Shown piece after piece: positions 1 through 64,000 of a DNA stretch of 64,000 bases. Under the pieces are notes generated by a model. That model did no database searches, was not told where the DNA came from, and was given only the letters and a program-made list of their open reading frames with translations. Within the stretch, counting starts at the first letter, position 1; each line of letters begins with the position of its first letter. This DNA comes from Escherichia phage MIZ4. The position numbers were made by a program, and so were the translations under genes. The DNA lies in sequence record OR167180; one strand, given 5' to 3'.

Positions 1-44
1 ATTAAGCAGGTTATTCGATCACTGTCACCAGTGAAAGCCCCATA

Positions 45-1283
45 TCAGTTTAGGGAAGTAAGGTCAAAGCTCATCATCCAACGGTAAGCATTCGGCACAG
101 GTTCTTTTACGAATGCGCCAGGATAAGTCTGCTTAGGCTGTATCTTGTTCTCCGGTACTACTTTACCCTCAGCTTTCAGAGATCCGAAGATAATAGCATC
201 CCATACTTTCATCGGGTTATAAACATGGTTAAATTTAATCTTTGCATAGAAACATAGGCTATACACCAGATCGATAAATCCACGCTTTTTATCAATCGCC
301 AGCACACGGTCAACGTCGCCGATGTTATAATCTATGTAAAGTTGATGGTTATCATCACGCAATTTCTTTAACGGACCATCATAATCAACCTTACCGATTC
401 CTGTCTCATATTCAGCAACATAATCTAACGCATATGTTGGTTGAGTCGTAAAGCTAAATTTCTTGTACAGGTCAATATAATCAAGGCTTTCGATCCCCAT
501 GATCGTAAATGCTTCACGCTCGTTGCCAAAATCATCCTGTGAGATTCGGGATTTAATCTTACCGCACGGGCTTAGACGGTTAGCGGTTCTACTTCCGAAC
601 TTATTACTGATACGTTTAATGATATATGGAATATCGAATGTTTCTGTGTTCCAGCCAGTGAAACCAACGGGTCGGTTTTCCTCAAAGAATCGGATGTATT
701 CTAACAGCAATTCATCTTCTGTGTCATAGACGTTATAAACAACGCGCTCTACAATATCAGGTCGAAGAATAGACTTGCTTGCTTCCCAGATTTCACCGCT
801 TTTTCCTTTCAAATCAAATACAAAGAAACGATCATGTACGGAATCATAATGCGTAATTGCATCGATAGGATATTTCGCTTCTTCTGGTTTAGGAAATTCC
901 GGTGCAGTGACCTCGATATCAACCCATGCTACACGGATTTTATTTCGGTCATATCGAATCTCGCCTTTATATGTATCGGACAGATAGGAGATGATAAAAT
1001 CATCCATCCCTAGTGCCTCCTGCCCCATTTCTCCCATCTTTTTACGCCATTTGTTGGCCTCGTTCATAGATGGGAATTTTTTAGCAATGCAAGGCTTGCC
1101 ATAGATATCTTTATAATTCGTAACCATACCAGGCGCGGCATGATGAAATAAAGTTGGCGTATATTCAACGTAACGCTCTTGTTCTTGTCCAGCATCATCA
1201 ATATAACGCTCGTAGATCTTATCACCCACTCGCTCACATGACAGAAAATACATAATATAAACTCCTTCACTTACGAAAGACAC
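45..1283 (-). CDS. 43: DNA polymerase (family B, T4 gp43-like), N-terminal exonuclease-domain fragment; frame ends at an in-frame TGA inside motif A
   Basis: Translation aligns by eye to the T4 gp43 N-terminus (KDIYGK, FPSM, LGMDDF, DAITHYD, LDYIDLYKKFSF, IDYNIGDV, MSFDLTSL); stop at 45-47 where T4 continues YPSII. Confidence 0.85.
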   Translation of the reverse strand: MSFVSEGVYIMYFLSCERVGDKIYERYIDDAGQEQERYVEYTPTLFHHAAPGMVTNYKDIYGKPCIAKKFPSMNEANKWRKKMGEMGQEALGMDDFIISYLSDTYKGEIRYDRNKIRVAWVDIEVTAPEFPKPEEAKYPIDAITHYDSVHDRFFVFDLKGKSGEIWEASKSILRPDIVERVVYNVYDTEDELLLEYIRFFEENRPVGFTGWNTETFDIPYIIKRISNKFGSRTANRLSPCGKIKSRISQDDFGNEREAFTIMGIESLDYIDLYKKFSFTTQPTYALDYVAEYETGIGKVDYDGPLKKLRDDNHQLYIDYNIGDVDRVLAIDKKRGFIDLVYSLCFYAKIKFNHVYNPMKVWDAIIFGSLKAEGKVVPENKIQPKQTYPGAFVKEPVPNAYRWMMSFDLTSLN

Positions 1284-1335
1284 TCATTATAGGGGAATCG
1301 ACTTAGTTTGTCAATACCCCTATCCCATCAGTATC

Positions 1336-1698
1336 TTAGCGTCCGATCTGATATTTCTCGATCAGCGTCCACTCTTCTTTCTGTTTGAAAGACAGTACAC
1401 GGAAATTATTAACTTCGGTAGTTTCAAAATCACTATCAATCAGGGTACACAGATTCCACTGCGCAAGAAGTTTTGCAATGTTATTACGGCGCAATTCATC
1501 TTCCCACGTCATTTTAACACTACGACCATCTAATTTCAACAACTCCTTGAAATGAACGATGTAATAGCGCCCTTTCTTCTGGAGAATATGACAAGACTGA
1601 TACAGCGTCTTGTCTCGATTGTTGGCAATGCCGCAGCGGGTTAAAGTTTCCTTAATTTTAAGGAAGTTTTCAGGACTAATCAAATTAATTTCAATCAT
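1336..1698 (-). CDS. regA: translational repressor RegA
   Basis: 120 aa; KETLTRCGIANN, LYQSCHILQKKG, YIVHFKE, NNFRVLSFKQK match T4 RegA; lies between 62 and 43 as in T4. Confidence 0.85.
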   Translation of the reverse strand: MIEINLISPENFLKIKETLTRCGIANNRDKTLYQSCHILQKKGRYYIVHFKELLKLDGRSVKMTWEDELRRNNIAKLLAQWNLCTLIDSDFETTEVNNFRVLSFKQKEEWTLIEKYQIGR

Positions 1699-1699
1699 T

Positions 1700-2278
1700 T
1701 TACCACCTTTCTATAATCTTTTTAAGTCGTTTCCTTTCTGTCTGATTCTTAGTAACACCCGCCAAAAGTTCATCGGTCGCATACGGTTTAATGTGCTTCA
1801 ATAACTTGTCCATATATCCCTTTTCATTAGCCAAATCGAGATAAAACCGGGCGTCATCCATATTTACACAATATGCTTTCGCCACTGCCATTAAAACCAA
1901 TTTTTGGTCCAATTCTTCTGTTAGTTTAGCCCATTTACCGTATCGTTTCCCCTTAGAAATACTCTGTAAGAGATAATCAAAATGCATTTGATCTGGGAGG
2001 CCATGACCGATTAAATTCATCACATACGCGCTATATAGGCAATCTGCGTGCTGGGAAAGAGCGGTGTTAATCCATCTCTGGTTATATGCAGAATTGTTTC
2101 CCACATTAACACGCTGTTTATCTAAGGTGATATGATCCATCAGAGCAAATAATGCATTGTCGGTTTTCTCGGTGAATGTGTCAGCTAATTCAGACACCTT
2201 TTCCCAATCACGAGAGCGCCATGCAATTTCATGCTCGTTTAATTGTGTATCATCTTCACCGAAAAATTGACCTAACAT
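1700..2278 (-). CDS. 62: clamp-loader small subunit gp62
   Basis: 192 aa; QLNEHEIAW, YGKWAKL and synteny 44-62-regA-43; start overlaps the gp44 stop. Confidence 0.8.
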   Translation of the reverse strand: MLGQFFGEDDTQLNEHEIAWRSRDWEKVSELADTFTEKTDNALFALMDHITLDKQRVNVGNNSAYNQRWINTALSQHADCLYSAYVMNLIGHGLPDQMHFDYLLQSISKGKRYGKWAKLTEELDQKLVLMAVAKAYCVNMDDARFYLDLANEKGYMDKLLKHIKPYATDELLAGVTKNQTERKRLKKIIERW

Positions 2279-3252
2279 TATACGAACTCCAATTCAACCA
2301 TTAATTGCATTAACAAAAAGACAATGTGAATCTCTTTATCAGCCGCGTGCGCAAACATCTGATTATTTTCACCGATAATCTCAGTGAGACGAATAATAGA
2401 AGCTGGCTTAACTTGAGTATACAACTCATTATAAAGTTTCTTGACAAATTGAGCGTATGTATTGGTATATCGCGGTGCAAGTTTACGTACATTAGCAAAC
2501 TGTTTAGTTTTAAGTGCTTCCACCACATCGGTTACTTCGGTATTGCTACTTTCGATAACCATGCTCAATACGCCAGCATCAATTTTACCATGTTTAGCGT
2601 AGCGGTCCAAAAGTTTCATTACGCGTCGGAAGTCTGGGAAGTTCTGCTTAACCAGTTCCGCTAATACGCGCATTTCTTCTACTGGCACACCTTCTTTATC
2701 AAGAATTGCTTTACACCGGACGATCATTTCTTTCATCATGCGAAGCTGATCATCTTTAGTCGGAGATCCAAACGTGATGGGATCAAATCGAGATCGTAAC
2801 GCTGGGATAATACCTTCTAGATCGTTTGCTGTGATAATGAATGTCACATTGTTTGAGTATGCCTCAGAGAAACTACGCAAGTGTCTTTGAGCGTCAGCTA
2901 GCCCCGCTCGGTCATACTCATCGATAATAACAACTTTGCCTTTTTCTCGTTTTTCTTCATCGAGTGATACACTCTGCGCAAAGCGTGTAATCTCATCGCG
3001 GATAAAATCAATCTTACAATCTGCGCCGTTAACAAACAGATAATCAACACCCACATCTTCGCAAAGTGCCTTAGCAACGGTTGTTTTACCAGTACCCGGC
3101 GATGGGCTATGCAGGATCATAGAAGGGATTCGGCCTTGCTTAACAATCTGCGCGAAGATCTTTTTATCTGCTTCCGGCAGAATACATTCAGAAATTGATT
3201 TCGGACGGTATTTCTGTTCCCACTGAAACTCATTTTCATTAACACTCAGCAT
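2278..3252 (-). CDS. 44: clamp-loader ATPase gp44 (AAA+)
   Basis: EQKYRPK, Walker A SPSPGTGKTT, VIIDEYDR; start taken at MLSVNENEF by comparison with T4. Confidence 0.85.
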   Translation of the reverse strand: MLSVNENEFQWEQKYRPKSISECILPEADKKIFAQIVKQGRIPSMILHSPSPGTGKTTVAKALCEDVGVDYLFVNGADCKIDFIRDEITRFAQSVSLDEEKREKGKVVIIDEYDRAGLADAQRHLRSFSEAYSNNVTFIITANDLEGIIPALRSRFDPITFGSPTKDDQLRMMKEMIVRCKAILDKEGVPVEEMRVLAELVKQNFPDFRRVMKLLDRYAKHGKIDAGVLSMVIESSNTEVTDVVEALKTKQFANVRKLAPRYTNTYAQFVKKLYNELYTQVKPASIIRLTEIIGENNQMFAHAADKEIHIVFLLMQLMVELEFV

Positions 3253-3317
3253 ATAATCACCTCTCACAAATTACATCATTAAAACGGGGAGTATTTACAC
3301 TCCCCACAAACATTATA

Positions 3318-4004
3318 TTAGTCGGTGTAGCTGGAGTCAAGGTCACACGCGATCATATAAGATACGGTTTCACTTGCCAGCCATACAGCCTTACGGCGAG
3401 TGAAGCTCAGTTTGTAATCGCCGAAGTCAGTAGCAACCAGTTTCATGTTATCTTTACGAATAAAGAAATGGAAGTCTGCGGTTCCGGTATATTCGCCCAT
3501 ATCAAGACAAAACATCTCATTAGGATTATTTTTGTCAATCTCTTCCCAACCTTTGATCATCAGACGACCATCAATCGGAAGAAATTCAAGGCGGTCCACT
3601 TTAAGCTGATTGCTCATTTTCATAAGCTGTTTCAGATCGTCGTTGCTCAGTTCGTAATCTACATCGCTTGCAGGTGGAGTAACTCGGCCTTTCGGTGATA
3701 CGATAGCGGCAGCACTAGCACCAGGATAATTAATTTTCAGACGATCATTAGACACACGAATGTTTCCGGTGCGGTCATCAACCGTAATATCTGCTTCATC
3801 GCCCACCAGATTCAGAATACCCAAGAAAGAGTTAAGATCATAGATCCCAATTTCGTGTTCCAGTTCTTGATTCAGAGTCGCTTCACCATATACAACGTTT
3901 GTCATGTTTTTGGTGATCAGGACGTTTCCTTTTTTCAGGATGATACCTGGGTTAATAGCGGAAAAGTTTTTCAGGGTAGCAATGGTTTCTTTAGTCAGTT
4001 TCAT
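3318..4004 (-). CDS. 45: sliding clamp gp45
   Basis: 228 aa; MKLTKETIATLKNFSAINPGI versus T4 MKLSKDTTALLKNFATINSGI; IYDLNSFLGILNLV. Confidence 0.85.
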   Translation of the reverse strand: MKLTKETIATLKNFSAINPGIILKKGNVLITKNMTNVVYGEATLNQELEHEIGIYDLNSFLGILNLVGDEADITVDDRTGNIRVSNDRLKINYPGASAAAIVSPKGRVTPPASDVDYELSNDDLKQLMKMSNQLKVDRLEFLPIDGRLMIKGWEEIDKNNPNEMFCLDMGEYTGTADFHFFIRKDNMKLVATDFGDYKLSFTRRKAVWLASETVSYMIACDLDSSYTD

Positions 4005-4034
4005 CAAATCACCTTTATCATGTTAATCAATTAA

Positions 4035-4412
4035 TTATGGGTTTACTGCGTGTTCGTTACGAATCTTGAGCATTTTGTTTTGGAAGTTTTCCGCAGCTTG
4101 CTCATCAATAGCATGAGTATACTTAAATCCAATGTATGCTGTCAAGTATTGTTGCAGAGCATAGACAGTAACAGGATTCTTTGCGGTCTTCTTGCCTTCG
4201 AGATATATCAGATCACCACGAACATCAAACGCAAGTTTACGACGAATCACATTATCAACAAACTCATCAACAACAAAATGCCAAATGTTGCTATCGGTTC
4301 CAATATCAAAATTAACCACACAGCCATGTTTGACATAATCAAACGGTATCGGGAATAGTTTATAGTCAAGTTCGATAAACATTAATTGTTCTTTTAAGCT
4401 CATACGTTTCAT
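4035..4412 (-). CDS. hypothetical protein at the rpbA position
   Basis: ORF with GGGAAGTG RBS before MKRMSLK; position between 45 and 46 as T4 rpbA; no motif recognised. Confidence 0.35.
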   Translation of the reverse strand: MKRMSLKEQLMFIELDYKLFPIPFDYVKHGCVVNFDIGTDSNIWHFVVDEFVDNVIRRKLAFDVRGDLIYLEGKKTAKNPVTVYALQQYLTAYIGFKYTHAIDEQAAENFQNKMLKIRNEHAVNP

Positions 4413-4416
4413 TCTA

Positions 4417-4794
4417 TCACTTCCCATCAGCAATTGCGATCAGACGAGTTACTACTACGCTAGCGGCTTCAATCAGCAGTTCATCAGTGTCAATCTGATA
4501 ACCCTTTTCGAGAATATCTTTACCTCGAATAGTTTTAGCGCCTTTAGCAATTGAATCATCGTAATACTTGCGCATTGCCGCGATCCATTCTTTTTGCACC
4601 ATATCATCAATATGCGCGTACAGTTCAAAGCGTGCTTGCTGCGGGATAACCTTCATTTTAGCTTTCTCGCTTTCCGGCATTTGTAGTACCCACGCTTTAC
4701 GGATCTTGTTCATTGCTCGGTCAAATTCGAGGCTGGTTTTCTTGTTCTGAATGTCTGCTACAGTAATTTTAGCCAGGTTTGCGGAAGTAGTCAT
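4417..4794 (-). CDS. hypothetical protein
   Basis: ORF with GGAG RBS before MTTSANL; tight packing. Confidence 0.35.
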   Translation of the reverse strand: MTTSANLAKITVADIQNKKTSLEFDRAMNKIRKAWVLQMPESEKAKMKVIPQQARFELYAHIDDMVQKEWIAAMRKYYDDSIAKGAKTIRGKDILEKGYQIDTDELLIEAASVVVTRLIAIADGK

Positions 4795-4824
4795 AATATT
4801 AATCTCCAAAATAAAATCAGTATA

Positions 4825-5055
4825 TCACGTTCTAAAGTTTGTTGCAACCCCAGCATCAGGGTAATCAAGTTTATCAAAGTTGGGGACCAGCATAAACTCA
4901 TGATGACGACAAGACAACATTTTTGTTATGTCTTCATCGCTGTATATGCTGTTTTTCATATCCCCCATACTAACTACATATTCTTCACCGGAATATAGAT
5001 TGATTAAGGTATACAATTCTAACTCCGGCTGCGTTACTCTGTCAAATGTTAACAT
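4825..5055 (-). CDS. hypothetical protein
   Basis: 76-aa ORF between 46 and 45, start overlaps the gp46 stop. Confidence 0.3.
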   Translation of the reverse strand: MLTFDRVTQPELELYTLINLYSGEEYVVSMGDMKNSIYSDEDITKMLSCRHHEFMLVPNFDKLDYPDAGVATNFRT

Positions 5056-6724
5056 TCATTTCAGTGAATCGCCCACGTTTAACCATCTTGAGATGACGGC
5101 TAAAATCATCAGGGTTATGGTCACGATGGCTGATAATATACACGTTATCATCTAACTTGTCAATGATGGAATCAAGTGCTTTTACGCCTTGAACGTCCGT
5201 AGCCCCATCATAAATTTCGTCGAGTACCAACAAAGAAATATTAGTACCAGATACCTTACCAGCAACATCACGCCATGTAAAGAGCATCGCAAGGTCAATA
5301 CGTGCTTTTTCTCCTTGACTGAATGATGTATACGAAAACGATTCACGCCCCCGTGATTTAATTGTTTCGTTAAACTCTTCATCTAACGTAAAGATATAAT
5401 CAGCTTCCATGATATCAAGATAATACGCAATCCGATCATTGAAATATGGAATATATTTCTTGACGATAGACGCCTTAACACCGGAATCCTTCAACATTTC
5501 TGTTACAAATCCACGGTGATATTTTTCAAGAACTAGCTTTGATTTTTCATTAGTAATCTCTACCAGTTCGTGTTCCAGTTTAGCAAGTTCTTCGGAATTG
5601 TCAACCCTTTCTTTTTGTAATTCCTGAATTGCTTTCTGGATCTGTTTAGCCCGACCTACAGATGCCGTTAAATTCGCTCTCTGTGACTCTATAGCGCGTT
5701 TAATTTCCAAGACCTTAGTTTGTGCTGTCTGGAAAGAATTGGCCTTCTCTGCGTATTCTACGCGTTTCTCGTCAATCAGAGACAGTTTATGTTCTGCTTG
5801 TGCTTTTTGTTCGCGTACAGCTTGATCATTACCCTGAATGATCGGTTGTGTGCACGTAGGACAGACCCCGCCTTTCTCATGCATATGAATAACACGGTCA
5901 AAGTTCTGGATCTGCGCACCAATCTGTGCGATAGCCGTATTAATTTTAGCCAATGCCGCGCTAGGATCTTCCGGCATAACAACAGCCAATAGCTCATCGG
6001 TCAAGCGCGTTTCTTCGGCTTTAAATGCTTTAGCCGATTCTACCTCTTTATCATACATATTCTGTAAACGCTGGAGATTCTCGGCACTCGCCTTGCTAGC
6101 GTCTTCTATGTACTTTTTATGAGTGTTGATTTGTTGCTGAACGTGATTAGCTTTCATTTCCTGCATTTGGATATTCTGGGTTATCTCGCGCACATACGCT
6201 TTATTCAGTTTATCCATTTCTCCCAATGTGGCAATATCAAGCAAATCCTCGACCAGCTTACGGCGACCCGCTGCCGGAAGACTCATAAACGGAACATAAC
6301 CAGCAGTGCCTAAAACAACGATCTGTTTAAAGCTGGCTAGGTTCATGCCTATGATACCTTCAAAATATTCCTGAAAGTCTTTGGTGCTTGCGCTCTCGTC
6401 GATCTTTTGTCCGTCGCGATGCACTTCGAATACTTCCGGCTTTTGTCCACGTTTAATATAAAATTCTTTCCCGTCCAGTTCAAACCAGACTTCGACTAAC
6501 AGTTTCTTTTTGTTGACGCTGTTAATCAATTGGCCTTTCTTGATACTACGAAACGGTTTACCAAACAATACAAAGCAAAGCGCCTCAATCATGGTCGATT
6601 TACCAGCACCGTTAACACCAGTGATTAGTGTCTTTTTGAATCCGTCTAGCTGAATCTCAACAGGTTCAGCACCCACGCTCATTATATTTTGATAGCGCAA
6701 GGTTTTAAAATTTAACTTTGCCAT
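5042..6724 (-). CDS. 46: recombination endonuclease subunit gp46 (SbcC/Rad50-like ATPase)
   Basis: NIMSVG, Walker A GVNGAGKST, long coiled-coil middle, C-terminal YIFTLDEEFNETIKSRGRE..FSQGEKARIDLAMLFTWRD..LVLDE matches T4 gp46 almost residue for residue. Confidence 0.85.
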   Translation of the reverse strand: MAKLNFKTLRYQNIMSVGAEPVEIQLDGFKKTLITGVNGAGKSTMIEALCFVLFGKPFRSIKKGQLINSVNKKKLLVEVWFELDGKEFYIKRGQKPEVFEVHRDGQKIDESASTKDFQEYFEGIIGMNLASFKQIVVLGTAGYVPFMSLPAAGRRKLVEDLLDIATLGEMDKLNKAYVREITQNIQMQEMKANHVQQQINTHKKYIEDASKASAENLQRLQNMYDKEVESAKAFKAEETRLTDELLAVVMPEDPSAALAKINTAIAQIGAQIQNFDRVIHMHEKGGVCPTCTQPIIQGNDQAVREQKAQAEHKLSLIDEKRVEYAEKANSFQTAQTKVLEIKRAIESQRANLTASVGRAKQIQKAIQELQKERVDNSEELAKLEHELVEITNEKSKLVLEKYHRGFVTEMLKDSGVKASIVKKYIPYFNDRIAYYLDIMEADYIFTLDEEFNETIKSRGRESFSYTSFSQGEKARIDLAMLFTWRDVAGKVSGTNISLLVLDEIYDGATDVQGVKALDSIIDKLDDNVYIISHRDHNPDDFSRHLKMVKRGRFTEMNVNI

Positions 6725-6968
6725 TAATCCACTCCGCAATCACACATTCCATAATATTAAATGCTAACACATCTTCATCAATGTTGTAAACACTTGCCGC
6801 CTTCACTTTAACTAATGTGTCTCTGCGATCTGGCAACATGATCACATAATCCAGTGTCGCCGGATCATATGTCATAAAGGGATCAACATAAATCCCTTTA
6901 TTCAATGCCAGATATTCGCGAAGACCTTCTATAACCCTGTGTCTAAGGTAGGTCATCGATAGAATCAT
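6705..6968 (-). CDS. hypothetical protein
   Basis: 87-aa ORF between 47 and 46. Confidence 0.3.
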   Translation of the reverse strand: MILSMTYLRHRVIEGLREYLALNKGIYVDPFMTYDPATLDYVIMLPDRRDTLVKVKAASVYNIDEDVLAFNIMECVIAEWINGKVKF

Positions 6969-7561
6969 TTTAGTTTATGTTCCTCTAAAAATTCTTCAAT
7001 TTCACCTTGCAGGTCTTCCGCTTGTTGTTCCAGAATATCGCGAAATTCACCTACAGTCAAGCGGTAATCACACTTCACTAGTCGATGCGGGAGAATATAC
7101 CCTTTATACATTGTCTCTGACGCTTCCAGGAATACCCCACTATGCATGACAGAGATCCAACCTGTTAGCGTCAATGGAGTATTCGGAAAATAATACTTGC
7201 TGGATTGTTTCCACTGGACGAAAGCACCATATACAATCGGATTATATTCACCAACCACACTCTTAATAATGGATTCTACTTTGTCTTTTACAAAGTCGCC
7301 AATGCCCATAGTCACCATCAACTCTTGTGGGTGAATCACTTTAAGGTAACGACGGTAGCCGTCATCATACCACAGCTTAACCACTGGCTGACCCCACATT
7401 TTAGCAATACGCGCTTTCAGATAACCATAGATCGGATTCTTGTAATATGATTGTTTTAGTGTGTATGCGTGCACCAATTCAATAAAATATTCCATTGCTA
7501 TCGAATCAGGATCAGCCGCGACCATAGTCGTATTCATAATATGTTCCTCGTTCAATTTCAT
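6965..7561 (-). CDS. hypothetical protein
   Basis: 198-aa ORF, overlapping start/stop with neighbours. Confidence 0.4.
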   Translation of the reverse strand: MKLNEEHIMNTTMVAADPDSIAMEYFIELVHAYTLKQSYYKNPIYGYLKARIAKMWGQPVVKLWYDDGYRRYLKVIHPQELMVTMGIGDFVKDKVESIIKSVVGEYNPIVYGAFVQWKQSSKYYFPNTPLTLTGWISVMHSGVFLEASETMYKGYILPHRLVKCDYRLTVGEFRDILEQQAEDLQGEIEEFLEEHKLK

Positions 7562-7829
7562 ATTGTTTCAGGTCTTCTAAAAGTTCATCCACTGCTTGTT
7601 TCAGTGTATGACGCAGCGTAAAGTAATAGCTTTCATCAAATTCTATTTCCGCGCGAGGAATAGAGCGAATCTTACACTTAACAGTAGTATCGGTGAGTCG
7701 CTTTTCGACCATCATCCGAACTTCTTCATGCTCTTTGGAATACCATACATCAACGGAGATTCCCTTACGGCGAGCGAACATAGGCAACGCTGCATTAAAT
7801 TCCATTACTTTTTGTGCAAGTGTTTTCAT
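7512..7829 (-). CDS. hypothetical protein
   Basis: 105-aa ORF. Confidence 0.35.
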   Translation of the reverse strand: MKTLAQKVMEFNAALPMFARRKGISVDVWYSKEHEEVRMMVEKRLTDTTVKCKIRSIPRAEIEFDESYYFTLRHTLKQAVDELLEDLKQYEIERGTYYEYDYGRG

Positions 7830-8089
7830 CGTACAGACTCCATAGATCCACGGGCAATTACATTCTGGGTAATATCAGCAATCTTACGGGATACGATATT
7901 TGTTAGCCCCTCTTTGGTGATATTTTCACGATCAAATGGGATTTCGTCATGAGTCCATAAACCATAGTTAGACCGAAATGATAGCATATACTGACCATCT
8001 CGCACAACCTCAAATACATGGATCTTAGTGAATTTCGATAAACCTTCGTTGATTTCTTTCAGTGCATTAGTAATCATAACAACCTCCAA
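7826..8089 (-). CDS. hypothetical protein
   Basis: 87-aa ORF immediately downstream of promoter cassette 8103-8131. Confidence 0.35.
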   Translation of the reverse strand: MEVVMITNALKEINEGLSKFTKIHVFEVVRDGQYMLSFRSNYGLWTHDEIPFDRENITKEGLTNIVSRKIADITQNVIARGSMESVR

Positions 8090-8102
8090 TCAATTTTTAT
8101 AG

Positions 8103-8131
8103 AGTATAACGGGGATTTCTCCCCGCGTCAA
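8103..8131 (-). promoter_or_regulatory. sigma70-like early promoter cassette, TTGACG-17-TATACT, spacer palindrome CGGGGAGAAATCCCCG
   Basis: minus strand reads TTGACG CGGGGAGAAATCCCCGT TATACT. Confidence 0.55.
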
Positions 8132-9157
8132 CTAACTTTTTGCGCTATTTACTTCGGCTAAAAGTTCATCAGAAATACGCTTGACCGCCGCAAGTTCTTC
8201 CGGTTCTAGGTTTTGTTCTTCCAGATATTCATAGACCATCTGAATAGTGCTTTTAACTTCAATAACACCTGTTTCCTGTGATGCGCTACTCTCCAGCTTA
8301 TGGACCACTTTTAGCTTGTGTACAACGGCCTCTAACGCGCTTTCTAACTTAGTTAACCCATTATCAGCGACCGTTGCGATAAGACGCACACTAAGCCCCT
8401 TAAAGCGTTCTACATCGATTTTATCATCTGACGGGTAAGTGATACGCACATGATAAGTTTTGTCATTCTGGATAAACTCTTTTTTGTGTGTATCGGTATC
8501 GAATACCCAAAACCCACGCGGATCGTTTTCGTCACCCGCCGTTAGTGTGTATGGTGTACCTATATACGTTACGTTACCGCCATCACTGATAGTATGAAAG
8601 TGACCCGAAAACACTTCACGGTATTTCTTTAGGAAGTCCGCGCTATAACCTTCGGATTTTAGCCCTTTATAGAAATAGTAACCGGACAATTCCCAATGGC
8701 CTACACAATATTCGCTGAATGAGTTTTGAATAAACTCTAAAATCTCTGATTTATTGTCATCACAAAACCACGGGAACAGATCAAATGATACACCATCAAA
8801 GGTGACTGTTTCCGGCTTATCAATAACCTTAATGCAATCATACTGGCTTAACACTTCACGCGGTGCGTTAGGCTGGATCTTGTTTCGTTTAAACATATCA
8901 TGATTCCCAACCGTGATATAACAAGTAATACCAGCCTCTTCCAGTAGCGGGATGATTTTCGTTCTATTAAAACGCATAGTTGCATGTGTGATTGCTTTTC
9001 GGCAATCAAACCAGTCCCCTGTCTGAATCCATGCCTTAATATTATGTTTTTTTGAATAATCGACTGCCTTTTTAATAGTATCAAGAATATACTCATGTAT
9101 CCACGGATCATCGTTGCCGATACCAGTATGCAGATCACCCAAAAGCAAAATTTTCAT
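8132..9157 (-). CDS. 47: recombination nuclease gp47 (Mre11-like phosphoesterase)
   Basis: MKILLLGDLH, TGDWFD, VGNHD, GHWE, GHFH, GTPYTLTAGDENDPRGFW match T4 gp47. Confidence 0.85.
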   Translation of the reverse strand: MKILLLGDLHTGIGNDDPWIHEYILDTIKKAVDYSKKHNIKAWIQTGDWFDCRKAITHATMRFNRTKIIPLLEEAGITCYITVGNHDMFKRNKIQPNAPREVLSQYDCIKVIDKPETVTFDGVSFDLFPWFCDDNKSEILEFIQNSFSEYCVGHWELSGYYFYKGLKSEGYSADFLKKYREVFSGHFHTISDGGNVTYIGTPYTLTAGDENDPRGFWVFDTDTHKKEFIQNDKTYHVRITYPSDDKIDVERFKGLSVRLIATVADNGLTKLESALEAVVHKLKVVHKLESSASQETGVIEVKSTIQMVYEYLEEQNLEPEELAAVKRISDELLAEVNSAKS

Positions 9158-9172
9158 ATTATACATAATCTC

Positions 9173-9727
9173 CTAAAAATTTTTAACACCATATTCACCA
9201 AAATAAAGATCAACCGCTTTGTCATAAGCTCTGGCCGCATCTTCTTCGTTGACATAATACCCAAGAGATATTAGTTTATCATTATTTCGTATTCTTGCAA
9301 CCCATTTCTTCGTATGTTTATGCCAGCTAACCCCTTTATACTTGCTTGCTTTATTCTTGTACTTTCCAACGTTACAAGCATTTTTCTTTGCGTCGGACTC
9401 TCTAAGATTGCGTGGTGCGTTGTTTAAAGGATTTCGGTCTATATGATCTATAATTTCTGGTTGTGTTCCATGCTCAAGAAACCATACAATACGATGTACA
9501 TATGGCTTTAAAACCCTCCCATTATCCATAACAATTGCAATTTGGAGATGATCCTGACTTTTAAAAGTTTTTACTTTATCTCCTGCCTTATAAAACTTTC
9601 CTTCGTAATTCTTTCCTCCGGCTCGGCTATTCTTTAAATGATAAAGAATACCATCGTCGTCATGTCTATATCTTTCTCGTATAATTCGTTGCGTTTCTTC
9701 ATCCCACAATTTGGAACGTCTACTCAT
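9173..9727 (-). CDS. freestanding HNH homing endonuclease with C-terminal AP2-type DNA-binding domain
   Basis: HNH motif IDHIDRNPLNN; AP2-like YKGVSWHKHTKKWVARIR..LGYY..EEDAARAYDKA; sits where T4 has a-gt. Confidence 0.75.
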   Translation of the reverse strand: MSRRSKLWDEETQRIIRERYRHDDDGILYHLKNSRAGGKNYEGKFYKAGDKVKTFKSQDHLQIAIVMDNGRVLKPYVHRIVWFLEHGTQPEIIDHIDRNPLNNAPRNLRESDAKKNACNVGKYKNKASKYKGVSWHKHTKKWVARIRNNDKLISLGYYVNEEDAARAYDKAVDLYFGEYGVKNF

Positions 9728-9817
9728 AGTCTCTTCCTCTCTTCGTTTTCGATGCTCTCACTATATCACAGAAAAATAAAAAGGGAAACCCCTTTCAGAG
9801 TCTCCCTTATAAAGCCA

Positions 9818-10105
9818 TTACAGCATACTTAATACCGTTTGCCGTGTACTAATCCACATAGCAGAAAGCAGTTCTGGTGTGTGTGGCTGTTTGTAGATAT
9901 CACGTAATTTTCCGATAGCGTAGATATACGCATCACGATTATCATCGATGATAGCTTGCTCAGCCCACCGCTTAAGTCGTGCAATCTCTCGCGAGTTCTT
10001 ACGCAAGATCTTTTCCGCTTTCTTAGCGGCTTTAGCCTCTAGTTCTGCTTGTACTTTGTCTACTTCATTCACTGCAATCTTGTCATGCTGTTCATTGCAA
10101 GTCAT
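9818..10105 (-). CDS. hypothetical protein
   Basis: 95-aa ORF. Confidence 0.35.
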   Translation of the reverse strand: MTCNEQHDKIAVNEVDKVQAELEAKAAKKAEKILRKNSREIARLKRWAEQAIIDDNRDAYIYAIGKLRDIYKQPHTPELLSAMWISTRQTVLSML

Positions 10106-10106
10106 A

Positions 10107-10340
10107 TTATTTTACCTCTGGGATATAATCAATTATTAAAGAAAATTCATCTTCTGATACATTATAGCTATGTGAGATTGTACCCGTCAAGACCTCAAGA
10201 TCCGGTGATTTGATATTGCACGGATCGATAATCACCGGAACGCCGCAATCTCTCAAAAATAATTTGGCGAAATACGGCACAAGGTCAGTTTCAAACTCTG
10301 CTTCTTCCAGCAAACGGGAAATGTTAATTTTCAATCTCAT
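10107..10340 (-). CDS. hypothetical protein
   Basis: 77-aa ORF. Confidence 0.35.
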
Positions 10341-10857
10341 AAAATTGGTCCAGGCTAGGCAATTCCTCGGTCAATACATCTTCAACCTTTGGCGCTTTCG
10401 GTTTATTGACCGATTCCTCGTAGTTGTTGATTTTATCGTAAATGTCCTGTATGAATGCCTCATCAGCAATCTGGCACATATCAGCGTCGCGTTCGTCATA
10501 TACATGATGCACAAAATATTTGTATTTTGCGGCTGTCGCTGTTCTTTCTTTTTTAATGCGCTGCACAAAAGCATTAAAGCACGCTTGCGTGATGTAAGCA
10601 TGAGGATTTTTATACTTTGTCTCGTCAAAATTAATCAAACCCTTGACCGCCGCTTCGATTCCATCGTCGATCATTTCTTCGCGCCATGTTTGACTATAGC
10701 CAGAAAAGTTAAAACGCCGTGATAGATTTTTAGAGATTTGCATAATTGCCAGGCCGATTTGGTCACTCATTGGCACTTGCCGACCTTCTGCTGCAATTCG
10801 TTGTTTCCAACGGCAAATTTCTTCGTAAAGCTCTTTATTGTTTACATAATCAGACAC
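10324..10857 (-). CDS. 55: late-transcription sigma factor gp55
   Basis: [70 protein letters not shown] match T4 gp55. Confidence 0.85.
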
Positions 10858-10897
10858 TTCGCACCCTCGCTATTATTTAGGAAATAACCCTTTCGGG

Positions 10898-12367
10898 CTA
10901 TTCCCCATTACCATTATACTTTCTTTGCTTAGTTATCCACACTCTAACCATCTCTACTGATTCACCGTCAGAGGGATCAAGAGTTTTTCCTTTTTTCTTC
11001 ATGCGGTACTTAAATCCGTTAAATCTTGCATTCTCTTGCTCGTTAAAGTCGAACATCTTTTTAAATGATTTTCTCCCTTTACGCTCACCGCATTCTAGCG
11101 GAATCATTCGGTCTGTTATTACATTGGCATTAGGTAGAAACGTTTTTAGATAATCTACCAACGCCCAATCAGGAACATATAGATTAACATTCTCCTTGCT
11201 CTCGTTGTCTCTCAGGTTACAACGCAAACATAATTGAAATGCTGGTTCCAGATAATCAGACACATGACGCGCTTTCAAAAACTCATTTGTCGGGAGATCA
11301 CAACTATTAGCAAGACCTTTTAAAATATCAATCTCCCATCGTTGAGGGTTAAAGCTGAACATCACAGCAACATTTTTATGATGAATGTAAGAGTTAAGAC
11401 CATAAGATCCGTAAGGTATCCGCTCACCAATACCATTTGTACACGCTTCACGGTCCCGATTCACGGTATAAATGAAGTCATCACCACATTCATTTTTAAC
11501 CATATCAACCAGACGTTCAAAGGTATTGTTTGTTTCTGACTGGTGACGCGACCATCGTTCGGAGTCCGTCATAAGGATGATGTTAACTCTATCTGTATTT
11601 TTATACTCTTTGAAATATAGTCTGGATTCTAGCGCACTCGGAACAAAATCGCAATTTGCATAGTATCGTAGATACTTCCCACTATATGTATCAAAGAGAT
11701 TTGCACATGCTATCGTAACCTTTTTAAAGTCTCCCCACGTACCGTGTTTGTTATCGTTCAAGAAAACAATTTTCGACCCATTCTTCCGGTGGCCTTCGTT
11801 ATGTTTTACCATAACGTTGATTTTCTTCTCTAATAACGCCTCATAAAGCCCTCTAAGAGAAGAATCGATCATATCAGTACCATCCTTTGCACTTTCTATC
11901 TTTTCTTTGATAGCGGCCTTCTCAGAGTCTTTTAGAACTAAGTTCTGTAGGCATTCCGATTCGTCGGCGATTGGTTCGCAATGCTTCGTGATAAGTTCAA
12001 GATTAGACTTAAACGGATACTCATTAAATTCAACCAGTTGAGGAACTTCATCAATGTAAAGAGCATAATCACCAAACATTTTTGAACGTTCCATATTAGA
12101 TAACGCTGTATGTGTAATGAATATCACATCAGCACCATCTTTAACTGATTGCATTATCGACGCTTGCACTGTCTTAAGGCTTCTTAGTCTTGTGCTATCA
12201 ATCAAGACAGCACGACCGCCCATTCTTTTAAACTTATTGTAAGATTGTTCACTTAAAACACGAGATGGCGAAGCAATAACCGCTTTTTCTTTTGTCTCTA
12301 GGACGTGGGAAAGTATAGCATCAGTTTTCCCCGCCGCTGGCAATGCGATTAATGTTTCAATCTTCAT
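10898..12367 (-). CDS. P-loop NTPase of unknown function
   Basis: 489 aa; Walker A-like LPAAGKT near N-terminus, Walker B-like LYIDEV; no T4 counterpart recognised. Confidence 0.5.
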   Translation of the reverse strand: MKIETLIALPAAGKTDAILSHVLETKEKAVIASPSRVLSEQSYNKFKRMGGRAVLIDSTRLRSLKTVQASIMQSVKDGADVIFITHTALSNMERSKMFGDYALYIDEVPQLVEFNEYPFKSNLELITKHCEPIADESECLQNLVLKDSEKAAIKEKIESAKDGTDMIDSSLRGLYEALLEKKINVMVKHNEGHRKNGSKIVFLNDNKHGTWGDFKKVTIACANLFDTYSGKYLRYYANCDFVPSALESRLYFKEYKNTDRVNIILMTDSERWSRHQSETNNTFERLVDMVKNECGDDFIYTVNRDREACTNGIGERIPYGSYGLNSYIHHKNVAVMFSFNPQRWEIDILKGLANSCDLPTNEFLKARHVSDYLEPAFQLCLRCNLRDNESKENVNLYVPDWALVDYLKTFLPNANVITDRMIPLECGERKGRKSFKKMFDFNEQENARFNGFKYRMKKKGKTLDPSDGESVEMVRVWITKQRKYNGNGE

Positions 12368-12672
12368 TAGAAACCCTTACGTCGTGCTTTCTGGCATTTC
12401 TTGATCATTTTATCAGAAATTTCGCGCTTAGGTGCAATCTCTTTCACACCGAAAGCACTAATGCCAAATTCAGAGAGAATATATTCAACTAACAATTCAC
12501 GCACACGCGCTTTACCGATATTCACGCCGTTATTTTTCAGATATGTCTGGCCTTCGACTTGCATCAGATCTAAATCAGCGTCGGTAATATTGATTTCTTC
12601 CATGCGCCCAAATCGAGAATAAACCATGTGTGCGATTGCATTGTGTACTAACATAATATATTCCTCACTCAA
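12367..12672 (-). CDS. hypothetical protein
   Basis: 101-aa ORF whose stop overlaps the NTPase start (ATGA). Confidence 0.35.
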   Translation of the reverse strand: MSEEYIMLVHNAIAHMVYSRFGRMEEINITDADLDLMQVEGQTYLKNNGVNIGKARVRELLVEYILSEFGISAFGVKEIAPKREISDKMIKKCQKARRKGF

Positions 12673-12834
12673 GAATTACTTAATGATACTTACTTTACCA
12701 GATCCATGACAATGAGCGCAACACCCATCACCACGCAATCCTGTTCCGTTACAGTGTTTACACTTCTTCAACGGTAAAGCCATTATAGCAAATAAAGCAA
12801 TAATGAACACCGAAACTAAATTCTCAATAATCAT
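12673..12834 (-). CDS. small membrane-anchored protein with CxxCxGxG zinc-ribbon repeats (not in ORF track)
   Basis: hand translation MIIENLVSVFIIALFAIMALPLKKCKHCNGTGLRGDGCCAHCHGSGKVSIIK; fills a gap between neighbouring genes. Confidence 0.35.
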
Positions 12835-13093
12835 AAATCTCCCTCAGTTCTTTATAGCCTCCAATGTGCTCGTTGTCAATGAATATCTGGGGGTATACAA
12901 ATCGGAGGCTCTTTGAGTTCAGCCTCCCCGCCAGTTCTTCAATCATATCACGGTCGGGAATAATGTCAACCCCAACCTGCTTGAATACTGGTTTAAGTGT
13001 ATACGGAATACCCAGATCATCCAGTAGCTTCATTGCACTAATACAACCATAACAATGATAAGCCTCTTTCGGTATGCCGTATATCTCGATCAT
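12824..13093 (-). CDS. glutaredoxin-like protein (NrdH-like)
   Basis: CxxC active site CYGC; glutaredoxin fold motif VYPQIFIDNEHIGGY. Confidence 0.7.
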   Translation of the reverse strand: MIEIYGIPKEAYHCYGCISAMKLLDDLGIPYTLKPVFKQVGVDIIPDRDMIEELAGRLNSKSLRFVYPQIFIDNEHIGGYKELREIYDY

Positions 13094-13587
13094 TTCTCAG
13101 CCTTTAATCTTTCTAGTTCTTCTTCCAGTTCCTTGATCCGTTGGTCACGTTCAAAGTCACGCTGCAACTTAGTGGCGAATACTCGTTTAAACTGATTGTA
13201 ATCATCGATTTTAAACACTTCTTCTTCGCCATAGCGACGCACAGAAACTTCGTAGTTGTTGAAAAATTGTTCCAACATTGCATCAGTAGTCAGTTCTGAC
13301 GACACCACTTTAAAATAACGTTCTTCGGATTGCAAAAACCAGTTGTGCGCGTATTCCCGTACATCATCAACATCTCGACAGGTGTATGTTTTTCCATCAA
13401 TTTCAATCGCAGAAACATATTCGATATCTGATGCAATTTTTTCAAAAGCGATAACTTTAAATGTACGGTCACCGATAAAGTCTGCTATTGCATCATTTGC
13501 AACACTGGTTGCAAAGGCTTTCCGCGCTCGCTCGTTTTTCCACTGATAGGTCATACCAACAACAAACATATTACCATCAACAAACAT
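13090..13587 (-). CDS. member of paralogous repeat-domain family (1 module)
   Basis: VGMTYQWK..F, IEIDGKTYT, ERYFKVV; C-terminal coiled coil. Confidence 0.45.
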   Translation of the reverse strand: MFVDGNMFVVGMTYQWKNERARKAFATSVANDAIADFIGDRTFKVIAFEKIASDIEYVSAIEIDGKTYTCRDVDDVREYAHNWFLQSEERYFKVVSSELTTDAMLEQFFNNYEVSVRRYGEEEVFKIDDYNQFKRVFATKLQRDFERDQRIKELEEELERLKAEK

Positions 13588-13588
13588 A

Positions 13589-14413
13589 TTACCATCCTCG
13601 CTCTTTACCAATCAAAAATTCAACTTCACGACGTTTAATGTCTTCTTGAAGGTCTTTAATCTTCTGGCGATCTTGCATTATTTCGTCCATCTTGTCAAGT
13701 GCTGCGATGAAATCATCGAAACGTTCAAAGGTTTTACCTTCATTTGCTTCGCCAAATTTAACCATTGTCAGGCCGTAACGACTACTAAACAGACGTTTCA
13801 ACTGTCCAACGATTTTAGAATCAGTGGTTATAACTTCCAATTCTTCTACTTCACGAAAGAATTTTCTATCAGAATCAATAAACCAGCTAGTTCCTTTATG
13901 GTTGCTATCTTCGGTTGCACTCATTAGAGTATGGTCTTTACCATCAATTTCAATTACATCAATTTGCCCACATGGACGAACATTTTTAACAGTAAAAGGT
14001 CTATAATTTATTGCTCGTGCAATAACATAATTAAGATTAGATACGTTTTCAGCATAATGGCAGAAGTCGGTCATAGCATTCACGTCTTTCCAAGTATAAG
14101 TTTTACCAACTTCCCATTTCTGGGGAACTTCTTCAACTTCACGAAAGAATTTTCTATCGAATGGACTAAAGAAATATGTTGCAGTCCAAATGTCTTTTCC
14201 TGTAGCAGTTTTCGCCGTATGATAAACACCGTCTAGCTCTATTGCATTAATCCAACCGTTGCCATCGATCTCGATGATGGTAAATGGCTTGTCACCAATA
14301 GCTGCACTAATATCGCTGTTAAGTGGAGAAAGAACACCTTCTCCGTTAGTAATAAACTCAGTTTTAGCGTTTACATCTTTCCAAGTGTAAGTTTTACCAA
14401 TTTCCCATTTCAT
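13589..14413 (-). CDS. member of paralogous repeat-domain family (2 tandem modules)
   Basis: MKWEIGKTYTWKDVNAKTEF..DRKFFREVEE and QKWEVGKTYTWKDVNAMTDF..DRKFFREVEE inside one protein. Confidence 0.5.
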   Translation of the reverse strand: MKWEIGKTYTWKDVNAKTEFITNGEGVLSPLNSDISAAIGDKPFTIIEIDGNGWINAIELDGVYHTAKTATGKDIWTATYFFSPFDRKFFREVEEVPQKWEVGKTYTWKDVNAMTDFCHYAENVSNLNYVIARAINYRPFTVKNVRPCGQIDVIEIDGKDHTLMSATEDSNHKGTSWFIDSDRKFFREVEELEVITTDSKIVGQLKRLFSSRYGLTMVKFGEANEGKTFERFDDFIAALDKMDEIMQDRQKIKDLQEDIKRREVEFLIGKERGW

Positions 14414-14425
14414 AATATATTCCCC

Positions 14426-14890
14426 TTAACCGATTTTATCAAGTTCGTTTAATGCTTTCTCAGCTTCCTGTATAGCTTGCACCCTTTCCGGCATTTTGTC
14501 AAGAAAATCTTTCAACTCTTCAAAACTGGAGATATGACGCAAGGCATTAGCACCGATAGCCGCATGTGATTTGCATTCAAAGCGAATTTTATAATTATCC
14601 ATAGCCAATTTGAGAAGATCAATTAATTTAGATTCTTCTGGAATAATAATTTCTTCAAATCTGCTACGGTCATGATCCAGAAACCAACAAGATAGACCTA
14701 CATCGGTTGAACTCATATAAGTTCCATCATGAAGATAAACAGACCGCACGTATCCTTTTTTCGCATCAACCGACGCAACTTTAAACGGTAATCGCAGATA
14801 TTTCAAATAATCAACATCATACCATTTAAAAAATTGATTTGCATCTTTTACATCTTTCCACGCATAGGTCTTACCAGCTTCCCATTTCAT
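14426..14890 (-). CDS. member of paralogous repeat-domain family (1 module)
   Basis: MKWEAGKTYAWKDVKDANQF; HDRSRFEEI. Confidence 0.45.
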   Translation of the reverse strand: MKWEAGKTYAWKDVKDANQFFKWYDVDYLKYLRLPFKVASVDAKKGYVRSVYLHDGTYMSSTDVGLSCWFLDHDRSRFEEIIIPEESKLIDLLKLAMDNYKIRFECKSHAAIGANALRHISSFEELKDFLDKMPERVQAIQEAEKALNELDKIG

Positions 14891-14894
14891 AATA

Positions 14895-15431
14895 TCATCT
14901 CTCATTTTTGATACGTGATTCTAATTGGATCATACGGTCGCGCGTTTGTTTGTATTCTCGGATAGCACCGATCCGGCTAGGCATACCATCCAGTACGCTC
15001 TTAATACCTTCTAGGGTAGTAATTTTGGCAATGCTATTATGTAACCCCATCTTATCGATCAACTGAATGTCGTAGGCTTCCATAAGCAGACCCAGGCGTT
15101 CTAAAGTTAGGTCTTCTTCTTTTTCTTCCGAATCTGGAATCTTATGTTCAATAGTAACTTCGGTAAAGAAACGACGCTCACCCGACCAAAACCACACGCC
15201 GGAACAGCCAATAGGGGATTCTTTTAACGTCATAGAGTCGAAATTACTACCAATAATAGTAATTTCTCTAACATCACCATCATCGTCAAGGTCTTCTACC
15301 CTAAACGGGCGACCAGCCAACAAGTCAACAATACATCTGTTAATAGACGACGAAAATTTAGTCAGTTCGGCTTTCGACGCTTCGCATTCAATCTTGTAAG
15401 TTTTACCAACTTCCCATTCCATAATAATCAC
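14895..15431 (-). CDS. member of paralogous repeat-domain family (1 module)
   Basis: EWEVGKTYKIECE; GERRFFTEV. Confidence 0.45.
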   Translation of the reverse strand: MIIMEWEVGKTYKIECEASKAELTKFSSSINRCIVDLLAGRPFRVEDLDDDGDVREITIIGSNFDSMTLKESPIGCSGVWFWSGERRFFTEVTIEHKIPDSEEKEEDLTLERLGLLMEAYDIQLIDKMGLHNSIAKITTLEGIKSVLDGMPSRIGAIREYKQTRDRMIQLESRIKNER

Positions 15432-15432
15432 C

Positions 15433-15942
15433 TCAAATAATTTTCACTGGAATACTATTAACAATCTTGTATTGTACTTGATTGTCAGACCCCCGCCACG
15501 GCTTCTTCGTTGGCATATCTTTAATATAACGCCCATCGATGAACATGTCAACTGATTCTACAATTTTTCTTTGCTCATCATTCAATTGGTCAAGGGTATA
15601 ACCAGACCATAGCCAAATATCTTTATTTGGCATCCATGATTTTACTTCATCGATGATCCGCTGTACACCCTTTAAATTGCGTTTATACAGTGGATCGCCA
15701 CCTAAGAATGTTAGCCCCTGAATAAAATCAGGTCTAAGCAGATCCAGAATCAATCCCATTGTATCATCGGTGAATGGTTCCCCGTTCTTAGGATTGAGTA
15801 GGCTAGCATTAAAGCAACCATCACATGCGTGTGAACATCCGGTAACGTAAAGGGAGACTCTCACTCCCTCACCGTTCACCATATCACAATCTTTAATATC
15901 GGCATAGCGTAGTTTGCCGTATGTATCAGAACTCATATTCAA
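15433..15942 (-). CDS. nrdG: anaerobic ribonucleotide reductase activating enzyme NrdG (radical SAM)
   Basis: radical-SAM CxxxCxxC (CSHACDGC); GLTFLGGDPLY, KDIWLWSGY, KKPWRGSDNQ match T4 NrdG. Confidence 0.85.
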   Translation of the reverse strand: MNMSSDTYGKLRYADIKDCDMVNGEGVRVSLYVTGCSHACDGCFNASLLNPKNGEPFTDDTMGLILDLLRPDFIQGLTFLGGDPLYKRNLKGVQRIIDEVKSWMPNKDIWLWSGYTLDQLNDEQRKIVESVDMFIDGRYIKDMPTKKPWRGSDNQVQYKIVNSIPVKII

Positions 15943-16078
15943 TTACCCCGAACTCGTTTACAATCTGCGCTTTATAGTAACCACCGCGAGATGCTAATAG
16001 ATAAGCTGGGCTTAGGTATTCGTATTCACGGATTTCTACTTGTGCGTTTTCAGTTTCCCAAATCAGTAAAGTCCACAT
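15926..16078 (-). CDS. small hypothetical protein
   Basis: 50-aa ORF starting at the cassette RBS (GGAGAATCAAAT ATG); the ORF-track N-terminal extension runs through the promoter. Confidence 0.3.
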   Translation of the reverse strand: MWTLLIWETENAQVEIREYEYLSPAYLLASRGGYYKAQIVNEFGVIEYEF

Positions 16079-16120
16079 ATTTGATTCTCCTGTAAAGTTG
16101 TATCTCGTCTTGATGAATAT

Positions 16121-16149
16121 AGTATAGGGGATCTCGTGATCCCCGTCAA
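16121..16149 (-). promoter_or_regulatory. early promoter cassette, TTGACG-17-TATACT, spacer palindrome GGGGATC..GATCCCC
   Basis: minus strand TTGACG GGGATCACGAGATCCCC TATACT. Confidence 0.55.
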
Positions 16150-16153
16150 GCAT

Positions 16154-16687
16154 TTATTTTAAATTTTTTCGAATGTATTCAGACCATTCCTTCCCTGTCA
16201 TTTCGGACCCATTCTGGAAACTGAAATATTCATACGGCATCGAGTCAAGATAAAACAGGATCATACATCGCGCCATATAATACCAATCACGATTAAAGTA
16301 AACTACGTTATCGCCAGTACCATCAACCCCTTTATCATAACCATCGCGGGTACGGGCGACCCATTGAATAGTATCAGTTTTCTCACGGATAGTAACAGGT
16401 TCCCAATATCCAGCACATCCAGCATGACCACACGAACAAGTAAGGAAATATTGACCTTTTGCTTTGTTGTCATCCCATTCACGATGAATTGGTTTGATTT
16501 CGTGAAACAGTGCCAAACAATCATGATTATGCAACACTGGCTTACCATCAATCAATGCATGGAATGTATACAAACGACCCGTAGACAAATAGCTATCCTC
16601 ACGCTCAACCAGTTCAATAGCAATCTTTTTAGCTCGTTCTTTGTGTCGTTGTGCTTTACGTTTACGGTTTAATGATTTCATAGTCAC
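16154..16687 (-). CDS. hypothetical protein
   Basis: 177-aa ORF. Confidence 0.4.
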   Translation of the reverse strand: MTMKSLNRKRKAQRHKERAKKIAIELVEREDSYLSTGRLYTFHALIDGKPVLHNHDCLALFHEIKPIHREWDDNKAKGQYFLTCSCGHAGCAGYWEPVTIREKTDTIQWVARTRDGYDKGVDGTGDNVVYFNRDWYYMARCMILFYLDSMPYEYFSFQNGSEMTGKEWSEYIRKNLK

Positions 16688-16698
16688 CTCACATTATT

Positions 16699-17238
16699 TC
16701 AAAGATCGCGATATTGTACATTATGAAAATGAGAACTTGCATTACCAATATTGTAGATAACAAATTCTTCATCCGGCGCTTGCGCTACAAATTGAGTATG
16801 AGCAACCGCTACGACTTTAAAAATACGATCCGTGATCTTGTGCTTAATTTCTGCCCCTACTTCCATAGGAACATATTCATTTGTTTCTGTTTCAGTCGCA
16901 AAACAGCCATCTTCTTCATAAGCACGAACAAATCGGTCGCAATCAGTACGCTTAACAAATTCAAGAGTATATAATTCTCGTGAATTGTCGGTATAGACCA
17001 ATACAGAATTATTATGATAGCGAATCACATACAGGTTATTATCATCGTCAATTACGCAAAAGCTACGGATTCCTTCGCCTTGACTCCAGCAGACATTAAC
17101 CACCGTTCCTCTAATAAAAAAACTTTCCTTTAAATTAAAACTAGTCAATGTGCTAGCGTGCATTTTAACAACAACACCATCACCAATTTCCAGTTTACGA
17201 AGTTTAACTTCTTTGCTCAGTACACAAAACATCATCAT
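16699..17238 (-). CDS. hypothetical protein
   Basis: 179-aa ORF downstream of cassette 17268-17295. Confidence 0.4.
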   Translation of the reverse strand: MMMFCVLSKEVKLRKLEIGDGVVVKMHASTLTSFNLKESFFIRGTVVNVCWSQGEGIRSFCVIDDDNNLYVIRYHNNSVLVYTDNSRELYTLEFVKRTDCDRFVRAYEEDGCFATETETNEYVPMEVGAEIKHKITDRIFKVVAVAHTQFVAQAPDEEFVIYNIGNASSHFHNVQYRDL

Positions 17239-17267
17239 GTTGTCCTCTCGTTGTTTTCGATGTGAGC

Positions 17268-17295
17268 ATTATACATTAGCTAATCATATTGTCAA
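17268..17295 (-). promoter_or_regulatory. early promoter, TTGACA-16-TATAAT
   Basis: minus strand TTGACA ATATGATTAGCTAATG TATAAT, directly after terminator 17311-17332. Confidence 0.55.
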
Positions 17296-17310
17296 CACCC
17301 CAAAACGAAA

Positions 17311-17332
17311 AGCCGACCCTTTCGGATCGGCT
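17311..17332 (-). terminator. rho-independent terminator downstream of nrdD
   Basis: AGCCGATCC GAAA GGGTCGGCT hairpin then T-run on the minus strand. Confidence 0.6.
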
Positions 17333-17337
17333 AAAAA

Positions 17338-19200
17338 TTACATGTGCTTAACGCGGTTTACCATCTCGGAGTGTTTCCCGTGGTTGAATGGACGCAGATC
17401 AACAGATCCAAGATATCCACTAACGCGACGGATAACATTCATCTTTTCCAGATTGTCATTGCCGCAATCAGGACAAACAAAACCAGACTCGGTCGCTCTC
17501 ATTTCCTTAGTAGATCCGCATACATGACATACATCAGAAGGAGTATTAACACCGAAGTAGTGCAATTTATCCATTGCATAATCGACTACAGTTTCAAGAC
17601 CTTTCAGGTTGTTTTTCATGTCTGGGAACTCAACATAAGAGATCATGCCACCGGACGCCAGCCAGTGATAATCTTTCTCAAAGTCGATTTTCTCAAATGG
17701 AGTGACTTTCCGGTCTACGTCAAGGTGGAATGAGTTTGTGTACCAGTCTTTATCGGTAGCACCCTTAACAATACCAAACTGCTCTCTGTCCAGTCGATTA
17801 AATCGATAGCAAAGGCTCTCGGCTGGCGTACCGTAAAGACTAAACCCAAGTCCGGTTTCGTCCTTCCATTTTTCAGTATAATGACGCAAGATCTTAAGAA
17901 TATGTTTACCGTATCGCTGCGCATCTTCCGAATCAAACGGATGAACACCAAACAGGACGCTCAATACCTCATGTAAACCAATATATCCAAGAGAGATACT
18001 AGCGCGACCATCTTTCAACACTTCCAAAATTTCATCGTTTTGATGAATACGGAAAAATGCACCTTCTGTATACAGCACCGGAGCAACATTGGCTTTAGCC
18101 CCTTTTAAAGCGTCTACGCGACTCATGAGCGCATCAAAGCAAATATGCATACGATTAGCTAGCTCTTGTTCGAATAGCTCAATTCTGCGCATTACAGACG
18201 CTTTACCAGCACGACGAGCGGCAATAAGGGCAATACGCGGAAGATTCAGAGTCACAACACCTAAGTTATTACGTCCGTCTAATACTTCCTCGCCTTTCTC
18301 ATTATGCCACACACCCAGGAAGCTACGACAACCCATCGGGCTAACCGGAACACTAGATCCAGTGATGCTACGGTTATTCTTCGCAGAGATATAATCAGGG
18401 TAAAGACGCTTACTAGAACATTCCAATGCAAGTTGCTTAATGTCGTAGTTCGGATCTTCCGGTTTAAGGTTTAATCCTTCTTCTAAGAACATCACCAGCT
18501 TAGGAAACACCGGAGTGATACCATCTTTACCTAAACCTTTAGTTCGAACGTTCAGGATCGCTTTCTGAATCAGTTTTTCTTCCCAGCTAGTACCCATACC
18601 AAAGGTTAAAGTCACAAAAGGCGTTTGACCGTTGGTGGAGAACAAAGTGTTGATTTCATATTCCAACGCTTGATACCCGTCTAGCGTTTCTTTTTCTGTC
18701 TTCTCTTGTGCATAGAGAGTATCAGCTTTGATTCCGTAGGTCTCGGCATCAGCAAGGTGTTTATGATATGTTTTCTCAACGTATGGCGCTAAAACCTGAT
18801 CGATGTTTGCAATTGTGGTCCCGCCATATTGATGACTTGCCACCTGTGCGATAATTTGAGCGGTTACAGCACAAGCAACGCCGATTGATTTCGGACTTTC
18901 GATTTGTGCGCTACCCAATTTAAAACCATTCTCTAACATGTCTTTGAGATTAACAAGACAGCAGTTAGTAAACGGCATAGCGGGTGCATAATCCATATCA
19001 TGATAATGAATGTCACCGTCTACATGCGCTTTATAGATGTGCTCAGGTAACACGGTTTTAGCAATCTGTTTAGACACAGCACCAGCAATCAGATCTCGAC
19101 GTGTCGGGAATGTTCGCGCGTCTTTGTTCGCGTTCTCTTTGCTTACTTCGTTTTCTTTACCCGTTGCGATCTCTGTAATGTCTTTGATTAGTTTTTCCAT
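17338..19200 (-). CDS. nrdD: anaerobic (class III) ribonucleotide reductase NrdD, uninterrupted
   Basis: 620 aa; C-terminal zinc ribbon CHVCG..CPDCG and glycyl-radical motif RRVSGYLG. Confidence 0.9.
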   Translation of the reverse strand: MEKLIKDITEIATGKENEVSKENANKDARTFPTRRDLIAGAVSKQIAKTVLPEHIYKAHVDGDIHYHDMDYAPAMPFTNCCLVNLKDMLENGFKLGSAQIESPKSIGVACAVTAQIIAQVASHQYGGTTIANIDQVLAPYVEKTYHKHLADAETYGIKADTLYAQEKTEKETLDGYQALEYEINTLFSTNGQTPFVTLTFGMGTSWEEKLIQKAILNVRTKGLGKDGITPVFPKLVMFLEEGLNLKPEDPNYDIKQLALECSSKRLYPDYISAKNNRSITGSSVPVSPMGCRSFLGVWHNEKGEEVLDGRNNLGVVTLNLPRIALIAARRAGKASVMRRIELFEQELANRMHICFDALMSRVDALKGAKANVAPVLYTEGAFFRIHQNDEILEVLKDGRASISLGYIGLHEVLSVLFGVHPFDSEDAQRYGKHILKILRHYTEKWKDETGLGFSLYGTPAESLCYRFNRLDREQFGIVKGATDKDWYTNSFHLDVDRKVTPFEKIDFEKDYHWLASGGMISYVEFPDMKNNLKGLETVVDYAMDKLHYFGVNTPSDVCHVCGSTKEMRATESGFVCPDCGNDNLEKMNVIRRVSGYLGSVDLRPFNHGKHSEMVNRVKHM

Positions 19201-19214
19201 TGTATCACCTATGA

Positions 19215-19236
19215 AAAAGCGGGATTTCTCCCGCTC
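19215..19236 (-). terminator. hairpin plus T-run immediately upstream of the nrdD RBS
   Basis: minus strand GCGGGAGAAATCCCGC TTTTTCA then AGGTGA RBS. Confidence 0.4.
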
Positions 19237-19244
19237 GTTGATAG

Positions 19245-19739
19245 TTATTTTACCAGTTCTGCTAATTCTTTTTCCGCCGCTTCCAGTTCAGCTTTAAGCT
19301 GTTTAATCTCTTGTCGCTTCTTATTAGCGGCTTCCTGCTTACTATTTCGGATAACCTGATCTAGATACAACTCCCAATCCTGAATATTTTTGATAATGTA
19401 TCCGTCAACATTAATTGGTCGGAGATTCAGTACAGCTTCCAGTTTAGTCGCAAAAACTTTAATTGCTGGTGTGAAGTATTCATATTCGTTATCTTCAAAC
19501 CAATAACCTAGACTTGCATTATCAATACGAAGACGAAGTTTAAGATCAAGGTCTTTATCGTCGGTGTAAAGATCTTTCACCTGCCCCATCGAGCTAACAA
19601 CAACTTTAAAACGAATTTTATCTACACCGCCAAAAACATCTTCAAGAATATCAGCAATTGAGCTATTAGCGCAAGATTGGTCGCTGAATGCGTCAAGGTT
19701 TTCTTTAGTTACAGTATACCAAACATCTTGTACCCACAT
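19245..19739 (-). CDS. hypothetical protein with C-terminal coiled coil
   Basis: 164-aa ORF downstream of cassette 19770-19797. Confidence 0.4.
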   Translation of the reverse strand: MWVQDVWYTVTKENLDAFSDQSCANSSIADILEDVFGGVDKIRFKVVVSSMGQVKDLYTDDKDLDLKLRLRIDNASLGYWFEDNEYEYFTPAIKVFATKLEAVLNLRPINVDGYIIKNIQDWELYLDQVIRNSKQEAANKKRQEIKQLKAELEAAEKELAELVK

Positions 19740-19769
19740 AATATAATCCTCTCGTTGTTAAGTGGGAGT

Positions 19770-19797
19770 ATTATAGCATACTCCCTTCGCATGTCAA
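19770..19797 (-). promoter_or_regulatory. early promoter cassette, TTGACA-16-TATAAT, palindrome GGGAGTAT..ATACTCCC spanning the -10
   Basis: minus strand TTGACA TGCGAAGGGAGTATGC TATAAT ACTCCC. Confidence 0.55.
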
Positions 19798-20972
19798 GCA
19801 CTAACTTTTTTCTTTACTGCTTTCACCTTCTGGCGAATTGCTCGAATCTCTTCGATCTCTTTTTCAGTATCTTTAACAATTTCTTTGCGATTCTGAATAT
19901 CTTTATCGAGATTATCATCAAGTTTAGGCAGCATGTCAATCAAGAACTTTTTAAGGTCTTTCAGGTTGCGAATAACAGTACCTTCACCCATTACCGCCAC
20001 GCCTACACCATCCGGCAGATCACCAAACAGTTTAACCAGTTCAGACAGATGATCATGATCTTCTAGTGCTTCTTCCGGTTCAGATGGCAGTTCAACAAAG
20101 TAATAACGTTCATCATTGCTGATCAGGTGATACCAGCAAAGCCCAAAAGATTTAGGAGTATATTCTACACCACCAACTTCAACTGCGTCAACACTTCCAT
20201 AATCATCTACTTTAGTTACCTTAAATCCTTGTCCCAGCTTTTGAACAATTTCAACAACATGACTTGATACAGTTTCAGCGGTAAACCAATATGGCAAATT
20301 ATGCTGATTTGGCTTGTAGCGTTCACCTACTTTAAATCTCTGACCAGCCGCTTGCATAGAATGAAATTGTTGTTTCGTGATTTCCGCGAAGTATTCAAAT
20401 TCGCCACCATCAAACACACAAGCCCATTGATCACAAAAACGATCTGCCTTAACAGTTTCACCTTTCGCGGTGATCATGGTAGCTGATCCGTGCAATTCTT
20501 CTTCAACTAAAAAGCCATATTCGACAAAATCAACAAGTTTCATAGCTTCTTTGTGATCTGGATCATGCTCTCCCCAGAATCGCTTAAATTCTTGCAAACC
20601 TTCTGGGGTAAACGAATAACATTTACCTTTTTCAAAGTAAGTCGGCATTGCATCCTCTTTCTTGTTCATCGCTTCGTATGCCTCTTTTGAGATGCGTTTA
20701 AAGTATTTACGCTCATTGTGCATAATCATAGTAGCCCAATAATCAACAATATCATTAGCGGAATAAACTACATCTCCAGCTTCAATAGTAATAACATGAC
20801 CGTGGTCATCTTTTTCTAATACTTTAAAGCCCTTTTCTACGATTTCAGCAACTCGAATATGACCACGGCGCGAAGCATCGGTCAGAATAATTGAATAGCG
20901 AGAAAAGTCTAGAAACTCATCTTTACCGCCTTCACGGAATGCATAGTAATGACCTTCAAAGAATTTAGCCAT
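19794..20972 (-). CDS. member of paralogous repeat-domain family (3 tandem modules)
   Basis: three modules each with F.xG.xY...F ... GFxVxxxD..G ... ERKYFKRI / EFEYFAEI / ERYYFVEL; C-terminal coiled coil. Confidence 0.5.
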   Translation of the reverse strand: MAKFFEGHYYAFREGGKDEFLDFSRYSIILTDASRRGHIRVAEIVEKGFKVLEKDDHGHVITIEAGDVVYSANDIVDYWATMIMHNERKYFKRISKEAYEAMNKKEDAMPTYFEKGKCYSFTPEGLQEFKRFWGEHDPDHKEAMKLVDFVEYGFLVEEELHGSATMITAKGETVKADRFCDQWACVFDGGEFEYFAEITKQQFHSMQAAGQRFKVGERYKPNQHNLPYWFTAETVSSHVVEIVQKLGQGFKVTKVDDYGSVDAVEVGGVEYTPKSFGLCWYHLISNDERYYFVELPSEPEEALEDHDHLSELVKLFGDLPDGVGVAVMGEGTVIRNLKDLKKFLIDMLPKLDDNLDKDIQNRKEIVKDTEKEIEEIRAIRQKVKAVKKKVSA

Positions 20973-21003
20973 AATATAATCCTCTCGTTGTTTAGATGGG
21001 AGT

Positions 21004-21032
21004 ATCTTACTACTCCCGTTTCATCATGTCAA
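21004..21032 (-). promoter_or_regulatory. early promoter cassette, TTGACA-17-TAAGAT
   Basis: minus strand TTGACA TGATGAAACGGGAGTAG TAAGAT ACTCCC. Confidence 0.5.
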
Positions 21033-21035
21033 GCG

Positions 21036-21596
21036 TTAAAGTGACTTTTTAATCTCTTTCAGTTCTTCCACTTTCTCGGCGCTGAATTTAGCGTAGGTAT
21101 CATGTCGAATAATTTCACTTTCAAGAAAGGTTTCCAGTCGAGATCTATTTTCAATAAGGAACTCTTTCAGGTCTTCCGCGTTCTTGACAAAGATTTTATT
21201 GTCGGTAATGTCATCTTCAATCGCAAAGGAGATAGAGCGAACTTTACCAAACAAGTTAATCAGATCTTCCAGAGATTCTTCTTTCTTAACTGGTTTCATT
21301 TCTTCAAACTGCTTTTTAGTGATGCGTTTAAAGTATTTGCGCTCGTTTGCAGCAATCAGAACAGATGCACCTTCATACCCATGAGTTTCTACCAGATACA
21401 CACGCCCCATCGCATCAACAGTGAGAACTTTAAAGCCGTTACAAAGCACGTCATACAAGAACTTATTATGTTGCGGACATCGTTTGATAAATTCTGCGGC
21501 TGTTTCTGCACTACGGAAAGTGTAATAACGACCTCGTTCAAAAACAGCATCATTTGAAGACTTAGCCGGATACAATTTATACATTTTCTGTACCAT
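21036..21596 (-). CDS. member of paralogous repeat-domain family
   Basis: FERGRYYTFRSAETAAEF, GFKVLTVDAMGRV, NERKYFKRITKK. Confidence 0.45.
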   Translation of the reverse strand: MVQKMYKLYPAKSSNDAVFERGRYYTFRSAETAAEFIKRCPQHNKFLYDVLCNGFKVLTVDAMGRVYLVETHGYEGASVLIAANERKYFKRITKKQFEEMKPVKKEESLEDLINLFGKVRSISFAIEDDITDNKIFVKNAEDLKEFLIENRSRLETFLESEIIRHDTYAKFSAEKVEELKEIKKSL

Positions 21597-21610
21597 AATA
21601 TAATCCTCTA

Positions 21611-21883
21611 TCATTTCACTAATTGAACAGCACGAAACAGAATGCGGTCACACGGAAGCAGCATAAATTCCCAACGCGGATCAAAGTCTTTAGCGGTGTA
21701 TGTTTTCCCATCAACAGAGATTTCACTTACATAACCAATAGGTGACACTTTAAGAACAGTAAATCCATTCTTGATTGCTTCGTAGGTATCTTTCAGACCT
21801 TCGTAGTCATCCTCTAGGAAGTCTTTACGTGCTTGCTCAGATTTAAAAACATAGGCCACACCAGCTTTAAACATCTTACGCAT
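21611..21883 (-). CDS. member of paralogous repeat-domain family (single short module)
   Basis: FKAGVAYVFKSEQARKDF, GFTVLKVSPIGYVSEISVDGKTYT. Confidence 0.4.
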   Translation of the reverse strand: MRKMFKAGVAYVFKSEQARKDFLEDDYEGLKDTYEAIKNGFTVLKVSPIGYVSEISVDGKTYTAKDFDPRWEFMLLPCDRILFRAVQLVK

Positions 21884-21914
21884 TGTTGATTCTCCTTCTT
21901 GATTAGATGGGAGT

Positions 21915-21943
21915 ATTTTACTACTCCCGTTTCATGTTGTCAA
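21915..21943 (-). promoter_or_regulatory. early promoter cassette, TTGACA-17-TAAAAT
   Basis: minus strand TTGACA ACATGAAACGGGAGTAG TAAAAT ACTCCC. Confidence 0.55.
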
Positions 21944-21946
21944 CTC

Positions 21947-22420
21947 CTATCTTAATCTTTGTATGAATTGTTTCTTATACTTCTTCGTGATTTCTTCTCG
22001 TGTATCAGCGTCGCAGTATTCGAAACCTTCTGCGTCCATAATATCAACCATCTCCGCGCGTGTCAAGCGTGAAAATCGTTTTACTTTATCAACAGCATAT
22101 TGAGGATGTAAATGATTGTTGGTGTAGTCTCCTTTGATGTAATTAACATAGTTTGTAGCCCAAACAACGAAATCAGCACCTAAAGCACCAACACCAAACC
22201 GTTTAAAGTCTCCGGTCAACGATCCTTCTAGGCGGTTGCAACACGAATGAAGCAATCCCCTTACGCGGCCTTGCCCTTTCCCATCTAGATCATGATCATG
22301 GTCAAGATGGTTTTTGCTCATATCCTCAAAAAGTGGCAATTGACAAAGGGGGCAAATGCCCCCCTGTTTTTCGAATAGTTCTTGTTTGTACTCTTTAGCA
22401 CTCTTAGCAGTCAGTAACAT
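21947..22420 (-). CDS. 49: recombination endonuclease VII (gp49)
   Basis: C.LCQ, HLDHDHDL.G, RGLL..CN, ADFVVW match T4 endo VII; start at MLLTAK as in T4. Confidence 0.8.
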   Translation of the reverse strand: MLLTAKSAKEYKQELFEKQGGICPLCQLPLFEDMSKNHLDHDHDLDGKGQGRVRGLLHSCCNRLEGSLTGDFKRFGVGALGADFVVWATNYVNYIKGDYTNNHLHPQYAVDKVKRFSRLTRAEMVDIMDAEGFEYCDADTREEITKKYKKQFIQRLR

Positions 22421-22444
22421 AAATTCACCCTCCAAAGAAGGTAT

Positions 22445-22726
22445 TTAACCATTAATCTTGTTTTTGACTACAAAGGATCTGAACTCATCAAAACCACCTA
22501 TATAATCACCATTATAGAAAATCTGCGGCATGGTGGCAATAACTTCTACCCCTGCGCGATCCTGAATGTCGGCAATGATAGAATCAATCTTTACCGGACG
22601 ACCGTTTTCGTCCACACCATCATTAACCGGAATGTAGATGTAAGGGATCTTACGCGATTCACAAAGGCGCTTTGCATTCTGGCAATACTTACAGTTGTAA
22701 CCTTCAAAACCAAAAATTTCTACCAT
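22445..22726 (-). CDS. nrdC: glutaredoxin/thioredoxin NrdC-like
   Basis: CKYC active site, MPQIFYNGDYIGGF. Confidence 0.7.
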   Translation of the reverse strand: MVEIFGFEGYNCKYCQNAKRLCESRKIPYIYIPVNDGVDENGRPVKIDSIIADIQDRAGVEVIATMPQIFYNGDYIGGFDEFRSFVVKNKING

Positions 22727-22734
22727 GTTATACC

Positions 22735-23547
22735 TCAATCTACGTTAGTTACATAAACTTCTTGCGTATCAGAAGACTTACCACCTGAACGATCTAGGCA
22801 ATAGGTCTTATTCAACAAGACGCAGTTTAAATCATTCCGCTTGATAAAGTCAAGAAGATGATCATTTACCTTTCCCTTATGATGTGTGACATTACTGATA
22901 CCAAACTGAAAACCACGCGCCATAATAGATTCTACCCACTGATAGAATTTAATCTCTTCTTCTTCACTCCAGAACTTATTATATTCTGCCGATGTGATCC
23001 AATATGGCGGGTCCAAATAAACGAAATCACCTGGCAAGATCTCGATCTCGTCATAGCGACCAGACGTAAAACTGATTCGACCGTCTTTGTTTTCTTCCTT
23101 AAAATTCAGGACACGCTCTACCGCGTTTTCGTTAAAAGTCCGGCGACCAAAATTAGCATTAAATTCTCCCTTCCTGTTATGGCGGTTAATGTTGCTAAAA
23201 CTGTGCTGAATCAGAACAAACAGAGATAGCGGATCTGGATTCTCATTATACTTCTTACGGAATGCCATGTAAGCGTCTTTATCTTCGCGAGACAAACCAT
23301 TTTCGGCAATAATACGCTTGATCGTAGAAACCGGATCAGGACACTCGTCAATCGCTTTGTACGCGTCAATTAAGCGGTGATCATAGTCATTAGCCAGCAC
23401 ATCCCCTTCTACGTACAGAGACACGCTCAAGCCACCACAAAAGGCATCGACAAAGCGGTTATAGTGCTTAGGGAAATACTTACTAACACCAGGCAATAAC
23501 TTTTCCTTATTGCCCGTATAGGGAATTAAACCTAATGCTTTCTTCAT
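22735..23547 (-). CDS. dam: DNA adenine methyltransferase Dam
   Basis: YTGNK, NRFVD.FCGGLSV, catalytic DPPY (FVYLDPPYWI), YNKFWSEE match T4 Dam. Confidence 0.85.
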   Translation of the reverse strand: MKKALGLIPYTGNKEKLLPGVSKYFPKHYNRFVDAFCGGLSVSLYVEGDVLANDYDHRLIDAYKAIDECPDPVSTIKRIIAENGLSREDKDAYMAFRKKYNENPDPLSLFVLIQHSFSNINRHNRKGEFNANFGRRTFNENAVERVLNFKEENKDGRISFTSGRYDEIEILPGDFVYLDPPYWITSAEYNKFWSEEEEIKFYQWVESIMARGFQFGISNVTHHKGKVNDHLLDFIKRNDLNCVLLNKTYCLDRSGGKSSDTQEVYVTNVD

Positions 23548-23978
23548 TATCCCTTCCTCAAATAAGTTCGCTCAATCTCTACCAGTTCGAAAAATTCATC
23601 CCAATCACACGGAAAGTTGCAGTTTCCAAAATGGTCTTCGTTATAGAGTTCTTTACCGGATGGCAGCTTAATATCTGTTACAGTATACCAACCGCAACAA
23701 TCGCAATCACCCTCAGCAACAGAAACCTTCGTAGGAATTTGCATCATTGCCAGATAGGTCGGTACGTCAGACTGCTCAAAGATCATGTAACCTTCATGGT
23801 CAAACGAGACAAAATTGTCATCACCCAAAAAAGGAATGTAATGGTCATAATCGGTTACAGGTTGACCGTGCAATTCCCATTCTACAATTTTAACATTACC
23901 ACTAAACTTTATACCCATCATATCAACCATAAAATGGGTATCATCAATGTAAATCTTACTAGGAGTTGGATAAACCAT
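23547..23978 (-). CDS. hypothetical protein
   Basis: 143-aa ORF. Confidence 0.35.
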   Translation of the reverse strand: MVYPTPSKIYIDDTHFMVDMMGIKFSGNVKIVEWELHGQPVTDYDHYIPFLGDDNFVSFDHEGYMIFEQSDVPTYLAMMQIPTKVSVAEGDCDCCGWYTVTDIKLPSGKELYNEDHFGNCNFPCDWDEFFELVEIERTYLRKG

Positions 23979-23988
23979 TATATAATCC

Positions 23989-24285
23989 TCATATCTCAGA
24001 GAATAGAATCTCTGTTAGCTTCACTGACTGCTCTCTGAATGTTAGCGTATACTCGAAAGGAAAGTCAACACCTAATTTCAGAAGAGAATAGCCTACCGCC
24101 TCTTTATGCTTATCGGTTAGGGCGATCCTAACCAATTCCCGTTGAATCTCTTTAGGAGGTGAATGGATAGTAACACGGGTATCATGCAATGTCCAGTCAC
24201 CATTACGAATCAAGATTAACGGTTTATCGTCATTGAAGATCACCGACCCCTTTCCGGTCGGTGAGTGTTTTATACTAATCATCAA
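23989..24285 (-). CDS. hypothetical protein
   Basis: 98-aa ORF. Confidence 0.3.
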   Translation of the reverse strand: MMISIKHSPTGKGSVIFNDDKPLILIRNGDWTLHDTRVTIHSPPKEIQRELVRIALTDKHKEAVGYSLLKLGVDFPFEYTLTFREQSVKLTEILFSEI

Positions 24286-24496
24286 ATTCTAAGAAATATT
24301 CTGGAACGATATAACCGTTAAAGTCATTACACTTATAAAAATGTGGTGCATTTAATGCTGGATGAGCATTAGTAAAGAGTTTACCCTCTAGAAACAGAAT
24401 GTAATTAATAGGTCTAATACCTACAGAATCAGGGTCTAAACCTTTTTCTTTCAGTTCAGCCAGCGTTAAAACTCGTCCAGATCGTAACTTAGCCAT
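24275..24496 (-). CDS. hypothetical protein
   Basis: 73-aa ORF. Confidence 0.3.
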   Translation of the reverse strand: MAKLRSGRVLTLAELKEKGLDPDSVGIRPINYILFLEGKLFTNAHPALNAPHFYKCNDFNGYIVPEYFLEFDD

Positions 24497-24782
24497 GATT
24501 TACCCCTAATTCATCAAGATTATGTCGCAGCATTTCAGAGTATTTTTCTACTTCCTTGATCTTAGTGTGGATCTCCACGATCTCATCTTCACTATCAGAT
24601 AGTTTAATGGCAATCGCGAGCGTGCTTTTACCAGCCTTGATCGCTTCTTTCAGTTCAACCAACATGTCCGCGTGTTTCAATAGCAATTCTTCACGTCGAA
24701 CATAAGCGACGGTCAAAGCCTCATCAGCGATTTCTAAAGCATTTTCAGCGACACCAACAACCATTTTACGAGTAGACAGCAT
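24489..24782 (-). CDS. hypothetical protein
   Basis: 97-aa ORF. Confidence 0.3.
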   Translation of the reverse strand: MLSTRKMVVGVAENALEIADEALTVAYVRREELLLKHADMLVELKEAIKAGKSTLAIAIKLSDSEDEIVEIHTKIKEVEKYSEMLRHNLDELGVNHG

Positions 24783-24796
24783 AAATTCACCTCACA

Positions 24797-25105
24797 TTAT
24801 TTCACATTAACGCCGTTATCAATCCAGCCGACGCTATTTGGTTTAACAGTTTTACCATAGGATGCATACTTAATCAAGCATGGTTTAACATAATTATCAA
24901 ATCTTCCTAAACGTACTCCCAAATCAGGAATATCCATGTATGCGGCTTTATATCCCCATGTGCCATATTCAGAATCAATCTCAACCGGACGGCCTTTAAA
25001 AGCATAAACTACACCGTGACGGTCAACGATAACATAACAATAACCAGCCGGAAGATACACAGTTTCGCCGTAAACTTTAACTGGAGTAGCAGAAGAGATA
25101 AACAT
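24797..25105 (-). CDS. hypothetical protein
   Basis: start set at MFISSAT after cassette 25140-25168; the ORF-track extension runs through the promoter. Confidence 0.35.
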   Translation of the reverse strand: MFISSATPVKVYGETVYLPAGYCYVIVDRHGVVYAFKGRPVEIDSEYGTWGYKAAYMDIPDLGVRLGRFDNYVKPCLIKYASYGKTVKPNSVGWIDNGVNVK

Positions 25106-25139
25106 AATATAATCCTCACATCGTTCATTTGATGCGGTC

Positions 25140-25168
25140 ATTATATGATAACCGCATTTTCATGTCAA
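25140..25168 (-). promoter_or_regulatory. early promoter, TTGACA-17-TATAAT
   Basis: minus strand TTGACA TGAAAATGCGGTTATCA TATAAT. Confidence 0.5.
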
Positions 25169-25174
25169 CAGTTT

Positions 25175-25549
25175 TTAAAAATCTTCTTCCGGTTTATATC
25201 GACCGTCATCGACTGGTTTTGGACTGAATCCTTTATGTGTGCGCGGCTTCGCTTCCGGTTTACCAGCAATCATCAAACCAAAACATTTCAGCCCTTTATA
25301 ACACATAACAATATTAACCACGGTCCAAGTTATAGGCCATATAATAGAACAAATGGCATATGCTCCAATATCGACCTCTTTGGTGTCCTTGTCGAATCTG
25401 GCGTACAAGCAAATTATAAGATAGGTGATCATTGCACCAGTAGGCCAAATATAAAGCACATTAACAATATCTTGTGTTGTCACGTTATCCTCCTTACATG
25501 TCTTGCAGTGCATAAAAGCATTTTTCTTCGTAGTCATAGAAAATGTCAA
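25175..25549 (-). CDS. hypothetical membrane protein
   Basis: 124-aa ORF with hydrophobic segments. Confidence 0.35.
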   Translation of the reverse strand: MTFSMTTKKNAFMHCKTCKEDNVTTQDIVNVLYIWPTGAMITYLIICLYARFDKDTKEVDIGAYAICSIIWPITWTVVNIVMCYKGLKCFGLMIAGKPEAKPRTHKGFSPKPVDDGRYKPEEDF

Positions 25550-25772
25550 AGTATGCTTTTTCTACATACTCACCATTGATCCAAGCGGCAGTAACAATCA
25601 GAGTGGTCCAGTTAGATCCGCTCTCAACGGTAAAGGTTTTAATACCCAGCTTAACAGCCAAGTCACGAGCAAACTGGTCGCAACCACGGCAGGAAGTGAT
25701 ATTGGAAGTTTTGATTTTAAAGCCACCGCGAGTTTTAGAAATTTCTACTTTAGCGAAAGACAGGTTGCTCAT
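25494..25772 (-). CDS. hypothetical protein
   Basis: 92-aa ORF starting at the cassette RBS. Confidence 0.35.
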   Translation of the reverse strand: MSNLSFAKVEISKTRGGFKIKTSNITSCRGCDQFARDLAVKLGIKTFTVESGSNWTTLIVTAAWINGEYVEKAYFDIFYDYEEKCFYALQDM

Positions 25773-25815
25773 TTTTGATTCTCCTTAAGAAAGTATGTTT
25801 CGTTTTGATGTGTGT

Positions 25816-25844
25816 AGTATAGGGGATACGTGATCCCCTGTCAA
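25816..25844 (-). promoter_or_regulatory. early promoter cassette, TTGACA-17-TATACT, spacer palindrome GGGGATCACGTATCCCC
   Basis: minus strand TTGACA GGGGATCACGTATCCCC TATACT then conserved leader CATCAAAACGAAAC. Confidence 0.55.
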
Positions 25845-25851
25845 CAACTTT

Positions 25852-26115
25852 TTATGATTTTAGTGAATTAACTAATACATCAAAATGATGTACAGAGCAC
25901 ACCTTATTAAACACATATTCATCATGTTTAGGAATAGCGCCTAACCGCTTTATTTCGCTCGTTGACACGATAAACCGTTTATCCGGTGCATTTACCTTAT
26001 ATGCTTCAACAACGCACGGGAAACGCGTTTCAGAGAGTTCTGGATAGTTTTCTGAATCCATCAGGACAATGAATACCCTGTTACATTGATTGTAGAATCC
26101 TGTTTTTGATTTCAT
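25852..26115 (-). CDS. hypothetical protein (start uncertain)
   Basis: ORF overlaps the next ORF by about 100 nt in the track; an internal start is more plausible. Confidence 0.25.
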   Translation of the reverse strand: MKSKTGFYNQCNRVFIVLMDSENYPELSETRFPCVVEAYKVNAPDKRFIVSTSEIKRLGAIPKHDEYVFNKVCSVHHFDVLVNSLKS

Positions 26116-26422
26116 CAAGTTTTCTTCTCTGTACAATTCGTGCAATCTTCCTTTCATGATTTCGTTGGTTCTTGTCTTCACAGTTTACCCACTCAACAAG
26201 ATCTTTACCTAACTCGAAAGCCCATTCTCGGTCTTGCTTTACATTTTGTAGGTATGGACTTTCCGACACTCGACGAAGTGATCTTGTCGTAACAAGAATG
26301 ATCCCAGGAATGTTCGGATGTTCCTTTCCATATACAATAGGACGCGAGTCACTATCAATACCCTGTAAGAAGGTGTATCCTGAATCACTTAGGATCATAT
26401 ACATTTTCATTTCATCCATCAC
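26081..26422 (-). CDS. small paralog family B member
   Basis: GYTFLQGI..PIVYG resembles the downstream paralogs. Confidence 0.35.
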   Translation of the reverse strand: MMDEMKMYMILSDSGYTFLQGIDSDSRPIVYGKEHPNIPGIILVTTRSLRRVSESPYLQNVKQDREWAFELGKDLVEWVNCEDKNQRNHERKIARIVQRRKLDEIKNRILQSM

Positions 26423-26676
26423 AGTTTCCTCAACCAGTTATTAAAGCGAGTAAACCATGATGCTTTTCGTGCTTCTTTTACTTTATATGCACGCAAACCA
26501 CTGAAACACCATTCATAATCATCACTGAAACATGATTCAACAGGAACACCCGCATTTCGTAGTTCTCTGGTCTTTATCATAAATCCTTGACATAAGGGGC
26601 GACCTTCAACAATGATAGGAAGTTTAACTTTTTCCATGAAAGTATACCCAGCACGGTCAATAATTTCAATCTTCAT
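26419..26676 (-). CDS. small paralog family B member
   Basis: MKIEIIDRAGYTFMEKVKLPIIVEGRP. Confidence 0.4.
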   Translation of the reverse strand: MKIEIIDRAGYTFMEKVKLPIIVEGRPLCQGFMIKTRELRNAGVPVESCFSDDYEWCFSGLRAYKVKEARKASWFTRFNNWLRKL

Positions 26677-26694
26677 AATATAATCCTCAATTGA

Positions 26695-26898
26695 TTACAC
26701 TTCCCAGGCTTCTTTGCTAAGAAAACACCATTTATACTCAGGAGAATAACCTTTAATCGGTACTCCAGCTTTTTGTAATTCCTGCGTTTCAACAACATAA
26801 TCATGCCCATACGGTCGGCCTTCCACGATGATAGGAAGTTTAACACCTTTCATGAAAGAATATCCACCATCGTCAAAAATTTCAATTTTAATTTTCAT
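26695..26898 (-). CDS. small paralog family B member
   Basis: MKIKIEIFDDGGYSFMKGVKLPIIVEGRP. Confidence 0.4.
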   Translation of the reverse strand: MKIKIEIFDDGGYSFMKGVKLPIIVEGRPYGHDYVVETQELQKAGVPIKGYSPEYKWCFLSKEAWEV

Positions 26899-27143
26899 TT
26901 TACATTATCTCCATAGATCTTTCCATCAATATCAATTTCACCAGCGCGAACATCTAGGATAAGATGCGGTAGGTGTATGCAATTTTCCCAACCAATGCGC
27001 TTCATTTCTTCTACGGTAACGTAAGCCCACCCGTTCGCTGTAATAAAGTCTACTTCAACCTTGAGAGGAAAGCAAGACTTTTCTATGTTTTCAAATCCGA
27101 TAATGTGTTTTGTCGTTGAATATGGAATATATCCGGTGATCAT
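26895..27143 (-). CDS. hypothetical protein
   Basis: 82-aa ORF. Confidence 0.3.
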   Translation of the reverse strand: MITGYIPYSTTKHIIGFENIEKSCFPLKVEVDFITANGWAYVTVEEMKRIGWENCIHLPHLILDVRAGEIDIDGKIYGDNVK

Positions 27144-27601
27144 TTTGTGATCTCCTTATACTCAACACACCATAAGCGGGTAGCCCATGATAAACGCTCA
27201 TAACGCTGGCAGAAATCGGACCATAGATATTGTTTACCGTCTTGCATAGTTGAAATATGCGTTTTCTCGCCTACTTTCACGAAAGAAGTATTCGATTTTG
27301 TGATCTCGACCGGAGTATATCCGAAAGCGGGTTCCAAGTCAACATCTAAACTAAATGCCAATTTAACAGAATTTGTTTTTCTGACCGCTGTCCGGTTTCC
27401 TTCTGGGTATAGCACAGCAGGTTTAGCGCCTAAGCGGATAAACTCAGTATTTTTAATGAACAGAATATCATGATCACCGTCATATTCCGACACTTCCATA
27501 GTAACAGGAAAATCGATATGTGCTAAACCTGGTAGATCTCGCATATCATGAAATGTAGCCATCAACTTTTTCATCCTGTATTCCTCACTCTTCTGTTTCA
27601 T
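27140..27601 (-). CDS. hypothetical protein
   Basis: 153-aa ORF. Confidence 0.35.
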   Translation of the reverse strand: MKQKSEEYRMKKLMATFHDMRDLPGLAHIDFPVTMEVSEYDGDHDILFIKNTEFIRLGAKPAVLYPEGNRTAVRKTNSVKLAFSLDVDLEPAFGYTPVEITKSNTSFVKVGEKTHISTMQDGKQYLWSDFCQRYERLSWATRLWCVEYKEITK

Positions 27602-27821
27602 TTCTTTTATATGGTACTATAACAGGATTAATACAGCAAGCACCAATTACGTTATGAGCACCACAATTTAAGCATTTATAATCATGGAACTTATTAAGGA
27701 ATCGCCCGAACTCATAACCGACTAACGCCGCGTGTACTTGAGTCTCGATCTCATCCATATCAGCCAATGTTTTAACCTTCATAATATAATCCTCAAATAC
27801 TGGTTTTGCGAAGATGGTCAT
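27585..27821 (-). CDS. hypothetical protein, possible zinc ribbon
   Basis: CLNCGAHNVIGACC. Confidence 0.3.
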   Translation of the reverse strand: MTIFAKPVFEDYIMKVKTLADMDEIETQVHAALVGYEFGRFLNKFHDYKCLNCGAHNVIGACCINPVIVPYKRNETEE

Positions 27822-28083
27822 TACATGATTTTAATGCATCAGTCGAGGTGTCATAGCGAGTATTATCATAGCACCAATAACCATCTGTCAACTGATAAAT
27901 TAATCCATCCTTTTTAGCGTCGATGAAAGACAATTCTTTGAAAGTTTCTACTTTCTTTGCTGATACTCCACGGTCACGGCGTTTATAGAGTTTAGCTAAA
28001 ACGCGTTCAGCTTGTTCCTCTTTATCGCCAGACAGATCCCAGATGACGTTTCTGATATGCTTGATTAATTGTTCAGTGGTCAT
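27793..28083 (-). CDS. hypothetical protein
   Basis: 96-aa ORF starting at the cassette RBS. Confidence 0.35.
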   Translation of the reverse strand: MTTEQLIKHIRNVIWDLSGDKEEQAERVLAKLYKRRDRGVSAKKVETFKELSFIDAKKDGLIYQLTDGYWCYDNTRYDTSTDALKSCNDHLRKTSI

Positions 28084-28113
28084 ATTTGATTCTCCTTAGT
28101 TGGTATGGTTATC

Positions 28114-28141
28114 ATTATACGGGGATTTCTCCCCGTGTCAA
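28114..28141 (-). promoter_or_regulatory. early promoter cassette, TTGACA-16-TATAAT, spacer palindrome CGGGGAGAAATCCCCG
   Basis: minus strand TTGACA CGGGGAGAAATCCCCG TATAAT. Confidence 0.6.
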
Positions 28142-28144
28142 CAA

Positions 28145-28368
28145 TTAAATGATCTCTGCTTCACCGTTAAGGAAGAAGGACCATGTTTTGTTAGGATAAC
28201 GAAGCGCCCATGATTCAGCAGTTTTAACACCAGCTTCGAACAATTGACGGCTGGTTACTTTAGCCATACCATCTTCGATGGCAACGTTTTCAATAATCAT
28301 CGGGTACTTAGCGCCACGCATGAAACCGAAGCCAGCGGAAGATTTGATAATTTTAACAGTTGCCATTT
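28145..28368 (-). CDS. small paralog family B member
   Basis: MATVKIIKSSAGFGFMRGAKYPMIIENV; start set at the cassette RBS. Confidence 0.4.
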
Positions 28369-28404
28369 TTGATTCTCCTAGAAAGTGTCGTGTTTCGATG
28401 GGTG

Positions 28405-28434
28405 TATTATGCAATAACACCGGATCGCTGTCAA
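28405..28434 (-). promoter_or_regulatory. early promoter cassette, TTGACA-18-ATAATA
   Basis: minus strand TTGACA GCGATCCGGTGTTATTGC ATAATA then leader CACCCATCGAAACACGAC. Confidence 0.5.
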
Positions 28435-28452
28435 CACTTTATAAGAAAAATT

Positions 28453-28737
28453 TTAAATTAATCGAATATAACCAAGAATTTCAGCGCCTTTAGCCAGTCC
28501 TAAAACTTCCCATTCAAGGTCGCCGTAGTCATAATTTGCAACCATCAACTGACCATTTTTCATGCAGCAATCATGAGAGAAAATTTGCCCAGCATAAACT
28601 ACGATAGTAATAAACTTTCCTGATTCTGGCGGTGTGGAAGACAAAGCGACCATATGACCATTCAGCTTAGTAACCAGTGATGGAACAATAAAATTCGGGC
28701 TTACCTTAATACCGTTAAATTCGTTTGTGTCTTTCAT
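28453..28737 (-). CDS. hypothetical protein
   Basis: 94-aa ORF. Confidence 0.3.
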   Translation of the reverse strand: MKDTNEFNGIKVSPNFIVPSLVTKLNGHMVALSSTPPESGKFITIVVYAGQIFSHDCCMKNGQLMVANYDYGDLEWEVLGLAKGAEILGYIRLI

Positions 28738-29084
28738 GCCAGACCTCGCAAAACACTAATAGCATAATCATGCTGGTTATTCATAATATCAATTGCATTG
28801 TGATAACGAGCTAAACCATCAAGGATAAATTCTTGTTTATCCTGTTTCAGTTTGGTATCACGCGCAGCCATAAGAGCATCGAGAACAGGTCCAAAGTGAT
28901 TATCTAATTCATCTTCGGTTGCAATGTTTCCTATTGCCTCGTCGATCCGTGATTCTAATGCTTGCTTTTCGTTGATCACTTGCTGGGTATATTCCAACAC
29001 ATCAAGAATATCGCGGGTAACGTCGCCATGATAAGGTATTCCCGCATGAAGATGATCAATTAATCGCTGAATATCAATGTTCAT
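28734..29084 (-). CDS. hypothetical protein
   Basis: 116-aa ORF. Confidence 0.3.
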   Translation of the reverse strand: MNIDIQRLIDHLHAGIPYHGDVTRDILDVLEYTQQVINEKQALESRIDEAIGNIATEDELDNHFGPVLDALMAARDTKLKQDKQEFILDGLARYHNAIDIMNNQHDYAISVLRGLA

Positions 29085-29419
29085 TTGTAACCCTCCTCTG
29101 AAAGCACATCCCAGATCGTTGAGTCAAGATGCATTAAATTCCACATAATAGAGTCATAACTACCGAAGCCAGAAGTAAAAATTACATCACACTGGCGATA
29201 GGTCTTATGAAAATCGGTGGCTGTCTCTGCATCAATAGGCATATCGTCACCGGAAAGCACCAGACATTTAAGAATCATAACTCTGTTAGCCGTTGGCGCT
29301 TGCTTAGTCTTTTCAGCATATTTTTCGATGATCCGTTTTGCCTTTTCTTCTTTGATACGTCCAGACCAAATCCGGTTTCGGTATTGATTCATAATAATTT
29401 CAATCACATCATTTTGCAT
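29081..29419 (-). CDS. hypothetical protein
   Basis: 112-aa ORF. Confidence 0.3.
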   Translation of the reverse strand: MQNDVIEIIMNQYRNRIWSGRIKEEKAKRIIEKYAEKTKQAPTANRVMILKCLVLSGDDMPIDAETATDFHKTYRQCDVIFTSGFGSYDSIMWNLMHLDSTIWDVLSEEGYK

Positions 29420-29618
29420 TCTTCACGGTCTCCATAATTGTTTTGTAAGCCAGTTTAAGATGATCACCGAAAAACTTTGCATTGTTACCCTTCGGATCGC
29501 GGAGCATGGTTTCTACGATCTCATAGGCAGTAACAATTTCTCCTTTCTTTGCTGCATGTTCTACCATATACTTCAAAGTTTCTTCGGAGGAAAGTGCTGC
29601 GGCTACTGGATTAATCAT
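29409..29618 (-). CDS. hypothetical protein
   Basis: 69-aa ORF starting at the cassette RBS. Confidence 0.3.
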   Translation of the reverse strand: MINPVAAALSSEETLKYMVEHAAKKGEIVTAYEIVETMLRDPKGNNAKFFGDHLKLAYKTIMETVKNAK

Positions 29619-29646
29619 TTTGGTTCTCCTTTGTTGTCGATGTGTG

Positions 29647-29676
29647 CATTATGCTATACCATATTCCGGTTGTCAA
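29647..29676 (-). promoter_or_regulatory. early promoter cassette, TTGACA-18-ATAATG
   Basis: minus strand TTGACA ACCGGAATATGGTATAGC ATAATG, directly after terminator 29693-29712. Confidence 0.5.
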
Positions 29677-29692
29677 CACCTAAAAACGAAAA

Positions 29693-29712
29693 AGCCACCC
29701 TTTCGGATGGCT
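29693..29712. terminator. bidirectional rho-independent terminator
   Basis: AGCCACCC TTTC GGATGGCT hairpin flanked by A-run and T-run. Confidence 0.6.
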
Positions 29713-29946
29713 TTTTGATTATATTTTATTCACGTCCATTTGTATAGTAGTGTTTGAATCGACCTTTGCTAAACTCGTTAAACATAGTAACCAATTCACC
29801 ATCCCTTTCCAATGATAAACCTTCCTCGTCTTAGACGGGTCTTCCGATTAGGTAGTAATTGAACACGCGAAAGTATGAGGAAGCCAAATAGTTGTGTTAA
29901 TGCTAGTATTCTTTTACTTCTGGTATGCATCCCACAGTGACTAACA

Positions 29947-30345
29947 TTAAGCCAGTCGAGTGAGTTTATAAATTGTTTTAAAGCATAGAGCTTTGATATC
30001 GTCTAAAACGCTCTGTAACGAGCTATCAACATCATTATAAATCTCACTAGCCATTTGCGTTAACTCTTGCAAATAGGCAATTTCGCTAATCTCCTTGCGG
30101 ACGACCAACTTTGGCTGATAACGACCAGTGATCCCAATATTGGTTTCAGTGAAATTATCAACCAATTCTTGCATTTCAAGATAGAACTCTTCTAGAGCCT
30201 TATGTTTTGCATAAGATCCAGGACCAGTTACCCCAAAATGCGCAGAATGCATATAAGTAACACTCATCAGACATTCACCGATAAAGCGGTCAACTTTATT
30301 AGCCTTTCCCTCTTCGGACGTCTTTAGAAAATCACTGAATTTCAT
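29947..30345 (-). CDS. hypothetical protein
   Basis: 132-aa ORF. Confidence 0.35.
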   Translation of the reverse strand: MKFSDFLKTSEEGKANKVDRFIGECLMSVTYMHSAHFGVTGPGSYAKHKALEEFYLEMQELVDNFTETNIGITGRYQPKLVVRKEISEIAYLQELTQMASEIYNDVDSSLQSVLDDIKALCFKTIYKLTRLA

Positions 30346-30634
30346 GTTCTCGATTCTCCATATTATTCAACAGAACAAATTGTTGTGCGGCATATCCCCC
30401 CATAATAAAACACTGCCTAGAATCCATACATTTACTACGAGCATACATCTTCATAATATGGGCATGAAATTTCTGGCTGGTTTCAATGGAAGGAGATATT
30501 TTGTTTACATATACTATCATTGCGCCGTCGAAATAATCAGTAAAGTCACCAGTTGGATCATATTGATCAGCACTGACACTTCCGACCGCAGTCAAGCATA
30601 TTGCCGCTGTTAGAGTTTTACGAATAAATGACAT
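30332..30634 (-). CDS. hypothetical secreted protein
   Basis: N-terminal signal-peptide-like MSFIRKTLTAAICLTAVGSVSA. Confidence 0.35.
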   Translation of the reverse strand: MSFIRKTLTAAICLTAVGSVSADQYDPTGDFTDYFDGAMIVYVNKISPSIETSQKFHAHIMKMYARSKCMDSRQCFIMGGYAAQQFVLLNNMENREHEIQ

Positions 30635-30702
30635 AAGTCATTCCCCCAGATTGAAAATATTCAATTATATTTATAATCTGGGGCTTTATTTATGATTAAC
30701 TC

Positions 30703-31299
30703 TTATTTGGTAGTACCGTCAATAAAATGTTTACGGCACACAGAAACATATTTATCCTCTGCACCAACTTCTATTTGAGCACCATCGCGAATAACATTAC
30801 CCTCTTTATCTACACGAAGGACCATTGTTGCTTTCTTACCACAATGACAAATACCCTTCATTTCGACCAGTTTATCAGCAAATGCCATTAATGCCGCAGA
30901 TCCTTCAAATAGATTGCCCTGAAAGTCAGTGCGAAGGCCATAGCACAGTACAGGGATATTAGCATCATCAACAAGCGCACACAAGCCTAAAACATGCTCT
31001 TTAGTCATAAATTGGGCTTCGTCTACAAAAACTGCATCTGGACGCCATCGATCCGGTCTACGCTTACCTAACGATTCACGATAAACCAAGTCGAAAAGAT
31101 CATCCGATTTAGTGAAGGTGATCGCTGGAGCACTTAGACCAATTCGGGAAACGACTTCACTTTCTGAATCTCGATTATCAATCGCTGGCTTAAGAATTAA
31201 TACTCGCATATCACGTTCGGTATAGTTATAAGCACTTTGTAACAGGGAAGTTGATTTGCCAGCGTTCATAGATGCATAGTAGAAATATAATTGCGCCAT
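30703..31299 (-). CDS. tk: thymidine kinase
   Basis: MNAGKST P-loop, VLILKPAIDNRD, VFVDEAQF, YGLRTDF, ICHCGKKA, CRKH match T4 Tk. Confidence 0.85.
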   Translation of the reverse strand: MAQLYFYYASMNAGKSTSLLQSAYNYTERDMRVLILKPAIDNRDSESEVVSRIGLSAPAITFTKSDDLFDLVYRESLGKRRPDRWRPDAVFVDEAQFMTKEHVLGLCALVDDANIPVLCYGLRTDFQGNLFEGSAALMAFADKLVEMKGICHCGKKATMVLRVDKEGNVIRDGAQIEVGAEDKYVSVCRKHFIDGTTK

Positions 31300-31592
31300 T
31301 AATTAATCTCCAAAAATCCAGCAAGACCTAAACCGATATAAGTCCAGATACAAAGGAAAAAGAAGCAAACACCCATAGCAAAGATAAATCCGCGTAGTGT
31401 CTTTGGATAACCTACCCAATATTCCCGACCATCTTCTAACCGGATCAGTTTATTTCCTTGCGAGTCCATATCAACTACAACATGTTTATTTCGAGATTGC
31501 AATAGATATTGTTTTACAATCTCAATACCCGCCATAATAACAATAACGAAAATAAAAGTCCACACAACAAGATTAATGATAGTCTCAAGCAT
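31299..31592 (-). CDS. hypothetical membrane protein
   Basis: 97-aa ORF with two hydrophobic segments. Confidence 0.35.
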   Translation of the reverse strand: MLETIINLVVWTFIFVIVIMAGIEIVKQYLLQSRNKHVVVDMDSQGNKLIRLEDGREYWVGYPKTLRGFIFAMGVCFFFLCIWTYIGLGLAGFLEIN

Positions 31593-31827
31593 TTTCTATC
31601 ACCTCCACCCAATCAGGTGTTTCCTGAAAGACTCCTTCACCTTCATGATGGTCACAACCTTTATTGCTGCAATACATCCACCAATCCCACATTCCCCACG
31701 GTAAACGCTGCATATCGTCGTTACAGCAAGTGAATATAATAGGCCAACCACATCTAACACATTGGCAGTTTTCTTTCATGTGAGCGGTATTCGGCTTCTT
31801 CATAGATGACTCCAATATAATCGACAT
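31585..31827 (-). CDS. hypothetical cysteine-rich protein
   Basis: 80-aa ORF. Confidence 0.3.
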   Translation of the reverse strand: MSIILESSMKKPNTAHMKENCQCVRCGWPIIFTCCNDDMQRLPWGMWDWWMYCSNKGCDHHEGEGVFQETPDWVEVIENA

Positions 31828-32030
31828 TTACATTTAGGGCAATGCGGTTCTTTAATATAATACCCGTCTGTCTTTGGAACACTAACAGGAGCGGTTTTTA
31901 TATTGTATTCAGTGAAACAACGAAAACAAGTTACGTTTTCTACAGACTGACGTTTCACCCAATCACCGGAATATAGATCATTTTTATTTGTCATATTCAA
32001 CCACCACAATGTTAATGTCTGGAGTAGCAA
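31800..32030 (-). CDS. hypothetical protein
   Basis: 76-aa ORF. Confidence 0.3.
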   Translation of the reverse strand: MLLQTLTLWWLNMTNKNDLYSGDWVKRQSVENVTCFRCFTEYNIKTAPVSVPKTDGYYIKEPHCPKCKCRLYWSHL

Positions 32031-32439
32031 TATTAATGATCTCTTCTACACATTCCCACTCAAGGCCACCGATACCGCAACCGATTTTAGGAATATAGAA
32101 AGGCTGTATAGCACCTTCAAAAACATCATTGATAGTCTCAAATCCTTTCAGGATAGCACCATATTCAGCATTTGGACCCGGTCGGAATTGGGTATATAGA
32201 TTCACCCCGCACCAGTTATAACCATTAACTTGATGCGTCCAGACACTAAACCAACCCAGCTTTTCTACCTTACCGCGAGAAGTTTGCTTGTCAATCTCTA
32301 ACGTTTGCGGGAACTCTTTCGCGATCTTTGCAGCAATACCAGCGCCCATAGTATGAAAACAATTACAACCATGAATTAAATGACCGTTTCCTTGTTTAAA
32401 CAGGGCGATGAGATCGCCCTTTACAGTATCAATAATCAT
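31984..32439 (-). CDS. macro-domain protein (ADP-ribose binding/hydrolase fold)
   Basis: HGCNCFHTMGAGIAAKI and a glycine-rich IGCGIGGL element typical of macro domains. Confidence 0.55.
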   Translation of the reverse strand: MIIDTVKGDLIALFKQGNGHLIHGCNCFHTMGAGIAAKIAKEFPQTLEIDKQTSRGKVEKLGWFSVWTHQVNGYNWCGVNLYTQFRPGPNAEYGAILKGFETINDVFEGAIQPFYIPKIGCGIGGLEWECVEEIINIATPDINIVVVEYDK

Positions 32440-32454
32440 AATATAAACCTCTCA

Positions 32455-32814
32455 TTAGTCACGGGAAGACAACCCAGCCATAAAACGGCTTAACAGTGTG
32501 TCGCGATAAGCAAAGCATAATTGCTTATCAGGGGCAGTATCACAAAGGTTGCGTTTTGTTTTAGCAAAGCTGGCAATACTCAGATCCCACGCTCGATTTT
32601 TTCGTTTTTCGTCTCGACCTTGTTTGTATGCTTCATCAAGTTCGAGCGCGATAAAATCACTACACATGTTATCATCATCACAGAAAGTTTTAATGATCTT
32701 TTTGTTGATCTCAAATCCTTTGTATTCAAACTTTGGATAAGGGCGCTCATTACTAGCAAGCGCACCAGCCGAGAACATCATAGCAATCATAGCAATTATT
32801 GTCAACTTTTTCAT
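32455..32814 (-). CDS. hypothetical periplasmic protein
   Basis: signal-peptide-like MKKLTIIAMIAMMFSAGALA plus several cysteines. Confidence 0.4.
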   Translation of the reverse strand: MKKLTIIAMIAMMFSAGALASNERPYPKFEYKGFEINKKIIKTFCDDDNMCSDFIALELDEAYKQGRDEKRKNRAWDLSIASFAKTKRNLCDTAPDKQLCFAYRDTLLSRFMAGLSSRD

Positions 32815-32821
32815 ATATTCC

Positions 32822-33412
32822 TCAATAGCGTTTAGTCTTAAGAATGCCTTTACTCTTTAGATGGTTAGCCTTTTTTAGTACGTCATCAGCATAACCTAAT
32901 CCGGCTTTATAGTTCCATCCAGCATTGTAAGAAGCTAGCGCGAGTCGGATATTACCGTTTCGAACATCCAGCCAGTATGCTAACTCATCCATCGCGTAGA
33001 ATGCAGAAACCTCGCGATTCATGATAAAGTTGATAGTCTGGCGATCACTCATTTTAACACCGCGCTTTGCATTTTTCGCTTTCACCGTTTTAAGGTAATT
33101 TTGAAATAATCCATAAGCATGATGATTTTTCTTTGGTGCTAAGTTTGCACCCGCGCTTGATTCTTGCCATGCGATACCCGCCAGGATGTGACCTAAACCC
33201 TTTCCGTTATAGCGAATATTCGGATGGTACTTTTTCAACTTACCGCTTTTCTCGAATTGCTCGCCGTATTGATAGGCGAAATGTAAATTATCTAGTTGGT
33301 GTGCTGTAAAGTTGTCTATCGGCGCTTTTTTGATCGGTGCGCTAGTCGATGCGTGTGTAGCACCAACGGCTAGTGACAGACTCAATACTATCGCTTTTAG
33401 AACTTTTAACAT
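32822..33412 (-). CDS. secreted lytic transglycosylase-like protein (SLT domain)
   Basis: signal peptide; SLT family motifs AWQESS, GLFQ, SYNAGWN. Confidence 0.55.
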   Translation of the reverse strand: MLKVLKAIVLSLSLAVGATHASTSAPIKKAPIDNFTAHQLDNLHFAYQYGEQFEKSGKLKKYHPNIRYNGKGLGHILAGIAWQESSAGANLAPKKNHHAYGLFQNYLKTVKAKNAKRGVKMSDRQTINFIMNREVSAFYAMDELAYWLDVRNGNIRLALASYNAGWNYKAGLGYADDVLKKANHLKSKGILKTKRY

Positions 33413-33497
33413 TAATTTCTCCTGTTTGGCTTAACTTTCTGATTCCATAATATAGCCCTATCACCAGAAAGTCAAGCATTATTTTAACCAATTTCCA

Positions 33498-33920
33498 TTA
33501 TTGGTCTACCTTCAAAACAACCGCCGACATTTTACCCGCCAGTCGTTTTGGATTCTCTATAATCATTCGGCAGCATAGACCGTGATATGGCTTACCCTCT
33601 TCGATTAGATCTACTGTCATCCCGATCCACATGTTACCGTCAGTAATTTCTAATCGATTCGGTCGGTCTTCCATTTTCAGGAAGTCGAAGATCTCCGGCA
33701 AACGAGTTTCTATCTTATTGAATAGTTCCATTGTCTTATGTTCATCGATATGACGATCGGTTAGACGGTCGATCATATGCGGACTAAATCGAATGAAAAT
33801 ATACTCACCGTAACCATCATTCAAGCACTTTTCTTTGATCTGCGCATTGGTTTTGCGCATTTCGGTTTCGAAGAATCTACGCAGCTTACTACGGCGAACA
33901 TGTACGTTAATTGTTTCCAT
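33498..33920 (-). CDS. regB: endoribonuclease RegB
   Basis: INVHVRRSKLRRFFE, RLEITDGNMWIGMTV, CRMIIENPKRLAGK match T4 RegB; start taken at METINV. Confidence 0.8.
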   Translation of the reverse strand: METINVHVRRSKLRRFFETEMRKTNAQIKEKCLNDGYGEYIFIRFSPHMIDRLTDRHIDEHKTMELFNKIETRLPEIFDFLKMEDRPNRLEITDGNMWIGMTVDLIEEGKPYHGLCCRMIIENPKRLAGKMSAVVLKVDQ

Positions 33921-33924
33921 TTTA

Positions 33925-34260
33925 TTATCCTTTCTTAAACAAATTGCGAAGCCAGTATACAAACGGGATTTCTTTAAACTTGAATTTCTCAATAGTTAAT
34001 TCTTTAGTAGCAAGATGAATACCATAAGCATCATGTGTAACTATATGCCATTTTCTATAGTCCAAATGTGAACAACCGTCTGGATCTAGGTTAATAAGAG
34101 TTTCTCGCTCACTAGGATTATTTTTCCACAATTTTGTAATAGGATCGCACATAATTCGACCTAGCGTACCATGAATAATCTCACAACGGTAAAGTTTTCC
34201 AGCAGTGAGATAGGCGCACCCGTCATAGTCGGTATAAACAAACACTTCTTTAACACTCAT
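33925..34260 (-). CDS. small paralog family C member
   Basis: DGCSHLDYRKW motif; start at the cassette RBS (MSVKEVF). Confidence 0.35.
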   Translation of the reverse strand: MSVKEVFVYTDYDGCAYLTAGKLYRCEIIHGTLGRIMCDPITKLWKNNPSERETLINLDPDGCSHLDYRKWHIVTHDAYGIHLATKELTIEKFKFKEIPFVYWLRNLFKKG

Positions 34261-34291
34261 TTTAATACTCCTTTGTTGTTTCGATGGGGGT

Positions 34292-34320
34292 ATATTACTA
34301 CCCCCGATCATGTGTGTCAA
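34292..34320 (-). promoter_or_regulatory. early promoter cassette, TTGACA-17-TAATAT, palindrome GGGGGTA..TACCCCC
   Basis: minus strand TTGACA CACATGATCGGGGGTAG TAATAT ACCCCC then CATCGAAACAAC leader. Confidence 0.5.
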
Positions 34321-34581
34321 CTACTTTTTCAAGATTTTTTTAATTGCATTCCAAAGACCTTTATTCCCAGGTTGTTTTGGTTCTTCGATCAGTGTCCATG
34401 TTCGACCGTCTAAGTGTGCACAATTTTTAAGACAAATAAAAATCTGGTGTCCTTTATCATCACGGATATAACCACTATTCGCAAATCTTTCATGTGGTGT
34501 ATATTCATACAGTGTATTTGGTGTAATATACTTGCGGTTACTATAAGGTGTCATCACATACATCATGGTACTAACTCCCAT
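34321..34581 (-). CDS. small paralog family C member
   Basis: YEYTP..GYIRDDKGHQIFICLKNCAHLDGRTW. Confidence 0.35.
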   Translation of the reverse strand: MGVSTMMYVMTPYSNRKYITPNTLYEYTPHERFANSGYIRDDKGHQIFICLKNCAHLDGRTWTLIEEPKQPGNKGLWNAIKKILKK

Positions 34582-34757
34582 TTATCACCGCGAAGATGAG
34601 AACATACACCATCAAGAAGGATCGTAATACGATAACCTATATCATCTTTGATGTAACCGATTGTCGGTGGATGTTCGTCGTCTCGTGCCGGGGTAAAATC
34701 ATACATCTTTCCAGGCGTAATATCTTGTCCTTTATTGCTATTGGTATAAACTTGCAT
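34563..34757 (-). CDS. small paralog family C member
   Basis: YDFTP..GYIKDDIGYRITILLDGVCSHLRGDKW. Confidence 0.35.
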   Translation of the reverse strand: MQVYTNSNKGQDITPGKMYDFTPARDDEHPPTIGYIKDDIGYRITILLDGVCSHLRGDKWELVP

Positions 34758-34778
34758 TTTCTTAATCTCCTATATTAA

Positions 34779-35477
34779 CTAACCACGGGTATAGTGTTCC
34801 AGAACAACTGTCAGATGAATATATTCTAATAGATCTTTCCAAAAGTCAACATCTGGTTCTTCCGGCATACCGTTTTTCTTTGCCTCTTCACGCGCGAGTT
34901 TAACACGCTCGTAGAGATCTTTCAATTCTTCCCGCACATTATCAAAGGTTCTTTCTCCTAACTTACACGCTAAAATAGAAGAACGTCGCGCGAGCGGGAA
35001 TTGTAGATCACCAGTTTGATAGATTTCAAGTAGCTGATAACCAACACGCAGAGCATGAGAAAGATCTTTCCAGTTACTGAAATACTTTTCAGATTTTGCT
35101 ACCTGTTTCTTGAGATAACCAGACAAACCCCACATCCCAACATGATAGAATTTATCGCGATGTGTTCGGATGTATTCCCATTCTCTGGAGGATTCAACCA
35201 ACATGTTACTAGGCGCGTGCACCATATCAATAGCGCCGATATCACCTTTACATGCCAGATTGATAAACCGTTTTAGACTGAACATATTAACGTCAATATC
35301 GTCTTTGGTGTTCTTGATACCTTGACCGCTAGTGCTTTGGTCATAGTGTTCTTTCATAGATCCTAAGATAATTTCTTTCGCAGTCGGAACAAAGATACCA
35401 CGATAATCTTTATCTGAATTTTCAGTATCAAGGCCGTACAAGTGAGATCCGAAGACCATTTTAACCATTGTATGCAT
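34779..35477 (-). CDS. nucleotidyltransferase (DNA polymerase beta superfamily fold)
   Basis: minimal NTase signature GSHLYGLDTENSDKDYRGIF (GS..x..D.D) near the N-terminus. Confidence 0.55.
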   Translation of the reverse strand: MHTMVKMVFGSHLYGLDTENSDKDYRGIFVPTAKEIILGSMKEHYDQSTSGQGIKNTKDDIDVNMFSLKRFINLACKGDIGAIDMVHAPSNMLVESSREWEYIRTHRDKFYHVGMWGLSGYLKKQVAKSEKYFSNWKDLSHALRVGYQLLEIYQTGDLQFPLARRSSILACKLGERTFDNVREELKDLYERVKLAREEAKKNGMPEEPDVDFWKDLLEYIHLTVVLEHYTRG

Positions 35478-35495
35478 AATTAAACCCTCAGTTGA

Positions 35496-36089
35496 TTAAA
35501 CGTATTCAGCAACAACATTATGTTTAAAATTACCGCTCCTTTTTGGATTTGGATTTTTCAATCGACTATGTATTAAATTTTTGTTGTATCCGGTTGCTTT
35601 AGACGCTTCGCCAATACTTTGATAAACAACACCATTAACACGAATCGGACGAGACTTATTAAACAGTTTATTCAATCCGGCATCATATGCATGGTTTTGG
35701 TTTTCTTGCCTCGTTGCGATCTCAAGATTCCAAACACAATTACAAGATTTTACCCCACTTTTATGATTAATTTCAAGACCTTCACAATCACCTATAAAGT
35801 GTTCAGCAACTAGTCTATGAATATAGCGATATTTCTTACTTTCCCCATCATGCAAGCATACATTATAATAACCATCACCAGCGCGTTTAGGTCGGAGTAG
35901 TTTACCTTTAACACGTTTTATAGTAGGGAACTCACCAAATTGATTTCTCTGGATAAACGGAATCTCGCGGTCTAATGAACGGATTCGACCATAGTTAGAC
36001 ACTTGATAAAAACTTTCATATCCTTTAATTGGCTTCCATATCTCAGGGATTTCTACACCATCAATAACAACAAGTTTAAATTCTTCCAT
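35496..36089 (-). CDS. freestanding HNH homing endonuclease (NUMOD4 + HNH)
   Basis: NUMOD4-like YESFYQVSNYGRIRS; HNH HRLVAEHF..INHKSG..CNCVWNLE..TRQEN. Confidence 0.75.
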   Translation of the reverse strand: MEEFKLVVIDGVEIPEIWKPIKGYESFYQVSNYGRIRSLDREIPFIQRNQFGEFPTIKRVKGKLLRPKRAGDGYYNVCLHDGESKKYRYIHRLVAEHFIGDCEGLEINHKSGVKSCNCVWNLEIATRQENQNHAYDAGLNKLFNKSRPIRVNGVVYQSIGEASKATGYNKNLIHSRLKNPNPKRSGNFKHNVVAEYV

Positions 36090-36109
36090 ACTTCACCTCA
36101 TAAAAATAA

Positions 36110-36131
36110 AGCCAACCCTTTCGGATTGGCT
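36110..36131 (-). terminator. rho-independent terminator
   Basis: AGCCAATCC GAAA GGGTTGGCT then T-rich tract on the minus strand. Confidence 0.55.
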
Positions 36132-36137
36132 TGTTGA

Positions 36138-36551
36138 TTACATAGATTCCGTAAAGGTACGGGTGATAATATCAAGTTGTTGTTCGCGTGTCAAGGCGTT
36201 GAAGCGGGTAGCATAACCACTGATTCGAATTGTAAGCTGCGGGTACTTCTCAGGATGTTCAACCGCATCAAGAAGAGTCTCCCGACGCAGTACATTCGCG
36301 TTGAGATGATGACCCGCGTTACTATTTACCCCGTTATCAATTGCTAAAGGACGGAAGCTAGTTGTGTGCAGTTCCAGCGAATCGACGTCTTCTGCGGTGA
36401 TCACATGATCTTCTGCGAAAGTTTTACTAACAATTACTTTAGCGCCGATCAGTGCTTTCGGTTCGGATACCAGAATCATAGGCGCGAAATGTCCACCGAT
36501 AATAGTACCTTTATGCTCACCTTTCATGATTTGAATTGCTTTAAATTCCAT
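36138..36551 (-). CDS. autonomous glycyl-radical cofactor (GrcA/YfiD-like)
   Basis: [57 protein letters not shown] closely matches E. coli YfiD, including the RxSGY radical motif. Confidence 0.8.
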
Positions 36552-36686
36552 AATTCACCTCTTATAGATCAGGACGTTCGTCATTAATTTTACCAACCAA
36601 AACCCCATAGAGTTTATCAGGTTGGACTTTACGATTCTTATTGATTGTAGCACGGAATCGACGAGCCACGCTATCTTTATTTTTCA

Positions 36687-37172
36687 TTAGTTGATACCTA
36701 AGCCAATGAAAATAGGTTGGTCTTCTACATTACCCATCCCAACACTAAGTCGATTTACTTCTAAAAACTGCAATACGCTGTCAGTAAATCCGCGCATGGT
36801 AGTATCTAGGATAAAAATTGTTTTGTCAAGACTACGACCTCGCCATGTGATCGGATTCAGGAAAGTTCGGATCGACGTACAATCTACATTTGAAATATTT
36901 ACATTTTCACCGCGACCGCGATCTCGGATCGTTTTTGCATGTTCCCGCGTCGTTGAAACGATAAAGACACTATAGCCTTTTCTCGTATAATGGTCATATA
37001 ACTTGATTGTAGCGTCTGTATGCCCTGTCTGACGGCCTAAATTGATTGAGACAATGGAATCTAGGTCATCAGCAAAATTGCGTCGCTTACGACGTTCTAT
37101 GATGCCATTTACGGCAGAAATACACGCAGCATAAATCAAATCTTTACTTTCTAATTTTACATCAATATTCAT
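36687..37172 (-). CDS. hypothetical protein
   Basis: 161-aa ORF. Confidence 0.35.
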   Translation of the reverse strand: MNIDVKLESKDLIYAACISAVNGIIERRKRRNFADDLDSIVSINLGRQTGHTDATIKLYDHYTRKGYSVFIVSTTREHAKTIRDRGRGENVNISNVDCTSIRTFLNPITWRGRSLDKTIFILDTTMRGFTDSVLQFLEVNRLSVGMGNVEDQPIFIGLGIN

Positions 37173-37234
37173 GGTAAAGTCTCCAGTGAACGGGGAGAGA
37201 TCCTTAGATTGTCTCCCCGTTGATGGTTAATATT

Positions 37235-37624
37235 TTATTTTGGATCTGGGTATTTGCTGTGTGGTAGCTGAAAATGAACACCGTCTTTAAAACTAGTCCA
37301 ATCCCCACCCCATTCAACAGGAACACCCAATTCTCGACCAGCTTGTTTAAATGCATCCGCGATCATGCGGTAGTATTTCATGTTCCATGTATCCTTATCT
37401 TTCGGATACGCTACAACGTCAACCGCGAAACCGTGAAGATGACGAGATTTCATAGTCTTAGATTTACCTTCCGCAACATATTTCTTTTGCGTTTCTAGAC
37501 TACGTACACCTTCCGTAATACCAAAATCGACCGGAGTCAGTTCTAACGCACGATGAACGACTTTTACCAGGTCAGGATGCACACCAACAAGCCGATCTTT
37601 GCTTCTTTGAGATAATTTAAACAT
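37235..37624 (-). CDS. endolysin, peptidase M15 family
   Basis: zinc-ligand motifs SRHLHGFAVDV and DGVHFQL; occupies the position of T4 e. Confidence 0.7.
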   Translation of the reverse strand: MFKLSQRSKDRLVGVHPDLVKVVHRALELTPVDFGITEGVRSLETQKKYVAEGKSKTMKSRHLHGFAVDVVAYPKDKDTWNMKYYRMIADAFKQAGRELGVPVEWGGDWTSFKDGVHFQLPHSKYPDPK

Positions 37625-37652
37625 TATTCACCCCCTTTGTGAGTGATAATAT

Positions 37653-37844
37653 TTAGATTCCGGCGATCCTGCATAGATTTCTTGTATTAGCACCAATCAG
37701 GATCGCATTAACGACAACCATTCCCCAATCAACCCACTGATTATTATAAATGCTAAACCCGTTTGCAAGACCAAATACAAGCATTCCGGTCCACATACTC
37801 AGAGCAATAATCAACATCAAAGTAAAACCAAATGCAAATTTCAT
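37653..37844 (-). CDS. small membrane protein
   Basis: 63 aa, two hydrophobic helices. Confidence 0.35.
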   Translation of the reverse strand: MKFAFGFTLMLIIALSMWTGMLVFGLANGFSIYNNQWVDWGMVVVNAILIGANTRNLCRIAGI

Positions 37845-37845
37845 A

Positions 37846-38112
37846 TTATTTTCCTTTTCTCTGTTTACGTTTATAAAAGTAATACATTACCTCATCACGT
37901 CCGGTGATCCAACATGCTAGGGCGGTAAACAGGTTTACAATTCCCAACACACCTACTGACGCGGCGCTGTCAACAGACATAGGAACAGTAAAGGCCATAG
38001 ATAACATAGCAACGCCACAAATGACATTAAGCACCATTATAATAAGACCGAAGAAAACCATTGTCAATCCTCCGACACAAGAAAACCAACAATCACGCCA
38101 GTGATAAGACAT
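37846..38112 (-). CDS. small membrane protein
   Basis: 88 aa, hydrophobic helices, basic C-terminus. Confidence 0.35.
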   Translation of the reverse strand: MSYHWRDCWFSCVGGLTMVFFGLIIMVLNVICGVAMLSMAFTVPMSVDSAASVGVLGIVNLFTALACWITGRDEVMYYFYKRKQRKGK

Positions 38113-38255
38113 GATGCGCCGCTAATCAGACAACCCGCACCAAGTGATTCCCACCAGATCAGAGAAGCGACAACAACACAGAATCCCCATACTACCGCAA
38201 TCACAACATAGACAAGGGTCGCCCACAACATATATTTGTTCATAATAAATCCCAT
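38064..38255 (-). CDS. small membrane protein
   Basis: 63 aa, hydrophobic. Confidence 0.3.
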   Translation of the reverse strand: MGFIMNKYMLWATLVYVVIAVVWGFCVVVASLIWWESLGAGCLISGASCLITGVIVGFLVSED

Positions 38256-38428
38256 TCACCAAACAAATAAGAAAAAAGCCATATCAACAGAAACGAGGCA
38301 ATTGATCCGGCAAGCAAAATGATATTAGAGAATCCGCCGTCTATCCAGGCGACAAAACAGAATACGCCAGTATAGAAGCATAAACCAATTACAAAGCATA
38401 CTATAAGCAACCATAGACAAAACGCCAT
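38240..38428 (-). CDS. small membrane protein
   Basis: 62 aa, hydrophobic. Confidence 0.3.
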   Translation of the reverse strand: MAFCLWLLIVCFVIGLCFYTGVFCFVAWIDGGFSNIILLAGSIASFLLIWLFSYLFGEWDLL

Positions 38429-38650
38429 AGAAAGCCCTCCATCGAGATAAATTAGTGCGGGTAGGGGACTGCACTACCCGCTTTGTTAATCATCGCAGAG
38501 CTTCTTCTAGCGCGATCCCAAACCATCCACAAACAACTCCCATACAGACAGCTACAAGAAGATTCATTCTCTCTTTAGGGATCATTGCAATCATAACAAC
38601 AACCATACAGAAAGCCATTACCATTGAAGTTAACATTTGTTCAACCATTA

Positions 38651-38989
38651 TCACACCTTTAAAGTCATAGACGCATAAACATTAATGCCAGGCCAGTTAG
38701 GATCGCAATTATACTCAACATCCCACAAATAAAGCGGTTTAGATGTATCAGCCAAGTTTTTAAAATCTTCTACCCACATTTCAAGGCTATATGATGGATA
38801 AACTAGGCTATCATATCCGCCGTAACGTTGGCCTACTGGTCGGTCAGTAAAAACTACATCAAGATCCGGTAATTCTTTTTCAAGGATAACCGCCAGCGCA
38901 TAAATCAGACGGTCTTCCTTGTTACGCTGCCGTAGGACCGTTGTCAGTTGGTTTTTCTGGTTCACTAGCAAGCACCTCCACATTTTCAC
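38651..38989 (-). CDS. hypothetical protein
   Basis: 112-aa ORF. Confidence 0.3.
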   Translation of the reverse strand: MKMWRCLLVNQKNQLTTVLRQRNKEDRLIYALAVILEKELPDLDVVFTDRPVGQRYGGYDSLVYPSYSLEMWVEDFKNLADTSKPLYLWDVEYNCDPNWPGINVYASMTLKV

Positions 38990-39242
38990 AGAATGAAATT
39001 TTCACAGACACAATTTTACCATAAGTGAAGAATGAATATACATTATCGATATATTCAACGTCACCTACAATCACATCAAACTGCGGATCAGCAACCGCCG
39101 CAACATATTCTACCAGTTCATCAAGAGAATGCAACTTAATTTCATCAATTCGGCTGTATTTGGTTGCATCTTTGATTTTAAAACCACGTTCTTTCAGCTT
39201 ATCAATTAGAATTTCACGCGGAGTTTCAAACAGTTTGCTCAT
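38922..39242 (-). CDS. hypothetical protein
   Basis: 106-aa ORF. Confidence 0.3.
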   Translation of the reverse strand: MSKLFETPREILIDKLKERGFKIKDATKYSRIDEIKLHSLDELVEYVAAVADPQFDVIVGDVEYIDNVYSFFTYGKIVSVKISFCENVEVLASEPEKPTDNGPTAA

Positions 39243-39264
39243 AGTATAATCCTCACATAGTTAA

Positions 39265-39459
39265 TCAATGGTCAATAATCTTGCACATTATAACAGAAAG
39301 AACAAAGACCGCAACCCACATATAGATCCCAGCAATCAATGCAATTTCAATATCACAATATCCAAGATATACAACAGGAATAAAAACAAACATACAGACC
39401 AGCGCAAAGAAACTAGCAAAGGCGCTAGAAAATCCGATAGCAGTATTAGTAATATTCAT
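39265..39459 (-). CDS. small membrane protein
   Basis: 64 aa, hydrophobic. Confidence 0.3.
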   Translation of the reverse strand: MNITNTAIGFSSAFASFFALVCMFVFIPVVYLGYCDIEIALIAGIYMWVAVFVLSVIMCKIIDH

Positions 39460-39460
39460 A

Positions 39461-39643
39461 TTAACAATCCTCGCGGCTTAAGTCAACAGCAATTGCATAC
39501 AGCATAATGAATATGCTAGCCGATCCGAGAATCAATACACCCTCACATTTTGAAACTCGCTCATCAAAATGTAACATTATCCATCCGAGGATGTTAAAGG
39601 CGCAGACCGCGCCTATGTTCGCTAACCAATTAATCTTTTTCAT
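39461..39643 (-). CDS. small membrane protein
   Basis: 60 aa, hydrophobic. Confidence 0.3.
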   Translation of the reverse strand: MKKINWLANIGAVCAFNILGWIMLHFDERVSKCEGVLILGSASIFIMLYAIAVDLSREDC

Positions 39644-39651
39644 AATATACC

Positions 39652-39978
39652 TTAGAAAGAAACAGTTTTCAAGAAATCCAGATTTTTAGTACCGAAAACA
39701 GAAAAGTAGTGTTTTCCTTTTTCGGTTTTAGAGAAAGCGATTGTCTTCTCTACATGGTGACGGAAGCCAGACAGACGATCACCCAGGTCAAGGCGGCAAG
39801 CGTAAGTAGTGCCGTTTTCGAAAGTAACCTCGATTTGAGTTTTGTCATATTCGCTTTCATAGGCTTTTGCTGCCGCTTCCAGTGCTTTACGCTCGAAGTC
39901 TTCGAAGTGGAATACTTCGTTTGCGTTAGCGAATACAGAAGATTCAGAGAAGATAACTTTAACAGATACTGGTTTCAT
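39652..39978 (-). CDS. hypothetical protein
   Basis: 108-aa ORF starting at the cassette RBS. Confidence 0.35.
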   Translation of the reverse strand: MKPVSVKVIFSESSVFANANEVFHFEDFERKALEAAAKAYESEYDKTQIEVTFENGTTYACRLDLGDRLSGFRHHVEKTIAFSKTEKGKHYFSVFGTKNLDFLKTVSF

Positions 39979-40019
39979 TTTGATACTCCTTAGTAGTTCG
40001 TGTTTCGTTTCGATGGGTG

Positions 40020-40049
40020 TATTATGCTATACACCCTCTCGCGTGTCAA
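40020..40049 (-). promoter_or_regulatory. early promoter cassette, TTGACA-18-ATAATA
   Basis: minus strand TTGACA CGCGAGAGGGTGTATAGC ATAATA then leader CACCCATCGAAACGAAACAC. Confidence 0.5.
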
Positions 40050-40057
40050 CAACTTTT

Positions 40058-40246
40058 TTAGTATTTTTTCATAATTTCTAGAGCAGTTTCTACAGCACCT
40101 TTCCAACCTTCCCACATAATGGACATAGTAAGGAAGTTAAAGCACCCGCAGGAATCAACCTTTTTAGAGATAAACCATTCTACAAACGCTTCGCTCATAC
40201 CATGCTCTTTAGCGGATTCGCGTAATTGTTCAATTTGGTCTTCCAT
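40058..40246 (-). CDS. hypothetical protein
   Basis: 62-aa ORF. Confidence 0.3.
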   Translation of the reverse strand: MEDQIEQLRESAKEHGMSEAFVEWFISKKVDSCGCFNFLTMSIMWEGWKGAVETALEIMKKY

Positions 40247-40255
40247 AGTATCACC

Positions 40256-40444
40256 TCAGCATTTAACATTATTCAAACGATTTTGAAAGTACACATAGCA
40301 AGCATAATTTTGCTTTGGCTGTACTGTATCAGATAAACATGCTTTTACAGCCTCGCGGTCCGATGGGTCTACACCCTCAGCTTTAAGTAATGCTAAAATC
40401 TGGTTATAGCGTACTCTTAGTTGCACTAATGGTTTCTCCCCCAT
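40256..40444 (-). CDS. hypothetical protein
   Basis: 62-aa ORF. Confidence 0.3.
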   Translation of the reverse strand: MGEKPLVQLRVRYNQILALLKAEGVDPSDREAVKACLSDTVQPKQNYACYVYFQNRLNNVKC

Positions 40445-40454
40445 ATTACCCCCC

Positions 40455-40676
40455 TTATAGTTGGTCAGCGATGTAAGCGTGACAAGCGCGGAGTTTCATT
40501 AATGCACTACCTTTCACTTCGCCTACGATGTTCATAACTTCTAAGCGGTCGGATGGATTCATCTTAGAGCACCAGATCTGGTTAGCCAATTCCAGTTTAC
40601 TCATATTTGGTTCCATCTCAAACAGTTCACGCTCAAAGTCGATAATTTCTTTTGCTGCGTCTTTAAAGTTAATCAT
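40455..40676 (-). CDS. hypothetical protein
   Basis: 73-aa ORF starting at the cassette RBS. Confidence 0.3.
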   Translation of the reverse strand: MINFKDAAKEIIDFERELFEMEPNMSKLELANQIWCSKMNPSDRLEVMNIVGEVKGSALMKLRACHAYIADQL

Positions 40677-40705
40677 TTTGATTCTCCCGTTTCGTTGATG
40701 GTTGT

Positions 40706-40734
40706 ATTGTAGGGGAGTTATCCTCCCCTGTCAA
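40706..40734 (-). promoter_or_regulatory. early promoter cassette, TTGACA-17-TACAAT, spacer palindrome GGGGAGGATAACTCCCC
   Basis: minus strand TTGACA GGGGAGGATAACTCCCC TACAAT. Confidence 0.5.
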
Positions 40735-40742
40735 CACTTTTA

Positions 40743-40928
40743 TCAGAAATATGCAATATAGTTTGCCAGTCCTACAGAGTCATCATTCGGCATTGCTTTT
40801 ACTGCCAGTTCAAACCCTGCTTCAACTTTCTGTTTAGCGGATTCTTCGTTATAACCCCAGATTACCAGAATAGCTACTACGTTTTCTTTGCTTACTGCTT
40901 TCAGTGCTTTAGTGATGCGACGTGCCAT
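40743..40928 (-). CDS. hypothetical protein
   Basis: 61-aa ORF starting at the cassette RBS. Confidence 0.3.
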   Translation of the reverse strand: MARRITKALKAVSKENVVAILVIWGYNEESAKQKVEAGFELAVKAMPNDDSVGLANYIAYF

Positions 40929-40973
40929 AATTTGATTCTCCGTTTAAGAAAGTGTGTTTCGTTTCGATGGGTG

Positions 40974-41003
40974 TATTATGCTATAGGCCGGATCTGGTGT
41001 CAA
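40974..41003 (-). promoter_or_regulatory. early promoter cassette, TTGACA-18-ATAATA
   Basis: minus strand TTGACA CCAGATCCGGCCTATAGC ATAATA then leader CACCCATCGAAACGAAACAC. Confidence 0.5.
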
Positions 41004-41036
41004 CAACTTTTTTAAAAAAATTTTAGGCAATAAAAA

Positions 41037-41056
41037 AGCCACTCCGAAGAGTGGCT
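41037..41056 (-). terminator. rho-independent terminator
   Basis: AGCCACTC TTCG GAGTGGCT then TTTTTTATT on the minus strand. Confidence 0.55.
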
Positions 41057-41204
41057 TATAGGGAAGGTAGCGAATCTTCCTTGTCTCCAACCTGCTAGCG
41101 GCCTAGCAAGTGAATGCTTTAGCGTACCGGGTCGCCCATACGCTGTAATAAATGCGGCTAGGTGACGTCCAAATCATTCTAACCGCGCTGTCTTTAGTTC
41201 ACTA

Positions 41205-41423
41205 TTATTTATATCGCTTTCTCTCGCGACGTTTTTGATCTTCTTCCTTGATAGAGTTAAATGCATCAAAAAGACACATGACACTAATAATAAACATAAC
41301 CGTATTTTCTACGATATCCCACGGCTTCGCATCAGTACAGATCCCCCAAACGGTAAGAAATGCAAATAGTGCAGAAGAGATCACAAGCATGATACTTGCT
41401 AAGATATAAAAAGTCATTTTCAT
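41205..41423 (-). CDS. small membrane protein
   Basis: 72 aa, hydrophobic N-terminus, basic C-terminus. Confidence 0.3.
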   Translation of the reverse strand: MKMTFYILASIMLVISSALFAFLTVWGICTDAKPWDIVENTVMFIISVMCLFDAFNSIKEEDQKRRERKRYK

Positions 41424-41614
41424 GGTTTTACCTCAATTCTTCGATATTCATCACACATCCACACAGTAAGCAAGAATCCCAACACATAAGCAACAAAATA
41501 CGTTAATACTTCTTCTGGTTCGGTGCTATGCGCCATCATCAGACCAGCGAGAAAGGTCTTAACAATTACATTTAAAATAATTAGCCACGCAAATAATTTC
41601 ATCGTTTGCCCCAT
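41420..41614 (-). CDS. small membrane protein
   Basis: 64 aa, hydrophobic. Confidence 0.3.
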   Translation of the reverse strand: MGQTMKLFAWLIILNVIVKTFLAGLMMAHSTEPEEVLTYFVAYVLGFLLTVWMCDEYRRIEVKP

Positions 41615-41838
41615 TTCGGTCGAGTCTTTTCAAACTTATACATTCCGTAACAATCTCGAATCATCCACGTAACAAGAGCACCAGTCAACACCGACAATAC
41701 ACAGAAGAAGTAAAACGGTCCGGTTGCATTATCAACATGAGCAAGCCAGGTAAAGAAAACACATGCTAAGAATGTAAAGAACATCATAAAGCACAAGAAA
41801 GCGAAATATTTTATACTACTCATAGCGCCACCATACAA
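41599..41838 (-). CDS. small membrane protein
   Basis: 79 aa, hydrophobic. Confidence 0.3.
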   Translation of the reverse strand: MYGGAMSSIKYFAFLCFMMFFTFLACVFFTWLAHVDNATGPFYFFCVLSVLTGALVTWMIRDCYGMYKFEKTRPKWGKR

Positions 41839-41926
41839 CAGATCATAAGAAACCCCAACGCAATAAGAATTGCATCAAATTTAGTGAACTCCGGTCCACC
41901 TATCAACATCATTCGTTCCTGTTCAT

Positions 41927-42124
41927 TCATAGATCACAGAGCCATCTTAAAGCACCACATAAAGCGAGCAGAATACTAGGTATAAACGAGACTAAAACAA
42001 GTTTACAAAAATCATCTAAGGTAACACCGGAATAGCTACCTACTGTAACAACACCGATCATCAGACACAGAAAGAAAACAAATGCAATCAGAAACAAAGT
42101 ATTGCTAAACAGTTTAGTGATCAT
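41927..42124 (-). CDS. small membrane protein
   Basis: 65 aa, hydrophobic. Confidence 0.3.
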   Translation of the reverse strand: MITKLFSNTLFLIAFVFFLCLMIGVVTVGSYSGVTLDDFCKLVLVSFIPSILLALCGALRWLCDL

Positions 42125-42329
42125 TAGACACCCCCACGACGATCAATTTCAAAAACTTTTTTTACCATCAACGAAGCATGTCACAACTGCCTCGTTGACT
42201 TCCGCAAATTGTTGTGTTACCCACTTAAGGTCAGATCGAAACAATGTTCTATTAATAACAAATGTTTTACCGCTCTTATCCTTACCCATAAATTTTGCTT
42301 TAACCATATCCAATTCCATATTATCACCT

Positions 42330-42488
42330 TATTTGCTAATCGCTAAACCTAATCCGAAGAGAGCACCCGAGGCTACAGTATACCCGAAAGTTTCAAAGGC
42401 AGTAAAGACATCTAAGCCACCAGCTAACAGAGTTGCAGTAAACAGAGTACCAGCTACGAACATAAAAGTTTTACCGATAAATTTCATT
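42330..42488 (-). CDS. small membrane protein (not in ORF track)
   Basis: hand translation MKFIGKTFMFVAGTLFTATLLAGGLDVFTAFETFGYTVASGALFGLGLAISK, immediately downstream of cassette 42519-42547 with the canonical AGGAGAATCAAA RBS. Confidence 0.4.
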
Positions 42489-42518
42489 TTGATTCTCCTT
42501 TCGTTTGTTTGTGGGGGT

Positions 42519-42547
42519 ATCTTACTACCCCCGTTTCATGTTGTCAA
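42519..42547 (-). promoter_or_regulatory. early promoter cassette, TTGACA-17-TAAGAT, palindrome GGGGGTAG..CTACCCCC
   Basis: minus strand TTGACA ACATGAAACGGGGGTAG TAAGAT ACCCCC. Confidence 0.5.
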
Positions 42548-42553
42548 CTATTT

Positions 42554-42931
42554 TTAAGAATATTTTACTTCGTCTACAATGTCTTTCATGACATTGATTT
42601 CCATTCCGGTCAGAACACGTTGGAACATGTGCTGCACATACGCTTTCAGGTATTCATTTGATGGCTTACTATCGAAAGTCTTTTTAGTGTAGTAGTCATC
42701 ACCGAAAGCTACTGTAATTACATTTTCGTCGTCGTTCCAAGCGATATAAGCAAATTTGCCGTTATCCCAGAAGCGAGCACTAATTGCTACTTTTGTTGAA
42801 TCGAATCCTACTTCGCTGTGAGATTCAAGAACTACTTGCGTACCAGTTTCTTTATGAATGTAGTAGCGGGATACTAAGTCAAAGTTACGGGTGTAGTGAC
42901 ATTCGAATTTATCTTTAAACATCATCATCAT
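42554..42931 (-). CDS. hypothetical protein
   Basis: start set at the ATG run after the cassette RBS; the ORF-track extension runs through the promoter. Confidence 0.35.
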   Translation of the reverse strand: MMMMFKDKFECHYTRNFDLVSRYYIHKETGTQVVLESHSEVGFDSTKVAISARFWDNGKFAYIAWNDDENVITVAFGDDYYTKKTFDSKPSNEYLKAYVQHMFQRVLTGMEINVMKDIVDEVKYS

Positions 42932-42967
42932 TTTGATTCTCCTAAGTGTGTTTCGTTTCGATATGTG

Positions 42968-42997
42968 CATTATGCTATAGTCGTTTATGGTTGTCAA
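42968..42997 (-). promoter_or_regulatory. early promoter cassette, TTGACA-18-ATAATG
   Basis: minus strand TTGACA ACCATAAACGACTATAGC ATAATG then leader CACATATCGAAACGAAACAC; directly after terminator 43015-43033. Confidence 0.5.
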
Positions 42998-43014
42998 CAC
43001 CTAAAAACAAAAAA

Positions 43015-43033
43015 CCCCGAAAAATTTTCGGGG
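43015..43033 (-). terminator. rho-independent terminator
   Basis: CCCCGAAAA/TTTTCGGGG hairpin followed by a T-run on the minus strand. Confidence 0.55.
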
Positions 43034-43040
43034 TATAAAA

Positions 43041-43511
43041 TTACAGTTTGGTCGTCCACTCCAGGTCTAGATCTTCGACATACTCATGAGATCGGACAAT
43101 CTCTAAATCGAACTCTAGGTCAGTGCCAAATTTACGCGCACCAACATCATAAGAAAGCGTGATATGCGGTACATATTCAGGATAATCCCACGTCGCACCT
43201 AAAGCAGTGCCGATATCGTGTCTGAATTGCATGTAGTCGCTTTCAAATGCCAGCACAAGCGCATTAGTACTGGATTGAGTTTCAAACACTTTCAGATGGC
43301 ATAGAGAGCCTAAGAACTTCTCCCCTTCTTCTGGGATAAACGGAACATAGACACGAGAATATAAGATAGTGCTATGCAGTTTATCACGAGGAACGGCATT
43401 AGGCAGATCGTAGAACTCCTGCAATTTTTCAATGCGGTCTAGTGTATCCTCAGTGAATTTAACCGCAGCATATGTACCTTTAACGGATTCTCGAAACGGG
43501 GTCATAATCAA
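43041..43511 (-). CDS. 57B: 2H-phosphoesterase-fold protein, T4 57B/Acb1-like (candidate anti-CBASS cyclic-nucleotide phosphodiesterase)
   Basis: two H-x-T-x motifs (KLHSTILY and VPHITLSY) in a 156-aa protein immediately before 57A, as T4 57B. Confidence 0.65.
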   Translation of the reverse strand: MIMTPFRESVKGTYAAVKFTEDTLDRIEKLQEFYDLPNAVPRDKLHSTILYSRVYVPFIPEEGEKFLGSLCHLKVFETQSSTNALVLAFESDYMQFRHDIGTALGATWDYPEYVPHITLSYDVGARKFGTDLEFDLEIVRSHEYVEDLDLEWTTKL

Positions 43512-43774
43512 GCCTCCGTGATCAGTTCTACTTCCTCTTCTGCTTCTTCTGCGGCTTCGTCTTTAGGGAGAAGTGCTTTCACTTCTTCGACGATAGCATC
43601 AAGGGAAACAGTCCCGTTTTCGTCTGGCTGAATACCCAGAATGCGTACCAGTTCCATCAATACACGCTCACGATCTTTCAGTTGGCCTTCTAAGAATGCG
43701 GCCTTTTCTTGAGTGTCAAACAGACGTACTTTCAGGACATTAATCATTTGTTCATGCTGATTGGACATATTCAC
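43508..43774 (-). CDS. 57A: tail-fibre assembly chaperone gp57A
   Basis: 88 aa, coiled coil with acidic C-terminus; LKVRLFDTQEKAA resembles T4 LKSRILDTQDQAA; synteny. Confidence 0.7.
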   Translation of the reverse strand: MNMSNQHEQMINVLKVRLFDTQEKAAFLEGQLKDRERVLMELVRILGIQPDENGTVSLDAIVEEVKALLPKDEAAEEAEEEVELITEA

Positions 43775-43800
43775 ATCTCCTACTTGTTGATAACTTTTTA

Positions 43801-44457
43801 TTAAATGTTCGCGAGAATCGCGCTTTCAAATTCTTCTAATGTACCATTATTTATGATAATGGTTTCACCGTCAATAGGCAAAATTCCTTTTTCGGTGGAG
43901 TGAGTCGATACAATACCAGTATCACGCTGAATATGCAACACCTTAGCACCCATAGCACGCACGAGAGCAATTTCAATAGGCTGACGCACATCAACCACTA
44001 CAAAATAACCTTCTTCATTTTTGCGCTTCATAAACTCATTCACGAAGAGATTACACCAATAAAGCGGATTGATCAAGTTAACCATTATATCAGTACCGAG
44101 AGTGGTTAACATGAGACGAATAGACCAGACGTTATTATGTTTTTCGCCGATCTCATTAACGACCTTGTAAATCTCAGCCAGACAATCACAAGTAAAGGAA
44201 CTACCGCCATACTTCGAATCTAGCATAAGCAGACACTGAATAAACCACTTATGCGCGGTATAGGTATCAATACCTAGATCGGCTTCTCTGTCACGCCCTA
44301 ACCCGTCAAAGTCAAGATAAGTCAGACCTAAGTCTGGTTGACATTCGCATAAGATTTCTTTGATCGGTGCTGCCAGTTGATAACTGTGTCCATCAATGAT
44401 TAACGCGGCAGTGTCTTTTCCTACTCGCTTTTTACCACAAAGTGCAATCAATTTCAT
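43801..44457 (-). CDS. 1: deoxynucleoside monophosphate kinase gp1
   Basis: MKLIALCGKKRVGKDT P-loop, LGTD, YW..LF, RAMGA.V.H match T4 gp1. Confidence 0.85.
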   Translation of the reverse strand: MKLIALCGKKRVGKDTAALIIDGHSYQLAAPIKEILCECQPDLGLTYLDFDGLGRDREADLGIDTYTAHKWFIQCLLMLDSKYGGSSFTCDCLAEIYKVVNEIGEKHNNVWSIRLMLTTLGTDIMVNLINPLYWCNLFVNEFMKRKNEEGYFVVVDVRQPIEIALVRAMGAKVLHIQRDTGIVSTHSTEKGILPIDGETIIINNGTLEEFESAILANI

Positions 44458-44472
44458 TATATAAGCCTCTTA

Positions 44473-45063
44473 TTACTTTCTAAAAGCAGGGTGCATAGCT
44501 TTAATACCTTCCACCCGCTGACGATCCGCCGCCTGAATTGCTGGGCGAGGAACGATCAGTTGACCATCACGTTCAATGCTCATTGTCTTAAATGGAAGAA
44601 TTGCAGTACACACCAGAGATTCATGCATATCATCGGTGTATGTTAACTCAAGTTCCCCCAATTGTGAACACCAACAACCATAAAAGTTAAAAGTGCACAC
44701 AATGTTACGTCGTTCATTGTCCATCATATGAACTTGAACGGCTTCCGGCATTGAATCCTTCCACGCTGTGGAGTTACCGTTATTATAGTCTACTATAGAA
44801 AGCATCCATGTGTAAAGGTTTAGATAGCTTTCCAAATGCTCATCGACAATAAACCGGACTACCAACGGGTCAAACTCCACATGACTAGACGGATAATCAG
44901 CGACCGCCAAACCATATTGACCAGCAACTTGCTTAGTCGGTGGAATGGTTATAGCCGGAAGTGTAACACCTTGACAGTTTAAAGTAAAGCCTTTTGTTAG
45001 TTGACCATCTGGAATGGCAATCTGCCAGTTGCTAGGGTTAGCATAGTTAAAGAGATTAGACAT
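44473..45063 (-). CDS. 3: probable tail completion / sheath stabiliser protein gp3
   Basis: assigned by position between 1 and 2 and by size; sequence identity not independently verified. Confidence 0.5.
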   Translation of the reverse strand: MSNLFNYANPSNWQIAIPDGQLTKGFTLNCQGVTLPAITIPPTKQVAGQYGLAVADYPSSHVEFDPLVVRFIVDEHLESYLNLYTWMLSIVDYNNGNSTAWKDSMPEAVQVHMMDNERRNIVCTFNFYGCWCSQLGELELTYTDDMHESLVCTAILPFKTMSIERDGQLIVPRPAIQAADRQRVEGIKAMHPAFRK

Positions 45064-45252
45064 TACTGATTCCTCAAATGAAAATATTTATTAACAATTG
45101 TCGCTTTGCGACGTGCCGTAGGCACTGACTACTTTTTAACCGAAACAAATTTTTATTATTCTAAAGATCTTTCTTCGTTTTGGTTATGTTTTAACCAATA
45201 ACTATATTTTTATACAGTAATAAATAAAACGGGTACTATACGAGGACTTCTT

Positions 45253-45507
45253 ATGACAGAAGACATTTTGTTAAAACTCTATGATCGTTTGGATAACGAA
45301 TTAGCAACATTGCGGGGTGAAGTTCTCTATTTGTCGAAATGCAATACAGATCTGCTTAAGCAGATTGCAGAAAGGGATGATCAAATAAAATCCCTTTCAG
45401 GTGCATTACGTGATCGCGACAAGGCATTAGAGATTTTACAGCGTGTTACCAATAAGGAAGAATTAAAAGACTTCTTACATGGTTATGCTCATGCCATCGA
45501 TCTATAA
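45253..45507 (+). CDS. hypothetical coiled-coil protein
   Basis: 84-aa plus-strand ORF between 3 and 2; followed by hairpin 45514-45532. Confidence 0.35.
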   Translation: MTEDILLKLYDRLDNELATLRGEVLYLSKCNTDLLKQIAERDDQIKSLSGALRDRDKALEILQRVTNKEELKDFLHGYAHAIDL

Positions 45508-45513
45508 TAAAAA

Positions 45514-45532
45514 AGCCCGTCATTGACGGGCT
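45514..45532. terminator. hairpin terminator between convergent genes
   Basis: AGCCCGTCA T TGACGGGCT with A-run on one side. Confidence 0.5.
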
Positions 45533-45537
45533 TAATC

Positions 45538-46359
45538 TTATGCATCCTTCCACACCTTCCTTGCATCATAGTTTTTACCTTTAGAAACAAATTTATATGT
45601 GTTAAGGTAGATAATATTGCTCCAGTCTTTCGGGCTAATCTCAACAAGTTTTGTTTTAATGTGTCCCGGTAGATATGCTTTGATCATGTGATCACTTCCA
45701 CGCATACCTTTTACATCGCTCCATTTGATTTTTAAGCGTGTTTTATTGCTCAAGGTAGGAGTAGATGCATATTGCTTTAAAAGTGCTTCCAGAAACTGCT
45801 GACGGGCTTTAGGCGTTACATAGTGTAAGTTAAGACCCAGCATTACAGTATTACCCGCCTTTGTCTTAGAATCACCCAGACAAATGATCAGCGGGAAAAC
45901 ATCCCAATATGGCAAAGTGTCTTTATACTTCGCATCATACATAAAGGTATAGATTCGCCCTACTTGCGGTTTTACAATCTGGTGTCCCTTTATTCCCGCT
46001 TTTATTGTTTTAGTAAACCACTCCTGTGATTTTTCTTTAGGACGACTCTTTGATACAGCACGCATAGACGCACGAAAATCATTAATCATCATCATTGCGC
46101 GTTGCTGCTTATTGAGACCCTTTGCGCCTTTCCCTTTTAGTTTTTCAACTTCTATTGCTGTTTTAATTTCGCTAGCATAACGAGACATACTTTTAGTGAA
46201 AGTCGCATAGGCTATTCCCTTAGAATCTGCAAATGCTTTAGCTGTCATGCCTTTGGCTTTTGCTTTCGCAAATTCTACACCCAATTCGACCCACTGTTTA
46301 GACTTTCGTTTTTGGGGAGACGGCTTTTCGTCTTCGGTGATTATTTCAAATACGCTCAT
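45538..46359 (-). CDS. 2: probable DNA end-protector protein gp2
   Basis: 273-aa lysine-rich protein at the T4 gene 2 position and size; identity not independently verified. Confidence 0.5.
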   Translation of the reverse strand: MSVFEIITEDEKPSPQKRKSKQWVELGVEFAKAKAKGMTAKAFADSKGIAYATFTKSMSRYASEIKTAIEVEKLKGKGAKGLNKQQRAMMMINDFRASMRAVSKSRPKEKSQEWFTKTIKAGIKGHQIVKPQVGRIYTFMYDAKYKDTLPYWDVFPLIICLGDSKTKAGNTVMLGLNLHYVTPKARQQFLEALLKQYASTPTLSNKTRLKIKWSDVKGMRGSDHMIKAYLPGHIKTKLVEISPKDWSNIIYLNTYKFVSKGKNYDARKVWKDA

Positions 46360-46370
46360 AATATTATCCT

Positions 46371-46844
46371 CTATTTGTTAAGCCCTTTAAAACCAAACAC
46401 TTTCTTTAATGCATGTTCGGTTATGATCTTAAACTCCATGTTATGCTTTTGGCATAATTTCACGGCAGCTAACCATTTTTCAGTATTTTTTGTGTACGTC
46501 CACACTTCATGCATATATCGTTGCTTTGTCTTCGCGGTCATTCTTTTTGGCTTTTCCGGTGGCCTTGTCTCTTTAGCTGGTTTAACTTCCCATAAATGCT
46601 CCTTGCCATCATCAAACTTAACGTAAAAATCCATAAAGTATCTGTGTCTTTTCCCGTCTGTTGATGACTCATAAGGAATTACTACGGTCTCAGATCCCCA
46701 TTTTGCAACTCTAGGATTGCGGTCTAGCCACTGCATGATCCATCTTTCCCAGCTTGAACGGTATGTGATCTTACGTATATCCCCTTTATACTTTTCCTTA
46801 TTCTCAGGAACATACTTGCCCTTATAAGTGTTAGATCCTCCCAT
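46371..46844 (-). CDS. 4: head completion protein gp4
   Basis: YKGKY.P.N..KYKGD...ITYRSSWE, YFMDF.VKFD, EVKP.KET.PP.KP.RMT, FKI.TE match T4 gp4. Confidence 0.85.
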   Translation of the reverse strand: MGGSNTYKGKYVPENKEKYKGDIRKITYRSSWERWIMQWLDRNPRVAKWGSETVVIPYESSTDGKRHRYFMDFYVKFDDGKEHLWEVKPAKETRPPEKPKRMTAKTKQRYMHEVWTYTKNTEKWLAAVKLCQKHNMEFKIITEHALKKVFGFKGLNK

Positions 46845-46859
46845 TTTAGCACCCTTTAT

Positions 46860-46867
46860 TATAAATA
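46860..46867 (+). promoter_or_regulatory. T4-type late promoter TATAAATA upstream of gene 53
   Basis: exact TATAAATA about 32 nt before the gp53 ATG in the divergent 4/53 intergenic region. Confidence 0.6.
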
Positions 46868-46899
46868 CATAATACTATTTATCAATTGAGGGTGCTAAA

Positions 46900-47454
46900 A
46901 TGCTCTTTTCTTTCTTCCCTGCCATTGAATACAACGGCAAGATGATTACTGACATTGTGCGCAATTACCGCGCATATTTCAACGCAATAATTTCTGATTA
47001 TAACATACAAACATATTACATTCAAGGTAGTCCACGACCGGAACAAGTTGCATATGAAGTATACGGAAACCAACAACTTTACTGGATCTTGCTGATGCTT
47101 AATGACGTATACGATCCGTTCCATGACTGGATCACCGATCAAGAGACAGCATATGAATCAGCCGAACAACGATATGCAAATGTAGGAGGAAATCAAGTAT
47201 TATACCACGTTGATATTGACGGAAACAAGTATTGGAATCTTACCGAATATCCGAAAGGATCAAGCAATTGGTATGATAAAGGGGATATTCATCATCGTCA
47301 TTTGCAGTTTCAAGGTGCATTATCGGCGGTAGACACACTGGAAGATGCGATCCTCCGCAATGAGGAACGACGCAAGATCAAGATCATAGATCCTACACAA
47401 ATTAAACAATTTATTAACGCATTCATACGAGAAATGGAAAAGGCTGATGTGTAA
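46900..47454 (+). CDS. 53: baseplate wedge protein gp53
   Basis: MLFSFF.AIEY, YYIQGSPRPE, QLYW.LLM.ND.YDP...WIT.QE.AY, KIKII match T4 gp53. Confidence 0.85.
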   Translation: MLFSFFPAIEYNGKMITDIVRNYRAYFNAIISDYNIQTYYIQGSPRPEQVAYEVYGNQQLYWILLMLNDVYDPFHDWITDQETAYESAEQRYANVGGNQVLYHVDIDGNKYWNLTEYPKGSSNWYDKGDIHHRHLQFQGALSAVDTLEDAILRNEERRKIKIIDPTQIKQFINAFIREMEKADV

Positions 47455-47465
47455 GGTGATTAATT

Positions 47466-49265
47466 ATGCTAATGTTTAATAACTCCGTTAAATGGTTTAC
47501 CGGAATTGTAGAAAACAGGGAAGACCCATTAATGCTGGGGCGTGTTCAGGTTAGGATTCATGGTATACATCCCTCGCTATCCGCACACGGTGACATTCAA
47601 GGTCTTCCAACCGAAGATCTATTATGGATTACGCCAGTACAAGATATTACAAGCGCGGCGATCTCCGGTATAGGTCAAAGCCCTACTGGTATTGTTGAAG
47701 GTTCAATGGTATTTGGTTTGGCTTTAGATGAACGTTATTTAAACTGCGTTATTCTTGGTACTATTGCCGGACAATATACAGAGAAACCACTTACTACAGA
47801 GGGTTTTTGCGACCCTTCTGGTGCATATCCTCGTTATATTGGTAATGATGTTAATATTCTTGCTCGTGGCGGTATTAACCCAGAAACCGGACAAACAACA
47901 AAACCTGATAGTGTCTATATTCGAGATGAAAACACTGGAGTTGCAGTAAATCCAGACGACGAGCCATTAGACCAAATTCCGGTTGATGATAATCCTGATT
48001 TTACAATCGAAAAAATGCTGCGGGGCGATGAGGGATATCGCGAGAAATGGTATCTTGATTCAGAAGGATATCCGACAATAGGCATCGGGCATTTGATCAT
48101 TTATAAGAAAACCAGTGATCTGGGTATTATCAATAATGAACTTTCTAAGCTGGTAGGGCGTGAAGTTACAAACGGAAGACTTACCGCCGAAGAAGTTAGT
48201 AAAGTATTTGCTGACGATATAGAAAAGACTCGTCGTGATATGCGCAAACATCCACGAATTGCACCTGTCTATAATAAATGTAATGCCTCACGTCGTATGG
48301 CATTAGAAAATATGGCGTTTCAAATGGGTGTTGGAGGATTGGGTAAATTTAAGAATAGTCTTGCTGCGATGTTAGCGGAAGAATGGAAACAAGCCTATGA
48401 TGGATTACGTCAATCGGTATGGGCTAACCAAACTCCAGGACGCTCCAGCCGTGTTTCTAAAATTATTTTAACTGGTAACTTAGAATCATATGGCGTAATT
48501 GCTCCAAAGAAAGAGGAATCAATTTCGGATGATCCGCGAGCACGTTTGAGAAATGCCCGTATTGCTGCCTATAAGACGCAGAGAGCAGAAGAAGACCCAG
48601 AAGCACCGTTTACCCCACAAGACACACGAATCATGTTTAAAGAGCCTAAGAGTTCGTATTCTGCGAGGTATCCTTATAACCATGTGTACGAGTCAGAGAG
48701 CGGTCATATTATCGAGATTGATGATACTCCTTCTCATGAGCGATATCATCGTAAACATCCTTCTGGTACATTTGAAGAAACCAGACCGGACGGAACGAGG
48801 GTAGAAAAGATTGAAGGTGATGACTATTTGATCGTTAAGCAAGGCCGCAAAGTCAACGTTAAAGGCAATCTGCAAGTTGTTGTTGAAGGTGACGCGCAAG
48901 TTTATTATATGGGTAATGTAATGCAAACCGTTGATGGTAACGTCACGGAATTTATTCGTGGCAATGTTAATCAGACCGTTGAGGGTACAGCTAATATGCA
49001 TGTTGTAGGTGATGTTACCGCACAGCTTGACGCTAATTTGACGGCTAACGTCAAGGGTAATGCTGAATTAATGATCGAGGGTAACACTACCGAAACAATT
49101 AAAGGTAACTATGATTTAACCGTTGAGGGTAATTTTAATATGACCGTCAATGGCACTAAATCAGATCAGGTTAATGGTGACTGGTCCCGTAATTGTGGTG
49201 CAAGCGTTAAAGATATTGCATCTGGTACAGTTAAAATTGATGGTAGCCGTATTGATCTTGGGTGA
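47466..49265 (+). CDS. 5: baseplate hub / tail lysozyme gp5
   Basis: N-terminal OB region, T4-lysozyme-like EGYREKWYLDSEGYPTIGIGH, C-terminal beta-helix with VxGN repeats. Confidence 0.9.
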   Translation: MLMFNNSVKWFTGIVENREDPLMLGRVQVRIHGIHPSLSAHGDIQGLPTEDLLWITPVQDITSAAISGIGQSPTGIVEGSMVFGLALDERYLNCVILGTIAGQYTEKPLTTEGFCDPSGAYPRYIGNDVNILARGGINPETGQTTKPDSVYIRDENTGVAVNPDDEPLDQIPVDDNPDFTIEKMLRGDEGYREKWYLDSEGYPTIGIGHLIIYKKTSDLGIINNELSKLVGREVTNGRLTAEEVSKVFADDIEKTRRDMRKHPRIAPVYNKCNASRRMALENMAFQMGVGGLGKFKNSLAAMLAEEWKQAYDGLRQSVWANQTPGRSSRVSKIILTGNLESYGVIAPKKEESISDDPRARLRNARIAAYKTQRAEEDPEAPFTPQDTRIMFKEPKSSYSARYPYNHVYESESGHIIEIDDTPSHERYHRKHPSGTFEETRPDGTRVEKIEGDDYLIVKQGRKVNVKGNLQVVVEGDAQVYYMGNVMQTVDGNVTEFIRGNVNQTVEGTANMHVVGDVTAQLDANLTANVKGNAELMIEGNTTETIKGNYDLTVEGNFNMTVNGTKSDQVNGDWSRNCGASVKDIASGTVKIDGSRIDLG

Positions 49266-49273
49266 GGTAACTA

Positions 49274-49843
49274 ATGGTTGAAATTCTTCCGATGAGTTCA
49301 AAATTGGAGGATATCAGCGAGCGAGAAATCTTTGAGGTGGTGTTCTCTTATAAAGCAACGCCACCGGATGCAAATACCACATACACGATTAAAGAGTTTA
49401 AGATCAGCGAGTATCGCCCTAATAAGGGCGTTACCGTTGAAGAAACTAAAATATCTGGTGAGTATCGGGATAGTTTTTCGCTTGGCGCGGATTCTCTTAA
49501 ATATATAACGAAAGATAGAATTAAAAAATCTGCCGGAAGTTTTGATGATTTACCAGATCCAACTACCGCAGATCTATATTATTTTAACGCTCCTACACGT
49601 CTACAGGAGGTTTATACTTATAAAGTAACCCTAACCTATATCCAATCTGTTTCAGAGTCTTCTGGTGGTTCTGATGAAGGAAATAGTGGTGGTTCCAATA
49701 GCCGAGAGGGTGCTGGTGAAACTAATCCGCCTCCGGTAGTAACCGAGCACACAATAGAGAAAGTTTATACTCAAACCGTTTTTGGAAATTGGGATGTGTG
49801 GAGTAAACAGTTAAGAGATTATGTTAGAAGAAGTGAGGGATAA
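49274..49843 (+). CDS. hypothetical protein (5.1 position)
   Basis: 189-aa ORF following gp5. Confidence 0.4.
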   Translation: MVEILPMSSKLEDISEREIFEVVFSYKATPPDANTTYTIKEFKISEYRPNKGVTVEETKISGEYRDSFSLGADSLKYITKDRIKKSAGSFDDLPDPTTADLYYFNAPTRLQEVYTYKVTLTYIQSVSESSGGSDEGNSGGSNSREGAGETNPPPVVTEHTIEKVYTQTVFGNWDVWSKQLRDYVRRSEG

Positions 49844-49844
49844 T

Positions 49845-50384
49845 ATGATTGAAGTAATTCATTACACCAAAGAAGATGAAATTTTATATAATAGACTACA
49901 TGAACTATTTTATGAAGTTGACGGAAAGGTTTATAGAAGGTTCTCTCGTGGACGTTCTAAAGCCGGAAGTCTAGTTGGTGGATTGAAGATAAATCCATGT
50001 GGATATAGATATTGGAGACTTGCTGTTGATGGTAAAGAGTTTCAGAGGTCTCATGTTGTTTATCATATGCATCACGGACACACTCCGAGAAAACCACTAC
50101 AAATAGATCATATTAACACAAACTCCCTTGACGACCGAGTTAGCAATTTAAGACCAGCAACCGTTACCCAACAAATGTACAACCAAAATAAACAATCCGA
50201 TTGCACATCTTCATATATTGGTGTTAATTGGAATAAAAATTCCAAAAAATGGGAAGCTAGAATTAGAGCTAATGGAAAACGAATCCGTTTAGGTCTATTT
50301 GATAATGAAATTGACGCTGCGATTGCCTATAACACCGCTGCATTATCTAGAGATTCAAAAGTTAACAAATTAAACAATGTATGA
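49845..50384 (+). CDS. freestanding HNH homing endonuclease with AP2 domain
   Basis: HNH QIDHINTNSLDDRVSNLR; AP2-like YIGVNWNKNSKKWEARIRANGKRIRLG..EIDAAIAYN; start at the second Met, which has the GAGGG RBS. Confidence 0.75.
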   Translation: MIEVIHYTKEDEILYNRLHELFYEVDGKVYRRFSRGRSKAGSLVGGLKINPCGYRYWRLAVDGKEFQRSHVVYHMHHGHTPRKPLQIDHINTNSLDDRVSNLRPATVTQQMYNQNKQSDCTSSYIGVNWNKNSKKWEARIRANGKRIRLGLFDNEIDAAIAYNTAALSRDSKVNKLNNV

Positions 50385-50399
50385 AGATGGGGGTGTTTA

Positions 50400-50693
50400 A
50401 TGGCTGGATTATCCTACGATAAAGCTAAAACTACAGGGCACGGAAACTACCCACCTACTGTAATTAATGCAACTCAATCTAAGGTATTTGTTGAGGGTAT
50501 CCCTGTATTAGTCGAAGGAGACCCAATTACACCACATACAAAAACAACAAAGCCTTATGATACACACGGGGGAACTACGGTCGCCAGTACCCCGAAAGTA
50601 TTTGTTACCGGAAAGAAAGCAATTCAAATGGCAGATCGTATTAGCTGTGGCGATACCGTCGCTATGGCATCACCGAAGGTATTCATAAAATGA
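50400..50693 (+). CDS. 5.4: PAAR-repeat spike-tip protein gp5.4
   Basis: 97 aa, same length and position as T4 gp5.4; PAAR-like alternation. Confidence 0.65.
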
Positions 50694-52594
50694 CAAAGCA
50701 AAAGATTACACAAATTCCTGATATTTTTAATGCTGCTACATTCGATGAAATTAAAAGCGCATTAACAGACTGGATGAGAAACCAGGAAGAATTTAAAGAT
50801 TTTGATTTTAATGGTGCTGGTATTAACGTATTGATGGACTTGCTCGCATATAATACCCTTTATATTCAGCAATTCGCCAACGCCGCGCTATATGAATCTT
50901 TTATCAGAACGGCAATTAAGCGTAGTTCAGTTGTTCAAGCCGCGCAAGATTTAGGATATTTGCCAGCAAGTAAAACTAGTGCATCGACTACAATTATGTT
51001 GCATGTATCACATCCGCGAAATCCGGCAAGTATTCGAATCCCACGAGGAACTAAATTTATTGCAAGTGTGGATCGCCAGACGTCTTATCCGTTTGTGACT
51101 ACAGAAGACGTTGTGAGCGTTTTAGGTTCAATTGGTTTATATACGCCTATGCTTAAAGTCGCACAAGGTCGTATTGTTCGTACAGAAATGTTATTTGATC
51201 CGAAGAAACAAATTCTGATCCGCGATCCTGATATTGACCGCGCTCAGGTTAAGTTGTGGGTAGACGGCGCTGAATGGAAAGACTGGACGCGAGAAAGCAT
51301 TGTTAATGCAACTGGCGCTAGTAATATTTTCTATATGCGTGAAACCGTAGACGGTCATACAGAAATCTTCTTTGGTGAGGGTGAATCAACTTTATCTGCT
51401 GCTGGCGGTGCACTGGAAGCAAATTATATTGGTGGACTTAAGCCGTCAACTGGCGCTAATATTGTTATCGAATATATCAGCACTAAAGGCGCGGAAGCAA
51501 ACGGTTCAGTTAATTTCACATACGCGGATACCCTTGCATCTATCTCTATTGTTAAAATTATTGAGAATCCGACAAATGACCGTGATTATGTCGGTGCGGA
51601 TGGTGGTGGTGATCCTGAATCAATCGAACGTATCCGTGAACTTGCTCCGGTAATGCGTGAATCTCAGCGTCGTTGTGTAACTGCTTCCGACTATGAGGCT
51701 TTTGTGTCTAGCCGTTTTGGTAGTATTGTTCAGGCGGTACAATGTTTCACCGACCGAGAAAAACCGGGTTATGCTTTTGTTGCTGTTAAGCCTAAATCTG
51801 GCTTGCGCTTGACAACCGTTCAAAAAGAAGATATGCGGGATTATCTGGCAAAATATAACCTTGCCCCTATCACGCCGAGCATCATTGACCCTAACTATCT
51901 GTATATTAAACAGAATATTAAAGTTTCCTATTCAATCAACGACTTGTCAGAATCAGAGCAGTGGTTGCGCGGTGCGGTTATTGATCAGATTGATGCATAT
52001 TATACCGACGAAGTGGAAATTTTTAACCAGACCTTTAGTAAGTCTAAAATGCTTGCGCGTATTGACAAAGCTGATGTATCTGTGATAGGTTCTAGTGCAG
52101 AAATCGAGATGGTGCGAGAGATCGACAACTTCTATAAAGCACCGATGGCTGGAATCAAGTTTTTAAACCAGTATAAGAGCGGAATCAAGTCTAGTTCATT
52201 CAACTTCGAAAAGGACGACAAGCAATATCCGATCCATTATGTAAGTACAGAAATGAACAAAGAATCCGGTTTAGCTAAATTGCTGGTTGGACCTTTCCCT
52301 GTTGATTCTACAATCGCTTTACCGCACTATTCCGGCACTGATTTTGATAAAGAGGTTATCGACGGTGCGGACCTATACTTTGAGGTTGGAGAGGTTCAGC
52401 ATTATGACGACCTTATTTCATGGGATCTGGGTAAACTGAATATCAATAGCGATCGCTTTACTGGTTCATATATTGAGTTGACAGCTAAACCGATTGCTGA
52501 TAACATCTTTACTAAAGACGGTTCTTTGATCGTGTTTGAAAACGATCTCCGTCCTCAGTACACAACTATTAGTCTGGAGGCAATTGCTCAATGA
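50690..52594 (+). CDS. 6: baseplate wedge protein gp6
   Basis: 634 aa in the T4 gene 6 position; overlapping start/stop with neighbours. Confidence 0.75.
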
Positions 52595-55500
52595 TTAAAG
52601 CGCCTAGTGTAACTAGCTTGACAATAGAAAAATTGTCTGCTAATCAGGCGTATATCACATGGGATGACGTAGGCGAAAACTTCTTTTATTTTGTGGAGTT
52701 AGCCGAAACCAGAACACGAGACGGGGAGATCATCCCCGTCGATGAGTTAAGCTGGGTAAACCTGGGATATACTGCCGAACAAAACTGGTTTGAGGATAAA
52801 AACCTTTTTCCAGAATATTATTACAAGTTTCGTGTAGCAGTAGCCGCAGAAGGATTTGAACAAAGTAAATGGGTTGAGACCGAAGAGTTTCAGACATTTA
52901 AAACAAACGCATATAATTTTTCTATGATGCGAGAGTTCAACCTTGCAAACGAGTTTATAAAGGAAAAATTTACATACGATAATCGAGAGTATGTCAAGTT
53001 TAATACCGACCTTATTCAAGCATCATTGATGAAGGAAGATTTTGTCTTTAGTCCTGAATATGCAAACATGACAAATATCTCAAACTACATTGTAGTTGAT
53101 GAGAACTTTCATGAAATACAGGACCACATAGAAAAAGTTTGTACTGATATAAACCGCACAATGTTAGCGGAAATGAACGGTGTTTTGTACCTTTTCGAAC
53201 GGTTCCAGCCGATCGTGAAAGTGTCAAATGATAAAGGTCAATCATGGAAAGCATACAAGGCTTTTAATGATCGTGTAGGCAATCCGGTTTCCCGCACATG
53301 CGTTTATCAGTCTAAAACCACTACTTACGTTTTAGGATATGACCGAATCTTTTACGGACGACAAGCTAGCGATACTCGATGGAGCGCGGACGATGTTCGA
53401 TTTAGTGATGATACGATCACTTTTGCAAAGGTTGGTGACGAGAACGATTTAGGATTTGACGTTGAGGTCTTTGGTGTATTTTCCAGATTAACAGGGGACA
53501 CCACAAAATACGCCGAAGCTATGGCGTGCAGTGATGACTATTTGTGGGTTGGTGCTAAAGATGTTATTCGCCGGATTCGTCTTAAGAATACTCCTGTTGA
53601 TACCGTACAGGGTTCTCCTACGTTTGGAGAAAAAATATTCGATCCTGATGTTATCCGAGTAACAGGAAATGATAAAGCTGTCATTCAGAAAATGGATGTG
53701 ATCGACGGTAAATTGCTTGTATTTGTTACTGGTGAAGTTAAACAGCGTTATCAAGATCCGACTAAACCTGAAAACGTTGTCCCGTCAGACGATGCGGGTG
53801 TATACTTAATTGGGAGTGATGGTCTGTCTTTTCAGAGAGTATTTGGCAACACTCCGCAGGAAAGGGAATATATTCAGCATGGGTTCAGTAATATGTCAAC
53901 AAACGGTGATGAGGTGTTCATAAGCCATTATAATCATCACTTCGAAAGCATTTTACCAGATCCAGAAACTGCCGCGAAATATGAATTAAGCGAAGCTGTA
54001 AAATATTCTCAGGAGCCAACTTATCTAACTGATAAGAAAATACATCAAACTACTTTCAGAGCAAGTTATGATGATTTGCGTATTTGGGAATTAGGACCGC
54101 AAGCGTATTATAATGAGGCTGATTATACATGGATGCGTCGAAACGGTGTTCGTGTATGGATCACAAATGATAATCGCCCGTTGGTTGTTTATCCAGAAGT
54201 TGTCTATACGCAGGAAGTTGATACTTCCGGCATTCTTGATAAAAACAGAATTAACCGTGAAGTTTATGATAAAGGGACCGTGACCTGTTATCTTAACAAT
54301 GTTAAATTTGAAGGATTCAAACAATATGCATCCGGTGTAATGTTCCATAAAAACACGGGGGAGATCATTGGGTTCTATCAATTTAACTATCGCGTTCGTG
54401 ATCAGGTTGGTGTATATTGGAAACCTACAAATGTAGCATTTGTAGCTGAATTGCAAAATCAGGTTCGGGAGGTTCCCTGGGTTCCGGTTCACTACGATCG
54501 AGAGCAAGATCCAGATTTGCGACCTTTACTGAATAAGATGACACCGGATAGCTTTTTACTTGAGAACGAAAATTTCAGAAAATTCTCTGAATATTATCTG
54601 CAATTCTTAAGTGATGGTTCAGGAACATATTATAATAAACTAAAAAATCTGATTAAAAACAAATATCCACGCGAGCAAGATGCATATGAGTATCTTTGGT
54701 CAGAGATGAACAAACGAAACATCTATGCAGATAAAAACAAGCGAGATGCGGTCGTAAGATTCTTTGAATCCCGCAAATCAGATTTTTATTCCACTAAGGG
54801 CGTGGAGGCTTCTTACAAGTTCTTGTTTAAGTTACTTTATAATGAAGATGTGGAAATTGAGGTTGAATCACAAGCCGGACTAGAGTATGATATTGTTGTT
54901 AGTTCAACGAACATTGACGAGGATATCGTAGGTCGCACGATTTATACTCCAACCGGACGGGCTAACGTGACGTATCTTGAAAGGGAATATGAAGGTGGAC
55001 GTCTACGCTGGCGAGTAACCATTCATAACCTGATCGGGCGGTTTGAAGAAGGTCAAGTGATCAAATCAGAGAAAACAGCGTTTGAGGGGATGATCCTTGT
55101 TGGTGTACGTGGTAAAGAGTTGTTGAGTAGTTCAATCGACTATATCAACCGCTCACGAAGCCAATACACCATGAAGATTAAAAGTGCATTGCCAGTTTCG
55201 CGCTATGCAAATGATGTAATGCGATTCGTTCATCCTGTCGGCTTTGGGTTTATCGGTGTTACCCTGCTTACGATGTTCATTAACAGTGGGTTGAGCATGA
55301 AGCACACCGAGACTATAATTCAATCTCTGAAAAATTATAAGTTTGACAGCGGATTGCCTAGCGTGTATCCTGATCGGGTGGCAGACCTTGACGTTGACGG
55401 AAACATTAAGAAAGACCCGCTTACCGGAAAAGCATTATACTTAACGTCACCGACAATGGGCGAAGAGTTCCCCGTTCCTCCTGAATATGATCAGGAGAAC

Positions 55501-55677
55501 AGCGAATTGTTCCACGGACTTAAAGCAAGCGAACGAAGATTTGCAATGAGTCCACTGTTTGACCAGTCGGCGGTAACATTCTCTATGTTCCGTGAACTTG
55601 TAGATAAACGGTTGAAGGATAATATAGGAAATCCACGCGATCCGAAGAATCCGACACAGAGGAAAATTAATGGCTAA
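52591..55677 (+). CDS. 7: baseplate wedge initiator gp7
   Basis: 1028 aa versus T4 gp7 1032 aa; position. Confidence 0.75.
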   Translation: MIKAPSVTSLTIEKLSANQAYITWDDVGENFFYFVELAETRTRDGEIIPVDELSWVNLGYTAEQNWFEDKNLFPEYYYKFRVAVAAEGFEQSKWVETEEFQTFKTNAYNFSMMREFNLANEFIKEKFTYDNREYVKFNTDLIQASLMKEDFVFSPEYANMTNISNYIVVDENFHEIQDHIEKVCTDINRTMLAEMNGVLYLFERFQPIVKVSNDKGQSWKAYKAFNDRVGNPVSRTCVYQSKTTTYVLGYDRIFYGRQASDTRWSADDVRFSDDTITFAKVGDENDLGFDVEVFGVFSRLTGDTTKYAEAMACSDDYLWVGAKDVIRRIRLKNTPVDTVQGSPTFGEKIFDPDVIRVTGNDKAVIQKMDVIDGKLLVFVTGEVKQRYQDPTKPENVVPSDDAGVYLIGSDGLSFQRVFGNTPQEREYIQHGFSNMSTNGDEVFISHYNHHFESILPDPETAAKYELSEAVKYSQEPTYLTDKKIHQTTFRASYDDLRIWELGPQAYYNEADYTWMRRNGVRVWITNDNRPLVVYPEVVYTQEVDTSGILDKNRINREVYDKGTVTCYLNNVKFEGFKQYASGVMFHKNTGEIIGFYQFNYRVRDQVGVYWKPTNVAFVAELQNQVREVPWVPVHYDREQDPDLRPLLNKMTPDSFLLENENFRKFSEYYLQFLSDGSGTYYNKLKNLIKNKYPREQDAYEYLWSEMNKRNIYADKNKRDAVVRFFESRKSDFYSTKGVEASYKFLFKLLYNEDVEIEVESQAGLEYDIVVSSTNIDEDIVGRTIYTPTGRANVTYLEREYEGGRLRWRVTIHNLIGRFEEGQVIKSEKTAFEGMILVGVRGKELLSSSIDYINRSRSQYTMKIKSALPVSRYANDVMRFVHPVGFGFIGVTLLTMFINSGLSMKHTETIIQSLKNYKFDSGLPSVYPDRVADLDVDGNIKKDPLTGKALYLTSPTMGEEFPVPPEYDQENSELFHGLKASERRFAMSPLFDQSAVTFSMFRELVDKRLKDNIGNPRDPKNPTQRKING

Positions 55678-56665
55678 TGAAAATAGTGTGATCTATCGCT
55701 CAATCATTACTAGCAAATTCAGAACAGAAAAACTTCTGAACTTCTATAATTCTGTAGGCGATGGAGCAAATCAAATTACAATTTATGGAACGTTTGGACG
55801 TTCGGAGCCGTGGTCAGAAAACGAAAAAGAGGTGGGCTTTGCCCCACCTTATCCGACCGATTCAACGGCTGGTGTTGTTGACATGTGGACCCATATGATG
55901 GGGGCGGTTAAGATTAACAAATCACTTCTTGATGCGGTTATCCCTCGTAAAGATTGGGGTGATACCGGACAGGATAACCCGCGCACGTTCTTTATCAATG
56001 ACATTGTTGTCGTAAACTCAGCACCATATAACCGAACTGATGTTGGTAGCGGCTGGATGGTGTATCGCGTAACCGATGTTCCTGATCGCGGTTACTGCTC
56101 GATTTCAAGCATTGACGCTAAAGTAGAGTGTTTGAAGTTGGGCGGAAAGTGGACCCCCACTCATGAATCAATTGCGCCACCTGTAGGAAAGGGCGATTCT
56201 ATTGATATGGGTGATGGGTATCGTTGGGAATATCTGTACACAATTCCACCTGATGCGGCGATCAACCGTTGCACCAATGAACATATTGTTGTACCGTTCC
56301 CCGATGAACTGCGACAAGATCCGGCGCGTTGGGGCTATGACAATGTGATCACCTGGTATAATGACTATAATCTGCTTTATCGGCTGAAAGTAGTAACTTT
56401 GCGTTTTCAGGCTTATATGGACTCTGCGCAATTCCCAACTACCGCGTTAGTGGGTAATACTGGTTTCCGTCAGTTAAGCATTATCCTTAACCCATTGGAA
56501 AAGAAAGCACGCCCTAGCGATCCAGACGTTAAAGCGGTCAAAGATAAGTACCGACCGCAAGACTTAGAGCCACACTCAGGCGAAATGATCTACATGGAAA
56601 ACCGACAACCTATCGTTCGGTCATTAGATCAAACAGAACTTGTTTCTGTATTGTTTGAGTTCTAA
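55670..56665 (+). CDS. 8: baseplate wedge protein gp8
   Basis: 331 aa versus T4 gp8 334 aa; position. Confidence 0.75.
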   Translation: MANENSVIYRSIITSKFRTEKLLNFYNSVGDGANQITIYGTFGRSEPWSENEKEVGFAPPYPTDSTAGVVDMWTHMMGAVKINKSLLDAVIPRKDWGDTGQDNPRTFFINDIVVVNSAPYNRTDVGSGWMVYRVTDVPDRGYCSISSIDAKVECLKLGGKWTPTHESIAPPVGKGDSIDMGDGYRWEYLYTIPPDAAINRCTNEHIVVPFPDELRQDPARWGYDNVITWYNDYNLLYRLKVVTLRFQAYMDSAQFPTTALVGNTGFRQLSIILNPLEKKARPSDPDVKAVKDKYRPQDLEPHSGEMIYMENRQPIVRSLDQTELVSVLFEF

Positions 56666-56679
56666 GTGTATGATTTTAA

Positions 56680-56703
56680 AAGCCAATTCGAGAGAGTTGG
56701 CTT
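56680..56703 (+). terminator. hairpin plus T-run after gene 8
   Basis: AAGCCAA..TTGGCTT followed by TTCCATTTTT. Confidence 0.4.
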
Positions 56704-56717
56704 TTCCATTTTTGGTG

Positions 56718-56745
56718 TTGACAATCTTATTTGGTAAGGTATAAT
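56718..56745 (+). promoter_or_regulatory. sigma70-like early promoter cassette on the plus strand inside the late baseplate operon, TTGACA-16-TATAAT
   Basis: TTGACA ATCTTATTTGGTAAGG TATAAT ACACACATCTAAACAACGGAGGATAAATT ATG, leader similar to the minus-strand cassettes. Confidence 0.55.
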
Positions 56746-56774
56746 ACACACATCTAAACAACGGAGGATAAATT

Positions 56775-57032
56775 ATGGCACGTCGTAAATTTACAGATAA
56801 TTGTGAAGCAATTCAGGTATCCCCTTGCGGTTGGGATGTGATCGCGAACGGTGAAAAGATTGGAGAGATCATCGATCATACTCATTCATCACTAGCCGAT
56901 TACACCGATGAACTATGGGAGGGTATCAACTTCATGAATGACACTAAACGATTCAAGACTATCGACGAAGCTATCTATTTTGTGTATAATCCAACTTTCG
57001 GTATGTGGGGAACTAGAAAATGGCACGCGTAA
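56775..57032 (+). CDS. hypothetical protein
   Basis: 85-aa ORF, first gene of the inserted cassette. Confidence 0.35.
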   Translation: MARRKFTDNCEAIQVSPCGWDVIANGEKIGEIIDHTHSSLADYTDELWEGINFMNDTKRFKTIDEAIYFVYNPTFGMWGTRKWHA

Positions 57033-57349
57033 ATATTAAACTGCATTATACAATGGGTAAACCAAAACATCCAATGCATAAAGTGTTTTGGGGCTTGCAT
57101 CTTCAAGAAAAATGGCATGATAACTATTGGTTTTGTGACCATGATAAGAAGTGGCATTCTCAAGATGAAGTTAATGCGATGATGGAACAGGGTATCAAAT
57201 TTAATTACTCTAATTATGACCATAGCATTACTTGTATTCGAAAATTGAAACGGTTTATTCGAAAGAATCCGCAATTTAAAAACTTTGTGTTCTTTATGTC
57301 TCATGTTTATTTGGGGCATAGCGTTACCGTAACAGTAAAGGTTAAATAA
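57020..57349 (+). CDS. hypothetical protein
   Basis: 109-aa histidine/tryptophan-rich ORF. Confidence 0.35.
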   Translation: MARVNIKLHYTMGKPKHPMHKVFWGLHLQEKWHDNYWFCDHDKKWHSQDEVNAMMEQGIKFNYSNYDHSITCIRKLKRFIRKNPQFKNFVFFMSHVYLGHSVTVTVKVK

Positions 57350-58188
57350 TGGCACGACTTTCTAAACAAGAGCAAAAATTACACGATCGGGCGATGGAGT
57401 TGATTAATTCAGATCGTCCATTGACATTTGAAGAAAAAGAATTTTGCTATAACAACTATCATGGCGATGGACTAGGTGGTTCCGGTGCATTCTTTACCCC
57501 AGAATGGCTTGCCTGGGATTTTACCATTGATGCATATTGCACCGGAAAAGTATTAGATCTTTGTGCGGGGATCGGTCGCTTATCTTTTTGTATGTTACAT
57601 CGTTGTAAGCCAGAAAAGATCGTATGCGTCGAACTCAATCCAGAATTTGCGCGGATTGGCAAGCGACTATTACCGGAGGCAGAATGGATCACCAGCGATG
57701 TATTCGAATTTGAGTCAAACGAAAAATTCGATGTGGTGATCAGCAATCCACCTTTCGGTAAAATCAATACTACAGACACAAAGGATGTATTTGAATATAC
57801 TGGCGGTGAGTTTGAATTTAAGGTTATGACGTTAGGCCAGAAGTTTGCCGATGTAGGTTATTTTATTGTTCCTGCTAGTTCCGCTGGGTTTGCTTATTCC
57901 GGCAGACCTTATTATGATGAATCAGTGAAGTCTAATAAATATCTAAAATGGAGCAAACAAACTGGTTTGGTGACTTACGCCGGATGTGGGATCGATACAT
58001 CAATCTATCGCGATGAATGGCATAGTACCAACGTTTTAACAGAAGTGGTTGAGGTTCGGTATTACGAGAAAGAAGCCGTAGAAGCGCCTAAATCACGTCC
58101 CAACGAACAAATAGAAGAAAGTAAGGAGATTACCTTACCGAAACAGGAAAGCGAGTCTGGGACGCTCTCAGATTTGTTTGACATTTAA
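57349..58188 (+). CDS. SAM-dependent N6-adenine methyltransferase (gamma-class motif order)
   Basis: motif X-like GAFFTP, motif I VLDLCAGIGRLS, motif IV ISNPPFG, in that order. Confidence 0.65.
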   Translation: MARLSKQEQKLHDRAMELINSDRPLTFEEKEFCYNNYHGDGLGGSGAFFTPEWLAWDFTIDAYCTGKVLDLCAGIGRLSFCMLHRCKPEKIVCVELNPEFARIGKRLLPEAEWITSDVFEFESNEKFDVVISNPPFGKINTTDTKDVFEYTGGEFEFKVMTLGQKFADVGYFIVPASSAGFAYSGRPYYDESVKSNKYLKWSKQTGLVTYAGCGIDTSIYRDEWHSTNVLTEVVEVRYYEKEAVEAPKSRPNEQIEESKEITLPKQESESGTLSDLFDI

Positions 58189-58194
58189 TTATAA

Positions 58195-58212
58195 GCCGTC
58201 CTTGTGGGCGGC
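58195..58212 (+). terminator. rho-independent terminator
   Basis: GCCGTCC TTGT GGGCGGC followed by TTTTTT. Confidence 0.55.
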
Positions 58213-58228
58213 TTTTTTGTATGTATTT

Positions 58229-58236
58229 TATAAATA
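58229..58236 (+). promoter_or_regulatory. T4-type late promoter TATAAATA upstream of gene 9
   Basis: exact TATAAATA about 27 nt before the gp9 ATG. Confidence 0.6.
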
Positions 58237-58263
58237 ATACATCATAACATGAGGAATTAAACA

Positions 58264-59118
58264 ATGGCACAAGTTCCAAAGAAAAGAATAGACACAGGTA
58301 CTGTCGGCAATCCATCGACTGGCGATATCTTATATGATGGCGGTAATAAAATTAACGATAACTTTGATTCAATATATGACGCATTTGCTGATCAACGGTT
58401 TAAAGACGTAGACCACGGCGTAGGAAGAATGGTTATTCATGCAACCGGATACTATCAGAAACATCCACGTCAAAGCTACGCTGGGTCCGCTGTTGAGATT
58501 GGGAGTCTACACGATATCGATACAACTCAAGGCGCACTTATTGCTATTCTACCTAAAGCAAAGGTTGGTGAGGGTGTTGTATTCATAAATAGTAACGGTA
58601 GCTTTTCAACGACGACACCGCTCAATATTAGAACTCAAGCAGGTGATTCTATTAGCGGGTATTCCGGTGATGCTATAATAACACAACCATTTTCAAAAGT
58701 CACTGTTTGGTGTACTGCCGTTGAAGGTAGTCGCGTAACATGGCGATTGGGTATCGAAAGTATGTTTACCGATACAACAACGCCATTAGATAAAACAGTT
58801 AACGTAACTGGAGTAGCAACAAACGTTGCTATTTCCGCAAAAACAGAATACGTTTCCATCAAATTATTAACTACCGCTAGCAATACATCCGGTTCAAAAA
58901 TGCGTTCAAGTGAAACGCTACTGATGATTGATTCTAAAGCCGGAAAAGTTTATGCGACGGAATATGCAGTTTTGCAGAAGACAGAAGATGAGCTATACAC
59001 GGTTCGTTATTTCATCGGTTCCGGCGATAAAGTATATGCAGAGTATAAGGCTACTGGCGAAAATATTCGTTTAGCAGTTAAAGCCGTAGACACTATTAAA
59101 ATCGGGGTTGCTACATGA
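58264..59118 (+). CDS. 9: baseplate wedge / long-tail-fibre socket protein gp9
   Basis: PKKRIDTGTVGNPSTGDILYDGGNKINDNFDSIYDAF, IHATGYYQKH, IKIGVA match T4 gp9. Confidence 0.85.
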   Translation: MAQVPKKRIDTGTVGNPSTGDILYDGGNKINDNFDSIYDAFADQRFKDVDHGVGRMVIHATGYYQKHPRQSYAGSAVEIGSLHDIDTTQGALIAILPKAKVGEGVVFINSNGSFSTTTPLNIRTQAGDSISGYSGDAIITQPFSKVTVWCTAVEGSRVTWRLGIESMFTDTTTPLDKTVNVTGVATNVAISAKTEYVSIKLLTTASNTSGSKMRSSETLLMIDSKAGKVYATEYAVLQKTEDELYTVRYFIGSGDKVYAEYKATGENIRLAVKAVDTIKIGVAT

Positions 59119-60917
59119 AACAATTAATTAATATCGGTAACGTTGTTGATGACGGTACAGGTGATTATCTAAGAAAAGGCGGTCAAAAGATTAATGACAA
59201 CTTTTCTGAACTTTATACTAAGCTGGGGGACGGTGATATCCCTCATGCATCCGGAGCGTGGAAAACTCACACACAACCAGTATTAAAACCAAATTTTGGT
59301 GATGCATGGGCGATTAATACAACGAACAACGCTGTTTCTGTTGAATTGCCTAAAGGAAGCGCGAGTGATTACAATAAAACAATTAAACTTCGTGATGTTT
59401 GGCGCTCATGGGCTGCACATAACGTAACATTGAAGCCAGCACAAGGTGATACCATTAAGGGATCTCCAATCGACCGTGAGTTGTATAAAGATTTTATGGA
59501 TGTTGAACTGGTTTATTGTGCGCCTGGACGCTGGGAATATATCGAAAACAAGCGAGTTGACACGATCACCACGTCTGACCTAAGCACAGTAGCTAAGGAA
59601 GTTTATATTGCCACAGAAGGGCAAACAGATTTCCCTAATGTATTTGGTTCTAACACATATAACACTCGAAATGTTGAAGTATATTATCGAGGAAACCTTT
59701 TATATTATGGCAAGTCTTTTAGTAATGACTCTAACTACGGTTCAATTGGTGAGGATGGATCACTTGTTGAACTTGATGGCAAAAGCATAAAACTTCGTTT
59801 TCCTTGTTCGGCTGGGGATACCGTTCAAATTATTACATATATGGACGGAATTGCATCATTCCGATCTAGTTATATCACACACACAATTAGAGTGTATGAT
59901 ACCGGAATGACAGCACTAGAAACTATTCCGGGTGAAGTGTGGGTAGGTGATTTATCGACGAAAAAAGAATTTACCAATGCTGATTTGGGAGTTAGTAAAC
60001 GTGATATAATTAACCCAAATTCATTTGAGTTATTAATAAATGGTACTCAAATGATTAAAGCTGGTGATGCTGATCTTCCTTCGTTTGTTTGTGAAGGTGC
60101 TGACGGAGAAACCGAAGAGAGTTGCGCACTTGCTGGCGGTCAGTGGGTACAGTCTGGAGAAGATTATTCACTGGTATTTGATGAGAATAGCATTGTAACA
60201 GGGATTAAATTAGCTAAAGCGTTGGACAATAGAGATACTATAACAATTCGTTGGTTTAATAACGATATCGGAACTCTATTAGAATGGGATGGTGTCGGCG
60301 GAATTAAAGAAAAAGCAGACAAGATTTATCTCAATAACGAAGACGAAGTTAATTTAACAAAACAAATTGAATATACTGACTTCCAGAATCCTAGCCAGAA
60401 AAACACTCGTCCGGCAGAAGAGTATTCAGGTCGAATTATGGATATATATGCACTGTTTGATATTTTCCATCCGATCGGCACGATATACGAAAACGCACAT
60501 AACCCAGCTAACCCAGCGACCTATATGGGGTTTGGTATCTGGGTTCGGTATGCGGAAGGAGAATTTCTTGCTGGTTGGTCTTCCGATGCCAACGACCAGA
60601 ATTTTGCATTAAACAATAACGATCTTGATATTCATGGACAACCTACACACACCGCTGGTGGTACTGGTGGTGAAGTTGCCTATCAAATCAAGAAAGATAT
60701 GATTCCTGAATTACAATCCAGCGATCGTGTTTTGGTGAAAGACGATACAGGGTCAATTATCATTGGTGGTTGTCAAGTTGATCCTGATGCGGCAGGTCCA
60801 GCGTTTACGAAATATAGAGAGGATATCGTAAAAGTTAATTCTGGAAATGCTGATCCATCAATGATGGGTATTCTTCCTCCATATCGCACCGTTCATCGCT
60901 GGTTAAGGGTAGGTTAA
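59115..60917 (+). CDS. 10: baseplate wedge protein gp10
   Basis: MKQLINIGNVVDDGTGDYLRKGGQKINDNFSELYTKLGDGD is near-identical to the T4 gp10 N-terminus. Confidence 0.85.
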   Translation: MKQLINIGNVVDDGTGDYLRKGGQKINDNFSELYTKLGDGDIPHASGAWKTHTQPVLKPNFGDAWAINTTNNAVSVELPKGSASDYNKTIKLRDVWRSWAAHNVTLKPAQGDTIKGSPIDRELYKDFMDVELVYCAPGRWEYIENKRVDTITTSDLSTVAKEVYIATEGQTDFPNVFGSNTYNTRNVEVYYRGNLLYYGKSFSNDSNYGSIGEDGSLVELDGKSIKLRFPCSAGDTVQIITYMDGIASFRSSYITHTIRVYDTGMTALETIPGEVWVGDLSTKKEFTNADLGVSKRDIINPNSFELLINGTQMIKAGDADLPSFVCEGADGETEESCALAGGQWVQSGEDYSLVFDENSIVTGIKLAKALDNRDTITIRWFNNDIGTLLEWDGVGGIKEKADKIYLNNEDEVNLTKQIEYTDFQNPSQKNTRPAEEYSGRIMDIYALFDIFHPIGTIYENAHNPANPATYMGFGIWVRYAEGEFLAGWSSDANDQNFALNNNDLDIHGQPTHTAGGTGGEVAYQIKKDMIPELQSSDRVLVKDDTGSIIIGGCQVDPDAAGPAFTKYREDIVKVNSGNADPSMMGILPPYRTVHRWLRVG

Positions 60918-60918
60918 T

Positions 60919-61563
60919 ATGATTTCTAAAACACGTTCTAAAGCAAGCGTATTTTCTAGCGACGCAGCATTCATTTCATACGATCCGGGGTCGAAAGACC
61001 CCATTATTGGTGACATTCGCCCAATTGGTGGATTAAACGTAGACCAATCTCGCAAAGGTTCTTTTATTAACAACGTACAATCAGCCATTGATGATTTGTA
61101 TAGCATTTCTATGCTTAATGTCGGTGATGTATTGGTAACTACAAATTCAACTCCACCGGAAGCGGCTGGACAAATAGAAACTCTTTCTTTCACTGGAACG
61201 GTAACAAATAAACACGATCCAGCCGCGACAAAAGTTGTAATTGAAGTTTTGGGTTATCCATTTGTTGTTAATGTTGGAACATCGAATGTTGCATTATGCG
61301 AAATGGTCACAACAAAATTTACTGAATTGAAAGACAAAAGTATCTTATTCTCTAAAGTTGAGAGGAAAGGTACTGGTAATGATAAAATAGAGATTCAGTA
61401 TATTGATTCAAACGCACACGAAGCAACGGTCGTAGAAAAATATGGTATTAGCGTTCGTGGGGAAATAAATTCCCCTGCTCGTTATGGTTATGGTGCATGG
61501 TCCAGATTGGGAACGGAAGAAAAATTTGATTCAACACTATTTTATTTTAAGCGTATTGCGTAA
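60919..61563 (+). CDS. 11: baseplate wedge protein gp11
   Basis: C-terminal half (GTVT, VEKYGISV, PARYGYGAWSRLG, TLFYFKRIA) matches T4 gp11. Confidence 0.8.
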   Translation: MISKTRSKASVFSSDAAFISYDPGSKDPIIGDIRPIGGLNVDQSRKGSFINNVQSAIDDLYSISMLNVGDVLVTTNSTPPEAAGQIETLSFTGTVTNKHDPAATKVVIEVLGYPFVVNVGTSNVALCEMVTTKFTELKDKSILFSKVERKGTGNDKIEIQYIDSNAHEATVVEKYGISVRGEINSPARYGYGAWSRLGTEEKFDSTLFYFKRIA

Positions 61564-61574
61564 GGTGTAAAATT

Positions 61575-62978
61575 ATGAATAACACTATTAATCACGTAAA
61601 AGACGATGCACAGTATGTTAAGTTTGACCCTACCGGAAATTGGCCTAGCAATATAAAAAACGTACAAGCGGCATTAGCCGCTATTCAGGGATTTGCTATT
61701 GCAGGTCTTCCAACGGCAACCGAAGAAACAGCGGGTATTGCTGAAATTGCTACTCAACAAGAAGTAGATGATGGGTTGGATGGAACTAAAATTGTTACCC
61801 CCAAAACATTGGCTGTTAAGCTGTCAAGACCGGACGCAACAAAACTTGTCAAAGGGATCACTCGCTATGCTAATAACGATGAAGCTATGGGCGATACTCC
61901 AAATATTGCAATTGGTCCTGATACATTAACCCATGTATTCGAGAACAAGAAAGCAACGGAAACCGTACAGGGTACAATTAAAATCTGTTCTATGGATGCG
62001 GCAAAAATAGGTAGCGATGACACTATGGCAGTAACTCCTAAAAAGATGCACGCTGCTATTGCTCAGATTGTTCCAGGGTTGATTCCAGAACAAAACACGG
62101 CGACCGAGTCCCGTGAGGGTTTAGTTAGACTGGCGACAAGCCAACAAACGCTTGCTGGTATTATCAGAGAAGGATTTGCCGTTAGTCCATATGCATTTTC
62201 CAACGCAAGAGCCAATGAAAATCAGGCGGGTACTGTTAAAATTGCCTCATCCCAACAAATGATTGACGGCAATGACAACACAGTAGTAGTATCAGCACAA
62301 AAATTTGCGAACACTAAAGCAACCACTGGACAATTCGGTGTTGTTAAGCTAACAGATAACCCAGGATCAGGCGAGGCAAACACAGCACTGTCGGCAAATG
62401 CTCGTGTATTGCCTCTAAGTGGTGGTGTCGTTACTGGTGATGTGTATCGTCATAGCGGAGGCGACGGAAACCAGTTTATCATTAAAAATGAACTGGATGG
62501 TCTTTGTATGCCTATTGGTGGCATCATTCTTACAGCATTTAACAGTTTCGACCACGCACAATTCAAAATCTGTAACGGTCAATGGTTAAATAAACACCAA
62601 TATCCAGTATTATTTTCACGAATCGGTTTCACTTACGGCGGAGATGGCGGAGACAACTTTGCTCTACCCGATATGCGAGGGCTTGTTGCTAGAGGATGCG
62701 ACCACGGTCGAGGACTAGACCCAGGTCGTGGATTTGGTACTTATCAAGACGACACCATGCAACATATGACAGGTAACTTCCCTGTAGCTAACCGTTGGCG
62801 CGGTTGGACTGGTGGTGCATTTACCATCACAGGTGGTCAATGGAGCACGAACTATAAAAACGGTGGTGGTGATGATTGGGGTAGTATTGTTAACTTTGAC
62901 AGCGCAAGACAGGTTAGAACGTCTGGCGAAACTCGCGTTAAAAGCCTTGCATTAAACTACATGATAAGGGTACAATAA
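61575..62978 (+). CDS. 12: short tail fibre gp12
   Basis: YVKFDPT, VQAALAAI, EIATQQEVDDG..TKIVTPKTLA, GITRYANNDEA match the T4 gp12 N-terminus. Confidence 0.85.
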   Translation: MNNTINHVKDDAQYVKFDPTGNWPSNIKNVQAALAAIQGFAIAGLPTATEETAGIAEIATQQEVDDGLDGTKIVTPKTLAVKLSRPDATKLVKGITRYANNDEAMGDTPNIAIGPDTLTHVFENKKATETVQGTIKICSMDAAKIGSDDTMAVTPKKMHAAIAQIVPGLIPEQNTATESREGLVRLATSQQTLAGIIREGFAVSPYAFSNARANENQAGTVKIASSQQMIDGNDNTVVVSAQKFANTKATTGQFGVVKLTDNPGSGEANTALSANARVLPLSGGVVTGDVYRHSGGDGNQFIIKNELDGLCMPIGGIILTAFNSFDHAQFKICNGQWLNKHQYPVLFSRIGFTYGGDGGDNFALPDMRGLVARGCDHGRGLDPGRGFGTYQDDTMQHMTGNFPVANRWRGWTGGAFTITGGQWSTNYKNGGGDDWGSIVNFDSARQVRTSGETRVKSLALNYMIRVQ

Positions 62979-64000
62979 TGATCGAACAGTTAAACATTCG
63001 AAAGATCCCTAACGTCGATGGTGTCCCTGGAGAGGGACAGCATTCTATTAGCTGGATTAAAAATGGTGAATGTCTAAGCGCAGCAACCACAGAAACAGGA
63101 CACGAGGGGACGCTTAACCGCGCCCCTTATGCGATTCAAGAAAATATTGTTCGTCTGGATGAAAATTCTAAGACAACGGTAACAAAAGTTAACGAAGTTG
63201 TTACAGCAGTTAATGATATTAAAACTACTTTAGGCGCGGTTGCTGATGGTAGTATTATTGATATTGTCAATCAAACTATTTCAAAGGTTGAGTCTGTAGA
63301 AGAAAATTTAGGAGAAACTTCAAGGACATTACAAACCACAGTAGATGAACTGGCGGAGACCGGAAAGAAAATTGGTGTTCGTCCGGCAGCAGATCCGAGC
63401 ACACGAACAATATATGGTGATATTTCTTTCATCAAACAAGAATTGGGCGCTTTCCCTAACTTCAATATCAACGGTTATCCAGATCCAGGTAGTTCCGGTT
63501 CCGGTATCAAATATCGAGTTATCCAGAATACGGAAGCATTAAACAACCACGGTCAGCGAATCCGCCAACTAGAAAACGACTGGCAAGATTCTGACGTTGG
63601 AGAGCTAACAGAACAAGTTAACAAAATGCGAAGCGAGCTAGGCGACACATCACTAGCAACACAGGACAATGTTTATCTTCGTCTTCGCACAAATACTCGC
63701 AATATCGCTAGTATATCAAACGAAGTTCAGGAAGTAAAGAAAGCGATTCGATTTGAATCAATTCCTGATATCGGTACTAAAGTAACTAAGCTACAATCTG
63801 ATTATACACAGCTTAATGATGAAGTCAACGGCGTTGACGCTGGTATCCGTCCTCGTTTAACTCTTCTGGAAAATACGATTGGCAGTCCTCAAGCCGCTGG
63901 AAGTATTGATTATCGATTGACTAATCAAGAAAGGGAATTTGTAGATCTTAAATCTATTGTCGGTGTTAGTGGTGCTGATGGCCTACGTGGTGAGGTTGCA
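62978..64000 (+). CDS. wac: fibritin (wac), 5' partial, runs off the window
   Basis: start overlaps the gp12 stop (TAATG); VDGVPGEGQHSISWIKNGE matches the T4 wac N-terminus; coiled-coil heptads; no stop before position 64000. Confidence 0.8.
   Translation, partial: MIEQLNIRKIPNVDGVPGEGQHSISWIKNGECLSAATTETGHEGTLNRAPYAIQENIVRLDENSKTTVTKVNEVVTAVNDIKTTLGAVADGSIIDIVNQTISKVESVEENLGETSRTLQTTVDELAETGKKIGVRPAADPSTRTIYGDISFIKQELGAFPNFNINGYPDPGSSGSGIKYRVIQNTEALNNHGQRIRQLENDWQDSDVGELTEQVNKMRSELGDTSLATQDNVYLRLRTNTRNIASISNEVQEVKKAIRFESIPDIGTKVTKLQSDYTQLNDEVNGVDAGIRPRLTLLENTIGSPQAAGSIDYRLTNQEREFVDLKSIVGVSGADGLRGEVA

What the first reader, a model, noticed from the sequence alone, without database searches (positions are those of the whole stretch)
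37235..38648. Lysis region uses an M15 peptidase endolysin flanked by a run of small membrane proteins
At the position of T4 e the phage encodes an M15-type peptidase (HxxGxAxD...H) rather than a lysozyme. Immediately upstream are four small hydrophobic ORFs (37653-38428) and a fifth unannotated 51-aa membrane ORF at about 38493-38648. These are candidates for holin or antiholin functions or for membrane-acting immunity proteins.
Basis: partly seen in the sequence, partly recalled or inferred. Interest (0 to 1): 0.45.

Follow-up and report, generated by a model that had tools for sequence, protein, structure and literature searches.

The report
Known phage endolysin plus orphan membrane genes
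This is the already characterised cell-wall-cutting enzyme of RB49-type coliphages, sitting where T4 keeps its lysozyme, and the small membrane-protein genes upstream of it are real but function-unknown genes that are probably made early in infection and are unlikely to be the phage's hole-forming lysis proteins.

Summary
The window is 100% identical to Escherichia phage MIZ5 (Krischvirus, RB49-like). Gene 37235-37624(-) is an M15 L-alanoyl-D-glutamate peptidase about 98% identical to solved, biochemically studied EndoRB49, and it sits in the T4 e slot (vs.8 ... 57B). Upstream lie five tightly packed ORFs of 52-71 aa, each with two hydrophobic helices.

- **The small ORFs are real genes.** They show pN/pS of 0.08-0.55 and occur in the same order in all 58 Krischvirus genomes and in more divergent metagenomic relatives.
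- **They are orphans.** I found no paralogy among them, no Pfam/NCBIfam hit, and no homologues outside the clade, even in 1.84 billion representative proteins.
- **The holin reading is weak.** Every Krischvirus has a canonical T holin, and MIZ5 also has an RI antiholin and spanins elsewhere. The small genes sit in a predicted early (sigma-70) transcription unit.
- **The endolysin looks separately regulated.** Its ribosome-binding site and AUG are buried in a hairpin whose 5' arm carries a late-promoter-like box. This is the T4 gene e design, and it recurs in other M15-carrying straboviruses.

Most likely they are early accessory inner-membrane proteins, for superinfection immunity or counter-defence. 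That role is untested. Interest is low to moderate.

The parts
37235..37624 (-). Endolysin: M15C L-alanoyl-D-glutamate peptidase, EndoRB49 orthologue. Soluble, with no signal or SAR sequence.
   Evidence: Pfam PF13539 1.4e-12. phrog_465 1.6e-68. PDB 23ri 5.6e-86 and 8q2g 7e-85 over the full length. H62, D69, H117, D114 and W109 are present, as defined for EndoRB49 in PMC10487532. No hydrophobic stretch. pN/pS 0.19-0.25.
37608..37659 (-). Predicted RNA hairpin over the endolysin translation start. The 5' arm contains the late-promoter-like box TCTAAATA (37657-37650, overlapping the m1 stop codon). The 3' arm contains the Shine-Dalgarno GGGGGTGA and the AUG (37624-37622).
   Evidence: MFE -12.5 kcal/mol, z -2.1, 8/200 shuffles. 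The hairpin is longer (-17.2) in divergent relatives because codon 3 AAA->AGA pairs with the C of the box. The same box-in-5'-arm layout at -32 to -36 is seen in T4 e, MP1, SdyM_006 and POP12. The same TCTAAATA precedes gene 37.
37653..37844 (-). m1: 63-aa two-helix membrane ORFan (RB49 ORF103). Probably N-in/C-in, from K2 and R55, R59.
   Evidence: Hydropathy. phrog_15016 unknown function. pN/pS 0.23-0.29. Only Krischvirus-type homologues found.
37846..38061 (-). m2: 71-aa two-helix membrane ORFan (RB49 ORF104) with an invariant second helix and a basic C-terminal tail YKRKQRKGK. It is the most constrained of the five within the genus.
   Evidence: Hydropathy. pN/pS 0.08 within the genus and 0.17-0.35 against divergent contigs. 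Only close homologues among 5.8 billion proteins. Only its own cluster among 1.84 billion representatives. AF2 helical hairpin H2-25/H30-69, pLDDT 78. Foldseek uninformative.
38064..38243 (-). m3: 59-aa two-helix membrane ORFan (RB49 ORF105).
   Evidence: Hydropathy. phrog_16151. pN/pS 0.24-0.35. Only close homologues.
38240..38428 (-). m4: 62-aa two-helix membrane ORFan (RB49 ORF106) with no basic residue. It overlaps the m3 start by 4 nt. It is not annotated in the MIZ5 record and is the least constrained of the five.
   Evidence: Hydropathy. phrog_19354. pN/pS 0.24-0.47. Mostly deleted in ELT4, carries an indel in PHB13, and is partly duplicated in JK32.
38457..38481 (-). Intergenic stem-loop between m5 and m4 (GCGGGTAG ... 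CTACCCGC). The stem is largely conserved and the loop varies. No promoter hexamers lie at usable spacing.
   Evidence: Alignment of 13 genomes/contigs. The rearrangements of m4 map around it. It resembles the stem-loop half of the PeSL elements of PMC2839356.
38490..38648 (-). m5: 52-aa two-helix membrane ORFan (RB49 ORF107). The charged loop K25-E26-R27 suggests N-out/C-out.
   Evidence: Hydropathy. phrog_16035. pN/pS 0.28-0.55.
38651..39978 (-). Upstream genes of the same predicted early unit: s6 (38651-38965), s7 (38922-39242), two more two-helix ORFs m8 (39265-39459) and m9 (39461-39643), and s10 (39652-39978, LPD25 domain).
   Evidence: ORFs and hydropathy. PHROGs of unknown function. LPD25 3.1e-14. 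pN/pS 0.03-0.36.
40021..40049 (-). Sigma-70 consensus promoter TTGACA-17-CATAAT. It is the nearest predicted early promoter upstream of the small genes and the endolysin.
   Evidence: It matches the position of the published RB49 early promoter prediction Pe:57746. No other predicted early promoter follows until after the endolysin, and no TransTerm terminator is listed between ORF113/112 and vs.6.
37189..37221 (-). G/C-tract stem-loop (AACGGGGAGA ... TCTCCCCGTT) just after the endolysin stop. It is the site where JSE and JK32 carry an extra endonuclease-like gene.
   Evidence: Sequence. JSE/JK32 insertion.
30332..30634 (-). rI antiholin, part of the canonical T4-type lysis system. An exact TATAAATA lies upstream of its start.
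   Evidence: Pfam Antiholin PF24205 4.6e-23. Late box at 30675. Coordinates are converted from L001 2733-3035.

Best explanation
**Lysis in this phage is the ordinary T4 scheme with a swapped enzyme.**
- A soluble M15C L-Ala-D-Glu peptidase (EndoRB49 type) occupies the gene e slot.
- It is released by the canonical T holin, timed by RI, and followed by the spanins encoded next to pseT.

**The endolysin gene lies at the end of a long early transcription unit.**
- The unit starts at the sigma-70 promoter at 40049-40021.
- On those transcripts a hairpin buries the Shine-Dalgarno sequence and the AUG, so no endolysin is made early.
- Late in infection, transcription from the TCTAAATA box inside the 5' arm of that hairpin would give a shorter mRNA that cannot fold. 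That mRNA would be translated, as shown experimentally for T4 gene e.

**The five small genes upstream (and m8, m9) are therefore early genes, not a lysis cassette.** Each encodes an independent two-helix inner-membrane protein, conserved across the genus. The most likely role is to modify the envelope of the already infected cell. That would mean superinfection immunity or exclusion (standing in for the missing Imm and Sp) or neutralising membrane-based host defences.

**Shown:** enzyme identity, gene reality, membrane character, clade restriction, and presence of T/RI/spanins.
**Inferred:** early timing, the hairpin switch, and the envelope-protection role.
For: **Enzyme**
-.

**Canonical lysis genes**
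- Phage_holin_T 3.4e-60, Antiholin 4.6e-23, and annotated spanins.
- T is present in 58/58 Krischvirus records.

**Early unit**
- A consensus promoter lies at 40049-40021, equivalent to published Pe:57746.
- No promoter or terminator is predicted between it and the endolysin in RB49.
- Genes are packed 1-4 nt apart or overlapping.

**Hairpin and box**
-.
- The same layout, with the box 32-36 nt before the AUG and the AUG paired, occurs in T4 e, POP12, MP1, SdyM_006 and divergent Krischvirus-like contigs.
- Among 17 genes with a late-like box within 45 nt, the 3 that met my full SD- and AUG-pairing filter fold at only -4.1 to -6.4, against -13.2 for the endolysin start region. The endolysin itself had 5 of the 6 paired SD positions the filter required, so it was not one of those 3.
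- TCTAAATA also precedes gene 37, and ACTAAATA precedes a baseplate hub gene.
- The T4 mechanism is documented in PMC3014915.

**Small genes are real and conserved**
- pN/pS 0.08-0.55.
- Same order in 58 genomes and in contigs where m2 is only 79% identical.

**No Imm or Sp**
- Best phmmer E-values were 0.41 and 0.15.

**Neighbourhood**
- It holds counter-defence-type genes: dmd, 57B/Acb1 and LPD25.
- M15 endolysins in Gualtarvirus and Bragavirus sit in the same slot without small membrane genes.
Against: - No expression data for any Krischvirus were found, so early timing rests on predicted promoters.
- The box has C at -12, which Nolan 2006 calls rare outside Aeh1. Their HMM did not predict a late promoter here.
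- The MIZ5 hairpin is only moderately stable: z -2.1 in a 71-nt window and -1.1 in an 85-nt window. Its folding energy ranks 33rd of 247 start regions.
- The sequences are too similar for real covariation.
- The envelope-protection role is argued only from architecture, timing and the absence of Imm/Sp.
- m2 (two helices plus a highly charged C-tail, two genes from the endolysin) fits the generic description of a class II holin just as well.
Confidence: 0.55

Rival explanations
1. One or more of the small proteins, above all m2 or the endolysin-adjacent m1, is an auxiliary holin, pinholin-like depolariser or antiholin. It would tune lysis timing alongside T and RI.
For: - They are adjacent to the endolysin and on the same strand.
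- They have two transmembrane helices, and m2 has a basic, invariant C-tail typical of holins.
- Holins are notoriously diverse, so lack of homology is not exclusion.
- A siphovirus with a 63.5%-identical endolysin flanks it with two annotated holin/antiholin genes.
Against: - A complete T/RI/spanin set is present, with T conserved in all 58 records.
- No holin family reaches threshold. With the correct start, the Phage_holin_3_5 hit is E 0.19 among other generic membrane-family noise.
- No similarity to the Sergei holins.
- Placement is in a predicted early unit, with the endolysin start masked.
- No dual-start motif.
- The endolysin is soluble and needs large holes, not a pinholin.
- Related straboviruses use the same enzyme without these genes.
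Confidence: 0.15
2. The small proteins are counter-defence or host-takeover effectors that bind specific host inner-membrane proteins, such as abortive-infection sensors, proteases or transporters. They would not be blocks to superinfecting phage.
For: - Location is in a hyperplastic region of ORFans, which PMC2839356 describes as adaptive.
- Neighbours include dmd, 57B/Acb1 and an LPD25 protein.
- There are seven unrelated families rather than one amplified family.
- Evolution is faster than in the flanking soluble genes.
Against: - No match to any known anti-defence family.
- Genus-wide retention in fixed order is more typical of core physiology than of arms-race cargo.
- With the tools used here this cannot be separated from the immunity reading.
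Confidence: 0.25
3. The small ORFs are non-functional filler or mis-called ORFs in T-rich DNA.
For: - The ORFs are short, and the hydrophobic composition follows from T-rich codons.
- m4 is missing from the MIZ5 annotation and lost in ELT4.
Against: - pN/pS is well below 1 for all five.
- Reading frames are intact in 12 of 13 genomes or contigs examined, or all 13 for m1, m2, m3 and m5.
- Each has a Shine-Dalgarno sequence.
- Order is fixed across relatives in which synonymous sites have diverged 15-46%.
Confidence: 0.03

Closest known systems
EndoRB49 / EndoT5 (M15C L-alanoyl-D-glutamate peptidase endolysins)
   Same: About 98% identical to the solved EndoRB49-type chains 23ri and 8q2g. 38.5% identical to T5 Lys. 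Same zinc ligands, catalytic Asp and conserved Trp.
   Different: Nothing of note. There are two or three substitutions relative to the deposited sequences. Unlike EndoT5, the RB49 enzyme has no Ca2+ regulation (PMC10487532).
Translational masking of T4 gene e (lysozyme) by an RNA hairpin that late promoters bypass
   Same: A late-promoter-type box about 33 nt before the AUG forms the 5' arm of a hairpin that pairs with the Shine-Dalgarno sequence and AUG. The gene sits in an early read-through unit in the same genomic slot.
   Different: - The regulated gene is a non-homologous enzyme.
- The box is TCTAAATA rather than TATAAATA, and there is one box rather than two.
- Here the hairpin is only predicted.
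- The 2010 review listed RB49 and phi1 as having 'no apparent gene e', so it did not examine them.
T4 Imm (immunity to superinfection) and Sp (spackle)
   Same: Imm is a small (83 aa) protein with two hydrophobic helices and a charged C-tail (sequence), like m2. The genome lacks detectable Imm and Sp, so the role is vacant. That Imm is an early inner-membrane protein is from my own knowledge.
   Different: No sequence similarity. Different genomic location. There are five to seven proteins instead of one. No functional data.
Class II holins (e.g. S21-type, two helices, N-in/C-in)
   Same: Size, two helices, a charged C-terminus (m2), and proximity to an endolysin.
   Different: - No family match.
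- No dual start.
- Predicted early rather than late expression.
- A canonical T holin is present.
- The partner endolysin is soluble, not SAR-type.
ORFan cassettes of the RB49/phi1 hyperplastic regions with PeSL promoter-stem-loop elements (PMC2839356); T4 e.2-e.4
   Same: - Clade-restricted small ORFs lie between conserved modules.
- Consensus sigma-70 promoters and G/C stem-loops are nearby.
- Indels occur at stem-loops.
- T4 e.2, e.3 and e.4, upstream of e/nudE, are also hydrophobic proteins of unknown function.
   Different: - m1, m2, m3 and m5 are not variable cargo; they are present in all 58 genomes.
- The m5/m4 stem-loop has no associated promoter.
- There is no sequence similarity to T4 e.2-e.4.

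Membership tests
M15C L-alanoyl-D-glutamate peptidase endolysins (EndoT5/EndoRB49) | Peptidase_M15_4 / VanY-type domain | tested here: met
   PF13539 1.4e-12, 48.5 bits against a cut-off of 25. phrog_465 endolysin 1.6e-68.
M15C L-alanoyl-D-glutamate peptidase endolysins (EndoT5/EndoRB49) | Zinc ligands His-Asp-His, catalytic Asp and conserved Trp (H62, D69, H117, D114, W109 in EndoRB49) | tested here: met
   All five residues are at those positions in the translation. The residue list is from PMC10487532.
M15C L-alanoyl-D-glutamate peptidase endolysins (EndoT5/EndoRB49) | Cleaves the L-Ala-D-Glu bond of peptidoglycan | not testable with these tools
   Shown for RB49's enzyme in PMC8140593 and PMC10487532. 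The window protein differs at 2-3 of 129 positions.
T4 gene e-type translational masking | RNA helix that pairs the Shine-Dalgarno sequence and/or AUG in transcripts from upstream | tested here: met
   Predicted only. -12.5 kcal/mol with the AUG and part of the SD paired. It is stronger in divergent relatives and present in four other lineages.
T4 gene e-type translational masking | Late promoter inside the 5' arm, so that late mRNA lacks it | tested here: inconclusive
   TCTAAATA at -33 has one mismatch to TATAAATA. The same variant lies before gene 37. It was not predicted by Nolan 2006. No 5'-end data exist.
T4 gene e-type translational masking | Early read-through transcription into the gene | not testable with these tools
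   Only predicted promoters and terminators are available.
Holins (Pfam/NCBIfam holin families, T4 T, class II) | Sequence membership in a described holin family | tested here: not met
   No hit at threshold for m1-m5. The best is Phage_holin_3_5 at E 0.039-0.19 and 12-15 bits against a cut-off of 27. No relation to the Sergei holins.
Holins (Pfam/NCBIfam holin families, T4 T, class II) | At least one transmembrane helix plus a charged hydrophilic C-terminus | tested here: met
   Clear for m2, weak for m1, and not for m3-m5, whose ends are short or acidic. The feature is not specific; T4 Imm has it too.
Holins (Pfam/NCBIfam holin families, T4 T, class II) | Late expression together with the endolysin | tested here: inconclusive
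   The predicted architecture argues against it: an early promoter upstream, no late box before any small gene, and a masked endolysin start.
Holins (Pfam/NCBIfam holin families, T4 T, class II) | Forms lethal membrane lesions that release endolysin | not testable with these tools
   Needs expression experiments.
T4 Imm / Sp superinfection exclusion proteins | Sequence similarity to Imm or Sp | tested here: not met
   phmmer of T4 Imm and Sp against all ORFs of 160 kb of MIZ5 gave best E-values of 0.41 and 0.15. No Pfam Imm_superinfect hit.
T4 Imm / Sp superinfection exclusion proteins | Blocks DNA entry or lysis from without by secondary phage | not testable with these tools
   Needs superinfection assays.
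PeSL-flanked ORFan cassettes of RB49-type hyperplastic regions | Clade-restricted ORF next to a composite sigma-70 promoter plus stem-loop | tested here: inconclusive
   Clade restriction is met. Full terminator-plus-promoter elements lie at 41057-40975 and a promoter at 40049-40021. The m5/m4 element is a stem-loop only, and m1, m2, m3 and m5 are not variable.

The most novel reading that the evidence does not exclude
The five co-conserved, mutually unrelated two-helix proteins (perhaps with m8 and m9) assemble early in infection into a phage-built inner-membrane complex. The complex would replace the missing Imm/Sp functions or act as an extra control on T-holin triggering. This would be a multi-subunit envelope-protection or lysis-timing device with no described counterpart.
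Probability: 0.12. Interest if true: 0.6.

Novelty: new member of a known kind. Interest (0 to 1): 0.27.

Why it matters
- **The headline is settled knowledge.** RB49-type phages use an M15 peptidase instead of T4 lysozyme, and the enzyme has solved structures.
- **A regulatory design outlived the gene it regulates.** The late-promoter-in-hairpin control of T4 gene e appears to have been kept, or rebuilt, at the same locus around a non-homologous enzyme in several straboviral genera.
- **A compact set of membrane-gene knock-out targets.** About a dozen genus-conserved early membrane ORFans with no homologues sit in a phage group widely used for therapy. They are tractable candidates for superinfection exclusion or counter-defence functions.

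Tried and rejected
- **Paralogy among m1-m5, m8, m9.** hhalign of per-gene alignments gave all probabilities <=2.2%. They are not detectable tandem duplicates.
- **Family searches.** Pfam, NCBIfam and PHROGs gave only function-unknown PHROGs and sub-threshold generic membrane hits.
- **Homology searches.**
  - 5.8 billion clustered proteins for m2, m3 and m1.
  - tblastn of m1 in phages.
  - blastn 'distant' of the whole cluster.
  - Profile search of m2 against 1.84 billion representatives.
  - All returned Krischvirus-type relatives only.
- **Structure.** AF2 of m2 gives a helical hairpin. Foldseek against viral structures found only the Phi1 orthologue.
- **Co-transfer with a donor lysis cassette.** No similarity to the holin/antiholin genes flanking the closest non-straboviral endolysin (Sergei), nor to genes upstream of the endolysin in MP1 or SdyM_006, nor to T4 e.2-e.8.
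- **Internal promoter.** TTGACA-17-TATTAT at 38067-38039 is not conserved in divergent contigs and would start inside m2, so I treated it as fortuitous.
- **Exact late promoters.** Only two TATAAATA boxes lie on the minus strand of the window (30675 and 41213), and neither is directly before the small genes.
- **Literature.** No functional or expression study of these ORFs was found. Desplats 2002 is not held.
Full report
**Identity of the window.** Region 36600-39700 is 100% identical to Escherichia phage MIZ5 (OR167181.1, Krischvirus, Straboviridae). It is 94-98% identical to 57 other RB49-like phages. Window position 1 corresponds to record position 96001. All genes between 35.5 and 42.5 kb are on the minus strand.

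**The endolysin.**
- ORF 37235-37624(-) encodes 129 aa. It matches Pfam Peptidase_M15_4 (1.4e-12) and the endolysin PHROG 465 (1.6e-68).
- It aligns end to end with PDB chains 23ri (5.6e-86) and 8q2g (7e-85, 'peptidoglycan L-alanyl-D-glutamate endopeptidase'), with two or three differences. More distant matches are ChiX and T5 endolysin 2mxz.
- The residues defined for EndoRB49 (H62, D69 and H117 for zinc, catalytic D114, W109; PMC10487532) are all present in the translation.
- There is no hydrophobic N-terminus, so it is a cytoplasmic endolysin that needs a large-hole holin.
- The enzyme family is very widespread: 1421 phage records.
- This part of the finding is correct but already known (PMC8140593, PMC10487532).

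**Position.**
- The gene order here and in JSE/RB49 is rI, tk, tk.4, vs, vs.1, regB..., vs.6, vs.8, endolysin, small ORFs..., dmd..., 57B, 57A, 1, 3, 2, 4, 53, 5.
- T4 has vs.8, denV, ipII, ipIII, e, nudE, e.2-e.8, tRNAs..., 57B. 'At the position of T4 e' is therefore fair.
- The same M15 enzyme occupies the same slot in Gualtarvirus MP1 and in a Bragavirus, next to nudE as in T4. There it has ordinary soluble neighbours instead of small membrane genes.

**The small ORFs are real genes.**
- With the starts used in RB49/JSE, the ORFs are m1 37653-37844 (63 aa), m2 37846-38061 (71 aa), m3 38064-38243 (59 aa), m4 38240-38428 (62 aa) and m5 38490-38648 (52 aa).
- Each has a Shine-Dalgarno sequence. 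They are 1-2 nt apart or overlapping, apart from a 61-nt gap between m5 and m4.
- Each has two hydrophobic stretches. TMHMM two-helix predictions for four of the RB49 orthologues were published as supplementary data in 2006.
- AF2 models m2 as a helical hairpin (H2-25, H30-69, pLDDT 78).
- Pooled pN/pS among eight Krischvirus genomes is 0.23, 0.08, 0.24, 0.47 and 0.28 for m1-m5. The endolysin gives 0.25 and the flanking soluble genes give 0.05-0.10.
- Against metagenomic relatives with 15-46% synonymous divergence, the ratios are 0.17-0.55.
- The 1-kb block is present in all 58 Krischvirus records and in no other phage record at blastn sensitivity.
- In contigs where m2 is only 79-86% identical, the order 51/62/59/71/63 aa followed by the endolysin is unchanged.
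- m4 is the weak point. It is mostly deleted in ELT4, has an indel in PHB13, is partly duplicated with m5 in JK32, and is not annotated in MIZ5.

**The small ORFs are orphans.**
- The seven small membrane proteins of the stretch are not detectably related to one another (hhalign probabilities <=2.2%).
- Each falls in its own function-unknown PHROG. None reaches a Pfam or NCBIfam threshold.
- The Phage_holin_3_5 hit of m2 was E 0.039 with an over-long start and 0.19 with the annotated start. It sits among other generic membrane families.
- Searches of 5.8 billion clustered proteins with m2, m3 and m1 returned only 78-98% identical proteins from contigs of Krischvirus genome size or fragments.
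- A profile of m2 against 1.84 billion representatives found only its own cluster.
- Foldseek against viral models found only the Phi1 orthologue.
- No similarity was found to the holin/antiholin genes that flank the closest non-straboviral endolysin (Salmonella phage Sergei, 63.5% identical), nor to T4 e.2-e.8.

**A canonical lysis system is present.**
- MIZ5 encodes a 218-aa Phage_holin_T protein (3.4e-60) just after the tail-fibre genes. It encodes an RI antiholin (PF24205, 4.6e-23) in the window at about 30332-30634, with an exact TATAAATA upstream. Two annotated spanins lie next to polynucleotide kinase.
- The T gene is in all 58 Krischvirus records at >=95% identity.
The other half, no permeabilisation by the small proteins, cannot be tested here.

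**Transcription context.**
- Consensus sigma-70 promoters lie at 41003-40975 (behind a strong terminator at 41057-41036), 40734-40706 and 40049-40021.
- The last is in the position of the published RB49 early-promoter prediction Pe:57746.
- That study predicts no further early promoter until after the endolysin. It lists no terminator between the weak one at ORF113/112 and the one after vs.6.
- No exact late box precedes any of the small genes.
- The TTGACA-17-TATTAT match at 38067-38039 lies inside the m3/m2 junction and is not conserved in divergent relatives.
- So s10, m9, m8, s7, s6, m5, m4, m3, m2, m1, the endolysin and vs.8 appear to form one early read-through unit. This is a prediction. 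I found no expression data for any Krischvirus.

**How the endolysin escapes early expression.**
- The RNA from 37659 to 37608 folds into a hairpin. The arm UAAAUAUUAUCACUC pairs with GGGUG-AAUAAUGUUUA, which is the Shine-Dalgarno sequence and the AUG. The energy is -12.5 kcal/mol, z -2.1, with 8 of 200 shuffles as good.
- The 5' arm contains TCTAAATA (37657-37650), one mismatch from the T4 late promoter, 33 nt before the AUG.
- In the divergent contigs the hairpin is longer (-17.2 for the hairpin alone; -20.1, z -3.1 for the 85-nt start region). Codon 3 is AGA instead of AAA there, and it pairs with the C of the box.
- T4 gene e has the same layout: two TATAAATA boxes at -34 and -21, with the SD and AUG paired. 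The mechanism there is experimentally established. Long early transcripts are not translated, and late transcripts that start inside the structure are (PMC3014915).
- That review listed RB49 and phi1 as having 'no apparent gene e', so it did not look at them.
- The same layout appears upstream of the M15 endolysins of POP12 (TATAAATA at -34), MP1 (AATAAATA at -32) and SdyM_006 (AATAAATA at -36). It does not appear in the Pseudotevenvirus Margaery or in the non-straboviral phages Sergei and F5M2A.
- Within MIZ5, TCTAAATA also precedes gene 37, and ACTAAATA precedes a baseplate hub gene.
- Seventeen genes have a late-like box within 45 nt upstream. The three that met my full SD- and AUG-pairing filter fold at only -4.1 to -6.4, against -13.2 for the endolysin start region. 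The endolysin had 5 of the 6 paired SD positions that filter required, so it is not one of those three.
- Caveats: C at -12 is called rare in RB49 late promoters. The published late-promoter HMM did not call this site. The MIZ5 hairpin energy alone ranks only 33rd of 247 start regions.

**What the small proteins most likely do.**
- If the endolysin must be masked on transcripts coming from upstream, the upstream genes are expressed when lysis must not happen. They would be early genes, unlike T4-type holins.
- T4's small early membrane proteins include Imm, which has two helices and a charged tail like m2 (sequence), and Sp. Neither has a detectable homologue in 160 kb of MIZ5. That Imm and Sp are early proteins is from my own knowledge.
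- The neighbourhood carries dmd, 57B/Acb1 and an LPD25 protein. It belongs to one of the ORFan-rich hyperplastic regions described for RB49/phi1.
- Nearly all small membrane ORFs I could detect in this genome are packed into window 37.6-42.5 kb.
- I therefore favour early accessory inner-membrane proteins that protect or remodel the infected cell's envelope. The role would be superinfection immunity first and counter-defence second. An auxiliary holin/antiholin role, best candidate m2, is a minority possibility. None of these functions is tested.

**Verdict.**
- The endolysin is already known.
- The small genes are genuine, genus-restricted orphans, and their proposed holin role is not supported.
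- The modest new point is the apparent conservation of gene-e-type translational masking around a non-homologous endolysin.

Noticed in passing
window 41030-41213 (-): A 276-bp gap between ORFs holds a candidate structured small RNA of about 165 nt. An exact late box TATAAATA (41213-41206) is followed by a strongly folding sequence (-62.6 kcal/mol, z -4.45, 0/200 shuffles) that ends in an intrinsic terminator (41057-41036). Then comes a consensus sigma-70 promoter (41003-40975). The region is 92.6-99% identical in relatives. Most of the variation falls in hairpin loops, and one pair changes on both sides. There is no Rfam family, no tRNA, and no similarity to T4 rnaC/rnaD, although it sits in the interval where T4 has those RNAs.
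   Followed up: partly
window 41205-42487 (-): A second run of small hydrophobic ORFs (72, 64, 74, 65 and 52 aa) lies just upstream of dmd. Together with m1-m5, m8 and m9, this 5-kb stretch holds nearly all small membrane ORFs detected in the 160 kb of the genome examined.
   Followed up: partly
L002 9636-10211 and L011 575-1150 (JSE, JK32), equivalent to window ~37189-37234: JSE and JK32 carry an extra 191-aa ORF between vs.8 and the endolysin. The records label it 'hypothetical protein' in JSE and 'pathogenesis-related transcriptional factor and ERF protein' in JK32. The last ~27 residues of their endolysin are replaced by a different sequence. I read the ORF as a homing endonuclease and the replaced end as co-conversion, but I did not run a family search on it.
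   Followed up: no
window 35496-36551 (-): vs.6 (36138-36551) is a GrcA-like autonomous glycyl-radical protein (Pfam Gly_radical 9.3e-16). MIZ5 has a 197-aa ORF annotated as an HNH endonuclease (35496-36089) directly downstream of it. RB49 and several relatives lack an ORF there.
   Followed up: no
window 38240-38481 (-); L012, L010, L011: The m4 gene and the stem-loop next to it (38457-38481) are a rearrangement hot spot. m4 is deleted in ELT4, has an indel in PHB13, and is partly duplicated with m5 in JK32. The stem is largely conserved and the loop differs between genomes.
   Followed up: partly
L018 3153-4194 (T4 e.2, e.3, e.4): T4 also has hydrophobic proteins of unknown function upstream of e/nudE. 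e.3 and e.4 each have strongly hydrophobic segments, and e.4 has a basic tail. This is a positional parallel to the Krischvirus run without any sequence similarity.
   Followed up: partly
L003/L004/window (MIZ5 record 1-160000): No homologue of T4 Imm or Sp is detectable by phmmer in any ORF of at least 35 aa. The last 5.5 kb of the genome were not searched.
   Followed up: partly
L004 14075 (+) and L003 20836 (-): Late-promoter-like boxes with C at -12 (TCTAAATA, ACTAAATA) precede gene 37 and a baseplate hub gene. Krischvirus may therefore tolerate this variant, which earlier work considered typical only of Aeh1.
   Followed up: partly

Follow-up and report, generated by a model that had tools for sequence, protein, structure and literature searches.

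The question raised by the small minus-strand gene beside gene 57A of Escherichia phage MIZ4 (record OR167180) is whether it encodes Acb1, the anti-CBASS enzyme made from gene 57B of phage T4, or the "RNA ligase" that public records of its relatives name at this place. Our analysis covered the whole 64,000-base stretch of DNA presented here (hereafter, the window), which differs by a single base from positions 96001..159999 of phage MIZ5 (OR167181.1, Straboviridae, Krischvirus); the sole difference is one extra A, at about 43004..43013, in the homopolymer that serves as T-tail to the terminator following the gene. As argued below from homology, fold prediction and gene order, this is very probably the Krischvirus (RB49-like) orthologue of T4 gene 57B/Acb1, working by the same mechanism. 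The coordinates of all features are collected in Table 1.

Gene boundaries, family membership and predicted fold

The original prediction described a 156-aa frame at 43041-43511, with two H-x-T-x motifs (HSTI and HITL), directly upstream of 57A at the position of T4 57B. These coordinates match exactly an uninterrupted minus-strand frame in the list of open reading frames, which yields 156 aa if read from a TTG at 43511, and both motifs were found again in the raw DNA, the translation and the alignments. The length is what most likely needs correction. An ATG at 43505, two codons past the TTG, has a GGAGG Shine-Dalgarno sequence 7 nt upstream, lines up with Met1 of T4 gp57B in the alignment, and serves as start codon in the MIZ5 annotation, whereas the TTG overlaps the stop codon of 57A; because of these four features taken together, the product is most likely a protein of 154 aa. 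Adjacency to 57A and the 57B position also hold. The word "upstream", however, is true only in plus-strand coordinates, because both genes lie on the minus strand, so that transcription reaches 57A first and acb1 lies downstream (3') of it.

That the product would be an Acb1-like 2H phosphoesterase, which had been proposed from the sequence alone, is borne out by profile score, homology to a solved structure, conserved residues, predicted fold and synteny with T4. Against a cut-off of 27 bits for the Pfam family Acb1 (PF23474), the protein scores 172.4 bits (E 6e-51), with residues 11-154 covering profile positions 1-143 of 144; T4 gp57B scores 202.7 bits on the same profile. When the entire PDB was searched with phmmer, the sole protein matched was Acb1 of Erwinia phage FBB1 (entries 7T26 and 7T27, E 1.3e-42), to which MIZ4 Acb1 is 52% identical. 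Identity to T4 gp57B is 47% over 151 aligned residues (46-47% by tblastn). Matches of this strength (Pfam E 6e-51, PDB E 1.3e-42) lie far beyond chance. Relatives were found by tblastn in 1,473 phage records, T4 gene 57B among them, and a search of a collection of 5.8 billion proteins returned 64 relatives, all of which carry PF23474. Closer to home, megablast of the locus gave 100% identity with MIZ5 and 95-99% with 57 more RB49-like phages, and the protein of Krischvirus vB_EcoM-G2494 is identical to MIZ4 Acb1 at 152 of 154 positions. The exact 154-aa protein has been deposited twice in NCBI, once from MIZ5 and once in an entry of 165,509 bp with the label Krischvirus RB49, which is one base longer than MIZ5.

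Two Krischvirus records depart from this pattern. In Enterobacteria phage Cognac the gene is annotated as two pieces of 64 and 82 aa (QZI93711/QZI93712), and in Escherichia phage vB_Eco_TB34 (CAH6634872) the product has 143 aa, its C-terminus being frameshifted and devoid of the lid tryptophan. These broken copies could be genuine pseudogenes or could stem from errors in sequencing.

The residues that define Acb1 were named in the founding work of Hobbs et al. (Nature 2022, PMC9117128). In the T4 enzyme, H44, T46, H113 and T115 form the catalytic HxT/HxT tetrad, Y12, W74, F107 and W147 are the stacking aromatics, E141 reads the adenine N6, and residues 145-152 make up a C-terminal lid (PMC9117128). 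When these positions were transferred to MIZ4 Acb1 by a script working through the alignment, all nine residues named in that paper proved to be kept or conservatively replaced, the equivalents being Y12, H44, T46, F74, Y108, H114, T116, E144 and W150. Seven are identical to T4 (Y12, H44, T46, H113, T115, E141 and W147 in T4 numbering); the two replacements, W74 to F and F107 to Y, bring in the very residues present in the crystallised FBB1 enzyme, so that F74 and Y108 are shared by MIZ4 and FBB1. The lid sequence, with its tryptophan (W150, corresponding to T4 W147), is also present in the alignment. Across 62 aligned homologues H44, T46, S50, H114, T116, L117 and Y119 are invariant. Compared with both T4 and FBB1, MIZ4 Acb1 has an insertion of two residues in a variable loop; the strand that comes next bears E144.

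Structure prediction points to the same family. An AlphaFold2 model of MIZ4 Acb1, built from the 62-sequence alignment, reached a mean pLDDT of 91.3 and a pTM of 0.84, with low confidence confined to residues 1-5 and 151-154; the last residues fall below a pLDDT of 50, which in a predicted model fits what is expected of a flexible lid. In a Foldseek search of the PDB the model matched first 7T26 (E 3.7e-16, target-normalised TM 0.97, rmsd 0.9 Å over 138 columns) and second 7T27 (TM 0.93), followed by a 2H phosphodiesterase of Burkholderia phage BCSR5 (TM about 0.7) and then by the Deinococcus radiodurans CPDase and Escherichia coli LigT, with E-values of 6e-4 or weaker and TM of 0.47-0.59. The E-values for LigT and CPDase are thus about 12 orders of magnitude weaker than those for Acb1.

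Comparison with characterised systems helps to place the protein. T4 gp57B (NP_049750.1), which is Acb1, occupies the same slot directly after 57A, which itself follows genes 3 and 1, and has 152 aa versus 154 in MIZ4; the tetrad, Y12, the adenine-reading glutamate and the lid tryptophan are identical and both proteins belong to PF23474, whereas the tail of the lid reads LEWTTKL in MIZ4 and LDWADDLK in T4. The FBB1 enzyme (7T26 apo, 7T27 in complex with 3'3'-cGAMP) comes from a different host and phage lineage (Erwinia) and, although it shares the F74 and Y108 variants and superposes on the MIZ4 model at TM 0.97 and 0.9 Å, does not have the 2-residue insertion of MIZ4. More distant is the BCSR5 enzyme, "2H PDE-9" (9Q2G/9Q2Y), a viral 2H phosphodiesterase by its fold, able to cleave 3'3'-cGAMP and grouped structurally with T4 Acb1 (bioRxiv 10.1101/2025.08.21.671373), but only 15-17% identical to MIZ4 Acb1; its lid is N-terminal, unlike the C-terminal lid of Acb1, and it spares 2'3'-c-di-AMP (bioRxiv 10.1101/2025.08.21.671373).

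Predicted mechanism and alternative readings

MIZ4 Acb1 is an orthologue within a family that is already characterised, structurally solved and curated in Pfam, and its biology is known. In the T4 and FBB1 enzymes strain on the ligand brings about attack on the 3'-5' bond by the 2'-OH of adenosine, acid-base catalysis is provided by the HxT/HxT tetrad without any metal, and the reaction passes through a cyclic-phosphate intermediate to yield linear GpAp (PMC9117128). T4 Acb1 cleaves 3'3'-cGAMP, cUA, cAAA and cAAG on the 3' side of adenosine, and cGG and cA4 are left uncut (PMC9117128). T4 Acb1 and nine further homologues taken from across the family tree all cut 3'3'-cGAMP and cAAA (PMC9117128). 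With Acb1 present the downstream effectors Cap5, CapV and Cap4 remain silent, and deletion of acb1 impairs T4 on a host that carries CBASS (PMC9117128); in an independent transposon screen, T4 57B was dispensable on K-12 and depleted on a host with CBASS.

Because all of these determinants are conserved, we assign the same mechanism to the MIZ4 protein. It would be a small, metal-independent 2H phosphodiesterase with, by homology, 3'-5'-linked cyclic di- and trinucleotides containing at least one adenosine (among them 3'3'-cGAMP, cUA, cAAA and cAAG) as its substrates. The ligand would sit in a U-shaped pocket, stacked upon by Y12, F74, Y108 and W150, with E144 reading the adenine N6 and the C-terminal lid shutting over it. 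The tetrad formed by H44/T46 and H114/T116 would then drive the 2'-OH of the adenosine to attack the 3'-5' linkage, leading by way of a 2',3'-cyclic phosphate intermediate to a linear product with a 3'-phosphate. With the second messenger removed, the CBASS effectors would stay off and the phage would escape abortive infection. From these comparisons we infer that MIZ4 Acb1 degrades cyclic oligonucleotide immune signals, and its activity, its substrate range and its anti-CBASS effect in vivo are predicted on the same grounds. Since identity to the characterised enzymes is 47-52% and a 2-residue insertion is present, the substrate range could differ in detail. Our literature search returned no biochemical or genetic results on any Krischvirus/RB49 Acb1; the closest approach to direct evidence is the inclusion of Krischvirus vB_EcoM-G2494 in the screen of infected lysates in PMC9117128, a paper whose text attributes degradation of CBASS signals to T4-related phages and which gives the outcome for G2494 itself in its Fig. 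1c.

It is possible to accept an Acb1-family enzyme and still suppose that its main substrate in Krischvirus hosts is something other than a CBASS signal, or that its specificity has shifted with respect to T4 Acb1; candidates would be cA3 of type III CRISPR systems, 2'3'-c-di-AMP, or a housekeeping cyclic dinucleotide. In favour of this, few viral 2H phosphodiesterases are as promiscuous as T4 Acb1, which also cuts 2'3'-c-di-AMP and thereby triggers the Panoptes defence, while evolution has led a related phage enzyme to spare this molecule (bioRxiv 10.1101/2025.08.21.671373). The MIZ4 protein, moreover, is just 47% identical to T4 Acb1 and carries its two inserted residues in the variable loop that precedes the E144 strand. 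However, the ligand contacts defined on 3'3'-cGAMP are all conserved, the adenine-reading glutamate included, and nine of the nine homologues tested across the family tree cut both cGAMP and cAAA, so that we consider this reading quite improbable. A somewhat different proposal, which concerns the Krischvirus Acb1 clade as a whole, is that its substrate range is shifted and that the enzyme may bear the entire anti-CBASS load of these phages. A shifted range may follow from the 47% identity to T4, the insertion and the different tail of the lid, and the whole load may fall on Acb1 because no Acb2 sponge is detectable (see below). This we judge unlikely; if true, the shift might for instance consist in sparing 2'3'-c-di-AMP, leaving Panoptes untripped, or in cutting signals that T4 Acb1 handles poorly.

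The name "RNA ligase", which appears in the MIZ5, JSE, T4 RefSeq-style and RB49-labelled records and in the description of PHROG 755, would make the protein an RNA ligase or a LigT-type 2',3'-cyclic phosphodiesterase involved in RNA or tRNA repair. Besides the label itself, carried by both the PHROG description and the public records (MIZ5, JSE and T4), this reading can call upon the membership of MIZ4 Acb1 in the 2H superfamily, which includes LigT, and upon the Pnk and RNA ligase genes encoded elsewhere in the phage genome. Bacterial LigT/2'-5' RNA ligases and CPDases (e.g. E. coli LigT, 5LDI) do share with it the superfamily and the two HxT motifs, but they are only 11-13% identical to it at a TM of about 0.5, are longer, and do not have the Acb1 lid or the pocket residues for cyclic oligonucleotides. 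The only Pfam match besides Acb1 is 2_5_RNA_ligase2 (PF13563), whose score of 19.5 bits is below its cut-off of 27, and the only NCBIfam model matched is TIGR02258, whose score of 13.5 bits is below a cut-off of 65.7. Structural similarity to LigT stands at a TM of about 0.5 and an E of about 1e-3, against 0.97 and 4e-16 for Acb1. Furthermore, the T4 orthologue is experimentally a cyclic-oligonucleotide nuclease (PMC9117128), and the name "RNA ligase" stems from the PHROG family description and from no experiment. With both curated thresholds missed and a structure far nearer to Acb1, we rejected this identity as very improbable. Because the LigT and RNA-ligase models score below their thresholds, the public label is, on profile evidence, a superfamily carry-over and a misname.

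That MIZ4 acb1 is a decaying or non-functional remnant, as the broken copies in the two records of Cognac and TB34 might suggest, has next to no probability, as its frame is intact with every catalytic residue in place, it has a good Shine-Dalgarno sequence and a terminator, and 57 phage records, as well as many metagenomic contigs, preserve a protein of 154 aa at 95-99% identity; a chance or decayed frame was thus rejected on integrity, conservation across relatives and expression signals.

Locus organisation and other anti-defence candidates

The Acb1 reading agrees with the position of the gene. The order of genes 5 and 53, and then of 4, 2, 3, 1, 57A and 57B, is the same in the window, in MIZ5 and in T4; at the gene 3 position our family searches identified a gp19-like tail protein. 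The TGA stop of 57A lies 2 nt before the ATG of acb1, which suggests that translation of the two genes is probably coupled. We propose that acb1 is co-transcribed with 57A up to the terminator: the terminator-like hairpin begins 6 nt past the acb1 stop, and since this hairpin with its T-run is followed by a promoter for the next gene, acb1 appears to close a 1-57A-57B transcription unit. The sigma-70-like match inside gene 1 is a possible internal promoter for 57A and acb1, a candidate by consensus. No T4-type late promoter (TATAAATA) was found by sequence search between 42000 and 45400; T4 57B transcripts belong mostly to the middle/late class.

Table 1. Coordinates of acb1, its signals and motifs, and other features of the window.
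Feature	Position	Strand	Basis
acb1 / gene 57B CDS, 154 aa + TAA stop	43041..43505	-	ORF, Pfam, PDB match, MIZ5 annotation, AlphaFold
GGAGG Shine-Dalgarno of acb1, within 57A 3' end	43513..43517	-	Junction sequence
First catalytic motif, H44-S-T46-I (HSTI, residues 44-47 from the ATG)	43365..43376	-	Raw sequence, translation, alignments
Second catalytic motif, H114-I-T116-L (HITL, residues 114-117)	43155..43166	-	Raw sequence, translation, alignments
C-terminal lid region, residues ~145-154, DLDLEWTTKL, including W150	43044..43073	-	Alignment
Gene 57A, tail-fibre assembly chaperone, immediately 5' of acb1	43508..43768	-	Pfam GP57 27.7 bits; PHROG 1002 E 1.8e-26; MIZ5 annotation
Gene 1, dNMP kinase, 5' of 57A	43801..44457	-	Pfam DNMK E 2.2e-67; T4 order
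Sigma-70-like promoter match, TTGACG-17-AATAAT, 10/12, within gene 1 3' end	43846..43874	-	Promoter scan, consensus match only
Intrinsic-terminator-like hairpin (43034..43014, 9-bp stem, 5 G-C pairs) and T-run	43004..43034	-	Terminator scan, sequence
Sigma-70-like promoter match, 11/12, near-consensus, for the gene after acb1	42997..42969	-	Promoter scan, consensus match only
125-aa protein directly after the acb1 terminator	42554..42931	-	PHROG search, phrog_15253 (E 3e-87)
dmd homologue (antitoxin against RnlA/LsoA), three genes downstream of acb1	42149..42319	-	phrog_2102, E 4e-25
Macro-domain protein, annotated "phosphatase"	31984..32439	-	Pfam Macro E 5e-6
RlaP-family nucleotidyltransferase, RNA-repair type	34779..35477	-	E 2e-14
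137-aa protein, C-terminal glycine-radical domain only	36138..36551	-	E 9e-16
DNA methyltransferase gene	22735..23547	-	Annotation
DNA methyltransferase gene	57349..58188	+	Annotation

Downstream of the terminator the two phages diverge, with the phrog_15253 protein in MIZ4 where T4 has ipI. The T4 gene at this counterpart position encodes an anti-GmrSD internal protein, and the slot after acb1 may be a variable anti-defence slot. Because a dmd homologue lies three genes away, several anti-defence genes seem to cluster near acb1.

T4 carries, in addition to Acb1, the sponge Acb2 (Vs.4), whereas the MIZ5 genome has no detectable Acb2/Vs.4. A tblastn search with T4 Vs.4 gave no match, the best E-values being 1.7 in the window and 3.9 in the whole MIZ5 genome, and the corresponding Pfam family (PF24729) was absent among 147 proteins annotated as hypothetical, 75 of them from the window and 72 from the rest of the genome; such searches may miss a very divergent sponge protein. 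Just 3' of regB, which is the slot of vs.3 and vs.4 (acb2) in T4, three small paralogous genes of 111, 81 and 64 aa lie in tandem at 33925..34757 on the minus strand. The second and third are related at a blastp E of 3e-12, a C-x-H-L-(D/R)-x-x-x-W motif is common to the whole trio, and none of the three has a Pfam match.

Because the literature has covered Acb1, and how widely it occurs in T4-like phages, since 2022, the assignment made here adds little scientifically, and its value lies mainly in annotation. In MIZ5, RB49-type and other Krischvirus records the gene is named "RNA ligase" or "hypothetical protein", and tools that read names will miss an anti-CBASS gene. For Krischvirus phages considered as therapy candidates, the assignment predicts resistance to CBASS signalling through adenosine-containing cyclic nucleotides, and possibly sensitivity to decoy-signal systems such as Panoptes.

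A few observations on other genes were made along the way. Among the 72 hypothetical proteins of MIZ5 outside the window, one matches the Pfam family Tad2-like (Thoeris anti-defence 2; E 3.4e-6), one matches Phage_30_3, the family of T4 30.3/AdfN (anti-DarTG; E 1.5e-39), and one matches CYTH. Lastly, the annotation divides the DNA polymerase gene into two parts, one at the very start of the window (45..1253, minus strand) and one at 93461..95902 of MIZ5, with a gene for an HNH endonuclease between them; a mobile element thus seems to interrupt gene 43.

Follow-up and report, generated by a model that had tools for sequence, protein, structure and literature searches.

Genes 4 and 53 and the inverted repeat between them

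The locus analysed here lies within a 64,000-nucleotide stretch of Escherichia phage MIZ4 DNA (the window, from whose first letter positions are counted) and consists of two divergent genes and the short region that separates them. The original prediction had named these genes 4 and 53, and their open reading frames (ORFs), together with matches to PHROG 218 and PHROG 232, confirm the assignment (Table 1). Gene 4 is annotated as head closure in both MIZ5 and RB49, the gene 53 product is 51% identical to T4 gp53 (tblastn), and the pair is flanked by gp2 on its left and gp5 on its right. Over the 1,084 bases that span both genes, the window is 100% identical to Escherichia phage MIZ5 and 98–99% identical to RB49, Phi1, JSE and GEC-3S; these five phages belong to Krischvirus, the RB49-like 'pseudo-T-even' phages. 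In the annotation of the near-identical MIZ5, a late sigma factor is found at 10325-10858 and a polymerase processivity factor at 3319-4005. Both the sigma factor and the sliding clamp are encoded within the window, and the gp33 gene is located beyond it.

Table 1. Features of the gene 4/53 junction, in window coordinates
Feature	Position	Strand	Details
Gene 4, head completion/head closure protein	46371-46844	-	157-aa ORF; PHROG 218 (head closure), E 6e-61
Left arm, gene 4 translation initiation region	46842-46855	-	minus-strand reading is AGGGTGCTAAA + ATG
TATAAATA, predicted gene 53 late-promoter box	46860-46867	+	8/8; 32 nt from box to ATG
Spacer CATAATAC between the boxes	46868-46875	.	8 bp; holds the symmetry centre and both predicted start points
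GATAAATA, putative gene 4 late-promoter box	46883..46876	-	7/8; 31 nt from box to ATG
Right arm, gene 53 translation initiation region	46889-46902	+	AGGGTGCTAAA + ATG
Gene 53, baseplate wedge subunit	46900-47454	+	184-aa ORF; PHROG 232 (baseplate wedge), E 2e-64

The outer parts of the intergenic region, together with the two start codons, form an inverted repeat. Direct reading of the sequence and a repeat finder agree that its 14-nt arms, CATTTTAGCACCCT on the left and AGGGTGCTAAAATG on the right, are exact reverse complements, as had been claimed, and the ORF starts bear out the further claim that both genes begin with AGGGTGCTAAA-ATG. Each arm comprises the Shine-Dalgarno (SD) sequence, the spacer and the ATG of its own gene, the left one including the CAT that represents the start codon of the minus-strand ORF. 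At 89% complementarity the arms lengthen to 19 nt (46842-46860 and 46884-46902), and the whole 61 bp from 46842 to 46902 are 83% self-complementary. This is the sole perfect inverted repeat in the 64 kb with arms of at least 12 nt and a spacer of at most 80 nt; first-order Markov simulations gave an expectation of 0.3 such repeats, and of 0.04 when arms of at least 14 nt were required. The inverted repeat is real and non-random.

Given that ribosome sites resemble each other in any case, we compared gene starts with one another, taking the 11 bases before the start codon at 107 annotated gene starts and analysing all 5671 pairs. These statistics were computed on the MIZ5 locus itself, because a 1-nt homopolymer indel near 43009 offsets its coordinates from those of the window, so that the two sequences are not base-for-base the same. 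All 11 bases were common to 21 of the 5671 pairs (0.37%). The 20 identical pairs other than 4/53 come from two multi-copy early-gene families, whose members carry their repeated ribosome sites as direct repeats before early genes; in this genome it is common for different genes to have the same ribosome site. No further copy of the 14-mer with fewer than two mismatches was found in the window, nor any with two or fewer in an additional 50 kb of MIZ5 that includes the main structural genes, and across the 114 kb examined the 14-mer was found at no other gene. Exact matches in IMG/VR (at least 120, unrelated and single) are uninformative, since a 14-base sequence is expected to give such hits by chance in so large a database. 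Literature searches for an earlier description of the 4/53 palindrome, and for T4 transcription-start maps of the 4/53 junction, returned nothing usable.

Candidate late-promoter boxes between the arms

T4-type late promoters depend on gp55, gp33 and the gp45 sliding clamp. They lack a -35 element and carry the 8-bp box TATAAATA roughly one helical turn before the transcription start (PMC2988020), and the box has been placed at -13 to -6 (PMC1524935). The original prediction had pointed to an exact late promoter on the plus strand of the core between the arms and to near-matches on the minus strand. Both are present, the exact box as TATAAATA and the principal near-match as GATAAATA, at the positions given in Table 1. 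It had also centred the symmetry of the region on TATAAATA; we find instead that the centre of the palindrome, at ~46872, falls between the two boxes, inside the 8-bp gap that separates TATAAATA from GATAAATA. Like T4-type late promoters, both boxes lie upstream of orthologues of T4 late genes. Unlike them, the minus-strand box carries a G at -13, its single deviation, where T or A is usual; this is the least conserved and most tolerant position of the box, occupied by A or T (PMC1524935, PMC2988020). Both promoters, and especially GATAAATA with its G at -13, are predictions.

From the -13 to -6 rule we infer transcription starts at ~46873-46874 on the plus strand and at ~46870 on the minus strand. 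The boxes are crossed, in the sense that each adjoins the ribosome site of the opposite gene, the gene 53 box that of gene 4 and vice versa. Each predicted transcript would consequently begin just ahead of the opposite box, the two overlapping by ~4 nt, and the predicted leaders of 26-27 nt would each carry the complement of the other box. In the window the heptamer ATAAATA is under-represented, with 12 occurrences found against 25 expected and at least 12 in 100 of 100 shuffles. Given that the motif is avoided, coincidence is an unlikely explanation for two copies on opposite strands with 8 bp between them.

Published promoter predictions for related phages bear on both boxes. In RB49, a plus-strand late promoter, Pl:64518 (+), has been predicted (PMC1524935 Additional File 5) that corresponds to window positions 46834-46876, and no minus-strand promoter was called at 4/53 by the hidden Markov model (HMM) of that study (PMC1524935). 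In RB69, a divergent late pair, Pl:80613(+) and Pl:80684(-), had already been predicted (PMC1524935 Additional File 5), and we find that it sits at the 4/53 junction, where gene 4 starts at 80626 and gene 53 at 80688. A divergent, overlapping pair is therefore predicted at the orthologous RB69 junction (PMC1524935), as in the window, and the crossed late-promoter pair is a known kind of element, previously predicted at that junction. What sets the region apart from the RB69-type pair is that most Krischvirus palindromes reach outward from the boxes and perfectly cover both ribosome sites. The region supports a predicted late promoter for gene 4 on the minus strand that the HMM scans of RB49 missed.

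These observations illustrate a design rule of T4-like phages in which the boxes of divergent late genes are crossed and packed into ~50-60 bp. Such packing makes the region intrinsically palindromic, the complement of the opposite promoter being contained in each leader. With moderate confidence, we propose that 46842-46902 would serve genes 4 and 53 as a compact late control region acting in both directions, in which two T4-type, gp55-dependent late boxes on opposite strands, crossed and 8 bp apart, would each direct a late transcript whose 26-27-nt leader ends in SD, spacer and AUG. The two ribosome sites would act independently, each on its own mRNA, and the perfect identity of the arms would be a by-product, a Krischvirus-specific extension of the palindromic region that has no function of its own.

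Conservation of the boxes and variability of the arms

We compared 60 loci from IMG/VR with T4, RB69 and Morganella phage MP1, obtaining 44 junctions with defined starts. Most of the 44 share the layout CAT - CCTCC-like - [T/A]ATAAATA - 7-12 nt - TATTTATA - GGAGG-like - ATG. This box-pair layout is seen in T4, RB69 and MP1 and is absent in a few lineages; TATTTATA takes the position of the minus-strand box in the same three phages and in most other T4-like loci. Outside Krischvirus, the arms, by contrast with the boxes, are generally unrelated, and genes 4 and 53 use dissimilar ribosome sites. Among 25 representative lineages, with Krischvirus excluded, a junction's own arms pair no better than swapped arms (permutation p = 0.22). 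Junction hairpin energies across lineages lie between -4 and -21 kcal/mol. Outside Krischvirus the stem consists mostly of SD paired with anti-SD, together with the box palindrome; pairing of SD with anti-SD is expected of any divergent gene pair. An exception to the general dissimilarity of the arms is a group typified by locus L029, which has perfect 12-bp arms (CATAGTGCCTCC and GGAGGCACTATG) and whose relatives (L033, L036, L041 and L044) are each one indel or substitution short of perfect.

Comparison of the junction with that of T4 and its relatives had been named as the check on whether the symmetry coordinates expression of the two genes. Part of the original interpretation stands: genes 4 and 53 share a control region, and the symmetry of the boxes recurs in most junctions. 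By the refuting test that the original prediction set itself, the perfect symmetry of the ribosome sites fails in part, being absent from most other genera. The symmetry of the box pair is probably the conserved, functional part of the palindrome, judging from this recurrence.

Within Krischvirus, the 4/53 junction was present in all 58 records of the phage collection. The perfect repeat is the majority state (40/58, Phi1-type phages included) and is broken in the other 18 (31%), in one arm only and uncompensated; RB49 itself and 17 further records thus fail to preserve the perfect repeat even among close relatives. In 14 of the 58, including RB49, JSE, ECD7, KFS-EC and ELT4, the C at 46895 in the right arm is replaced by A. 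The remaining four appear to carry one additional T, confined to the left arm; it was read directly in Delraymugoa, and 102-nt alignments at 99.0% identity point to it in the other three. Both variants fall in the spacer between SD and AUG, and both break pairing. The 33-bp core is invariant in the eight of eight records that were read directly, and 56 of the 58 records are at least 99% identical over 101 bp; in JK32 the single difference is located in gene 4. Such one-arm variation, to judge by these alignments, is the pattern expected of plain ribosome sites and not of a maintained stem, and the spread of the palindrome over the ribosome sites appears to be dispensable.

One record might have suggested strong purifying selection on the junction. 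JEP8 is only 89% identical to the window over the 1,084-bp 4/53 query, and its intergenic region is fully identical. This interpretation was rejected, because the divergence of JEP8 is confined to one mosaic patch in gene 4 (46455-46813) and the rest, gene 53 included, is ~99.7% identical.

We also considered whether selection acts on the sameness of the two ribosome sites as such, either to equalize initiation of gp4 and gp53 or to expose both mRNAs to one trans-acting factor such as a repressor or nuclease. The predicted leaders are alike over ~28 nt with one indel allowed, TATTTAT(C)AAT(TG/AA)AGGGTGCTAAAATG, the 14-mer is otherwise unused in the DNA examined, and the phage encodes RegA-like and RegB-like proteins, all of which would accord with such selection. 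Much of the extended similarity of the leaders, however, is imposed by the crossed layout, because each leader holds the complement of the other's box. Natural variants alter one site only, other genera have unrelated sites for genes 4 and 53, and we know of no stoichiometric link between gp4 and gp53. Nor do the candidate factors fit well, since GGAG, the target of RegB, is absent from the arms and the targets of RegA have been described as early mRNAs (PMC3014915). We regard selection for identity as improbable. The perfect repeat is nevertheless statistically unusual and the majority state of the genus, which leaves room for weak selection that may have acted on it.

Pairing of the arms and the origin of their identity

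The anatomy of the junction also fits, exactly so in our folding models, a hairpin that gates translation in both directions. RNA started outside the repeat would pair the arms and bury the downstream SD and AUG, and late transcripts started within the loop would escape this pairing and be translated. The gene silenced in this way would be gene 53 on one strand and, on the other, gene 4 or the homing endonuclease that takes its place in some relatives. Read-through RNA from either strand is predicted to form one hairpin that hides SD and AUG (-26.3 to -28.5 kcal/mol, z -4.7 to -7.1), and 0 of 200 shuffles fold as well. RNAs beginning at the predicted late starts, which are themselves inferred points, have no significant structure in the same models (z ~-0.4), because each late box lies downstream of the 5' arm. 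There is precedent for this arrangement in T4 e, soc, 49 and I-TevI, in which the initiation region is masked by a hairpin with an internal late promoter (PMC3014915). As in those genes and in Aeh1 mobE, the 3' arm here holds SD and AUG, and the late boxes occupy the loop, as in the reviewed T4 cases (PMC3014915). In six relatives, moreover, the left arm serves an inserted, free-standing ORF for an HNH homing endonuclease (231 aa) in place of gene 4, and homing endonuclease genes of such class have been reported to be gated (Aeh1 mobE and T4 segB; PMC3014915).

Such a gate would act on read-through RNA, a source of which we did not find among annotated genes, promoter predictions or the matches of a sigma-70 scan. 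All annotated genes from 46900 to the end of the window are on the plus strand, and in RB49 no minus-strand early promoter is predicted from 60.7 to 98.4 kb (34 kb upstream; PMC1524935). On the other side, the closest gene on the plus strand (45253-45507) is preceded by a box of late type, and a hairpin and 1.3 kb of antisense genes come after it. Scanning for the sigma-70 consensus yielded 23 matches where 19 were expected, which is not above shuffle expectation and therefore lends no support to upstream promoters.

The differences from the T4 e, soc, 49 and I-TevI hairpins are thus threefold: neither a gene in the same orientation nor a predicted promoter lies upstream that could provide the masked RNA, a single repeat would have to serve both strands, and pairing is neither conserved nor compensated. 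The last point draws on both comparisons above, pairing being broken without compensation in 31% of Krischvirus records and matched arms showing no excess complementarity in other genera, where the stem is mostly SD against anti-SD. On this evidence we consider a two-way gate unlikely, and we place slightly less belief again in a gate with the crossed promoters in its loop that is perhaps favoured where a homing endonuclease uses the left arm. If true, it would extend the mechanism of T4 e and I-TevI to both directions, and would join the small set of hairpin-gated T4 late genes as a bidirectional case.

A further explanation is that the repeat acts as DNA, by forming a cruciform, serving a dimeric DNA-binding protein as its operator, promoting recombination as a hotspot or contributing to the target of the homing endonuclease that inserts here. 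The overall self-complementarity of the 61 bp would suit such an element. In two genera, moreover, an HNH endonuclease gene is inserted at the gene 4 ATG junction, and within gene 4 mosaic patches stop 3 to 30 bp from the left arm. However, 47 bp separate the centres of the arms, an atypical distance for an operator, and indels are tolerated in the arms. The intergenic sequence is the same with or without the endonuclease gene, the divergent patch (presumably immunity) lies within gene 4 and not within the repeat, and the other genus with the same endonuclease insertion has no arm complementarity (L027, -7.9 kcal/mol). We judge a DNA-level role highly improbable, and we found no evidence for either the recombination element or the DNA structural element that the original prediction had offered as possibilities.

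A related proposal, that the left arm arrived together with the endonuclease, was rejected. Two endonuclease-free loci of the nearest genus (L017 and L024) have a homologous gene 4 left arm, and the lack of arm complementarity in the other insertion-bearing genus also speaks against it.

Returning to the compact bidirectional control region with independent ribosome sites, the identity of its arms would have arisen from two similar ancestral sites (AGG..TAAAATG) through few changes, whether these came about by chance or through correction of a quasi-palindrome by template switching. The nearest genera offer candidates for both precursors: the gene 4 arm is CATTTTAGATCCT in L017 and L024, and the gene 53 arm is GGGGGTAAAATG in L043. 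As relatives already carry similar single arms, few steps would be needed to reach identity.

Template switching renders quasi-palindromes more perfect, as was first seen in T4 rIIB (Ripley 1982; PMC7202029), and by analogy it is a plausible driver of arm identity here. As in quasi-palindrome mutagenesis, the repeat is perfect in some strains and one base or indel off in close relatives, a pattern observed in two independent cases, Krischvirus and the L029 group. Unlike in the known process, no multi-base templated change was observed. Template switching would in any case account for the origin of the repeat and not for a function.

RB49- and phi1-type phages also contain PeSL cassettes, in which short regulatory sequences bearing ribosome sites are repeated verbatim before different genes, much as the 14-mer is. 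The PeSL promoter is an early one. The junction differs from these cassettes in being a single inverted pair at late core genes that matches neither early ribosome-site family, and membership of the cassettes was rejected, given that the 14-mer lacks further copies in the 114 kb and lies outside both families. Two reports describe PeSLs as composite promoter-terminator motifs that mediate shuffling in variable (hyperplastic) regions (PMC2839356, PMC4122927).

The perfect mirror image of the ribosome sites is Krischvirus-specific and polymorphic, and most likely without a function of its own. What Krischvirus adds to the common layout is a measure of how far the palindrome can spread from the boxes, to the full 61 bp and with perfect pairing over both ribosome sites. 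For annotation, the data support adding a second, predicted late promoter on the minus strand for gene 4. The layout is not confined to this junction: the same crossed arrangement of boxes occurs at inh/uvsW in MIZ5.

Endonuclease insertion and mosaicism at the start of gene 4

The start codon of gene 4 (window 46842-46844) is the exact insertion point of an HNH homing endonuclease gene in six Krischvirus records. The inserted gene encodes 231 amino acids, with a NUMOD3 motif and the N-terminus MDYQKHYERL. In the Krischvirus records that carry it, the left arm of the repeat becomes the ribosome site of the endonuclease, and the start of gene 4 lies 1 nt within the stop codon of the endonuclease gene, behind a new ribosome site, GGTGGTATAATG. 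A related ORF of 217 amino acids (N-terminus MDYQRHYNSL) lies at the identical junction in a second genus (L027 and L035, upstream of 1151), and the same left arm is retained in relatives of these two without the endonuclease (L039 and L040). L052 carries a shorter ORF of the same endonuclease type (129 aa).

The adjoining 5′ region of gene 4 is a mosaic hotspot. Differences between the endonuclease-bearing phages and the window fall mainly within 46727-46839, and phage JEP8 has a distinct replacement patch, ~32% divergent from the window, between flanks that are ~99.7% identical. These patches resemble tracts of co-conversion or of target immunity connected with the homing endonuclease.

Locations of features in the window and in retrieved loci
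Feature	Location	Strand	Remarks
HNH endonuclease insertion	L006 1474-2169		Brandy
HNH endonuclease insertion	L012 809-1504		ELT4
Gene 4 mosaic region	window 46455-46839		
JEP8 replacement patch	window 46455-46813		
Sigma-70 match	window 46885..46858	minus	TTGATA - 16 nt - TATAAT
Mini-ORF of predicted gene 4 transcript	window 46870..46859	minus	AUG UAU UUA UAA
Small ORF, 84 aa	window 45253-45507	plus	between gene 3 and gene 2; weak DUF7615 match only
GC-rich hairpin	window 45513-45533		
Ribosome-site family GAGGATTATATTATG	ends 19740, 20973, 21597, 25106, 26677, 27783 (examples)	minus	at least 6 genes; MIZ5 numbering
Ribosome-site family GGAGAATCAAA[A/T]ATG	ends 16079, 25773, 28084, 28367, 40677, 42488, 42932 (examples)	minus	at least 7 genes; MIZ5 numbering

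The 4/53 junction and its counterparts

Another T4-like lineage also has a perfect inverted repeat over both start codons at its 4/53 junction, with arms of 12 bp (CATAGTGCCTCC / GGAGGCACTATG; L029, 1153-1203) and independent of that in the window. Four close relatives of this genome (L033, L036, L041 and L044) are one indel or substitution short of a perfect repeat.

Within the junction of the window, a near-consensus sigma-70 match (11 of 12 positions) overlaps both late boxes. Its TTGATA arises because the gene 4 box has an unusual G at -13, and its predicted start, at ~46851, would be inside the gene 4 Shine-Dalgarno sequence. The late transcript predicted for gene 4 would carry a four-codon mini-ORF at its very 5′ end, a feature that the palindromic spacer may have produced by accident.

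Late-promoter boxes elsewhere

ATAAATA, the heptamer of the late promoter, is rarer than expected in the window as a whole, with 12 copies on both strands against 25 expected; at least 12 were present in each of 100 shuffles. The exact TATAAATA occurs only four times in the whole window. These counts would fit a selective pressure against spurious late promoters. The divergent inh/uvsW junction of MIZ5 (L196, 17231-17257) has the same crossed layout as 4/53, TATAAATA - 11 nt - TATTTATT, and has no matching ribosome sites. In a group of T4-like contigs of ~175-180 kb (L017, L019, L021, L024, L025 and L069), the 4/53 junction (~1150-1200) reads CCTAAATATAG... and contains no TATAAATA/TATTTATA pair; the late promoters of genes 4 and 53 in this group are either deviant or located elsewhere.

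Reused ribosome sites and a small ORF

Many early ORFs on the minus strand (window ~15900-42900) share their ribosome sites verbatim, in two families, with identity sometimes extending over 13-20 bases. Both families are probably part of the PeSL mobile regulatory cassettes described for RB49/phi1 (PMC2839356). The ribosome site of gene 26 in MIZ5 (AAAGGGTGTTTTATTATG; L196, upstream of 20798) is similar to that of gene 4. Across the 50 kb in which they overlap, the window and MIZ5 fall out of register only once, by 1 nt in an A-run near 43009 (AAAAAA versus AAAAA), so that MIZ5 annotation coordinates are 1 higher than those of the window to the left of ~43009.

The small ORF between genes 3 and 2 has a AATAAATA box 26 nt upstream (region 45219-45533), and the hairpin that follows it has the score of a terminator acting on the transcript of gene 2, which runs towards the ORF.

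Follow-up and report, generated by a model that had tools for sequence, protein, structure and literature searches.

The window, a 64,000-nucleotide stretch of DNA from Escherichia phage MIZ4 (record OR167180), harbors an intact open reading frame at 49845–50384 on the plus strand, which encodes 179 amino acids followed by TGA and whose product is assigned to phrog_99. The local gene order is 53, 5, 5.1, the endonuclease ORF, 5.4, 6 and 7, as established from Pfam, PHROGs and the annotations of RB49 and Phi1. Over 47466–52594, the sequence matches Escherichia phage MIZ5 (OR167181) at 100% identity and about 57 other records of Krischvirus, the RB49-like phages of the T4 type, at 97–99%. Among the neighbors, gp53 was recognized by PF11246, gene 5.1 (49274–49843, plus strand, 189 aa, called 5.1 in the RB49 annotation) belongs to phrog_1168 and ends in RRSEG before its stop versus the ancestral HRGV, and gene 5.4 (50400–50693, plus strand) encodes the PAAR spike-tip protein (PF05488), in keeping with the PAAR-like downstream neighbor named in the first-pass annotation, with a 5′ end that is the same as in insert-free genomes. 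The TAA stop of 5.1 at 49841–49843 is followed by one T and then by the endonuclease ATG at 49845 (TAA-T-ATG), so the start of the endonuclease gene does not overlap the upstream stop, contrary to what had been claimed, and the two are separated by one nucleotide. The Shine-Dalgarno sequence GAGGG lies at 49835–49839 on the plus strand, 5 nt before this ATG, and the Ec_Makalu_003 record marks it as a ribosome binding site. A second in-frame ATG is found at 49821 within conserved 5.1 sequence; the 187-aa ORF beginning there, as in the metagenomic cluster P0001, would overlap 5.1 and was dropped in favor of the start at 49845, which is favored by the Shine-Dalgarno GAGGG, by the N-terminal end of the closest homologue and by the start given in each of the five GenBank annotations.

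Alignments with nine insert-free genomes delimit an inserted cassette of 560 bp (49825–50384, plus strand), comprising a 20-nt leader and the endonuclease ORF, and the query coverage in genomes without the insert is 89%. The leader contains new codons for the 5.1 tail, the TAA stop and the Shine-Dalgarno sequence. In insert-free genomes such as RB49 and Phi1, gene 5.1 ends with GATTATGTACATAGGGGTGTTTAATGGCTGG and its stop overlaps the start of 5.4 (TAATG), while in the carriers the 560 bp (49825–50384) directly follow GATTATGT. Insertion took place five codons short of the end of 5.1 and replaced its 3′ end, so that 5.1 terminates in RRSEG and not in HRGV (LRDYVHRGV and stop in RB49 versus LRDYVRRSEG and stop in MIZ5). 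The earlier placement between 5.1 and 5.4 is thus confirmed as to the two flanking genes, but the insertion point lies within the last five codons of 5.1 and is not strictly intergenic. Downstream of the cassette, at 50385–50402 on the plus strand and outside any annotated ORF, a remnant of the ancestral 5.1 3′ end (AGATGGGGGTGTTTAATG from ACATAGGGGTGTTTAATG) still supplies 5.4 with its G-rich ribosome site and with the overlap of stop and start (TAATG). Neither neighbor is damaged, because the cassette brings its own 5.1 codons, stop and Shine-Dalgarno sequence, and the displaced 5.1 tail, with the ATG of 5.4 kept, serves as the ribosome site of 5.4. The cassette has a GC content of 35% versus 40–43% in the flanking genes, and the GC3 of the endonuclease gene is 23% versus 30–35% in its neighbors; judged by these values, the composition of the insert is foreign.

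The 540-bp ORF was found in six records only, representing five phages, namely MIZ5 from Russia, G5211 and G37-3 from Germany, KFS-EC from South Korea and Ec_Makalu_003 from Nepal. Of the approximately 51 sequenced phages of Krischvirus, 5 therefore carry the cassette, always at an identical site, and about 46 lack it, which bears out the suggestion that related phages are without the insert. A further 50 or so Krischvirus records align with the flanks but lack approximately 560 bp. Three states of the junction were observed, with five carriers showing identical junctions, about 40 phages being empty, and six containing a different endonuclease gene. The closest flanks beside MIZ5 are those of the insert-free phage FL20 (99.0%), and the other carriers reach at most 98.3%, an incongruence that may speak for mobility. 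The 5.1 tail remnant and the TAATG overlap preserved downstream of the cassette show the insert-free arrangement to be ancestral. Presence and absence are, formally, all that is observed, and the same pattern could be read as the loss, in most Krischvirus lineages, of a gene that the baseplate cluster possessed ancestrally. This reading is extremely improbable and was rejected on the retained remnant, since the carriers keep the ancestral 5.1 terminal codons and TAATG as a duplicated-in-function relic downstream of the cassette; the foreign composition of the insert and the carriers' failure to share their closest flanks also speak against it, and under loss the same junction would have had to be re-created about 46 times, or a single time with massive recombination afterwards. 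Outside the five Krischvirus carriers, no relatives with more than 60% identity were found in database searches, and the wider family (phrog_99) is very large, with 2317 phage records and 110,669 cluster representatives at E ≤ 0.001. The annotation "HNH endonuclease" is already present in MIZ5, KFS-EC (RefSeq), G5211 and Makalu_003, and ORF136 of Ec_Makalu_003 has been described as an HNH-type homing endonuclease missing from Phi1 (PMC11611945). The record of the carrier G37-3 splits gene 6 into two CDS (L006:4725–6374 and 6337–6627, spanning L006:4725–6627), which points to a frameshift or an error of sequencing there.

The encoded protein exhibits the HNH-AP2 architecture that had been proposed from the sequence at first reading. 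Pfam detected HNH_3 (PF13392; E 2.2e-9, 37.2 bits against a cutoff of 24.8) and AP2 (PF00847; E 9.1e-8, 32.7 bits, slightly below the cutoff of 33.3), and the PHROGs family phrog_99, "HNH endonuclease", matched residues 9–167 with E 4e-45. A single-sequence search of the PDB returned AP2 domains only and no HNH structure, the HNH match requiring a profile; with a profile built from 23 homologues, residues 11–120 of I-HmuI (1U3E), the intron-encoded HNH nicking endonuclease of Bacillus phage SPO1, were matched at E 6.5e-12, together with plant AP2 domains at E 4e-16 to 4e-6, among them those of WRI1 (E 3.8e-16), TEM1 (1.8e-9) and AtERF1 (3e-6). The AlphaFold2 model (pLDDT 92.2, pTM 0.80) contains three parts, namely an N-terminal helix with a sheet, a beta-beta-alpha unit at residues 86–112, and a three-stranded sheet with a helix at residues 127–169. 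Residues 9–67 (49869–50045, plus strand) correspond to the N-terminal DNA-contacting part of I-HmuI according to the 1U3E profile alignment, the model and Foldseek. They are followed by the HNH (His-Me finger) nuclease motif at residues 68–113 (50046–50183, plus strand), which is defined by Pfam and by the alignments with homologues and I-HmuI, and in which the beta-beta-alpha-metal fold is present in the model as strands 86–89 and 102–105 and then helix 107–112. The AP2 DNA-binding domain occupies residues 121–169 (50205–50351, plus strand) according to Pfam, the PDB searches, the model and Foldseek, with three modeled strands (127–130, 135–142 and 145–152) and a helix (155–169). The top Foldseek match of the model is 1u3e_M (I-HmuI) with a probability of 1.00, and the AP2 matches to the TEM1, WRI1 and AtERF1 domains have the same probability (1gcc_A, with a TM-score normalized to the target of 0.77; 7wq5; 7et4).

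The catalytic residues, whose absence would have contradicted the initial assignment, are largely present. D88 (50106–50108), H89 (50109–50111) and N101 (50145–50147), all encoded on the plus strand, align with D74, H75 and N87 of I-HmuI and are invariant in the homologue alignment; the Asp-His dyad provides a metal ligand and the general base, and the Asn (N101) is structural. The second metal ligand, N96 in I-HmuI, is replaced by Gln110 (CAA, 50172–50174, plus strand) in all five phage copies, and this codon is two changes away from an Asn codon. Among 138 HNH motifs of the best database relatives, 133 have N at this position and five have Q, the present protein being one of these five, and four other clusters at 50% identity also contain the TQQ motif; Gln at the second metal ligand is thus rare in the family but recurrent. 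Such a substitution could weaken or abolish the predicted catalysis. R.KpnI is an active HNH enzyme with D148 and Q175 as metal ligands and H149 as general base (PMC3834813), and since it is active with Gln at the equivalent position, Gln110 is regarded as a caveat and not as a refutation.

The five copies differ at 14 positions of the ORF, of which 10 are synonymous and four non-synonymous (R82K, A105V, A142V and N178D), giving a pN/pS of 0.12, and all five are intact with no frameshift or stop. The five copies are under purifying selection, and the low pN/pS together with the intact reading frames argue for a functional protein. These values bear directly on an unlikely alternative, in which the insertion is real and the endonuclease gene is catalytically crippled or decaying, its cleavage having been inactivated by the N-to-Q change, and persists through linkage to essential baseplate genes and through the need for a precise deletion to restore the 5.1 tail. 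The Asn found in 96% of relatives where Q110 sits would fit such decay, as would the arrangement of the junction, in which the cassette holds the only stop and C-terminal tail of 5.1 in carriers, so that its imprecise loss would be costly. However, a pN/pS of 0.12 over the whole ORF and the lack of any lesion in five geographically separate isolates stand against decay, the recurrence of TQQ in the four other clusters suggests a tolerated variant and not a lesion, and R.KpnI functions with Gln at this position (PMC3834813).

Differential levels of diversity were also observed along the locus, with synonymous diversity among the carriers of 0.039 for the endonuclease gene, 0.041 for 5.1, 0.091 for gp5 and 0.119 for gp6, a contrast that is based on only 3–8 synonymous differences per pair and in which gp5.1 is also somewhat low among insert-free genomes. 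The low diversity fits a younger common ancestor of the cassette and its immediate flank, if these small counts are representative. At 49802–49811 on the plus strand, 14–23 nt upstream of the insertion point, two sharply distinct alleles are found across Krischvirus, which differ by a cluster of seven substitutions within 10 bp (AGTAAACAGT versus GCGCAGCAAC) and encode Ser-Lys (SK) versus Ala-Gln (AQ) in gp5.1. All five carriers have the SK allele, and among the about 40 phages with an empty junction it occurs in 8 (Fisher p = 0.001, uncorrected for shared ancestry). This AT-rich allele also occurs in four of the six carriers of the different endonuclease gene, referred to here as the W115-type gene, and the other two have the RB49-type allele. 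The substitution cluster is a candidate co-converted marker or a candidate immune target allele. The eight insert-free phages with SK and the two W115-type carriers without it indicate that the allele is neither necessary nor sufficient as evidence of co-conversion or immunity, and they rule it out as a strict immunity marker. Through the seven substitutions a GC-rich patch is lost (GGGCGCAGC becomes GGAGTAAAC), and since GC-rich DNA is reportedly favored by AP2 domains in the HNH-AP2 endonuclease class (PMC10448857), the patch may be considered a candidate recognition element.

The W115-type gene, which shares the junction between 5.1 and 5.4 as its site in W115, Whisky, GEC-3S, Skers, G2494 and JEP8, encodes a 246-aa HNH endonuclease. 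Its coordinates are 2876–3682 in both W115 (L003:2876–3682) and Whisky (L004:2876–3682), with a junction that equals window position 50407/50408. Both genes belong to phrog_99 and form variable inserts at this junction, but the W115-type protein is only 32% identical to the window protein, and its gene has an insertion point 24 nt farther downstream, following ATGGCTGG of 5.4, carries its own GC hairpin (GGCGGGTGTCGATGCCCCGCC) and a near-consensus late-promoter motif (CATAAATA), and is accompanied by a synonymously recoded 5′ end of 5.4. In KFS-EC (L007:4380–4480; window equivalent 50393–50460), the MIZ5-type gene is followed by GGGGTTTTGA, the final bases of the W115-type gene, and by the recoded 5.4 tract with 21 differences, which makes KFS-EC a product of recombination between a MIZ5-type and a W115-type carrier. 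A more far-reaching proposal, which is tentative and on balance doubtful, is that the 5.1/5.4 junction represents a contested homing site at which two unrelated HNH genes displace each other, that KFS-EC records such a replacement, that Gln marks a sub-lineage whose use of metals or fidelity is altered, as in R.KpnI, or which has a nickase-only or binding-only mode, and that the AP2 domain reads the GGGCGCAGC patch.

Other endonuclease genes were observed at variable positions. A paralogous HNH-AP2 gene of 184 aa is located at 9173–9727 on the minus strand, adjoining gene 47, and carries the same two Pfam domains. The paralogy noted at first reading is upheld by BLASTP, with E 4e-21 and 43% identity over 96 aa covering the HNH and AP2 part, and no BLAST similarity was detected between the N-terminal approximately 70 aa of the two paralogues (49845–50384 and 9173–9727). 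These two are the only HNH-AP2 genes in the window, as determined by phmmer against all six-frame ORFs. The region of the second gene is likewise variable, since at least 80% of 8900–10100 is present in only 4 of 58 Krischvirus records, and the 9173–9727 gene is absent from Phi1, MIZ3, KFS-EC and others. Whisky contains a third HNH-AP2 gene of 184 aa (L004:3980–4534) between 5.4 and 6, and no Krischvirus paralogue is closer to the window protein than the product of this gene, with 43% identity over the full length. About 3 kb upstream of the junction, MIZ6 exhibits a further variable endonuclease gene, a 696-nt CDS annotated as "homing endonuclease" (L014:184–879, minus strand) between gene 4 (head completion) and gene 53, which is missing from the other loci compared.

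A T4-type late promoter motif, TATAAATA, is located at 46860–46867 on the plus strand, 33 nt upstream of gene 53. Four matches to this motif occur in the window, the next on the plus strand after 46860 lying at 58229, and the promoter at 46860 is therefore presumed to be the source of the transcript, as the sole such motif on the plus strand before the endonuclease gene. No TATAAATA motif was found within the 560-bp cassette, and sigma-70-like and terminator-like matches were at chance level. A promoter belonging to the endonuclease gene itself was rejected, given the lack of TATAAATA in the cassette and sigma-70-like matches as expected by chance. A hairpin masking the ribosome site in the style of I-TevI and mobE was likewise rejected, as the segment 49790–49890 folds at −13 kcal/mol (z = −1.28) with the Shine-Dalgarno sequence in a loop. 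With no promoter in the cassette and the only upstream plus-strand late motif at 46860, the endonuclease gene is most likely read on the late baseplate message. Seven free-standing endonuclease genes of T4, segC included, are promoter-less cassettes of this type (PMC2988022). The placement in a late operon, along with the purifying selection on the gene, could also be taken to indicate a domesticated DNA-binding or nuclease protein that is useful to the phage and not purely selfish, either by excluding competing Krischvirus genomes or by regulating late baseplate expression through AP2; dual roles and neofunctionalization are on record for homing endonucleases, as I-TevI doubles as an autorepressor (PMC2988022), and the domestication of homing endonucleases has been discussed (PMC10448857). 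Domestication is nevertheless quite improbable, since the gene is dispensable, being absent from about 90% of otherwise near-identical phages, and the exclusion of competitors would be mechanistically the same act as homing.

The preferred reading, to which we assign a probability of roughly 0.7, is that the endonuclease gene is a free-standing HNH-AP2 homing endonuclease gene carried on a promoter-less 560-bp cassette. Under this reading, late transcription from the promoter at 46860 would place the gene on the 53-5-5.1-5.4-6 message, and its translation would start, directly after termination of 5.1, from the Shine-Dalgarno sequence of the cassette. During mixed infection, the protein would bind the empty 5.1/5.4 junction of an insert-free phage through AP2 and the N-terminal sheet, possibly recognizing the GC-rich GGGCGCAGC patch that is absent from all carriers, and the HNH site (D88/H89/N101/Q110) would then nick or cut nearby. 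Recombinational repair off the carrier genome would copy the cassette and adjacent markers into the cut genome, and the carriers would be immune, their site being split by the insertion and their flanking bases being different. The patchy distribution could also come from ordinary recombination without endonuclease-driven homing. The gene represents an ordinary selfish gene of a known kind, already annotated, at a junction that repeatedly accommodates such elements in T4-type phages, and for phage biology it reflects the routine traffic of selfish genes in T4-type genomes and introduces no new principle. The junction marks a recombination hotspot in the baseplate operon of phages under therapy development, and the natural pair of rival endonuclease genes at one junction provides a model for competition between endonucleases. 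An HNH-AP2 enzyme with an unusual Gln metal ligand might also serve as a nicking reagent. Unpublished, and of interest to specialists only, are the entry of the cassette within the tail of 5.1, Gln as a metal ligand, the competing W115-type gene and the chimeric sequence of KFS-EC.

Among known systems, the HNH-AP2 homing endonuclease class of phages, cyanobacteria and ciliates was reportedly defined by Magnani et al. in 2004, as cited in PMC1524935 and PMC10448857. The window protein shares with this class an N-terminal HNH_3 and a C-terminal AP2 domain, a length of about 180 aa, the free-standing state and the patchy occurrence in phages, but differs in having Gln, not Asn, as the second metal ligand; Nolan et al. 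2006 recorded the class in RB49 (PMC1524935), an example being RB49ORF040c, and PMC10448857 also describes it in phages. I-HmuI, the top structural match, aligns over about 100 residues covering the N-terminal sheet and the HNH motif and shows the same D-H pair, N, and 21-residue spacing from H to the second ligand, whereas it is intron-encoded, has a C-terminal helix-turn-helix in place of AP2, and carries Asn96 where Gln110 is found here. R.KpnI is a dimeric restriction enzyme without AP2 and of otherwise unrelated sequence, and it constitutes a precedent for the role of Gln only, its D148/H149/Q175 active site using Gln as the second metal ligand (PMC3834813). The T4 mob genes likewise encode HNH enzymes, whose products nick their targets and which are over-inherited in crosses (PMC2988022), although the mob proteins possess zinc-finger-type C-terminal regions versus the AP2 domain here (PMC10448857). 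T4 SegC is a GIY-YIG enzyme of unrelated sequence, but segC corresponds in position and organization, as it lies in the orthologous 5.1/5.3 interval as a promoter-less cassette on the host late message (PMC2988022).
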